In this document: piece by piece, positions 1 to 32,000 of the stretch
Position numbering within the stretch: the stretch's first letter is position 1
Layout of the letters: each line of letters begins with the position of its first letter
From: Opitutia bacterium KCR 482
GTDB taxonomy: Bacteria; Verrucomicrobiota; Verrucomicrobiia; Opitutales; Intestinicryptomonadaceae
Assembly: GCA_029269845.2 (NCBI GenBank)
Contig: CP149973.1
Span: forward strand, 2,040,001-2,072,000
DNA length: 32,000 nucleotides
Direction: 5' to 3'
Position numbers and translations under genes: made by a program
The notes under the pieces: model-generated
Databases searched by the model: none
Told to the model about the DNA's origin: nothing
Seen by the model: only the letters and a program-made list of their open reading frames with translations

Positions 1-2
1 TG

Positions 3-548
3 GACGGCGTAGAGGAAGGCGGGCAGGGAAAATTCCGCAAACCGCGCGACCACAACCAGGACTATTACGGAACGTCAAGGTACGCCGCCACGGCAACGCT
101 AAAACGGATATTGGAGAAACTGAACGCCGACGGGAAAAAAACGGTAGTTTTGGATTTGCATTCCCCACTTTTTTCGGAAATGAGCAACCTCGCCACGCGC
201 GCCAACGGCATCTATTTCGTCTTCGGGAAAAACGGCAAAAAGCGGAATTTGGCAAAAGACTTCTCGCTGAAGCTTGCCGAGCGCTGCAATAAATCGGGCG
301 GGCTTGCGAACAATCCCGAATTGGATGTCGACTTCGACCCGTTTTTGCACGACAGACGGCCGATAACATTCGCCAAATGGGCGGAAAGGTTGGAGAATGT
401 CATGTGGAGCGCGGCTATGGAAATACCGTTTGCGGTTCCAGGCGGCGAAATGCCGTCAACGCCCGACCAGTTGCGGAATTTCGGGAAGGCTCTTTTGGAA
501 GAGCTTGACGCGCGCGCTGGGATTGTCTGGGAGCATTCGTGGGAATAG
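3..548 (+). CDS. hypothetical protein, 5'-truncated by the window edge; possibly an M14-type metallopeptidase-like C-terminal region
   Basis: The frame is open from nt 3, with no stop before the listed TTG at 111, to TAG 546-548. VVLDLHS and AAMEIPF resemble the Zn-ligand His and catalytic Glu contexts of M14 carboxypeptidases. This is remembered pattern similarity only. Confidence 0.55.
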   Translation, partial: DGVEEGGQGKFRKPRDHNQDYYGTSRYAATATLKRILEKLNADGKKTVVLDLHSPLFSEMSNLATRANGIYFVFGKNGKKRNLAKDFSLKLAERCNKSGGLANNPELDVDFDPFLHDRRPITFAKWAERLENVMWSAAMEIPFAVPGGEMPSTPDQLRNFGKALLEELDARAGIVWEHSWE

Positions 549-647
549 TCCGTCCGCGGAGGGATTCGGAAATTCCGCAGACGGAATGCAGGGCGGCATG
601 CGGGAGCTGTCCGAAGCCAACCTCGGAGAAGGGGCGCAAGGGTTGTT

Positions 648-1070
648 CTACCATATGAAATCGGAGCGGATTATGTCGTCCTCGGAGAGTTCCCGCCCCA
701 ACTGCACCTCCACAATTTGCAGGTTCTCCAAGCCCATTATTCCGTGCATTTGTCCTGCTCCGATTTTTGCGACATCTCCCTGTTTGAATTCGGTTTTCTT
801 TCCGTCCACAACAAGAGTTCCCAATCCGTTTATGCCATAATCTGCTTCAAGCCTTTCCAGCCCAAGATCGAAGACGCGCCCGTTATGGAAAGCTCGTCGG
901 GAATTGTGCCCGATGAGACAAGCTCGATACCCTTGTAAAGCTTGAAATTCCTGCCGTCGACGGTTAGCGCGATTCTGTCGCCGTATTCTATCGCCTTTGA
1001 AGTCGTCGCCGAGCGTTGCGCCGAGTTCGGAGGGAACGGACAGTGAGGAGTTCGACCATATGCCGCGCAT
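648..1070 (-). CDS. cupin-domain protein (mannose-6-phosphate isomerase type II C-terminal-like); the N-terminal half may be frameshifted
   Basis: The C-terminal GTLVVDGKKTEFKQGDVAKIGAGQMHGIMGLENLQIVEVQLGRELSEDDIIRSDF matches the cupin beta-barrel end (IEVQ.G..l.EDDI.R). The N-terminal stretch RRQNRANRRRQEFQ looks out of frame. The overlapping frame reads a more protein-like IEYGDRIALTVDGRNFKLYKGIELVSSGTIPDELS. Confidence 0.55.
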   Translation of the reverse strand: MRGIWSNSSLSVPSELGATLGDDFKGDRIRRQNRANRRRQEFQALQGYRACLIGHNSRRAFHNGRVFDLGLERLEADYGINGLGTLVVDGKKTEFKQGDVAKIGAGQMHGIMGLENLQIVEVQLGRELSEDDIIRSDFIW

Positions 1071-1123
1071 ATTGATGTAGCGCGAAATAGGTAGTTAGAA
1101 TTTGTCCCCGCTTTTCTGTGCAC

Positions 1124-1157
1124 AAAAAAACCGCCTTGCCTTGTGGTTTGGCGGTTT
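1124..1157 (-). terminator. rho-independent terminator downstream of the PEP-CTERM gene
   Basis: On the minus strand, AAACCGCC pairs with GGCGGTTT around a 14-nt loop and is followed by a T-run. It lies about 20 nt after the stop at 1177. Confidence 0.7.
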
Positions 1158-1176
1158 GGAAATTTAAAAATTTGCC

Positions 1177-2898
1177 TTACTTGCGGCGGCGATAGATTAC
1201 AAAGCCCAAAGCCAACGCGCCGAAGATTGCCGCCCATTCGGCGGGTTCTGGGACGACGGTCAGCCAGTATTTGTTTGTCGCCGTGTCGAATGCCCACGAG
1301 AGTTTGGAACTGTCAACGCCCGAAATTTGCAGATACGCCAACGCGTCGTCGGCAAGCGAATTGTGTTTGTTGATTGCAAGCGACTTTTCGGCGAAACCGC
1401 TGATTACGATTGTATCGCCGTCAACCAAGCCATAACCGGCGATGTCGGCAACGATGAATTCGTCGAACGTCAGGACCGAGCCGCTGCCGAGGTTGATTTC
1501 AAACTGCGCGGCTTCGCCCGTTGCGAACGCAATACCCCTTGCCGTCAGCGAAACGTTGTCGCCTATCGTAATTTTACCGTAGGAGCTTGAAGGCTTGTTG
1601 TCGTTGTACGACTTCGACACGAGGAACGCCGTCTTCTTCCAAGTGTTGTCGGCGTTGACAACCAGCGAGCCCGCGTTTGTGTCGGTATTTTTTCCGAACG
1701 CAAGGTGCGTGTCGATGTCGAGCGCATCGTTGAGTGCCATCGCATTGCCGAGCGCGAAATATTTGCCGCCCCTGATAGCCAATTTGCCGCCTTTGTCGAG
1801 GACGATTTCTTCATAGTTTTTGCCGGCGGCACACGTTGCCGAATCCGTAAAGATGAGGAGAGATGCGCCGTTTTTGATTGTGAAAAGACCGCCGTTCGCG
1901 AACGTTTCGCCGACATTGCTACTATGATTGTAGAGAATCATGGTGGAGCCCTTCGCGAGAGTGATAGGGGTTGCTATTGAACGGAAGGTTTGCGCGTTGA
2001 TGGATGCTCCCTCGCCGATTGTTATCTTTGGCGTAATGCTGTCGTGTTTCGAAACATAAAAGTAGTCGTTTATATTGAGCGTACCGTTGACAACCAAGTT
2101 GCTTGCCGTTGTTGCGTCGCCGTTGTCGGGTGTGAGTTCAAGACGGGAGGTAGTGTACACGGCGTCCTTTCCGATGTTGAGAGTCGAATTTTGTACGGTC
2201 GTTTCATTGGCGGTGAAGTTGCCGCCAATGTTTGCAACGGTGCCGTTGAATGCGGCGTTTCCCGAAGTCGTGTACGTGCCGTTGAAGTTGTTTATGCCGT
2301 TTGTGAAATAGGACGCGCCTGTAACGTTCATAACGCCGTCGACGGTGAAGACCGTATTCGCGGCGTCGCTTTTGACGGTTACCGCTTCCGAACTCGTAAC
2401 GGTAATGCCCCTGCCGATTTTAATCGACGCCGTGCTGCCCGAACGCCCCGTGCCTACGGGAGCGGTAAGAGTCCAACCGTTGGTAAAGTTTATCGCAGCA
2501 TTTCCGCCGTTTTTAACGGAAAAATCCATCGCAAGCGGATAGGCGCTGAACCCTATCCCGTCGCCACTCGATAACGTCAGTGCCGCTCCGTCTTCGAAAA
2601 GCATATTCAGGTCGGTATAGCTTCCTCCGTCGTCACTTACCATGAAGCTTTTGAATGAATATTTTCCGTCCACAACGGTGTACGCCGGCGCGGTTGCAAC
2701 GCCCGAATTGAGCCCCTTCCAGAGAACCCCGTCGGAATCCGTCGGCGTTACGACATCACCCGAAGAGTTCTTGATGTCTGAGGAGAACTTCGTTGCGCTC
2801 TCTTCGTTAGTGCCGCCCGACAGAAGATAGTCGGTTGCGAACGCCGAACTTGTGGCGAATGCCGCTGCCGATATAATTACAAGACAACTTGTTCTCAT
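1177..2898 (-). CDS. PEP-CTERM-anchored secreted repeat protein (putative exosortase substrate)
   Basis: There is an N-terminal signal peptide (MRTSCLVIISAAAFATSSAFA). The body is Gly/Asn/Thr-rich and beta-helix-like. The C-terminus VVPEPAEWAAIFGALALGFVIYRRRK has the PEP motif, a TM helix and a basic tail. A terminator follows. Confidence 0.85.
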   Translation of the reverse strand: MRTSCLVIISAAAFATSSAFATDYLLSGGTNEESATKFSSDIKNSSGDVVTPTDSDGVLWKGLNSGVATAPAYTVVDGKYSFKSFMVSDDGGSYTDLNMLFEDGAALTLSSGDGIGFSAYPLAMDFSVKNGGNAAINFTNGWTLTAPVGTGRSGSTASIKIGRGITVTSSEAVTVKSDAANTVFTVDGVMNVTGASYFTNGINNFNGTYTTSGNAAFNGTVANIGGNFTANETTVQNSTLNIGKDAVYTTSRLELTPDNGDATTASNLVVNGTLNINDYFYVSKHDSITPKITIGEGASINAQTFRSIATPITLAKGSTMILYNHSSNVGETFANGGLFTIKNGASLLIFTDSATCAAGKNYEEIVLDKGGKLAIRGGKYFALGNAMALNDALDIDTHLAFGKNTDTNAGSLVVNADNTWKKTAFLVSKSYNDNKPSSSYGKITIGDNVSLTARGIAFATGEAAQFEINLGSGSVLTFDEFIVADIAGYGLVDGDTIVISGFAEKSLAINKHNSLADDALAYLQISGVDSSKLSWAFDTATNKYWLTVVPEPAEWAAIFGALALGFVIYRRRK

Positions 2899-3057
2899 GA
2901 TACCTACTTTCTATATTTTCAATAACTGGAATATAAGATTATGTTTATAAAACTTTTTACAACTTTTCTGCGGTAAAAAAAGCTTGCAGTCAACCATAAA
3001 AATTCCAACAGTTTTCAACAGTTCGTTCGGTACGGCAATCACGCTGTGTCGATTGGT

Positions 3058-3597
3058 TTATATGTTTATGGGGGAAATGGTAAAATTTGTAATATACGCG
3101 GGTGCGCTGCTTGTAGTCTGTGTCCTTTCGGCGGAGGAAAGCGTCGGCGATACAATTTCGGCGAAGTTCGGCAATACGGTTTCGGGGAAAGTAAGCATTT
3201 GAATACTCCCGCCGCTTACAACGTAAAGCCCGCCAGAACGCCCGCCGTAGACAATGCGGTTCTTGAAAATAAACCCTACATCGGCGGAAACAACTTTTTC
3301 GGAAACGTTGCCGATTCCGTCAATTTTGTAGAGATAAAAACGCCTGTCGCTTTCGTGCCCGCCCGCTATGAACGAAATTCTCCATCTGCCGTCTACAAGT
3401 TCGGCAGTGGGCGAACATTTCGTGGCGTCTTCGGGAAGCCCCGTATAAACGCGCTTCCATTCGCCGTTTTCATAGTGGTGAAGCTTCCATTTGCCGCCGA
3501 TTTTTAGAGAGCAAAAAGCCTTCGGCGCAAACTCTGGTGCATTACCGCGCGCCACAAACGGCATATGCGAATTTATCCCTTTATCGAATTCAAACAT
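3058..3597 (-). CDS. hypothetical protein (orphan)
   Basis: This 179-aa ORF has a protein-like composition (WKLHHYENGEWKRVYTG, RFYLYKIDGIGN). I recognise no family. It lies in the AT-richer patch, and the opposite-strand ORF 3046-3507 looks less protein-like. Confidence 0.5.
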   Translation of the reverse strand: MFEFDKGINSHMPFVARGNAPEFAPKAFCSLKIGGKWKLHHYENGEWKRVYTGLPEDATKCSPTAELVDGRWRISFIAGGHESDRRFYLYKIDGIGNVSEKVVSADVGFIFKNRIVYGGRSGGLYVVSGGSIQMLTFPETVLPNFAEIVSPTLSSAERTQTTSSAPAYITNFTISPINI

Positions 3598-3748
3598 AAA
3601 TTAACTTTCGGGCCATTTGATGTTGCCGCACCAGAGGTCGTCGCAACAGACATCGGGGCAGCCCTGTTGAAGCTCCATATGCGAGCTGTTAAACAGGAAA
3701 CATCAAACGGCAAAGGAATGTAAGAGAAATATAAGAGAACTGAAAACA

Positions 3749-3976
3749 ATGATGAAACAGATGAAATACGAAGCGACGCAAGAGTTTGAGAGGCTAGCAG
3801 AGACCATAAGCGACTGGTTTACGCCGATAATCCGAATGTGGAGATTTACAAAAAACAACGGGATAACCGAGGGCTTCCATAGGAAAATGAAACTGATACA
3901 ACGAATGGCTTACGGTTATAAAAACTTCCAAAATTACAGATTGAGGGTCTTGGTTCTATGCGGCGTCTTTCATTGA
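3749..3976 (+). mobile_element. ISL3-family transposase, C-terminal remnant (about 75 aa; truncated and non-functional)
   Basis: NNGITEGFHRKMKLIQRMAYGYKNFQNYRLRVLVLCG matches the conserved ISL3 C-terminal block (sNg.tEG.N.KIK.IKR.AYGfrNF.nfr.RIL). The N-terminal approximately 300-350 aa of a full transposase are absent, and I saw no terminal inverted repeats. Confidence 0.75.
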
Positions 3977-4058
3977 AATCCACTCTCTTTGGTGTTGACC
4001 CGTTAAATGGGCTGTGCCCCGCGAAGCCGTTTGCAGCGCGGGTTGGCGGCGAATGGGC

Positions 4059-4089
4059 AAAAAAAATTTCACACGGGTTCGTGTGAAAT
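4059..4089 (-). terminator. rho-independent terminator downstream of tRNA-Ser
   Basis: A perfect 10-bp stem, ATTTCACACG (4066-4075) with CGTGTGAAAT (4080-4089), closes a 4-nt loop. On the minus strand it is followed by T8. Confidence 0.8.
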
Positions 4090-4097
4090 TTAAAACG

Positions 4098-4184
<87 letters not shown>

Positions 4185-4250
4185 TTTTTTTTTGAAGTTT
4201 CCAAAGCTACTTATTTGTTGCCGCTCGTCAATACTTTTTTACGAATTTTT

Positions 4251-4847
4251 TTAATAGCCCCAGTCTCCGTCCACTATTATTATTGTCGTTTCCGCGCTCG
4301 TCGGGCGGCTGATTATTGCCGTCGCGCGGCATATCCTTTGGGGACTCATGCAGTTATAGCATTTATCGGCTTTGATTGCGCACGGCGTTTTCAATCCGAG
4401 TCGCTGGGCGTTCTTGGGGGCTGCCACGTTTTTTGCGCGCCACGTTGCCTTTTCGAGGTTCTCTTCTATCTTATTTGTTCCGCAGATATACAGCACTTTT
4501 TGTCGGTTTGCCCCGAATATTGCGCCCGACACCCTGTTGCCGCGTCCGTCGATATTGACGATTTCGCCGTTCTCCGTAAGTGCGTTTGCGCTGAGTATAT
4601 ACACTTGTGCGAGGCTTGCCTTTTCGAAGGTTTCGGGCGATTTATCCACTGCGTGCCAGTATACTTGGTTGGTGTCTTTAAGTGTTTCGTACACTCCCAG
4701 TTGGGAGAGCGAGACAGAGCCTCCCATGCCGACGCTCATATCGCGGATTTCCGATTTCAGAAATTCTTGCAGTTCGTTCGGGTTTGAAAAATGGCGGGTT
4801 TTGAAGCCGTTTTTTTCGAAGTTTTTGAGGGTGGTTTCCAAATTCAT
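4251..4847 (-). CDS. LUD-domain (DUF162, YkgG/LutC-like) lactate-utilisation family protein
   Basis: From the internal ATG at 4847: MNLETTLKNFEKNGFKTRHF...SVGMGGSVSLSQLGV...ANALTENGEIVNIDGRGNRV...IIIVDGDWGY, the typical LUD-domain pattern. The upstream 54 codons of the listed ORF look non-coding. Confidence 0.8.
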   Translation of the reverse strand: MNLETTLKNFEKNGFKTRHFSNPNELQEFLKSEIRDMSVGMGGSVSLSQLGVYETLKDTNQVYWHAVDKSPETFEKASLAQVYILSANALTENGEIVNIDGRGNRVSGAIFGANRQKVLYICGTNKIEENLEKATWRAKNVAAPKNAQRLGLKTPCAIKADKCYNCMSPQRICRATAIISRPTSAETTIIIVDGDWGY

Positions 4848-5151
4848 GGAGGTTATTTTTCTCACGAAGCATGGGAGAGTCGAGCCAAATTTTTTGCTTC
4901 CGCTTCGAATTTTCCGCCCGCCGCAAAAAAATGTTGTAATTTTCGGGAAAAAAGCAATGCTGTAAAACGAATAAGGCAATGTCGGAAGTTTGCGCATGCT
5001 ACGTCGCAACTTACAATCTCCATCTCAATCCTTGACGGCTTGCCTCGCATACCGCAGTCCCAGGGGGGTGCGGACATTGCGTTTTGCGGCATTGAATTGC
5101 CGCGCTCGATTCGTCGACAATCCCCCCTCACAACATAAATAACAATCAGAC

Positions 5152-5916
5152 ATGGAAGAAAATCAGAATACCGAAGTTCCCTCCGAAGTCGCAACTCCGT
5201 CGGAAGTCCCGTCTTGTCCCGAAGTTTCGGAAGAATCATGCGCGTCCCAACCGGAAGTCAAACAGCACGCCCGCAAAAACGGCAGAAACCGCTCGTGCAA
5301 ACGCGGCGCAAAACAGGCGTCCGCCGAGGCGGAATCTTGCGGCGAACTTGAAAATCCCGCCGAATTCCACGAAAAGCTCAGCGGCTCGAACGTTTCGGGC
5401 TATGCGGAAAACGACCGCCAGAAACGCGAACGCAGGGGCGAAAAGCGCGACCGCCGCGCCGACCGTCCAGATCAGGATTCCGCGGAATCCGTCGAGGCGT
5501 CGAACGAAGCGTCCGAACCCGAACATCAGGGCCCCTCGTTCGAAAGCAAAAAGTTCACGCCCAGAGCGGTTGAGGTCGGCCTTTCCGACCGCCGTCCAAA
5601 GGTTCCCGCGTCCGACAACGCCAACGACGGTGTAGTTTCGTACACGCCCGAAGACAGCAAGTGCTCGATTTCGCTTTTCGACAGAATCAAGAACATTTTC
5701 AAGTCGATATTCGGCAAGAGCGAGAAGTCGAAGAAGCGTTATAACAAGCGCGGCGGCAAAAAGAATTGGAGCAACAACCGCGACGGCGGCAAGCGCTACA
5801 ACAATAACAACCGCCACAACAACAACCGCAAGGGCGGCTACAACAAACGCCGTTTCAACGACCGCAGGCCCAACAACGGCGGCGGCAAGCCGCGCGGCAA
5901 CGGCGACGCCCAGTAA
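5152..5916 (+). CDS. hypothetical low-complexity protein (acidic N-terminus; Asn/Arg/Gly/Lys-rich basic C-terminus)
   Basis: Codon usage matches neighbouring genes. A strong terminator follows directly. The sequence is predicted disordered apart from an amphipathic stretch, SLFDRIKNIFKSIFGKS. The antisense ORF 5236-5817 is a shadow. Confidence 0.65.
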   Translation: MEENQNTEVPSEVATPSEVPSCPEVSEESCASQPEVKQHARKNGRNRSCKRGAKQASAEAESCGELENPAEFHEKLSGSNVSGYAENDRQKRERRGEKRDRRADRPDQDSAESVEASNEASEPEHQGPSFESKKFTPRAVEVGLSDRRPKVPASDNANDGVVSYTPEDSKCSISLFDRIKNIFKSIFGKSEKSKKRYNKRGGKKNWSNNRDGGKRYNNNNRHNNNRKGGYNKRRFNDRRPNNGGGKPRGNGDAQ

Positions 5917-5936
5917 TCGGCAGGGTTTTTAATTCG

Positions 5937-5970
5937 GCGTCGGAGCTTTCGGGCTTCGACGCTTTTTTTT
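5937..5970 (+). terminator. rho-independent terminator, followed by a second small hairpin at about 5971-5985
   Basis: GCGTCGGAGC (5937-5946) pairs with GCTTCGACGC (5953-5962) as a 10-bp stem with one G-U. T8 follows at 5963-5970. Confidence 0.85.
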
Positions 5971-6032
5971 CCCCGTCGTTCGGGGCGGGATTTTTGCTTG
6001 TAAATGCTTGGGGCGCGGGCTAGTTTTTTTTT

Positions 6033-9000
6033 ATGAAGAAATTTATATTTGTGGCGGTTGTTGCAGCGGCGTTGTGCCAGTCGCTGTGGGGGCAGAAATT
6101 CGGGCAGTTCACGATGCGCCCGAAAGGCGTGATAGACTTCAACTCGCACTACATTCAAACGGAGTCGGGCAACACCTACCAGCAGAGCGAATTGAAATCG
6201 CCGCAGGTTTCGGTATCGGACGGCGTTTACGAAATTTCGGGCGACTATGTTATAAAAGACCAGCCGCCGTTCAAGTTTTCCGAGAAAATAGCGAAGACGA
6301 AAAACGGCATAGACTTCGAATCGACAGTTTCGCGCGACACCGGATTTACCGACGACTTCGCGCTAGTCCTCTACATGCCCACAAAACTCTACAAGGGCAA
6401 AGTCTGGATTGACGACAGCAACGAGCTTAAAGACGCCCAGTTTATCGCGAAAAAAATCAGGGTTGTCGGCGAGAAATACACGCTCGAAATTTCGGGCGAA
6501 TTCGAGTGCGAAATGCGCCGCTACCGCGGGAAATCGCGGCGCGACTGGGGCGTGTACGACAACATCAGAATTTCGATAAACTATCTGAAAGACTCCGAAA
6601 CCTCGCGCTCGCTCAAACTGAAAATGCGCGCGGTCAAAAACTTTGTGGCGTCCGCCGACATGGGAAAAACCGTCGCGCCGCTCGGACTCCCGATGCCCGA
6701 CGGTACTGTCCACTTCGCCTCGACGCAATACAACATAACGAATGGCGTGAAGGGGCTTGTTATCCCCGCGGGCAAGAGTGCGGCAATCGGCGGCTCGAAA
6801 AAGAGGGCGAAGTACCTCGAAATCCTCAACGGCTTTGCGTCGCTGCCGAAAGACGCGGACGCTCTCGGGAAGGTCGTGGTTTCGTACGTTGACGGCTCGA
6901 GCGCGTCGTTCGACATCACGAAGTCCAATTCGGGCGCGATTGCGGACGGCGAAGAGCCGAAAGGCGCGACCGTCGCGTGGCGCGGCGAGCACAACGGCGG
7001 AAACGCGGCTATGTATACAACCGAAATTCCGCTTGCGCACAAGGCCGTCAGGAGCGTAAAGCTTGTAAATTCCAGCGGCGCGGACTGGAAAATCGCTGCG
7101 GCGACGTATTCTGCGACGCAGTTCGGGGTGATCCCCAACGGCGAGTACTACGTCATGCAAAACGACGCCTACTGCCCGATTGAAAACAAGCGTCCCGCCG
7201 TCAAAGGCTCGATTCTCGACATGTCTTTCGCCCTCGACGCCCCCGCGGGGAAATACGGCAGGGTAAAGGTTGTAAACGGTTCGTTCGCATTCGAAAAACG
7301 CCCCGACAAGCCCGTCCGATTCTACGGCGCGAACAACGTGTTCAAGGCGAACGCGCCGTCGCACGAGGACGCCGTGCGTCTGGCGGATCAATACGTTGCG
7401 CTCGGCTTTAACGTCGCGCGAATCCACCACTACGACCGCCTTTGCACGACCACCAAAAACGGCGACTCCGCCGAACTCGACGAAGCCGTAATGGACCGTT
7501 TCGACTTCCTTTTCAACGAGCTGAAAAAACGCGGCGTCTACATGACGATAGACTTCTACACAACCCGCCAGCTTCTGCCTTCCGAGTACGACGACATCAA
7601 ATACGACGGCGACAACATGAAGCTTGTCTTCTCCGCGTCCGACAAGGGGCTTGAAAACCTCCGCCGCTTTATCCGCAATTTTCTGACCCACGTCAACAAG
7701 TACACGGGGCTTGCCTACAAGGACGACCCCGCGCTGTTTTCGGCGTGTATCCGCAACGAGTCGTCGCACGTCGGCAACCGCAACTTCGTGGTAAGAACGC
7801 CGTTCGACTACGAGGCGATTCTGCCGAAATACGAAAAATGGCTCGCCCAAAACAAGTCGAAGTGGGAGGGGCGTTCCGAGCGCGAACTTTGGCAGATTTT
7901 CCAGCTCGACGTCTACGACCAAACCCATGCAAAACTGCTACAAACCGTCAGGGAGCTTGCCCCCGACCTGCTCGTCTCCGACCAGAACCACGTCGGCGGC
8001 TTCATGACGAAAGCCATGTCAAAAACATACGATTTCGCCAGCCAGAACGCCTACTACGGACACCCCAACTACATCGAAACAAAATACACCCTGCCGCAGG
8101 AAATCCGCAGCGACCCTCCCATCGGCAACTACGGCGGCGACACCGTCCGTGCGCTCGTCGCCGAAATTTTCGGCAAGCCGCTAATCATTACCGAGTGGAA
8201 CTACATGAGCCCCAATCCGTACTGCTCGCAGGGGGCGTTCCTTGTCGGCGCGTATTCGGCTCTCAACGATGTCGGCGGGCTTTGCTATTTTGCGTACTCG
8301 CACGGCGACGGCGCAATATCCAACAACTACAACATCGGCGGCTTCGACTTCGCAAGCAACCCGATTCTCACGCTCGCGCACAGGGCGGCAATCATGATGT
8401 ACCTGCGCGGCGACGTCAAACCCGCGACGGTTTCGTTCCCCATTCCGCTCCTGACAAGCTTTTACAGAAACGGCGCGACGAAAGGCTCGACCGGAAACGT
8501 TGCCGAGGCAACATACCTCGGTCTTGTAGGACGCGTCGGGCACGTCTTGGCGGACTCCGTCGACGGCGCGAAAATTCCGTCCGACGCCGCGGCTGTGCTG
8601 ATGTCGGAGGACGCATGGAAGTCGGCAAAATTCTCCGCGCCCGCGTACGACATTTTTTCGAAAGGCAAGTTCTTGAAGTCGATTGCCGAAAGCGGCAGGC
8701 TCGACAAGGGTAAAATCGACCTCGAAAACAAGACATTCCGAAGCTCCACGGGAGAGCTTTTCATGGACGTCGGCAAGCTCAACTGGAAGGCGATAACCCC
8801 GAAAACCGAGGCGTACGCGCTCTTGGAGGGGCAGTCGCTCCGCGGAGATTTTGCAAGCGTGAAGTCTTTGACCGCGCAGGCGAGCGTCCTGATTTCCGCA
8901 TACGACAACAAGCCGCTCCGCGACAGCAACCGCATTCTCATTCTCCACCTGACCGACGTAATGAATTCGCGCCAGAAATTCGCAACTCCCGAAAAGGACG

Positions 9001-9242
9001 TTCTGTTGGAGCGCGGCGAGAGGCTTTCGGCGGAAAATCCGCTGCTGGTTCGCGCGGGGAAAATCAGAATCACGGTAGACTCGCCGCTCGACGGCTTCAA
9101 ACTCTACGCGGTAAACACGGCGGGAGAGCGGCTTTACGAAGTGCCGATTGCAAGGGTAGGGGGCAGGTCGATTTTGAACCTCTCTGTATCAAACCCAAAG
9201 GGGACTTCAATCGCTTACGAACTTATTAACGGCGCGTTATAG
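6033..9242 (+). CDS. secreted glycoside hydrolase-like protein (clan GH-A TIM-barrel signature) with a large uncharacterised N-terminal region
   Basis: There is a signal peptide (MKKFIFVAVVAAALCQSLWG). FYGANNVF...LGFNVARIHHYD, then CIRNESSH (candidate NE acid/base) and LIITEWNY (candidate nucleophile Glu), occur in the order expected for clan GH-A. Confidence 0.7.
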   Translation: MKKFIFVAVVAAALCQSLWGQKFGQFTMRPKGVIDFNSHYIQTESGNTYQQSELKSPQVSVSDGVYEISGDYVIKDQPPFKFSEKIAKTKNGIDFESTVSRDTGFTDDFALVLYMPTKLYKGKVWIDDSNELKDAQFIAKKIRVVGEKYTLEISGEFECEMRRYRGKSRRDWGVYDNIRISINYLKDSETSRSLKLKMRAVKNFVASADMGKTVAPLGLPMPDGTVHFASTQYNITNGVKGLVIPAGKSAAIGGSKKRAKYLEILNGFASLPKDADALGKVVVSYVDGSSASFDITKSNSGAIADGEEPKGATVAWRGEHNGGNAAMYTTEIPLAHKAVRSVKLVNSSGADWKIAAATYSATQFGVIPNGEYYVMQNDAYCPIENKRPAVKGSILDMSFALDAPAGKYGRVKVVNGSFAFEKRPDKPVRFYGANNVFKANAPSHEDAVRLADQYVALGFNVARIHHYDRLCTTTKNGDSAELDEAVMDRFDFLFNELKKRGVYMTIDFYTTRQLLPSEYDDIKYDGDNMKLVFSASDKGLENLRRFIRNFLTHVNKYTGLAYKDDPALFSACIRNESSHVGNRNFVVRTPFDYEAILPKYEKWLAQNKSKWEGRSERELWQIFQLDVYDQTHAKLLQTVRELAPDLLVSDQNHVGGFMTKAMSKTYDFASQNAYYGHPNYIETKYTLPQEIRSDPPIGNYGGDTVRALVAEIFGKPLIITEWNYMSPNPYCSQGAFLVGAYSALNDVGGLCYFAYSHGDGAISNNYNIGGFDFASNPILTLAHRAAIMMYLRGDVKPATVSFPIPLLTSFYRNGATKGSTGNVAEATYLGLVGRVGHVLADSVDGAKIPSDAAAVLMSEDAWKSAKFSAPAYDIFSKGKFLKSIAESGRLDKGKIDLENKTFRSSTGELFMDVGKLNWKAITPKTEAYALLEGQSLRGDFASVKSLTAQASVLISAYDNKPLRDSNRILILHLTDVMNSRQKFATPEKDVLLERGERLSAENPLLVRAGKIRITVDSPLDGFKLYAVNTAGERLYEVPIARVGGRSILNLSVSNPKGTSIAYELINGAL

Positions 9243-9640
9243 CACCGTTGATACGGTGTTTCCCCGCACTTGCGGACTGCTCGCGTACGTCAAGTACGCC
9301 ACGCACCCCGCAAGCGCGTGAAAGCCGCCGTCTGAACGGCACTCTAACGCGCCTAAAATTACAGTGCTAACGCACGAAGATTTTTAGAGTGCGCTGGGAG
9401 AAAAGTGGGGTAGGGGGTATGCAAAAAAACTGTGTTTGCGGATTTTCGCTTTTTCTTTATCCGCGCGTAGCGCGTCTATTTTTATTTCGTTTCTTCCGAA
9501 ACTAAAAGATTTTTTGATGCAAGTAATTGCCAACGGCAATACGGACTTATTCAGAAAAGGCGTGGTTATAGCCGCGCCGCGTAAACACAGAAAGGAGCGA
9601 AGCTCCGTAGGGAGGCGCACCTTGCGCCCGCGGCTCGCGC

Positions 9641-10594
9641 CTAGCAGAGGAGGTCTTCGAAGTCGGAGAAGTTGGCGGAGAGGCCGTTGGGGAGGCCTTT
9701 GCAGATGACGCCTACTGCGTCGTGCGAGTGGAGGCTTTCGAGGTGGATACAGGCTATTTCGAAGTCGGCAATGCGCTTGTCGGCGTCGAATTCCTGATAG
9801 AGCAGGCGGGTTGCGTCTTCGATAAATTTTGCGTACGCGCCGTTGAGCTCGGCAAAAGCCTGCTCGTCTTCGCGGCGGACGATGGTTTGCGTTTCGGTTT
9901 TGAGGGCTTCGAGACAGAGCGCGTGCATGTCCTCAATCGAAACGCTTGCGCCGTCGGCGATTTCCGCGAGTACACGCGCCTTGCTTCGCTGCGAGTGCGG
10001 CACGCAGTAGACGTTGCGGGTGCGGCGGGCATGCTCGCTAAGCTCGGCTGAGCAGGGGCACGCCGAGGAGTATATAAAATCGAACTGCACGTTTTTTTTG
10101 AACGCGCCGCGCTCGTCGATGAAGCCCTCGTAAGCGCATTTGTAGTACTGCCACGCGCGGTGCCCGCTTCTGAGGCTTTTTTGCAAAATGGGGTATTCGA
10201 ACGAAATTTTGATTCTCGCGCGGGAGGTTTCGAGCTGCTCCTTCATTTTTGCGAGGATTGTCCGCAGGGTGTCGGGCGTGAAGATTTCGTCGGTAAAGAG
10301 ATAGAATACGCGCATTATCCGCGACATGTTCACGCCTTTGCAGTCGGCGGCGAGCGAGACGGTTGCGGTTATCGACGCCTGAAGCTCGCGCGCGGAGCCG
10401 TCTTGCGTCTTGAATTTCAGCGGGAGCTTAAAGTTGTGGATTCCGACCTGCGCAATGGGCACGTTTGCGCCGCGGATAGCGTCTTTGGGGGCGTTTTGCA
10501 CGTCGGGCAGCGAGCTTCTGTAATTGCTGTCGGCGGAAAAATTTTCCTCGTAATTGGCTTCCGGCTGTGTGCGGTCTGTTTTGTCCTGATTCAT
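9641..10594 (-). CDS. folE2: GTP cyclohydrolase IB (FolE2/MptA family)
   Basis: Motifs LPDVQ, VGIHNFKLPL, KGVNMSRI, SSACPCSAE, PHSQRS and ESLHSHDA occur in FolE2 order. The length (317 aa) is typical. Confidence 0.88.
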   Translation of the reverse strand: MNQDKTDRTQPEANYEENFSADSNYRSSLPDVQNAPKDAIRGANVPIAQVGIHNFKLPLKFKTQDGSARELQASITATVSLAADCKGVNMSRIMRVFYLFTDEIFTPDTLRTILAKMKEQLETSRARIKISFEYPILQKSLRSGHRAWQYYKCAYEGFIDERGAFKKNVQFDFIYSSACPCSAELSEHARRTRNVYCVPHSQRSKARVLAEIADGASVSIEDMHALCLEALKTETQTIVRREDEQAFAELNGAYAKFIEDATRLLYQEFDADKRIADFEIACIHLESLHSHDAVGVICKGLPNGLSANFSDFEDLLC

Positions 10595-10641
10595 CTCAAT
10601 AAAACTTCAAGATAATCTACCGATTCGCAATTAAGGCAAGC

Positions 10642-12114
10642 TTATTTGTCCCCTTCTACTTTTTGAATGGTGGTCGCGGGGATATTCGTGGGAATGCTGC
10701 CCTCTCCCTCCTTGTAGATTTTTGTGATGTCGGAGAAAATCGCGACGACGTTCGCGACTTTGCCGGCGTCGTCGAGCGCGGGCTTGCACGATATTTCGTA
10801 GACGTTGCCGCCGATGAACGCGCGTTTCGACTCCGCCGATTTTTCGGATTTCGCCTTTTCGAAAAGCTCCGCGAAGCCGTCGGAGACGCCCGCGAGGTCG
10901 GCGAGATTTTCGGGGGCTTTGCCCGCGAGGGATTTTGCGGCGTCGTTGGAGGTTTCGACATTGCCGTCGGGGTCGAGGAGGATTACGGGGAAGTCGAGCG
11001 TTTGCAGGACGAGCCTTTTGCGCAATACGCTCTCTTTGAGCTTTTGGTACGAGTCCTTTCTGTCCTGCGCAATTTGTATGATTTTTGCGGCGTTGACTAC
11101 GGCGTTTTTGTCGAAGTCGGAAAACTTCCTGCGGTTTTTCAGGCATTCCGCCGAGAGGAAGCCGACCGGCTCGCCGTCGGAGACCGCGCCGAAAAACACC
11201 GCCGACTTCACGCCCTGCGCTTTGAGATACGGCAGGATTGCGTCAACCGACTCCTCCGTTTTCGGGTCGGCGGAGTCGTACACAATCGCGTTTTGCGATT
11301 TCAGCATCGCGCGGAATTTCGACGATTCCCCGATTTCGCATTCGATGCCCGCGCCGCCCGCAACTCTTGCGCATTCCGCCAAGTCGGACAGCCCGTTTTC
11401 GCCGAATTTGTAGGCGGCAACCCTGTCGGCTTGCAACCATTTCATGAGGTTTTCGAGCAGCCAGTTCGAGAAGTCGTCAAAGCCCTTGTTTTGGGCAATC
11501 ATTTGGAGGGCGATTCTGAAAATCTTTTCGTGCTCGTGAAGAATGTCGGCGCGGGTCTGGTTGGAGTGGCGGTCGGTGATGTCTACGCCCGTGAGCAGAA
11601 AAACCTGCTCGCCGAACACGTTTTCGGGGAGCGGGCGCACCTCCGCCTCGTATCTGCGTCCGTTTTCGACCGACGACTCGAACTCGAACTTCGCGGTTTT
11701 CGCGGCGGTCTCGGAGATTTCGCGGAAGGCGCGTTTGTAGAGCTTTTCGTCTTTCGCTCCGAATTCGCGCAGGCGTTTCGCGCCGTCGAACGCGGGGTTT
11801 GTGTAGTGCAGATAGAGGAATTCGCCGTCGGCTTTTGCAGCCGCGAAGTTGAAGGGCAGGGCGTCGAGAACGGATTCCAGACGCCTGCGCTCTGCGACGG
11901 CTTTTGCGAGCCTGCGTATGCACGCAAAACATACAACGCCCGCCGCGAGGGCAAGGGCGGCGAGCGCGGCGAAAGCGGTTGCGGCGGAAACCGAGCCTGC
12001 GGTTTCGGCGGCGTTCGCGCATGCGGCGGCGGAAACGAGAGCCGCGCAAAGAGACATTTTAGCAAATGGAGTAGCCATGATTTTGTAAAAAAGTCGCCTT
12101 TTATTTGCCTCCAT
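10642..12114 (-). CDS. membrane-anchored PAS-GAF-PAS sensor protein without a recognisable output domain
   Basis: There is an N-terminal signal/TM region. A PAS-like block runs LESVLDALPF...LLTGVDITDR. A GAF-like block runs FSNWLLENLMKWLQADRVAAYKF...GFLSAE. A second PAS-like block runs LQTLDFPVILLDPDGN...VAIFSDITK. I saw no HisKA, HATPase, GGDEF or HD motifs. The start is uncertain (ATG at 12114, 12078 or 12057). Confidence 0.72.
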   Translation of the reverse strand: MEANKRRLFYKIMATPFAKMSLCAALVSAAACANAAETAGSVSAATAFAALAALALAAGVVCFACIRRLAKAVAERRRLESVLDALPFNFAAAKADGEFLYLHYTNPAFDGAKRLREFGAKDEKLYKRAFREISETAAKTAKFEFESSVENGRRYEAEVRPLPENVFGEQVFLLTGVDITDRHSNQTRADILHEHEKIFRIALQMIAQNKGFDDFSNWLLENLMKWLQADRVAAYKFGENGLSDLAECARVAGGAGIECEIGESSKFRAMLKSQNAIVYDSADPKTEESVDAILPYLKAQGVKSAVFFGAVSDGEPVGFLSAECLKNRRKFSDFDKNAVVNAAKIIQIAQDRKDSYQKLKESVLRKRLVLQTLDFPVILLDPDGNVETSNDAAKSLAGKAPENLADLAGVSDGFAELFEKAKSEKSAESKRAFIGGNVYEISCKPALDDAGKVANVVAIFSDITKIYKEGEGSIPTNIPATTIQKVEGDK

Positions 12115-12287
12115 AAACGCGGGAAAGTCAAATGTTAAAAGCGCGCAAACGGCGCATTCCGCCGATTTTGCCCGCGCGGGGCGCGTCGGGCGCCGCTTGC
12201 GTAGATTATATGAATCAAAAATTTAGAAAATTTACTTGACGCGGATTTTTCGCGAAGCAATATGACGATTTTAAAAATTTACAAATC

Positions 12288-12569
12288 ATGCCGGAAACAG
12301 AAATGTCCAGAGTCCTTACCGTACAGAACAAGATGGGAATACACGCCCGTCCCGCCGCCATGATTGTGCGCATTTCCAATAAGTATGCGAATTGCGAAGT
12401 TTGGGTTGAAAAAGACGGCGAACAGGTCAACGGCAAAAGTATCATGAGCCTGATGATGCTCGCCGCGGGAAAAGGCTCGGAAGTCAAGTTCATCGCAAGC
12501 GGAGACGATGCCGACTCTATGCTCGACGAAATCGAGGCTCTTTTCAACCGCAAGTTCGACGAAGAATAA
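12288..12569 (+). CDS. ptsH: phosphocarrier protein HPr
   Basis: NKMGIHARPAAM is the His15 site and VNGKSIMSLMMLAAGKG is the Ser46 site. The protein is about 90 aa, and a terminator follows. Confidence 0.92.
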   Translation: MPETEMSRVLTVQNKMGIHARPAAMIVRISNKYANCEVWVEKDGEQVNGKSIMSLMMLAAGKGSEVKFIASGDDADSMLDEIEALFNRKFDEE

Positions 12570-12603
12570 TTTTTTCGGGGAACGGATATTTTTTGCGACA
12601 CTG

Positions 12604-12629
12604 CCCGCGTATTTCACGCGGGTTTTTTT
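12604..12629 (+). terminator. rho-independent terminator of ptsH
   Basis: CCCGCG (12604-12609) pairs with CGCGGG (12617-12622) around a 7-nt loop. T7 follows at 12623-12629. Confidence 0.8.
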
Positions 12630-12656
12630 GCGCTCCGACGCTTTGCCTGCAAAGAC

Positions 12657-12682
12657 AAAAAGCGCGGAGTGCCGCCCCGCGC
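12657..12682 (-). terminator. rho-independent terminator of the isomerase/epimerase gene
   Basis: On the minus strand, GCGCGG pairs with CCGCGC around a 9-nt loop and is followed by TTTTTGTCTTT. It lies 24 nt after the stop at 12706. Confidence 0.7.
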
Positions 12683-12705
12683 GTCTGCAAATTCCGCGTC
12701 GCCGT

Positions 12706-13530
12706 TTAGTTGTTTTCGAGCCATTCGGCATTGAACCTGACTATTTCGAAAGCGTTTTTCTGGTCGTCTCCCTGTTCGATTACGAAGTCTCCGTCGAAAC
12801 CTTGACGGTCAAGCTCGGCGAGAATGCCCTTCATGTCGAGCGCGCCCGTTCCGTAGTTTACGCCTGGGCTGTTGATGTCGCCGAAAGTTTTTTGGTCTTT
12901 GAGGTGGAGGGCGAAAATCTTGCCGTCGGCGGTTTTCAGCGCGGCAATCGGGTCTATGCCGGAGCGCGACCACGCGCCTGTTTCGGCGCAGAAGCCGATA
13001 TTTTTGTATTTGTCCACAATTTTGCGCACGGTTTCGGGGTTCCAGTACGGCGTGTTCGAGCCGCGCTGGTGGCAGTGGATTGCCATTTTAGCCCCGTATT
13101 TTCGGCAGTATTTTTCCCAGAGGTCGAGCATGTCTTCGCGCGATTCTCCGACGAAAAGCCTTACCCCGAATTCCCTGCCGAACTCCATGAGCTTTGCGAG
13201 CTGTTCCTCGTTTTTCGGCGGAATGTAGTAAATTGTGGTGATTGCCATGCCGTTGTCGGCGAGCAGTTTTTTTACGAACTCGCGCTGTTCGGGCGTGGAG
13301 TCGGGATTGAAAAGCGCGTTCCCGAATTTTTTCGAGATTTTCTGAATCGGCGTGCTTTCGATTCGCGTTATGCCGAGCTTCGCCAGCCCGACTATTGATT
13401 CTTCAAGCGTGTAGCCGTGCGTAGTGTACATTTGAACCGAGATTTTGCGCGGAGCGCGTTGCTGCTGCACGCACGCCGCCGCAAGCAAAGCCGCCATCGC
13501 TCCCAAGAGCATATATTTTAGAGTTTTCAT
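12706..13530 (-). CDS. sugar phosphate isomerase/epimerase (xylose isomerase-like TIM barrel), predicted lipoprotein
   Basis: There is a signal peptide with a lipobox (LLAAAC). AIHCHQ..., FCAETGAW, and ALHLKD...GTGALDMKGILAELDRQGFDGDFVIEQ are typical of the AP-endonuclease-2/xylose-isomerase-like fold. Confidence 0.82.
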   Translation of the reverse strand: MKTLKYMLLGAMAALLAAACVQQQRAPRKISVQMYTTHGYTLEESIVGLAKLGITRIESTPIQKISKKFGNALFNPDSTPEQREFVKKLLADNGMAITTIYYIPPKNEEQLAKLMEFGREFGVRLFVGESREDMLDLWEKYCRKYGAKMAIHCHQRGSNTPYWNPETVRKIVDKYKNIGFCAETGAWSRSGIDPIAALKTADGKIFALHLKDQKTFGDINSPGVNYGTGALDMKGILAELDRQGFDGDFVIEQGDDQKNAFEIVRFNAEWLENN

Positions 13531-13686
13531 ATGCCGAAACGATTATTTTTTCCGCCGTGGGCGGTCAACAAGAATCGCATTCCGAAAATGGGAAAACCGT
13601 TTATTTACAAGTTCCCGCCGCCTGCGTGCAATGCCGCGCACGTGCGATGCCGATTTCTGCGGGCGTAATTTCCCGCGTTCGGGCAC

Positions 13687-13719
13687 AAAAAAACCGCGCC
13701 CGATTGGGGCGCGGCTTTT
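13687..13719 (-). terminator. rho-independent terminator of rpsA (bidirectional architecture)
   Basis: CCGCGCCC pairs with GGGCGCGG around loop GATT, flanked by A7 on the plus strand and T4. On the minus strand a T-run follows the stem. It lies about 20 nt after the rpsA stop. Confidence 0.82.
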
Positions 13720-13738
13720 GCACAAAAGAATAATTGCG

Positions 13739-15400
13739 TTATTCTTTTGTGGCTTCGTCCAAGAGGTCGCCGAGAGAGGTGAGGTCTTGGTCTTTGCGGA
13801 TTTTTTCGAAAGCCGCAACTTCTTCCGCGAGCTTGTCGGCGTCGTACTGGGCGGCCTTGATGGACAGCCCGATGCGGCGTTCGTCGCGGTCGATTTTCAC
13901 GACGCGAGCGGTAACTTCGTCGCCCACTTTGAGGTGGTCTTTAATCTTGTCGACGTGTTCTTCGCTGATTTGGCTGATGTGAACCAGACCGTCGATGTCG
14001 TTTTGGAGTTCGACAAACGCGCCGTAGTTTGTGATTTTGCTGACCTTGCCCTTAACCAAGTCGCCGATTTTGAAGAGCGAATCGATTTCTTCCCACGGGT
14101 CGACGGAGAGCTGCTTGATGCCGAGCGAAATGCGCTGGTTTTCGGGATCGACGAGGAGCACGATGGCGTCGACTTCGTCGCCCTTTTTGAGCATTTCCGA
14201 GGGGTGGTTGATTTTGCGCGTCCAGCTCATGTCGGAGACGTGAACCATGCCGTCGATGCCTTCTTCGAGTTCGACGAACGCGCCGTAGGTTGTGAGGTTG
14301 CGAACCTTGCCGCGGACATGCGCGCCCACGGGGTAGTTGTGGACGGCCATTTCCCAGGGATTTTCTTCGAGCTGGCGCAGACCGAGCGAAATCTTCTGTT
14401 CGTCCTTTGCGATGCTGAGGACAACCGCTTCGACTTCGTCGCCGACTTTAAGCACTTCGGAGGGTTTCGTGATGCGCTTTGTCCACGAGAATTCCGTGAT
14501 GTGAACCAAGCCTTCCACGCCTTCTTCGAGCTCGATAAACGCGCCGTAGTTGACGAGGTTTACAACCTTGCCGCGGACGTGCGCGCCAACGGGGTACTTG
14601 CGTTCGATGTTTTCCCACGGGTTCGAAGTGGTCTGTTTGAGGCCGAGGGATACGCGTTCGCGTTCCTGGTCTACTTCGATAATCATGACCGAAACTTCTT
14701 CGCCGACTTTCACCATTTCCGAGGGGTGCGAGATTCTGCCCCAGCTCATGTCGGTGATGTGGAGGAGTCCGTCGAGACCGTCGAGGTCGATGAACGCTCC
14801 GTAGTCGGTAATGTTCTTTACGACGCCTCTGCGAATGTCGCCGGGCTTGACTTCGGAAAGGAGCTTGCGGCGTTTTTCGGCGCGCTGTTCTTCGATGAGT
14901 TCGCGGCGCGAAACGACGATGTTCTTGCGTTCGGCGTTGATTTTAACGACTTTGAAGTCGTAGGTCTGTCCGACGTACTGGTCCAAATTCTTCGGGGGCT
15001 GGACGTCGATTTGCGAAGCGGGCAGGAACGAGTCTACACCGATGCTGACGATGAGACCGCCCTTGACTTTCGCCTTGACGCGCCCGGGGAGGATTGCGCC
15101 TTCCTGACAGTTGGCGAGGATTTCCTCCCAGTTCTTCTTCTGCTGGGCTTTGTCGTAGGAGATTACGGGATTGCCTTCGCGGTCTTCGAGTTTTTCCAAC
15201 AAAACTTCGATTTCCTGACCGACCTGAACGTCGTTGATGTCGATAAATTCGCTTACCGATACGACGCCTTCGCTTTTGCCGCCGATGTCGACTACGACTT
15301 CGTTCTGGCGGATTTCGATGATTTTGCCCTTGATGATAGAGCCTTGTTTGAGTTCGGCAAAACTGCTGTTGGCCAGCAATTCTTCCATTACGTTGTTCAT
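13739..15400 (-). CDS. rpsA: 30S ribosomal protein S1
   Basis: The 553-aa protein has six tandem S1 (OB-fold) repeats, with recurring GxV..It.yGAFv.L...dGLlHiS motifs. Confidence 0.96.
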   Translation of the reverse strand: MNNVMEELLANSSFAELKQGSIIKGKIIEIRQNEVVVDIGGKSEGVVSVSEFIDINDVQVGQEIEVLLEKLEDREGNPVISYDKAQQKKNWEEILANCQEGAILPGRVKAKVKGGLIVSIGVDSFLPASQIDVQPPKNLDQYVGQTYDFKVVKINAERKNIVVSRRELIEEQRAEKRRKLLSEVKPGDIRRGVVKNITDYGAFIDLDGLDGLLHITDMSWGRISHPSEMVKVGEEVSVMIIEVDQERERVSLGLKQTTSNPWENIERKYPVGAHVRGKVVNLVNYGAFIELEEGVEGLVHITEFSWTKRITKPSEVLKVGDEVEAVVLSIAKDEQKISLGLRQLEENPWEMAVHNYPVGAHVRGKVRNLTTYGAFVELEEGIDGMVHVSDMSWTRKINHPSEMLKKGDEVDAIVLLVDPENQRISLGIKQLSVDPWEEIDSLFKIGDLVKGKVSKITNYGAFVELQNDIDGLVHISQISEEHVDKIKDHLKVGDEVTARVVKIDRDERRIGLSIKAAQYDADKLAEEVAAFEKIRKDQDLTSLGDLLDEATKE

Positions 15401-15698
15401 TGTTTTCCTTGGGTCGTTTCCTTGCGGAAACGGGTTGATTGTTATTGATTTAGTCGGCGACAGCGCGACCGTCGCGCCGCTCCAATCTAAAATAAAGTAT
15501 CCGACTTTATCTTATTGCCCCTCCCGCGCAAGTTTTTTTTGCAACTTTATTAGCCCCGCGTCCGCCGCATTCATCGACGGGCGGGCGGTTTCGAAAATGG
15601 GCGGAAAAGTCAAAATAGTGCAGCAAAATACGGCTTCGGCGTCGGCGCGGCGGGTGTTTGCCCTTGACGCGTTCCGCCACGATTTCAATCATTGCCCC

Positions 15699-18416
15699 AT
15701 GAATTTGCTTAAACGATTTTCCTCTTTCGCGCCCGCGCTTTTGTGTGCGGCTTCCGCGTTCGCGGCTTCATACAAAGTCGAGACCTTCGGGGACGTTCCG
15801 TTCGTCTCGGTTGACGGAAAGGCGGTGAAGTCGCGCCACTTCCTCGGTTGGACGGGCGGCGGAACGACTCCGCGCGTCGCCGACAAATGGGAGGATTTTT
15901 CCCTCGACGTCTCCCATTCCGCCGACACAAATTCCGCCGCGCTCCGCATTCTTGTGGGCAACGACGTCTCCGAGCTTTGCGTTTCGAAGCTCGAACTCGA
16001 AAACCTCTCCGACGGCTCGCGCGTTTCGCTTTACGATTTTTCCGCAAAGCCCTACGACAAATCCAAGCTTTCGTGGCTGTTCCCCAAGGAAATCCGCCCG
16101 CAGCCCGAAGTTGCAATGCAAAACGAAGTTCTCGACGGCATGCCCGTTTTGCGGATAACAAAAAAGCAGAAAGACGCCACGTTCGACAGGCTCGTATTCC
16201 ACATCAGGTGTTTTTCGCTGAAAAAGGGCGTGAAATACCGCGTGCATGTTCGGGCGAAAACCGACGTGCCGTCGAAAATGCTTTTGATGGCGTATGTCCT
16301 CAATCCGTACCGAAATTTGTCCGACAACAAAATTCCCGTGTTCGGCTCGCAGGTGAAAATCGCGGGCGAAGCGGGGGTCGAGTTTGTGCATTTCGGCGTT
16401 CCCGCGCTTTGCAACCCCGCCGACGAAAACGCGAAGCGGCAGATTGACGCGGCTTTCGCCGAGCTTTTGGCGGCGAACCCGAAGGCCCGCGCGATAGTGC
16501 GCATTCCCACCGAAAACGCCGAGCACCGCAGAATCCACCCCGACGAAGTTTTAATGTCTTTCGACGGCAAGCCCATTACGCGCGGCTACGACGGCGCAAG
16601 CTATTCGTCGCCGTCGTCGGAATCTTTCGGAAAAATTGCCTCCGAGGGAATCCGCAACACCATCGAATACATAGAATCTAAATACGCCGACAACATAGCG
16701 GGATACCACCCGACGGGCGGGCAGTCGGGCGAATTTTTCTACGGGGCGTCGGGCGAGTCCGCATTCGGCGGCTACGACACCGCGACTCTTGCGGCATGGC
16801 GCAAGTGGCTTGCGGAAAAATACAAAACTCCCGAAGCTTTGCAAAAGGCGTGGCGGTCGAAGACCGCCGTTCCGTTCGCGGAAATGCGCGTGCCGACCCC
16901 CGACGAGCGCGGCAAAAACACTTCGCACCTGCTCAATCCCGAAGTCTCCGCTTCCGTTGCCGACTTCAACGCGTTCTTGCAGGACGAAATGGCGAACCTC
17001 GTTTTGCGCTTCGCAAAAACTGTCCGCGAAACGTGCCGCGGGCTGGGCAGGGACAGGCTGTCGCTCGTGTTTTTCGGGTACGCATACGAGCTGTCGGGCT
17101 TCCCCAATTCGCCCGCGGTTGCGGGACACTACGCGCTTGCGAAGATTTTGAAGTCGCCGTACGTCGATATTGTCTCTGGGCCGATTTCCTATTCGGGCAG
17201 GGGCTTGGGCGGCGTAAAGCTTTCGATGAGCGCGGCGGACAGCTTTGCCAATTCGGGCAAAATGTGGTTTGACGAAGACGACAACAGAACATACCTGCTT
17301 TGGACGAGCGGCTCTCCGCAATATGTCGCCGACAAAGCCCAGCGGACGCTTTCCGACACGAGGAAAGTCATGCGCAGAAATCTCTCGCAGGAGATTGTCC
17401 GCAATCATGGCTCTTGGTGGATGGACTTGTTCGGTTGCGGCTGGTTCAACGACCCCGAAATTTGGCGCGAAATGAAGGACGCCCGCGCCGCCGAGCTTGA
17501 CATGCTCGAACGTCCCCAGCCCTATCGCCCCGAAATCGCGCTTATCCATTCCGACAAGTCCGTGATGTACATAGGCGGCAACGGCGCGTCGTTTGCGACA
17601 TCGCGGCAGCTTCTTGACGGCGGCAGAGCCGCTATGAGCCGCGCGGGAACGCCTTTCGGGCAGTACATTTTGGAGGACGCGCTCGACGGCAAACTCTCCG
17701 CAAAACTGCGCGTCTACCTGTTGGCGTCGGCGTTGACGAAGCGCGAGCGCGAAATCCTTGCGACGGCGTCTGAAAAGTCGGCGTCGATGTGGTGCTGGAC
17801 GGCGGGGCTTGTGGACTTGTCGGAAAACGCCTATTCTCTCGACGCAGTGCGCGAGCTTACGGGCTTCGATGTGTCGCATGCGGGCGACGTTCCCGCAGTC
17901 GCCCATTCGACCTCCGCAGGCTTGGCGGCGGGGCTTCCCGCAAAATTCGGCGTGCCGCAAAAAGTAAAGCCGCTTCTTTCGCCCGCCGCCCGCGACGGCG
18001 ACACGGTTTTGGCGAAGTATGCCGACGGTTCGAATGCCGTTGTTCTCCGCACTTCCGGCAGACGCCCGCAGATGTTCGTGGGGACTACCGTCGTGCCCGA
18101 ATCGCTCTACCGTCTGATGGCGTCGGTTTCGGGCGCGCATGTCTACACAAAACAGCCCGCGTCGGTCTACGCAAACGGCGCGTATGTGTCGATTACCGCG
18201 ACGACTTCGGAAGCGCACAAAATCGACCTCGGGCGCGAGGCGGAAGTGTTCGACGCGCTTTCGGGCGAAAGGCTCGGCAAAGCCCGCGTCTTCGAGTTCG
18301 ACATGAAAAAGGGCGACGTGAAATTCCTGCGGCTCGGCGCGGGCAACTCTCAGTACGGCGCGAGGAACGAGAACGTCTCCGTGTTCCGCAGAATCGTGAA
18401 TATGATTGTCGAATAG
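15699..18416 (+). CDS. secreted glycoside-hydrolase-like protein (weak GH42-like signature)
   Basis: Start moved to the ATG at 15699, giving the signal peptide MNLLKRFSSFAPALLCAASAFAAS. The listed 5' extension overlaps rpsA. LAAWRKWLAEKYKTPEALQKAWRS resembles the GH42-type F..WL...Y.t...LN.aW motif. The function call is weak. Confidence 0.7.
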   Translation: MNLLKRFSSFAPALLCAASAFAASYKVETFGDVPFVSVDGKAVKSRHFLGWTGGGTTPRVADKWEDFSLDVSHSADTNSAALRILVGNDVSELCVSKLELENLSDGSRVSLYDFSAKPYDKSKLSWLFPKEIRPQPEVAMQNEVLDGMPVLRITKKQKDATFDRLVFHIRCFSLKKGVKYRVHVRAKTDVPSKMLLMAYVLNPYRNLSDNKIPVFGSQVKIAGEAGVEFVHFGVPALCNPADENAKRQIDAAFAELLAANPKARAIVRIPTENAEHRRIHPDEVLMSFDGKPITRGYDGASYSSPSSESFGKIASEGIRNTIEYIESKYADNIAGYHPTGGQSGEFFYGASGESAFGGYDTATLAAWRKWLAEKYKTPEALQKAWRSKTAVPFAEMRVPTPDERGKNTSHLLNPEVSASVADFNAFLQDEMANLVLRFAKTVRETCRGLGRDRLSLVFFGYAYELSGFPNSPAVAGHYALAKILKSPYVDIVSGPISYSGRGLGGVKLSMSAADSFANSGKMWFDEDDNRTYLLWTSGSPQYVADKAQRTLSDTRKVMRRNLSQEIVRNHGSWWMDLFGCGWFNDPEIWREMKDARAAELDMLERPQPYRPEIALIHSDKSVMYIGGNGASFATSRQLLDGGRAAMSRAGTPFGQYILEDALDGKLSAKLRVYLLASALTKREREILATASEKSASMWCWTAGLVDLSENAYSLDAVRELTGFDVSHAGDVPAVAHSTSAGLAAGLPAKFGVPQKVKPLLSPAARDGDTVLAKYADGSNAVVLRTSGRRPQMFVGTTVVPESLYRLMASVSGAHVYTKQPASVYANGAYVSITATTSEAHKIDLGREAEVFDALSGERLGKARVFEFDMKKGDVKFLRLGAGNSQYGARNENVSVFRRIVNMIVE

Positions 18417-18706
18417 AACACCGCCTGCGCCAAATGGGGAATCCGCAACACAGGCGGCGCGACAGTCCCAACAACGGCAATCGGCAGTAAAACCATCGCA
18501 AGCGCGTTTTGCGAAAACGCCGCGCGGAAATCGCCGTGCGTGAGTGCGTGCAGGGCGCGGAGCGTGCCGCAGCCGGGGCAGTGCAGGTGCGTAATAAGGT
18601 TCGTGGGGCAGGGCGGGAAAAACGGGTCGCTCGACGGGTCGAAAAAGTACGCGGCTACCGCCGCGGCGGCGACGATTCCCAAAAGCGCAAATTCCAAAAT
18701 CCTCAC
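18350..18706 (-). CDS. DUF2752-family membrane protein
   Basis: CPTNLITHLHCPGCGTLRALHAL is the CP...G..CPGCG.tRa hallmark, flanked by TM segments. The proposed GTG start (18704-18706) overlaps the upstream gene's TGA (18703-18705) as GTGA. Confidence 0.75.
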   Translation of the reverse strand: MRILEFALLGIVAAAAVAAYFFDPSSDPFFPPCPTNLITHLHCPGCGTLRALHALTHGDFRAAFSQNALAMVLLPIAVVGTVAPPVLRIPHLAQAVFYSTIIFTILRNTETFSFLAPY

Positions 18707-19005
18707 GGCCGTATCGACATTGCAAACTCCTCCACTGCGGGGAGAATGTATTTTATTGTGAAAACCACCGCGCCGTAAACAAGCGCGGCGTTGAGTATCG
18801 TAGAGGGAATCAGCCCCCAGCGCGCCCATTTTTTAGCGGCGCGGGCTTCGGATTCCGCCGCGGCGGGGTCTCCCGCGAGCCTTGCCTTCATCGCCCTCGT
18901 CGAGCGTGCAAGCCCGAAGAGCGCAAAGTAGTTGCCGAGCAGAAAAAACGAGAGCATGCACTCCCTGCTTCCGTCGTCGAACGCGCCGTTTTTGTCTTTG
19001 CCCAT
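18703..19005 (-). CDS. divergent CD225/dispanin-like small membrane protein
   Basis: From the ATG at 19005: two TM segments flank RSTRAMKARLAGDPAAAESEARAAKKW, the CD225 inter-helix motif (GD...A...S..AKkW). It lacks the CC.P motif of its two paralogs. Confidence 0.6.
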   Translation of the reverse strand: MGKDKNGAFDDGSRECMLSFFLLGNYFALFGLARSTRAMKARLAGDPAAAESEARAAKKWARWGLIPSTILNAALVYGAVVFTIKYILPAVEEFAMSIRP

Positions 19006-19006
19006 T

Positions 19007-19249
19007 TTAGAAAAGCGACGCCGCAAGGGCGCAGAGGTAGACCGCCGCGCCGAGAACGACCGCCGCAAGCCCCCAGAATTTCGCCTTTTCCGCCGCCATC
19101 ATCGCCTTTGCGGGGTTGTCGAGGGCGATGAACGTGTTTGCCCGCCCCGCGTAGTAGACGGCGGCGACCCCCGCGGGCGGCATGCAGAACACCGTCGCGA
19201 GAATGCCGAGGAGCATGTATTTTTTTACTTTGTCTTGCAGTTCTTCCAT
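19007..19249 (-). CDS. CD225/dispanin (IFITM-like) family protein
   Basis: From the ATG at 19249: MEELQDKVKKYMLLGILATVFCMPPAGVAAVYYAGRANTFIALDNPAKAMMAAEKAKFWGLAAVVLGAAVYL. This is the canonical CD225 layout. Confidence 0.78.
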   Translation of the reverse strand: MEELQDKVKKYMLLGILATVFCMPPAGVAAVYYAGRANTFIALDNPAKAMMAAEKAKFWGLAAVVLGAAVYLCALAASLF

Positions 19250-19254
19250 GTCTT

Positions 19255-19524
19255 TTAGTCGAGTGTGGACAACGCCAGTGCCGCGCAAATCCAGATGATA
19301 AGCCCTATCGCGTATACCGAAAGCCCCGCGAACAGCGAAACCAGAATCCAGTTTTTCGCCGCCTGAGAAGACTCCGCCGCCGCCCTGCGGTTGCCCGCAA
19401 GCAGAGCTGATTCCGTCTGCGACGAGTGGTACACCGCCATTATGCCGAACGGCAGGCAGCAGAACACCGTCGCCAAAATTGCGGGGACAAGCCTTGTCGG
19501 GATTTCGCCGTATTCGTTTTCCAT
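19255..19524 (-). CDS. CD225/dispanin (IFITM-like) family protein
   Basis: From the ATG at 19524: VPAILATVFCCLPFGIMAVYHSSQTESALLAGNRRAAAESSQAAKNWILVSLFAGL. It has the CC.P.GI.A..yS motif plus a second TM segment. Confidence 0.8.
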   Translation of the reverse strand: MENEYGEIPTRLVPAILATVFCCLPFGIMAVYHSSQTESALLAGNRRAAAESSQAAKNWILVSLFAGLSVYAIGLIIWICAALALSTLD

Positions 19525-19639
19525 ATATATACAGAAATAATATTTTGCGCTTTGTTCGGGCAAGCTTAAAAAAATCCGCATTGAAAATTGCGCGTTTCGC
19601 GCTTTGATTTTGCGGCTTCAAAAAAACGAAAAAAATTGC

Positions 19640-19668
19640 TTGACATTGTTTTTGCGGAGAAAAATATC
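19640..19668 (+). promoter_or_regulatory. putative sigma70-type promoter of the trp operon
   Basis: There is a perfect -35 TTGACA (19640-19645). The -10 candidates are weak: AAATAT, AATATC or ATATCG at 16-18 nt spacing. It lies about 25 nt upstream of the leader ORF. Confidence 0.4.
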
Positions 19669-19689
19669 GAAACTCGAAAATTCAAATTA

Positions 19690-19725
19690 ATGAAAAATTG
19701 GTGGTCCAGTCCGAAGGTCGCATAG
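19690..19725 (+). CDS. trpL: trp operon leader peptide MKNWWSSPKVA (tandem Trp codons)
   Basis: ATG AAA AAT TGG TGG TCC AGT CCG AAG GTC GCA TAG. It sits between the promoter-like element and an intrinsic terminator that ends 12 nt before trpE. Confidence 0.7.
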   Translation: MKNWWSSPKVA

Positions 19726-19758
19726 AGTTTAAAACGGTTTAAACTTTTGGCGGCCTTT
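19712..19758 (+). promoter_or_regulatory. candidate antiterminator helix of the trp attenuator
   Basis: GAAGGTCGC (19712-19720) can pair with GCGGCCTTT (19750-19758), giving 9 bp including 2 G-U. This sequesters the 5' arm of the terminator. The helix encloses an AT hairpin, GTTTAAA (19727-19733) with TTTAAAC (19738-19744). Confidence 0.45.
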
Positions 19759-19778
19759 TGTCTCGGCCGCTTTTTTTT
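19749..19778 (+). terminator. trp attenuator terminator
   Basis: GCGGCC (19750-19755) pairs with GGCCGC (19765-19770) around a 9-nt loop. T8 follows at 19771-19778, immediately upstream of the trpE ATG at 19791. Confidence 0.75.
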
Positions 19779-19790
19779 GCGCCAAACAAA

Positions 19791-21299
19791 ATGACACCAA
19801 CATTCGAACAATTCAAAAAGTACGCTTCGGACTCGAACGTAATCCCCGTCTACGCCGAATTGCTCGCCGACTTGGAAACGCCCGTTTCGGTTTTCGCCAA
19901 GCTCGACGGACTCGAAAACTGCTTTCTTTTCGAGAGCGCGGAAAACGTCGACAACTGGGGGCGTTATTCGTTCATAGGCTTCGCGCCCCGCGCGACGTTT
20001 TCGCTTGTCGGGAGGAAGTCGGTGCTTGCGTTCGCCGACGGACGCAAGGTTGAATCGACTTCCGAAGAGGGGCTTGCGCCGCTCGCGCCGCTTCGCGACT
20101 ATCTTGCCTCGCGCAAGCCCGCAAGGCTCGACACCCTTCCGCGCTTTTTCGGCGGGGCGGTCGGCTACTTCGGCTACGAGTGCGTGGGGCTTTTCGAAAA
20201 GCTCCCCGATCCCAAGGGCGAGCGCAAGTTCGACGACGCGTTCTTCGGCATCTACGACGACATCATAATTTTCGACAACCTCCGCCACACGGCGAAAATC
20301 GTCGCGTGCGCGAACATAGACGAATTCGACTCTCTCGAAGCCGCCTACCGCGACGCCTGCGCGAGGGTCGAAAAAATGTCCGAAATCTACAAGTCGCCGC
20401 GCCGCCGCCCGCTGACCGCGCAGAACATCGGCGAGATTCGCCTGAAATCGAACATGTCGCACGACGACTTCTGCGATATGGTAGAAAAGGCGAAAGAGTA
20501 TATAAAGCAGGGTGAAATCATACAGGTGGTGCCGTCGCAGCGCTTCTCGACCGACGCGCCCATCGACCCGATTGCCGCATACCGCGCCCTCAGGCTCATA
20601 AATCCGTCGCCCTACATGTTCTGCCTTAAACTCGGCGAAAAATACCTTGTCGGCTCGTCGCCCGAAACGCTTTTGCGCTTCTGCGACGGCAAGGCGCACG
20701 TCCGCCCGATTGCGGGCACGCGCCGCAGAGGCTCGGACGAAAACGAGGACATGCGCCTTGCCTCCGAATTGCTCTCGAACGAAAAGGAACGCGCCGAGCA
20801 CCTCATGCTCGTTGACTTGGGGCGCAACGACCTCTCGCGCTTCTGCGAGGCGGGCAGCGTTCAGGTGGGCGACTTCATGTCGGTCGAGCGGTACTCGCAC
20901 GTCATGCACCTGGTTTCCGACGTTTCGGGCGAAGTCAAAAAGGGCGTGGACGCGTTCGACGCGCTCGCGGCGGCTTTCCCAGCGGGCACTCTTTCGGGAG
21001 CGCCGAAAATCCGCGCAATGCAGATTATAAACGAGCTTGAACCCGAACGCCGCGGCTGCTACGGCGGGGCTGTCGGCTACATCGGCTACGACGGCAACAT
21101 GGACTTGGCGATTACAATCAGAACCCTCCAAATCTGCGACGGCATTACGTCGGTGCAGGCGGGCGCGGGCATTGTCTACGACTCCGTTCCCGAATTCGAG
21201 TACGAGGAAACCCGCATGAAAGCCCGCGCCGTGGCGAGGGCGATCGAAGCCGCGCACAATTTGGAATCGCTCGACGTCGCCGAGCTGGAAAGGAAATAG
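19791..21299 (+). CDS. trpE: anthranilate synthase component I
   Basis: FESAE, LINPSPYMF, IAGTRRRG, ELLSNEKERAEHLMLVDLGRNDL and GTLSGAPKIRAMQII are canonical TrpE motifs. The start is set at the ATG downstream of the terminator. Confidence 0.95.
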   Translation: MTPTFEQFKKYASDSNVIPVYAELLADLETPVSVFAKLDGLENCFLFESAENVDNWGRYSFIGFAPRATFSLVGRKSVLAFADGRKVESTSEEGLAPLAPLRDYLASRKPARLDTLPRFFGGAVGYFGYECVGLFEKLPDPKGERKFDDAFFGIYDDIIIFDNLRHTAKIVACANIDEFDSLEAAYRDACARVEKMSEIYKSPRRRPLTAQNIGEIRLKSNMSHDDFCDMVEKAKEYIKQGEIIQVVPSQRFSTDAPIDPIAAYRALRLINPSPYMFCLKLGEKYLVGSSPETLLRFCDGKAHVRPIAGTRRRGSDENEDMRLASELLSNEKERAEHLMLVDLGRNDLSRFCEAGSVQVGDFMSVERYSHVMHLVSDVSGEVKKGVDAFDALAAAFPAGTLSGAPKIRAMQIINELEPERRGCYGGAVGYIGYDGNMDLAITIRTLQICDGITSVQAGAGIVYDSVPEFEYEETRMKARAVARAIEAAHNLESLDVAELERK

Positions 21300-21302
21300 A
21301 AA

Positions 21303-21878
21303 ATGGTACTTCTTATTGACAATTACGATTCGTTCACATACAACCTGTCGCACTATTTGCAGACTCTCGGCGCGGACGTGCGCGTGGTGAGAAACGACGC
21401 GATGACCGCGGACGGGCTTTTCGGACTGGGAGCGTCGGCTGTGGTCGTCTCCCCCGGGCCGAGTTCGCCCAAAAACGCGGGTGTGTGCGTCGAGTTCATT
21501 CAGAAATTCGCGGGGCGCGTGCCGATGTTCGGCGTGTGCCTCGGCATGCAGTCGATAGGCTGCGCGTTCGGCGGCAAAATCGTCAGGGCGATGCGCACAA
21601 TGCACGGCAAGGTAAGCAAAATAGAGCACGACGGCAGGGGCTGCTTCAAGGGAATAGCGTCGCCGATGTCGGTGGTTCGCTACCATTCGCTCGCGGTCGA
21701 ACGCGCGACTCTTCCGCCGTGCCTCGAAGTTTCGGCTCAGGCTGAGGACGGCGAAATCATGGCTCTGCGCCACAGGGAGTATCTGATTGAGGGCGTGCAG
21801 TTCCACCCCGAATCGATTCTGACTTACGGCGGCAAGCGCATTCTCGCAAACTTTCTCGAAGAGGCCGACGCAAAATGA
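21303..21878 (+). CDS. trpG: anthranilate synthase component II (glutamine amidotransferase)
   Basis: LLIDNYDSFTYNL, SPGP, GVCLGMQ (catalytic Cys) and GVQFHPES are present. Confidence 0.95.
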   Translation: MVLLIDNYDSFTYNLSHYLQTLGADVRVVRNDAMTADGLFGLGASAVVVSPGPSSPKNAGVCVEFIQKFAGRVPMFGVCLGMQSIGCAFGGKIVRAMRTMHGKVSKIEHDGRGCFKGIASPMSVVRYHSLAVERATLPPCLEVSAQAEDGEIMALRHREYLIEGVQFHPESILTYGGKRILANFLEEADAK

Positions 21879-22903
21879 ACGCCGAATGCACACTCCGCGC
21901 CCTGCGCAAAATAGCCAACACCCGCGCGAACCTCTCCGCCGACGAGAGCCGCGCCGTGTTCGACGAAATCATGGGCGGCGAGGTTGACGACCGCACGCTT
22001 GCGGCGTTCCTTACCGCGCTCAAAATGAAGGGTGAAACCGTAGACGAAATCGTGGGGGCGGCGTCCGCCATGCGCAAGAGGGCGGCGTTTGTAAACGCGG
22101 GAGCGTACGCGCCGATTGACACCTGCGGCACGGGCGGCGACGGCATGGACACCTTCAACATATCCACGACCTCCGCGTTCATAGTGGCGGGCGCGGGAGT
22201 GGGAGTGGCAAAGCACGGCAACAGGGCGGCGACGAGCAAATGCGGCTCCGGCGACGTTCTCGCCGCGCTCGGCTTCAACCTCGACGTCCACCCCGAAGTG
22301 ATGGAGCACTGCTTGCAGGAAAACGGAATCGCGTTTCTTTTCGCGCCAAAAATGCACCCCGCAATGCGCTACGCCGCGCCCGTCCGCAAGGCTCTGGGCT
22401 TCCGCACGGCGTTCAATCTGCTCGGGCCGCTGGTGAATCCGGCGGGGGCGACGGGGCAGGTCGTGGGAGTGTTCGACGCCTCGATGACGGAGTTTGTCGC
22501 CGAGTGCCTCAAAAGGCTCGGCGGACGCCGCGCGTTCGTAATCCACGGCGACGACGGCTTGGACGAAATTTCGCCGTGCGCTCCCACAAAAGTCAGCGAG
22601 CTTAAAAACGGCTTCGTCAAGACCTACGAATTCAACCCTCTGAAATACATTCCGAACCTCGCCGACATGTCGGAGCTGCGCGGGGGCGACCCCGCCGAAA
22701 ACGCGGAAATCACGCGCGGCATTCTCGACGGGAAAATCGGCGGCGGCGCAAGGAACGCGTGCCTGCTCAACGCCGCGGCGGGAATCGTCGTCGGCGGAAA
22801 AACCGCCGACTTCGGCGAGGCCGTGGAGCTTGCAAAAAAATCTCTGGATTCTGGCGCGGCCCGCGCAAAGCTCGACGTCCTCGTAAAATTTTCAAGACAA
22901 TGA
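21875..22903 (+). CDS. trpD: anthranilate phosphoribosyltransferase
   Basis: AAFLTALKMKGET, DTCGTGGDG, NISTTSA, KHGNRA and NLLGPLVNPA are present. It has an ATGA overlap with trpG. Confidence 0.95.
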   Translation: MNAECTLRALRKIANTRANLSADESRAVFDEIMGGEVDDRTLAAFLTALKMKGETVDEIVGAASAMRKRAAFVNAGAYAPIDTCGTGGDGMDTFNISTTSAFIVAGAGVGVAKHGNRAATSKCGSGDVLAALGFNLDVHPEVMEHCLQENGIAFLFAPKMHPAMRYAAPVRKALGFRTAFNLLGPLVNPAGATGQVVGVFDASMTEFVAECLKRLGGRRAFVIHGDDGLDEISPCAPTKVSELKNGFVKTYEFNPLKYIPNLADMSELRGGDPAENAEITRGILDGKIGGGARNACLLNAAAGIVVGGKTADFGEAVELAKKSLDSGAARAKLDVLVKFSRQ

Positions 22904-23688
22904 GCGACATTCTCGAAACAATCCGCGACGCCTCCCGCGCCGATTTGGACGCGGCGAAAAAACGCCTTCCCTTTGCGGAGCTTCTTTCCGCCGCCGAAAA
23001 AACGCCCCGCGCGGCGTCGTTCAAAAACGCCCTGCGCGCGCGCGGCGGCAACCCCGCGGTAATCGCCGAAATGAAAAAGGCGTCGCCGTCGGCTGGGCTT
23101 ATCCGCGCCGACTTCGAGCCGTCGAAACTTTGTGTTGAGCTGGAGTCGGCTGGGGCGTCCGCGCTGTCGGTGCTTACCGAGCGCAACTATTTTCTAGGAA
23201 GCCTCGAATTTCTGCGCGACGCCGCAACCCGCGTGAAAATTCCGCTTTTGCGCAAGGATTTCATTTTCGACGAATACCAGATTGCCGAGGCGAAAGCCGC
23301 GGGGGCGTCCGCGGTGCTTCTCATCGCAAAAATGCTTAAAAAGCCCGACTTCAAGCGGCTCTTCGACTTCGCAAAATCGCTCTCGCTCGACGTTCTCGCC
23401 GAGGCGCACGACGAAGCGGAAATCGCCGCCGCCCTCGACTGCGGTGCGGACATCGTCGGCGTGAACTGCCGCAACCTGCGCACGTTCGGGCTTGATTTTT
23501 CGGTTTCTGAACGCCTGCTGAAAACGCTGCCCGATTGCGTCGTGAAAGTGGCGGAAAGCGGCGTGGACTCTCGCGAAACGCTGTTGCGCGCGCGCGGCGC
23601 GGGGGCGGACGCCGCACTTGTGGGAACCGCGCTGATGAAGGAGCAATCGCCGTCTGAGGCGTTGAAAAAACTTTTGGGGGCGCTGTGA
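22900..23688 (+). CDS. trpC: indole-3-glycerol phosphate synthase
   Basis: From the ATG at 22900 (ATGA overlap with the trpD stop): VIAEMKKASPS, LSVLTE, LRKDFI, LLI and GVNCRNL are present. Confidence 0.93.
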   Translation: MSDILETIRDASRADLDAAKKRLPFAELLSAAEKTPRAASFKNALRARGGNPAVIAEMKKASPSAGLIRADFEPSKLCVELESAGASALSVLTERNYFLGSLEFLRDAATRVKIPLLRKDFIFDEYQIAEAKAAGASAVLLIAKMLKKPDFKRLFDFAKSLSLDVLAEAHDEAEIAAALDCGADIVGVNCRNLRTFGLDFSVSERLLKTLPDCVVKVAESGVDSRETLLRARGAGADAALVGTALMKEQSPSEALKKLLGAL

Positions 23689-24293
23689 AAATCAAAATTT
23701 GCGGAGTTTCTAACGTCGGCGACGCCCTGAAAATTTCGGAGTCGGGCGCGGACTATGTCGGACTCATCTTCGCCGAAAAAAGTCCGAGGCTCGTTTCGGA
23801 GTCGGAAGCCCGCGCGATTGCGTCGGCGGGGCTTTCGGCAAAGCTCGTCGGCGTTTTCGTGGATTCGCCCGCCGAATTTGTCCGCCGCGCGGTCGGCGAA
23901 TACGGGCTTGCGGCGGTTCAGCTGCACGGTTCGGAAAACGCCGATTACATAAAGTCGCTGCGCGGCTGCGGCGCGGAAATATGGAGGGCGGTTTGGCTTT
24001 CCTCGCGCGGAGACGTCGCGGCGGCGGCGGAAATCGAGTGCGGAAAACTCGTCGTCGATTCCTCGCGCGGCGCGTCGCGCGGCGGCACGGGGCTTACCGC
24101 AAACTGGGATTTGGCGCGGGAGCTTGCGTCGGTTCGCGACGTATTTTTGGCGGGAGGAATCTCTTTCGCAAACGCCCGCGCCGCAATCGAACAGGTCGCC
24201 CCCTACGGACTCGACCTCAACAGCGCGGTTGAAATATCGCCCCGCAAAAAGGATACGGATTTAATTTCAAAATATTTAAAAACCATAAAATAA
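23685..24293 (+). CDS. trpF: phosphoribosylanthranilate isomerase
   Basis: KICGV..., ADYVGLIF, VQLHG and GGTG...W...LAGG are present. The GTG start overlaps the trpC TGA as GTGA. Confidence 0.9.
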   Translation: MKIKICGVSNVGDALKISESGADYVGLIFAEKSPRLVSESEARAIASAGLSAKLVGVFVDSPAEFVRRAVGEYGLAAVQLHGSENADYIKSLRGCGAEIWRAVWLSSRGDVAAAAEIECGKLVVDSSRGASRGGTGLTANWDLARELASVRDVFLAGGISFANARAAIEQVAPYGLDLNSAVEISPRKKDTDLISKYLKTIK

Positions 24294-25487
24294 ATGAATA
24301 CGGAAACGAAAAAAGGAAAGTTCGGAATCTACGGCGGACAGTACGTCGCCGAGACCCTCATGAGCGCGCTCAACGAGCTTGAACGCGAATTTTACAACGC
24401 CATCGCCGACCCCGCCTTCAACGCGGAATACGCCGCGCTTCTCAAAGACTACGTTGGCAGGCCGTCGCCGCTTTACTACGCCAAGCGGCTCACGGAATAC
24501 TGCGGCGGCGCGCGCATTTTTCTCAAACGCGAGGACTTGAACCATACGGGCGCGCACAAGGTAAACAACACAATCGGGCAGGTGCTTCTCGCCCGCAGAA
24601 TGGGCAAGCGCAGGCTCATCGCCGAAACGGGCGCGGGCATGCACGGCGTGGCGACGGCGACGGTTGCCGCGCTCTTCGGAATGCCATGCGAGGTCTTCAT
24701 GGGCGCGGAGGACGTAAGGCGTCAGGCGCAGAACGTGGGGCGCATGAAAATGCTCGGCGCAAAGCTCGTGGCGGTCGAGGTCGAACACGGAACGGCGACG
24801 CTAAAAGACGCCATGAACGAGGCTCTCCGCGAGTGGGTCGCGACCGTAGACGATACTTTCTACGTCATAGGCACGGCGGCCGGACCGCACCCGTACCCGA
24901 CGATGGTCAAGGAATTCCAGTCCGTCATCGGGCGCGAGACGAAGGCGCAGATGGCTGAAAAATTCGGGCGTCTGCCCACGCAGGTCGTGGCGTGCGTCGG
25001 CGGCGGAAGCAACGCAATCGGCATGTTCGCGCCGTTTATCGACGAGCCGTCGGTCGCGCTCTACGGAGCGGAGGCGGCGGGCGACGGCGTCGAAACGGGC
25101 AGGCACGCGGCGAGCCTCAGCGCGGGGACGGTCGGCGTCCTCCACGGAAACAAGACCTACCTTTTGCAGGACGAATTCGGGCAGATTCTCGACACGCACT
25201 CGGTGTCGGCGGGGCTTGACTACCCCGGAGTCGGTCCCGAACACTCGCATTTGAGGGACACGGGGCGCGCCCGCTACGTTCCGATTGACGACGAACAGGC
25301 GGTCGACGCGTTCCGGAAACTCTGCCGCTTGGAGGGAATTATCCCCGCGTTGGAGTCGTCGCACGCGGTGGCTCTTGCGATGCGGAACGCGCGTGAGCTT
25401 TCGCAGGACGACGTAATCGTCGTCTCCCTTTCCGGGCGCGGCGACAAGGACATGAATTCCGTAATGGAGTATCTTAACAGAAAATAG
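24294..25487 (+). CDS. trpB: tryptophan synthase beta chain
   Basis: [29 protein letters not shown] (PLP Lys), ETGAGMHG and GGGSNA are present. Confidence 0.97.
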
Positions 25488-25496
25488 GATTTAATA

Positions 25497-26300
25497 ATGA
25501 CTTCAAAGCTTTTTGAAAAACTCGCAAGGGAAAACAGGGCGGCGCTCGTCGTATTCGTAAGCTGCGGCGACCCGAATATCGAATTTTCCGAAAAATTGAT
25601 AGAACGCATCTGCGCGTCGGGCGCGGACATTATCGAACTCGGCGTGCCGTTCTCCGACCCCATGGCGGACGGCAAGACGATTCAGGCGGCGAGCCGCCGC
25701 GCCCTCAACGGCGGCGCGACGCTCGAAAAGGTTGTTGCTCTCGCAAAACGCCTGCGTTCGCGCGGGGTGGAAACGCCGTTCGTGATGTTCTCGTACTTCA
25801 ACCCGATTTTCAAGCTCGGCGTCGAAAAGACCGTAGACGAATGCGCCGCCGCGGGCATTGACTCTCTGCTTGTTGTGGACGTCCCGTTGGAGGAGGCCGA
25901 CGAGGTCGTCTCCGTGGCGTCGCCGAAAGGGATAGAGTTCATACCGCTCGCGGCTCCGACGTCGTCGCCCGACCGCATTCGGAAGATTTCGGAAAAGGGC
26001 GCGGGCTTCCTTTATTACGTAACTGTGGCGGGCGTAACGGGCGCGCGCGGGGCATTGCCAGAGGGCATTGCCGCAAGGCTCGCGGAAGTCCGCAAGGCGT
26101 CGGTTTTGCCGGTGGCGGCGGGCTTCGGAATCTCGAACCCCGAAATGGCGCACGCGGCGGCGGAGAGCGCGGACGCTGTCGTTGTGGGCAGCAAGTTCGT
26201 GGATTTGGCGTACAAGACATACGTCGAACGCGGCGAGGCGGCGGCGTTGGACGCAGCGGCGGACTTCGTCTCGTCGCTTGCGGCGCAGATGAAAAGATAG
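25497..26300 (+). CDS. trpA: tryptophan synthase alpha chain
   Basis: IELGVPFSDPMADGKTIQ, YFNPI, VVDVPLEE and GFGIS are present. Confidence 0.95.
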   Translation: MTSKLFEKLARENRAALVVFVSCGDPNIEFSEKLIERICASGADIIELGVPFSDPMADGKTIQAASRRALNGGATLEKVVALAKRLRSRGVETPFVMFSYFNPIFKLGVEKTVDECAAAGIDSLLVVDVPLEEADEVVSVASPKGIEFIPLAAPTSSPDRIRKISEKGAGFLYYVTVAGVTGARGALPEGIAARLAEVRKASVLPVAAGFGISNPEMAHAAAESADAVVVGSKFVDLAYKTYVERGEAAALDAAADFVSSLAAQMKR

Positions 26301-26330
26301 CATTGCAGGCTCGAATTCCGCAAAACGCAA

Positions 26331-26354
26331 AACCTCCCGCGAGGGAGGTTTTTT
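26331..26354. terminator. bidirectional rho-independent terminator (trp operon and the convergent acyltransferase gene)
   Basis: ACCTCCC (26332-26338) pairs with GGGAGGT (26343-26349) around loop GCGA. A-rich sequence lies upstream, and T-runs follow the stem on both strands. Confidence 0.85.
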
Positions 26355-26418
26355 CGCGCCCGCATGCGCTGACTCCGCGCTTGCCGTTTGGAGGCGGTGT
26401 TTTATTTTGCCCGAACGC

Positions 26419-27405
26419 CTATATCCGCAAAATGCGTTTGCACTTGTCGGGAATGAAGCCGTAGGCATAGGATAATAGGGCAATCACGCACGCAATGTAC
26501 GCAACCGATACCGCGCTTCCCTCGAATCCCGCGCAGTGCGGCTCTATCCACTTCGAGTATGCGCATGCGAAAATATAGTGCGAAACAAATATGAACAACG
26601 AAAGTTTTGCCAGATATTTTGCGCGTCCAGCCGGCATCTTTCGCCCGATTGATTTAGCGAGCCGGAATGCGGGGACGGCGAAGAGCAAAGCCGAGGTTTG
26701 AGAGAATGCGCTTTTGATTGTTTCGTTTTCCGCGAGGAAATACCCTGCGCATGTTATGCAGAAACACGCCGTTGCCGCGCGCAAAAACTTTCCTTCGGTT
26801 TCAATTCGAACTTCATTTAGCGCGGCGTACATTCCCGCCGAGAAAAACACCGCCGACTGCACCGCCATATTGTAGTAGCACGGGGAGACATGAAGCGTCA
26901 TTGCGGCGGTGTCGGCGAATACAAACGCTGGGATTCCGAGGAGGATTAGGCATTTTAGGGCGTTTCGGAAGCGCACGGCAAGGAGCGATATCACCGGGCT
27001 GATTGCAACCATAACGAAGAGGTTTCTGAGATACCACAGCGGCATGTCTGTCGGAGTTGTCGAAAAGCCCAAAATCCACCTTATATAAAAGGCTGTTTTC
27101 GACAGTTCGGGTTTTTGGCATGTCAGCGGGAATATCAGCGCGAAGCATACGATATCCCATATCACCATTGTCGCAACGAGCGAAAAAAACCTGCTTTTTA
27201 GCAGAGTTCCGTATTGCTTGTTCGCGGCGAAAAAACCCGATATGGCAAAGAAAAACGGGACGGCTGTCCGCGTGATGTTTGCGACAAAACCGTTATAAAC
27301 GGGGTCGTTGCGCGTCTCGGCGGGTATGTGTATGAACACGACAAGAATCGCCAATATGTATTTTAGCACATTTACGGCCTTTGAATTTTCTTCCGAAATT
27401 GTCAT
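26419..27405 (-). CDS. acyltransferase family 3 (OafA/NolL-like) integral membrane protein
   Basis: From the ATG at 27405: VNVLKYILAILVVFIHIP...RTAVPFFFAISGFF, followed by about 10 hydrophobic segments. The upstream 64 codons of the listed ORF are Arg-rich and non-coding-looking. Confidence 0.78.
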   Translation of the reverse strand: MTISEENSKAVNVLKYILAILVVFIHIPAETRNDPVYNGFVANITRTAVPFFFAISGFFAANKQYGTLLKSRFFSLVATMVIWDIVCFALIFPLTCQKPELSKTAFYIRWILGFSTTPTDMPLWYLRNLFVMVAISPVISLLAVRFRNALKCLILLGIPAFVFADTAAMTLHVSPCYYNMAVQSAVFFSAGMYAALNEVRIETEGKFLRAATACFCITCAGYFLAENETIKSAFSQTSALLFAVPAFRLAKSIGRKMPAGRAKYLAKLSLFIFVSHYIFACAYSKWIEPHCAGFEGSAVSVAYIACVIALLSYAYGFIPDKCKRILRI

Positions 27406-27562
27406 TATAATGCAAATGTTGGAAGAGGAGCGAAATGTCAATATTTTACGGCGGAAACTCTTGCGGCGGCGGTTCCGCTTTATTCTGGGGCTGCTTCGGG
27501 CGTCGCGGGCGGCGTAATTTACTTTGCTTTTTTTGCCCGATTGTGTAGGGTGGGGGGAGAAA

Positions 27563-29476
27563 ATGAAGTTTATGCTTTCAGTTTTGGGGCGTGGCATTGC
27601 GGCGATGCCCGAATGGTTGGCGAACGCGCTGTGTGTTTCCGTGGGCTGGCTTATTTATTCGTGCCCCTTCGGCAGAATCAGGGTTGCGCACTCGAATATA
27701 TCGCACGCGTTTCCCGACATGCCGCGCGCCGAGCGGCGGAAAATAGCGTTCGAGTCTTGCAGGCGAATGGTCGAGATGGCTCTGTTCGTGCTGGCGAGTC
27801 CGCACCTTTCGAACGAAAACTTGCGCTCGCGTATTTCCGTTAGCGGCTTCGTTTTGTCGGAGCTTGAAAAGCTCGGCTCGAAGCACCGCGCGACGGTTCT
27901 GATGATTCCGCATTTCGCGATGATGGAAACCATCACGATGTTCCCCGTTCTCACCGGCAAAAAGACTCCGCCGACTGGCGTTTTCTACCGCCCCTTCGAC
28001 AGCCCCGCGCTCGAAAGCTGGGTGAAGTCGAGCCGCCAGCGGTTCGGGGTTGAGCTTCTCTCGCGCAAGAAAGGGCTTTTTGCCGCCGTGAAATTCCTCC
28101 GCGCGGAGGGCTGCGTGGCGGTGCTTTTCGACCAGAAAACTTACCACGGGGCGCGTTCGCTTCTGCTCGACAGAATCTGCACGACGACCGAACTTCCGGG
28201 TATTCTCGTAGAGAGCGGAAAGGCGGACTGCGCCGCGTTTTGGGCAACCCGCACGGGCTTTTGGAGGTCGCGCATAGACGGCGTTTATTTCAAGGGCAAA
28301 ACCAAGGAGGAGATTACCGCCGAGGGCGACGCGTGGCTTACCGAAAAACTCCGCTCCGACCCCGTCGCGCGGTACGACTGGCTTTGGCTGCACCGCCGCT
28401 GGCAGTGGTCTACGCGCCCCGCCATGCACGCGCTCGGCTTGGAGCTTGGTGGCGAAACGCTCGACATCGCGCTGAAACTCGCGGGGCGTGCCGAGCTTCC
28501 GCGCAACACGCGCATTTTCATAACTCCGCCCGACTCCTTCCGCAACACGCTTGCGCTTTTGCCGCTCGTGCGCCAGCTTAGGAAGTCGCGCCCCGACGCT
28601 GCGGTTTCGCTGCTTGTGCAAAACAAGTACGCGGTTCTCGTGCGGCTCATGGGCGTTGCCGACGAAGTGATTTCCGTGCCCGACCGCGCCGACGGATTTT
28701 TCGCCCGCGCCCGCGCGTTCCGCCGCCTCTACGAACGCTATCCCGATGTCCACCTCGTCTTCCCCGACTCCTTTGCAGACGACTTCCAGTCTTTGCTCAT
28801 GCGGGCAGACTTCCGTCTGGCGTTGCGCTCGTCGCGCCGCAGATTTTTCATGAAAGGCGTCTATTCGCCCGACGCCGCGCAGTCGGCAGAGCACGTCGCG
28901 CTCGAATACCTCGCGTTCATGCGGAAGTTCGGGCTTCGCGGCGAGCCTGACTATTCCCCGCTCGATCCGTTCGGAAAACCGAAGTCGGGCGGTTTGCGGA
29001 TTGCCGTGCTGTGCGGCGGAGAGGGCGGGCATGCGTGGAGTTCGGAAAAATGGTGCGCTCTTGTGAAGTCGCTTTCGGCTAAGCTTCCCGACGCGAAGTT
29101 CGCAGTATTCGGCGGAGAGTCCGACTCGCGCACGGCGTTCGAAATCGCGAAATGCGCCGAGTTCGCCGAAATCGAAAACTTCGCGGGGAAGCTCGACACC
29201 GCCGCGAGCGTCGAAAAAATCGCCGAATGCACGCTTGCCGTCGGCACCGACTGCAACGAGCTTCACATCGCAAACGCCCTCGGTCTTGAAACCGTCGCGA
29301 TTTACGGCGCGACAAACCCGCTAAGAAACGGCTTTGCATTCGACGCCCCGCATGTCGAAATCGTGCCCGACGGCTGCCCCTTGCAGGGCGGCGGAGACGT
29401 GCGCGGGGTTTCGGTCGCGCAGGTCGAAAACGCGGTTTTATCATTCGCAAATAAAAACAAAGGAGAATTATCATGA
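27563..29476 (+). CDS. fusion protein: LpxL/HtrB-type lipid A acyltransferase domain plus GT9 (heptosyltransferase-like) glycosyltransferase domain
   Basis: The ATG at 27563 is preceded by GGGGGGAGAAA. The N-terminal domain has IPHFAMMET (H-x4-E), VLFDQK and [10 protein letters not shown]. The C-terminal domain has [30 protein letters not shown]...[26 protein letters not shown], resembling the GT9 gnDSG.mHlAaA.g.P.v.ifGpT.P block. Confidence 0.78.
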
Positions 29477-30657
29477 CGAAAATCGGAACGCCGTACAAAT
29501 CCAATTCCACAAAGGCAATGCTGCTCGGCAGCGGCGAATTGGGCAGGGAGGTGGCGATTGAGCTGAAACGCCTCGGCGTGGAGGTCATAGCCGTAGACAG
29601 GTACGCCGACGCCCCCGCAATGCAGGTCGCCGACCGCTCGCATGTGATTTCAATGCTCGACGCCGACGCGCTCGAAAAACTCGTCCTTTCCGAAAAGCCC
29701 GACTACATCATTCCCGAAGTCGAGGCGATTGCTACCTCCAAACTGCTCGAACTCGAAGCCCGCGGATTCAATGTCGTGCCGACCGCCAGGGCGGTCAACC
29801 TCACAATGAACCGCGAGGGCATACGCACGCTCGCCGCCGAAACAGTCGGGCTGAAAACGTCGCCTTACGCGTTCGCCTCCACACGCGCGGAGTTCGACGC
29901 CGCGTTGGAAAAAATCGGCATGCCCTGCGTTGTGAAGCCCATCATGAGCTCGTCGGGGCACGGGCAGAGCGTTGTGCGCTCGGCGGCGGACGTCGGGCAC
30001 GCGTGGGAGTATTCTCAGTCGGGCGGCCGCGCGGGCGGCGGGCGCGTGATTGTCGAGGGCTTTGTGGATTTCGACTACGAAATTACTCTGCTTACCGTAC
30101 GCCACAGCGGCGGAACTTCGTTCTGCGAGCCGATAGGGCACAGGCAGGTTGACGGCGACTACCGCCAGAGCTGGCAGCCGTACCCGATGTCGCAAAAGGC
30201 TCTCGAAGCCGCGCGGGAATGCGCAAAGAAAATTACCGACGCGCTCGGCGGATACGGAATTTTCGGCGTCGAGATGTTCGTCAGGGGCGACGAAGTTCTG
30301 TTCAGCGAAGTCTCGCCGCGCCCGCACGACACGGGCATGGTCACGATGATTTCGCAAAACTTTTCGCAGTTCGCGTTGCACGCCCGCGCAATTTTGGGCA
30401 TTCCGATTGCGAAAATCGAAAACTACGGGGCGTCGGCAAGCAGGGCGGTCGTCGTGGAGGGAAAGTCGGACATGCTTGAATATTCGGGCTTGGAAAAGGT
30501 TCTTTCGCGCCCGCTTACCGACATGCGCCTTTTCGGCAAGCCGAGCGTTGACGGACACCGCAGAATGGGCGTTTTGCTCGCGCGGCGCGGCACTATAAAA
30601 GAGGCTGACGCAATTACGGAGGAAATGCTAGCCGACCTGAAAATCAAACTGCTCTGA
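29473..30657 (+). CDS. purT: formate-dependent phosphoribosylglycinamide formyltransferase (GAR transformylase 2)
   Basis: It is near-collinear with E. coli PurT: [76 protein letters not shown] and [15 protein letters not shown]. It has an ATGA overlap with the upstream gene. Confidence 0.96.
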
Positions 30658-30670
30658 TTTTCCGCAAAAC

Positions 30671-30712
30671 AAAAAACGCCGCGCCCGCTGTTTGCGAATG
30701 CGGCGTTTTTTT
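30671..30712. terminator. bidirectional terminator between purT and the convergent small ORF
   Basis: A6 is followed by CGCCGC (30677-30682) pairing with GCGGCG (30700-30705), with a partly paired 17-nt loop. T7 follows at 30706-30712. Confidence 0.7.
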
Positions 30713-30731
30713 GCGCGGCTTGCGCCGCAGT

Positions 30732-30920
30732 TTATGCCCTCGAAAATTTGAGCGAGCCGCGGGCGTCGTAGACGTATGTGCGCATGCCTCTTTTCACGGA
30801 AACCGTCGCCGACGTGTAGCCTACGAGCGTGCCGATTTTCGTGAACAGCAGCGCGTTCTTTTCGTTGTAGACGTAGACTTGCGAGCCGTTTTGCCTGCAA
30901 AATGCGATTGTCCTTTCCAT
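30732..30920 (-). CDS. small hypothetical protein (62 aa) with an internal two-fold repeat
   Basis: MERTIAFCRQNGSQVYVYNEKNALLF / SVKRGMRTYVYDARGSLKF contains two YVY[ND]xxx beta-hairpin-like halves. Its ATG lies 3 nt after the stop of the upstream multidomain gene. A terminator follows. Confidence 0.55.
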   Translation of the reverse strand: MERTIAFCRQNGSQVYVYNEKNALLFTKIGTLVGYTSATVSVKRGMRTYVYDARGSLKFSRA

Positions 30921-30923
30921 GTC

Positions 30924-32000
30924 CTATTTCCCCCGCTTGCAGGCGTTTTCTACCTCCGTCTTGACCCGCGCGGCGAAGTCGGCGTAGGGCTCGCCTTCGT
31001 TTGCGGTCATTGGCGGCAGGTAGCGGACTCCTATTTTTGCGCCGAAAGTCGGGAGCGTTGCGTTCGATTTCACCGCTTCGAACGCGCCCGTAATCGCCAC
31101 AGGCACGACCGCCACTCCCATTTCCTTTGCGATAATCGCGAAAGTCTGTTTGAACTCCGCAACTGCGCCGTCTTTCGTGCGCGTGCCTTCGGGGAATACC
31201 ACAATTCTGTTGCCCTCGCGCACCGCCTCGGCGAGCTTGCGCACCGCCTCAATCACGTTGTCGTTGATGTCCATCACAATTACGTTGCTGCGGTTGGCGT
31301 AGTTCTTTATCCAGCCGCTTTTTATAATGTTGCGGACTTTCGCGAAGAAGTAGGTTTTGTAGATTTGCGTTTTCGAGAACGGCAGCACGACAAAAAGCCC
31401 GTCGAGATAGCTCTGGTGGTTGGGGGCTATGATTACGGGCTTGTCGGTCGCGATGTTTTCGAGCCCCTCGAACGACACTTTGTAGAAGAGCCGCGCGAAA
31501 GTCCTGAAAATGTCGATTGACAGGAAGTGGAAGAAGTTGGGCTTGGGGAGCGTCGGGAACGGCTCGCTTTTGATTATGTCCGACCACGTTATGTTTTTCG
31601 ACTGGTTCTCGAACGAATTGTCGCGGTTGTCGTCGACGAGTTTTGCGAACTCGCGCAGGGACGGGTGCTTTTCGAAGTCGCGCTCGCCGACCTCAACGCC
31701 GTAGTTTTCCTTGACGTAGCACTGGATTGCGATTTTTCCGAGAGAATCCAGCCCCAAGTCCATTTCCATGTGGGCGTCGGGGCGCACGGGCAGGGAGATT
31801 TGGTCGGCGAGGACGCATTTAAGCTCGCGGTATGTTTCGGAGTCCGGCTCCGGGCGCGCGGTTTGCGGCTCGGCGAGGTTTCGGCTTTCGATGTATGTCG
31901 GCAACAGGTGGCGTTTGAGCTTGCCCACGCGCGTGCGCGGAAGCTCGTCTGTTGTCAGCACGAATTTTATGATGCGCTTGTACGACGCCGTCGCGCGGTT
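30924..32000 (-). CDS. multidomain acyl-activating protein (AMP-dependent ligase C-terminus, carrier domain, PlsC-type acyltransferase); 5'-truncated by the window edge
   Basis: The frame is open to nt 32000 (…RATASYKRIIKFVLTTDELPRTRVGKLKR, an AMP-binding C-terminal motif). MEMDLGLDSLGKIAI is a phosphopantetheine Ser context. APNHQSYLDG (HX4D) and VVFPEGTRT are PlsC/AGPAT motifs. Confidence 0.85.
   Translation of the reverse strand, partial: NRATASYKRIIKFVLTTDELPRTRVGKLKRHLLPTYIESRNLAEPQTARPEPDSETYRELKCVLADQISLPVRPDAHMEMDLGLDSLGKIAIQCYVKENYGVEVGERDFEKHPSLREFAKLVDDNRDNSFENQSKNITWSDIIKSEPFPTLPKPNFFHFLSIDIFRTFARLFYKVSFEGLENIATDKPVIIAPNHQSYLDGLFVVLPFSKTQIYKTYFFAKVRNIIKSGWIKNYANRSNVIVMDINDNVIEAVRKLAEAVREGNRIVVFPEGTRTKDGAVAEFKQTFAIIAKEMGVAVVPVAITGAFEAVKSNATLPTFGAKIGVRYLPPMTANEGEPYADFAARVKTEVENACKRGK

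Follow-up and report, generated by a model that had tools for sequence, protein, structure and literature searches.

A small predicted leader-peptide attenuator with tandem Trp codons upstream of the trp operon in gut Opitutales

A leader of about 90 bases situated 5' of the seven-gene Trp operon in a gut Opitutales (Verrucomicrobiota) bacterium is predicted to be a ribosome-mediated trp attenuator, which would sense charged tRNA-Trp and control trpEGDCFBA; folding models and comparison with relatives give this reading a probability of roughly 0.85. The attributes of the attenuator class are present in silico, namely a leader ORF carrying the cognate codons, an intrinsic terminator before trpE, and an antiterminator that excludes it. 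What the models support well is the textbook mechanism, realised here in an uncommonly compact version that is uncatalogued and has a different wiring. The features of this locus in the window (the whole 32,000-nucleotide stretch of DNA analysed) are as follows:

19616 to 19639, plus strand: A-rich tract directly 5' of the -35-like hexamer, A-rich in all aligned relatives
19640 to 19645, plus strand: TTGACA, -35-like hexamer of the presumed trp promoter
19690 to 19725, plus strand: leader mini-ORF (trpL-like), MKNWWSSPKVA and TAG, by direct reading
19699 to 19704, plus strand: tandem Trp codons TGG TGG, the putative sensing site, unchanged in 15 of 15 sequences
19700 to 19706, plus strand: segment 1, GGUGGUC, partner of segment 4 in ribosome-free RNA (MFE folds)
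19713 to 19721, plus strand: segment 2, GAAGGUCGC, 5' strand of the antiterminator, spanning the last leader codons
19724 to 19747, plus strand: AT-rich hairpin of 10 bp with loop ACGG, nested within the antiterminator
19749 to 19758, plus strand: segment 3, GGCGGCCUUU, 5' arm of the terminator (19749-55) and 3' strand of the antiterminator (19750-58)
19756 to 19764, plus strand: terminator loop, UUUUGUCUC, which pairs with codons 6-8 in the long hairpin
19765 to 19771, plus strand: segment 4, GGCCGCU, 3' arm of the terminator, pairing with segment 3 or segment 1
19771 to 19778, plus strand: T8 tract of the intrinsic terminator, by direct reading
19791 to 26300, plus strand: operon trpE-trpG-trpD-trpC-trpF-trpB-trpA, by Pfam matches and gene calls

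Direct reading bears out much of the layout put forward in an earlier sequence-only reading of this DNA, which includes TTGACA at 19640-19645, the mini-ORF (ATG AAA AAT TGG TGG TCC AGT CCG AAG GTC GCA TAG) with its adjacent Trp codons, and a GC hairpin followed by a T8 that ends 12 nt before the trpE ATG at 19791. The stem of this hairpin joins GCGGCC (19750-55) with GGCCGC (19765-70), and addition of the G19749.U19771 pair extends it to 7 bp around a 9-nt loop. The AT hairpin that had been placed at 19727-19744 between the helices is found there as a core (19727-33/19738-44), extended to 10 bp at 19724-19747. Likewise, the seven downstream genes are, by Pfam, the trpE, G, D, C, F, B, and A that had been named. 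The helix of GAAGGTCGC with GCGGCCTTT was recovered in the fold with its 9 bp, its 2 G.U pairs, and GCGGCCTTT at 19750-58, and GAAGGTCGC has to be moved to 19713-19721 from 19712-19720. Segment 1 resembles segment 3, and segment 2 resembles segment 4 with U replacing C.

The TTGACA hexamer is unchanged in 11 genome sequences, where it lies 44-51 nt before the leader start codon in the alignment. A consensus promoter scan returned no sigma-70-type -35/-10 pair and no matching -10 for TTGACA; conservation of the hexamer is the one indication by which the trp promoter is presumptively placed here. The A-rich tract at 19616-19639 is possibly UP-element-like. The neighbour 5' of the leader is divergently transcribed according to the gene calls, and hence the terminator does not belong to that gene. 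No further copies of the element occur within the window. The attenuator hairpin did not appear in a simple terminator scan because its 9-nt loop exceeds the limit of 8 nt set in that scan.

The proposed regulation would be dependent on the position of the leader ribosome. When Trp is plentiful, the ribosome would run to the stop codon, cover segment 2, and melt the AT hairpin; segments 3 and 4 would then pair and transcription would stop at the U-tract, 12 nt before trpE. When Trp is scarce, the ribosome would stall with UGG in its A site, so that segment 1 is covered and segment 2 free, and helix 2:3, nucleated by the nested AT hairpin, would capture segment 3. Segment 4 would be left without a partner and RNA polymerase would read into trpE. 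When there is no ribosome, or the ribosome has been released, helices 2:3 and 1:4 would close up into a single long hairpin, with its base right against the U-tract, and termination is again expected in such ribosome-free RNA. Translation of the mini-ORF, the ribosome footprint, termination at the long hairpin, and any pause are steps that we infer, and the AT hairpin presumably serves as a helix nucleator or as a pause hairpin.

The region 19685-19790 has an MFE of -39.2 kcal/mol, whereas shuffled versions of it give -23.4 +/- 3.5 (z = -4.5), and 0/200 shuffles were as good; this z-score, together with an arrangement that is kept in 15 distinct sequences of relatives, places the leader fold beyond chance. 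The free RNA of the window folds into one long hairpin, which includes mismatches, at -38.4 kcal/mol, abutting the U-tract. In constrained folds, which are thermodynamic, ignore kinetics, and assume a ribosome footprint from -12 to +15 of the P site, a ribosome on the first or the second TGG leaves the 2:3 core at -23.1 or -21.0 kcal/mol with no terminator, and a ribosome on TAG yields the terminator at -12.9 kcal/mol. The computational checks put forward with the sequence-only reading all favoured it; folding under ribosome constraint was one of them, and it finds the antiterminator helix competitive. The two helices are mutually exclusive as was predicted, since a ribosome on the Trp codons keeps 19713-21/19750-58 and blocks the terminator, and the terminator forms when TAG is occupied. 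Among the relatives, occupation of the first Trp codon leaves segment 4 unpaired in 15/15, occupation of the second does so in 13/15, and occupation of the stop codon forms the terminator in 15/15. In L011 and L094, which have a 10-nt spacing, a ribosome on the second Trp codon causes a marginal flip to the terminator under the assumed footprint. Segment 4 is unpaired in the folds solely when the ribosome is on the Trp codons.

The folds further reveal a four-segment nested design, in which the Trp codons and the two or three codons that follow pair with the 3' arm and loop of the terminator. Hence, the phrase 'minimal two-helix variant', by which the sequence-only reading had summarised the leader, describes the competition of 2:3 with 3:4 correctly and is incomplete, since the Trp codons also pair with the terminator 3' arm. 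It is conceivable, though rather unlikely, that the leader is nevertheless a plain two-helix attenuator, in which the long hairpin would be purely an antiterminator, untranslated RNA would read through, the 1:4 pairing would be incidental, and termination would need a ribosome sitting on segment 2 during transcription of the terminator. The competition between 2:3 and 3:4 is real in the folds, three of the pairs in the 1:4 helix of the window are wobbles, and segments 1 and 4 are each fixed otherwise (by the Trp codons and the terminator, respectively), so that their complementarity could be a by-product. However, in the free RNA of all 15 species the pairing of GGCCGCU reaches the very edge of the U-tract, which is the geometry of an intrinsic terminator with any 5' partner, and the outer extension of the long hairpin contributes roughly -14 kcal/mol, on a par with the short terminator itself. 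The middle helix also speaks against incidental pairing, as the loop GTATTTT co-varies with the leader CAAAGT in L015 and L087 (CAAAGU with AUUUUG). We calculate that only about 1 in 64 random 3' arms would pair at all six positions of GGUGGN in the right register, and constraints from dual partners would explain why segments 2-4 are frozen at 58-65% TrpE identity. The pairing of segment 1 with segment 2 is weak (GUGGUC with GGUCGC, 3 wobbles) and transient in the folds; a classical 1:2 protector or pause hairpin was not found, the MFE fold placing segment 1 with segment 4.

The WW mini-ORF, the AT hairpin, the 7-bp GC terminator, and T8 are found again 5' of trpE in one clade of gut Opitutales, where 15 sequences, all distinct, carry them; the clade is represented by 10 GTDB species and metagenome contigs with TrpE proteins 58-93% identical. 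An alignment of relatives had been suggested earlier with conserved elements and compensatory changes in view; the WW mini-ORF and all helices were kept 5' of trpE in every clade member recovered, and the compensatory changes were absent from the terminator and antiterminator. By comparison of these sequences, the leader core is under purifying selection, with a core identity of 0.85, compared with 0.69 in trpE and 0.55 in the promoter spacer. Pairs were counted by script in motif-anchored segments of the 15 sequences, because the MAFFT alignment A3 misplaces a one-base indel before GGCCGC and the lengths of the A/T runs. Segments 1 and 4 can form canonical or wobble pairs in 89/90 cells, segments 3 and 4 pair in 105/105 cells, and the 8 core pairs of the antiterminator are canonical in 120/120 cells. 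The GGCGGCCTTTT of segment 3 is unchanged in every sequence, as is GGTCG, which stands 10-11 nt after TGGTGG in 15/15. Similarly, TTTTGT in the terminator loop is unchanged, and all relatives carry a T run of 7-9 that ends 10-12 nt before the trpE ATG.

Two-sided compensatory changes were found in neither the terminator nor the antiterminator among the 15 sequences. Both helices are nearly unchanged and their one-sided changes are all wobble-compatible, so that their support comes from invariance and from these wobble-compatible changes. Two-sided changes are confined to the AT hairpin and the middle helix (L015, the cultured clade member Intestinicryptomonas porci Cla-KB-P66). The AT hairpin is present in 15/15 with variable loops, a stem whose A and T runs change length together (AAA/TTT to AAAAA/TTTTT), and, in L015, one A-T pair that has become T-A.

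The same element is absent from the more distant TrpE relatives, at or below 57% identity, of Kiritimatiellae, Lentisphaerae, and Victivallales (L017-L026). Some of these have leader ORFs of another kind that include W and are accompanied by strong terminators; no clear antiterminator emerged when they were folded by MFE. Others have a palindromic operator-like site instead. The 'EWxQxEWAF' ORFs of Akkermansiaceae (L033, L034, L045) were set aside as they look like the C-terminus of an upstream gene.

In all 15 sequences the mini-ORF begins with ATG or GTG, in frame with TGGTGG and separated from it by 6 or 9 nt. The sequence in between varies and its length stays a multiple of 3, with one +3 insertion. 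Two U.G wobbles that the Trp codons form with segment 4 are never replaced by C-G, even though the adjacent non-Trp position varies among U, C, and A, which implies a coding constraint on the Trp codons. The spacing from WW to GGTCG stays fixed at 10-11 nt even where the frame breaks. These features fit an ORF that would be translated and whose 3' part would be constrained as RNA. A purely structural element is very improbable by comparison, such as a terminator that is constitutive or leaky, or a hairpin that stabilises the 5' UTR, with the mini-ORF untranslated and TGGTGG kept as a hairpin arm. Such an element would agree with a long hairpin that is very stable and conserved, and with the lack of any Shine-Dalgarno motif before the leader ATG, a lack shared by most genes of the window; yet the leader start codon is unpaired and stands in an A-rich context, as do most genes of the window, and the frame and the wobbles described above would be left without a reason. 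Moreover, no upstream gene is in need of a terminator, and the element fronts a Trp operon and carries the sole Trp codon twice.

The leader peptides are 7-13 residues long, and N-W-W-(F/Y/H/S)-S is fairly well kept among them. This conservation, and a regulation that would have the right sign, could be cited for a TnaC-like arrangement, in which the nascent peptide senses free Trp and stalls the ribosome at the stop codon, thereby covering segment 2 and enforcing termination. We regard it as the least probable of the readings considered. A TnaC-type arrest peptide would have a conserved sequence with fixed spacing to a C-terminal Pro-stop, but here the peptide is just 7-13 residues, its ends differ by species (KVA, GSHRV, RR, SLRS) with the stop codon at four positions over unchanged RNA, and its N-terminal residues vary as well. 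For the predicted attenuator, every stop is so near to segment 2 that a ribosome terminating there would cover it.

Another candidate is a trans-acting factor that works on the terminator/antiterminator pair, whether a TRAP-like protein, a T-box with uncharged tRNA-Trp, or a small-molecule riboswitch. The alternative between terminator and antiterminator would suit such a system too, but it is scarcely credible here: the (G/U)AG triplets in 19675-19790 are only two (TAG 19723 and GAG 19725) against the 9-11 of TRAP, the Rfam scan of 19300-20000 gave no T-box (RF00230) and no match to any riboswitch family at E <= 10, the approximately 90 nt are mostly taken by hairpins and offer no room for an aptamer, and the WW ORF, conserved in frame, would have no explanation. 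In the same region, 19300-20000, neither Trp_leader (RF00513, with permissive filters) nor Bacteroid-trp (RF01692) matched at E <= 10, and neither these two families nor T-box reached the gathering score anywhere in the window. The Rfam scans gave only chance-level matches and one tRNA; an ncS54 match (E = 0.022) was rejected as being at chance level, reflecting two hairpins and a U-run. No report of leader-peptide attenuation in Verrucomicrobia was found in the literature searched, which leaves aside the taxon list of Merino, Jensen and Yanofsky 2008.

We put at even odds that the leader represents a class of Trp attenuator of its own, so far uncatalogued, in which the Trp codons double as a terminator arm, and that it is the first case of leader-peptide attenuation to be described in Verrucomicrobiota. 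In such a class, UGG UGG would be an alternative 5' arm of the terminator, and termination would be the default in both untranslated and fully translated RNA, only a ribosome on the Trp codons leaving the 3' arm without a partner. As UGG is the sole Trp codon, segment 1 could not change; the fixed segment 1 would in turn freeze segments 4, 3, and 2 through a chain of dual partners, and this would explain their near-invariance. The nested AT hairpin and the unchanged loop may also form a hairpin-stabilised pause, which could synchronise ribosome and polymerase. G19750, U19759, and G19760 fit the G-10/Y-1/G+1 consensus of elemental pauses, and the 3' end of the AT hairpin lies 12 nt upstream.

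If the prediction holds, the known range of leader-peptide attenuation would grow by a phylum and a habitat (Opitutales of the human and animal gut) with no example in Rfam or in the literature searched. Fitting 7-13 leader codons into roughly 90 nt, the element may be among the smallest complete attenuators, and as a minimal system it would lend itself well to work on how the position of the ribosome decides termination. It also illustrates how an amino acid with a single codon could lock the sequence of a regulatory RNA. The 15 sequences could serve directly as the seed alignment of a new RNA family, and the element flags Trp supply as a probable regulated variable in little-studied gut bacteria.

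Several known trp leaders share part of this logic. For example, the attenuation of Bacillus subtilis likewise has a mutually exclusive antiterminator and terminator in the trp leader, but it requires the TRAP protein and 11 (G/U)AG repeats (PMC3064811), whereas the Opitutales leader has 2 such triplets and a conserved WW ORF instead. In Chlamydia trachomatis, which belongs to the same PVC superphylum, translation dependent on Trp codons is coupled to termination at a putative TrpL and at the WWW motif of YtgCR (PMC7755916). The chlamydial TrpL has 59 residues without consecutive Trp codons and was judged a poor, unvalidated attenuator, and the validated mechanism in that species acts in trans through a repressor (PMC7755916).

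The trpL leaders of Sinorhizobium meliloti (rnTrpL; PMC6614838) and Streptomyces coelicolor are similarly ribosome-dependent, lie 5' of trpE(G), and encode WW or WWW peptides. Such alpha-proteobacterial and actinobacterial peptides have 14-19 residues (PMC7755916), and their leaders use classical three-hairpin structures, unlike the Opitutales leader. The S. meliloti leader RNA, once released, has a further role in trans, as does the peptide (PMC6614838). Bacteroid-trp (RF01692) was characterised by its authors as 'a loosely conserved hairpin' containing at least two UGG codons (Weinberg et al. 2010, PMC2864571). As described there, it is also a predicted Trp leader-peptide attenuator 5' of trpE or trpB, found by comparative genomics in a phylum without an earlier report and in a lineage largely without Shine-Dalgarno motifs (PMC2864571). 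The Opitutales element differs in being tightly conserved with a defined four-segment arrangement, and it does not match the Bacteroid-trp model.

The enterobacterial trpL of E. coli (RF00513) likewise places a short ORF with tandem Trp codons 5' of trpE. In both, a stall at WW favours the antiterminator (as predicted for Opitutales), a ribosome at the stop codon favours the intrinsic terminator, and untranslated RNA also terminates, as would be expected of the Opitutales leader. The latter lies in another phylum, gives no match to the covariance model of the E. coli family, lacks a Shine-Dalgarno motif, and is smaller, with 11 codons in an element of about 90 nt against 14 codons and about 140 nt. 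The E. coli leader forms 1:2 and 3:4 helices, with 1:2 as protector and pause hairpin, whereas the Opitutales leader is predicted to nest 1:4 and 2:3 in one long hairpin, with an extra AT hairpin between segments 2 and 3 and with the Trp codons themselves as the alternative arm of the terminator.

All the leader elements listed by the sequence-only reading, which had proposed a compact two-helix, ribosome-mediated trp attenuator, are present on direct reading of 19400-19900. The sole error was the place of GAAGGTCGC, which lies one base further right. The segments below are the four pairing RNA stretches, numbered 5' to 3', and each helix is named by its two segments.

Leader elements upstream of trpE in the window
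19640-45, + strand: TTGACA (direct reading of 19400-19900)
19690-19725, + strand: mini-ORF from ATG to TAG, MKNWWSSPKVA (direct reading)
19699-19704, + strand: tandem Trp codons TGG TGG (direct reading)
19700-06, + strand: segment 1, GGUGGUC, the Trp codons (fold)
19713-19721, + strand: segment 2, GAAGGTCGC = GAAGGUCGC (reading and fold)
19724-47, + strand: AT hairpin, between mini-ORF and GC hairpin (reading and fold)
19750-55 and 19765-70, + strand: GC hairpin arms GCGGCC and GGCCGC (direct reading)
19750-58, + strand: part of segment 3 pairing with segment 2, GCGGCCUUU (fold)
19765-71, + strand: segment 4, GGCCGCU, adjoining the U-tract (fold)
19771-78, + strand: T8 tract, right after the GGCCGC arm (direct reading)
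19791, + strand: trpE ATG (direct reading)

The claim of a seven-gene trp operon holds, as Pfam assigns the downstream ORFs to trpE, G, D, C, F, B and A. The upstream neighbour gene runs divergently, hence the hairpin and T-tract are not the terminator of another gene. This side of the operon carries a cluster of genes for small membrane proteins (19007-19523, - strand; 1559-2733 in the related sequence L001), made up of two CD225 genes, DUF2752 and a 100-residue ORF lacking annotation, and kept in contigs with the same TrpE as the window. A promoter/terminator scan flagged 19590-19602 as terminator-like on both strands, and the sole RNA gene found by Rfam/ARAGORN in the window is a tRNA-Ser (anticodon CGA; 4097-4184, - strand). 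The gap between T-tract and trpE ATG (19779-19790 and relatives) is 10-12 nt and starts with GCGC(C/T) or GGCC, except in relatives L015 (GTGTCC) and L094 (GCGACC); the GGCC there could pair with the self-complementary terminator arms and may affect how translation of trpE starts.

The TrpE protein of the window is found unchanged on many human-gut metagenome contigs, and its nearest genomic relatives are uncultured gut Opitutales (Verrucomicrobiota), namely 'Coraliomargarita sp. CAG:312', Candidatus Merdousia and Intestinicryptomonas porci. The same arrangement lies 5' of trpE in all ten species-level relatives with TrpE of at least 65% identity (L007-L016), and also on metagenome contigs L092, L094 and L095, whose TrpE shares 58-63% identity with the L015 protein. 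It is absent from the next-nearest TrpE relatives, at 57% identity or less (Kiritimatiellae, Lentisphaerae). Fifteen distinct sequences carrying the element were compared, with leader peptides such as MKNWWSSPKVA, MQNWWFSRKVA, MNNWWFSKGSHRV, MNNWWYSLEVA, MRNWWHSPKVA, MFNSWWTKSKVA, MNAWWFSRGVA, MNSWWRR and MKSWWRSLRS, the others being similar.

Mean pairwise identity is 0.85 from TGGTGG to the end of the T-tract, 0.69 in the first 600 nt of trpE and 0.55 in the 45 nt preceding the leader start. The start codon (ATG in 14, GTG in one) lies 6 or 9 nt before TGGTGG in every sequence, so that the frame is kept even across one 3-nt insertion. The distance from TGGTGG to GGTCG is always 10 or 11 nt, although the 10-nt form shifts the frame, alters the peptide tail from KVA to GSHRV, RR or SLRS and puts the stop codon at any of four positions, from each of which a ribosome that terminates there would still reach over GGUCGC. 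These two spacing rules imply a coding constraint on the 5' part, which acts like a translated ORF with Trp codons that count, and an RNA constraint on the 3' part, where it is the distance of the RNA from those codons that counts. Most genes of the window, trpE included, have no recognisable Shine-Dalgarno motif and are A-rich before the ATG, which points to translation that starts mostly independently of SD in this organism; hence the missing motif is not evidence against leader translation.

The 106-nt leader folds at -39.2 kcal/mol, 4.5 SD below dinucleotide shuffles. In the window and 14/14 relatives the free-leader MFE structure is a single long imperfect hairpin, with the AT hairpin (19724-47) at its tip, helix 2:3 (GAAGGUCGC, 19713-21, with GCGGCCUUU, 19750-58), a short middle helix joining the terminator loop to codons 6-7, and helix 1:4 (19700-06 with 19765-71) right against the U-tract. 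Instead of this hairpin, the RNA can form the short terminator, helix 3:4 (19749-55 with 19765-71, -12.9 kcal/mol). Segments 1 and 2 are similar to segments 3 and 4, respectively, but have U in place of C. Across the 15 sequences, pairing is canonical or wobble in 105/105 cells of helix 3:4 (7 pairs), 120/120 of the 2:3 core (8 pairs) and 89/90 of helix 1:4 (6 pairs); by our calculation a random 3' arm would pair 6/6 with GGUGGN in register with a chance of about 1/64. Where these three helices vary, only one side of a pair changes, in a way that wobble pairing tolerates (A-U to G.U, C-G to U.G, G.U to G-C). True two-sided change occurs only in the AT hairpin (changes in paired length, and an A-T to T-A swap in L015) and in the middle helix, where relatives L015 and L087 have CAAAGU with AUUUUG for CAG with CUG. 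A structure-only hairpin with an untranslated mini-ORF is argued against by the start codon held in frame with TGGTGG, and by wobbles inside UGGUGG that are never improved.

Folds were repeated per sequence under a 27-nt ribosome mask, which reached from 12 nt before the first nucleotide of the P site to 14 nt after it; a separate window fold used 28 nt. A ribosome whose A site holds the first Trp codon lets the 2:3 core and AT hairpin form (-20 to -26 kcal/mol) and leaves segment 4 unpaired in 15/15. The second Trp codon gives the same state in 13/15, the exceptions being L011 and L094, which have 10-nt spacing and are marginal. When the A site is at the stop codon, the mask hides segment 2 together with the AT hairpin's 5' arm, and terminator 3:4 forms in 15/15. 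The attenuation logic of the sequence-only reading, antiterminator at the Trp codons and terminator at the stop, is thus supported by the masked folds.

From conservation and modelled folds, the element is taken, with a probability of roughly 85%, to be a genuine trp attenuator that is ribosome-mediated and strongly conserved. It is somewhat more likely than not that its wiring is nested and made of four segments, with the Trp codons as a second terminator arm. Readthrough would then require only a ribosome stalled at those codons. Since the pairing of segment 4 extends to the U-tract with either partner, ribosome-free RNA would also terminate, and termination would be independent of the exact timing of ribosome release. 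UGG being the only Trp codon, segment 1 cannot change; two partners would constrain segment 4 (segments 1 and 3) and likewise segment 3 (segments 4 and 2), so that only wobble-neutral changes would survive, as observed. This would explain the striking invariance of the leader. TnaC-like sensing of the nascent peptide is unlikely, as the peptide tails vary.

The terminator loop UUUUGU (19756-19761) is invariant in 15/15, and the leader bases opposite it in the long hairpin vary. Elemental pauses follow the consensus G-10/Y-1/G+1, which G19750, U19759 and G19760 match, and the 12 nt from the end of the AT hairpin to U19759 is the geometry of hairpin-stabilised pauses. Chance alone would give a match of this kind about every 32 nt, so a pause at U19759/G19760 is speculative and only a lead; it would allow time for ribosome loading, and a ribosome nearing the stop codon would release it.

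Other regulatory candidates precede trpE in more distant relatives. Lentisphaerae, Victivallales and Kiritimatiellae relatives (L022, L023, L025, L026, L097) carry a palindrome, TGTTTCTA-N4-TAGAAACA, between TTGACA and the trpE ATG, in the last ~25-40 nt before the start, with degenerate forms in L017-L021. It looks like a candidate repressor operator in place of a leader, or alongside one in L017-L019. Other PVC-group leaders code W-containing peptides, all with a Pro-stop end: MKNRFEQKNWRGWRRGP, MRRFKDINGWYWRRLRAGP and MYGAGQAVWQWRWCGRGVP (L017 about 1341-1394, L018 about 1321-1380, L019 about 1308-1367). Strong terminators follow them, MFE folding gave no clear antiterminator, and they may be a different attenuator class. 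The ORF end ...EW(S/N/K)Q(A/T)EWAF-stop common to Akkermansiaceae L033, L034 and L045, about 40-70 nt before trpE, is probably the C-terminus of an upstream gene and not a leader peptide.

Among known systems, TRAP-type attenuation was ruled out by just two (G/U)AG triplets, and a T-box or riboswitch by an Rfam scan without match and too little space. The element is uncatalogued and very compact: by covariance-model test it belongs neither to Rfam Trp_leader nor to Bacteroid-trp, and its peptides have 7-13 residues, whereas known or predicted TrpL peptides have 14-19 (PMC7755916). The Bacteroidetes trp leader, none having been reported from that phylum previously, is a loosely conserved hairpin with UGG codons (Weinberg et al., 2010; PMC2864571). 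Within the PVC group, the TrpL annotated in Chlamydia is regarded as a poor, unvalidated attenuator (PMC7755916). A full-text literature search returned no paper linking leader-peptide attenuation with Verrucomicrobia, though it may have been predicted there before. The system is easily testable. Its working logic is that of E. coli trpL, but the classical 1:2 protector hairpin is missing; the mechanism class is textbook, and the architecture and lineage appear to be new.
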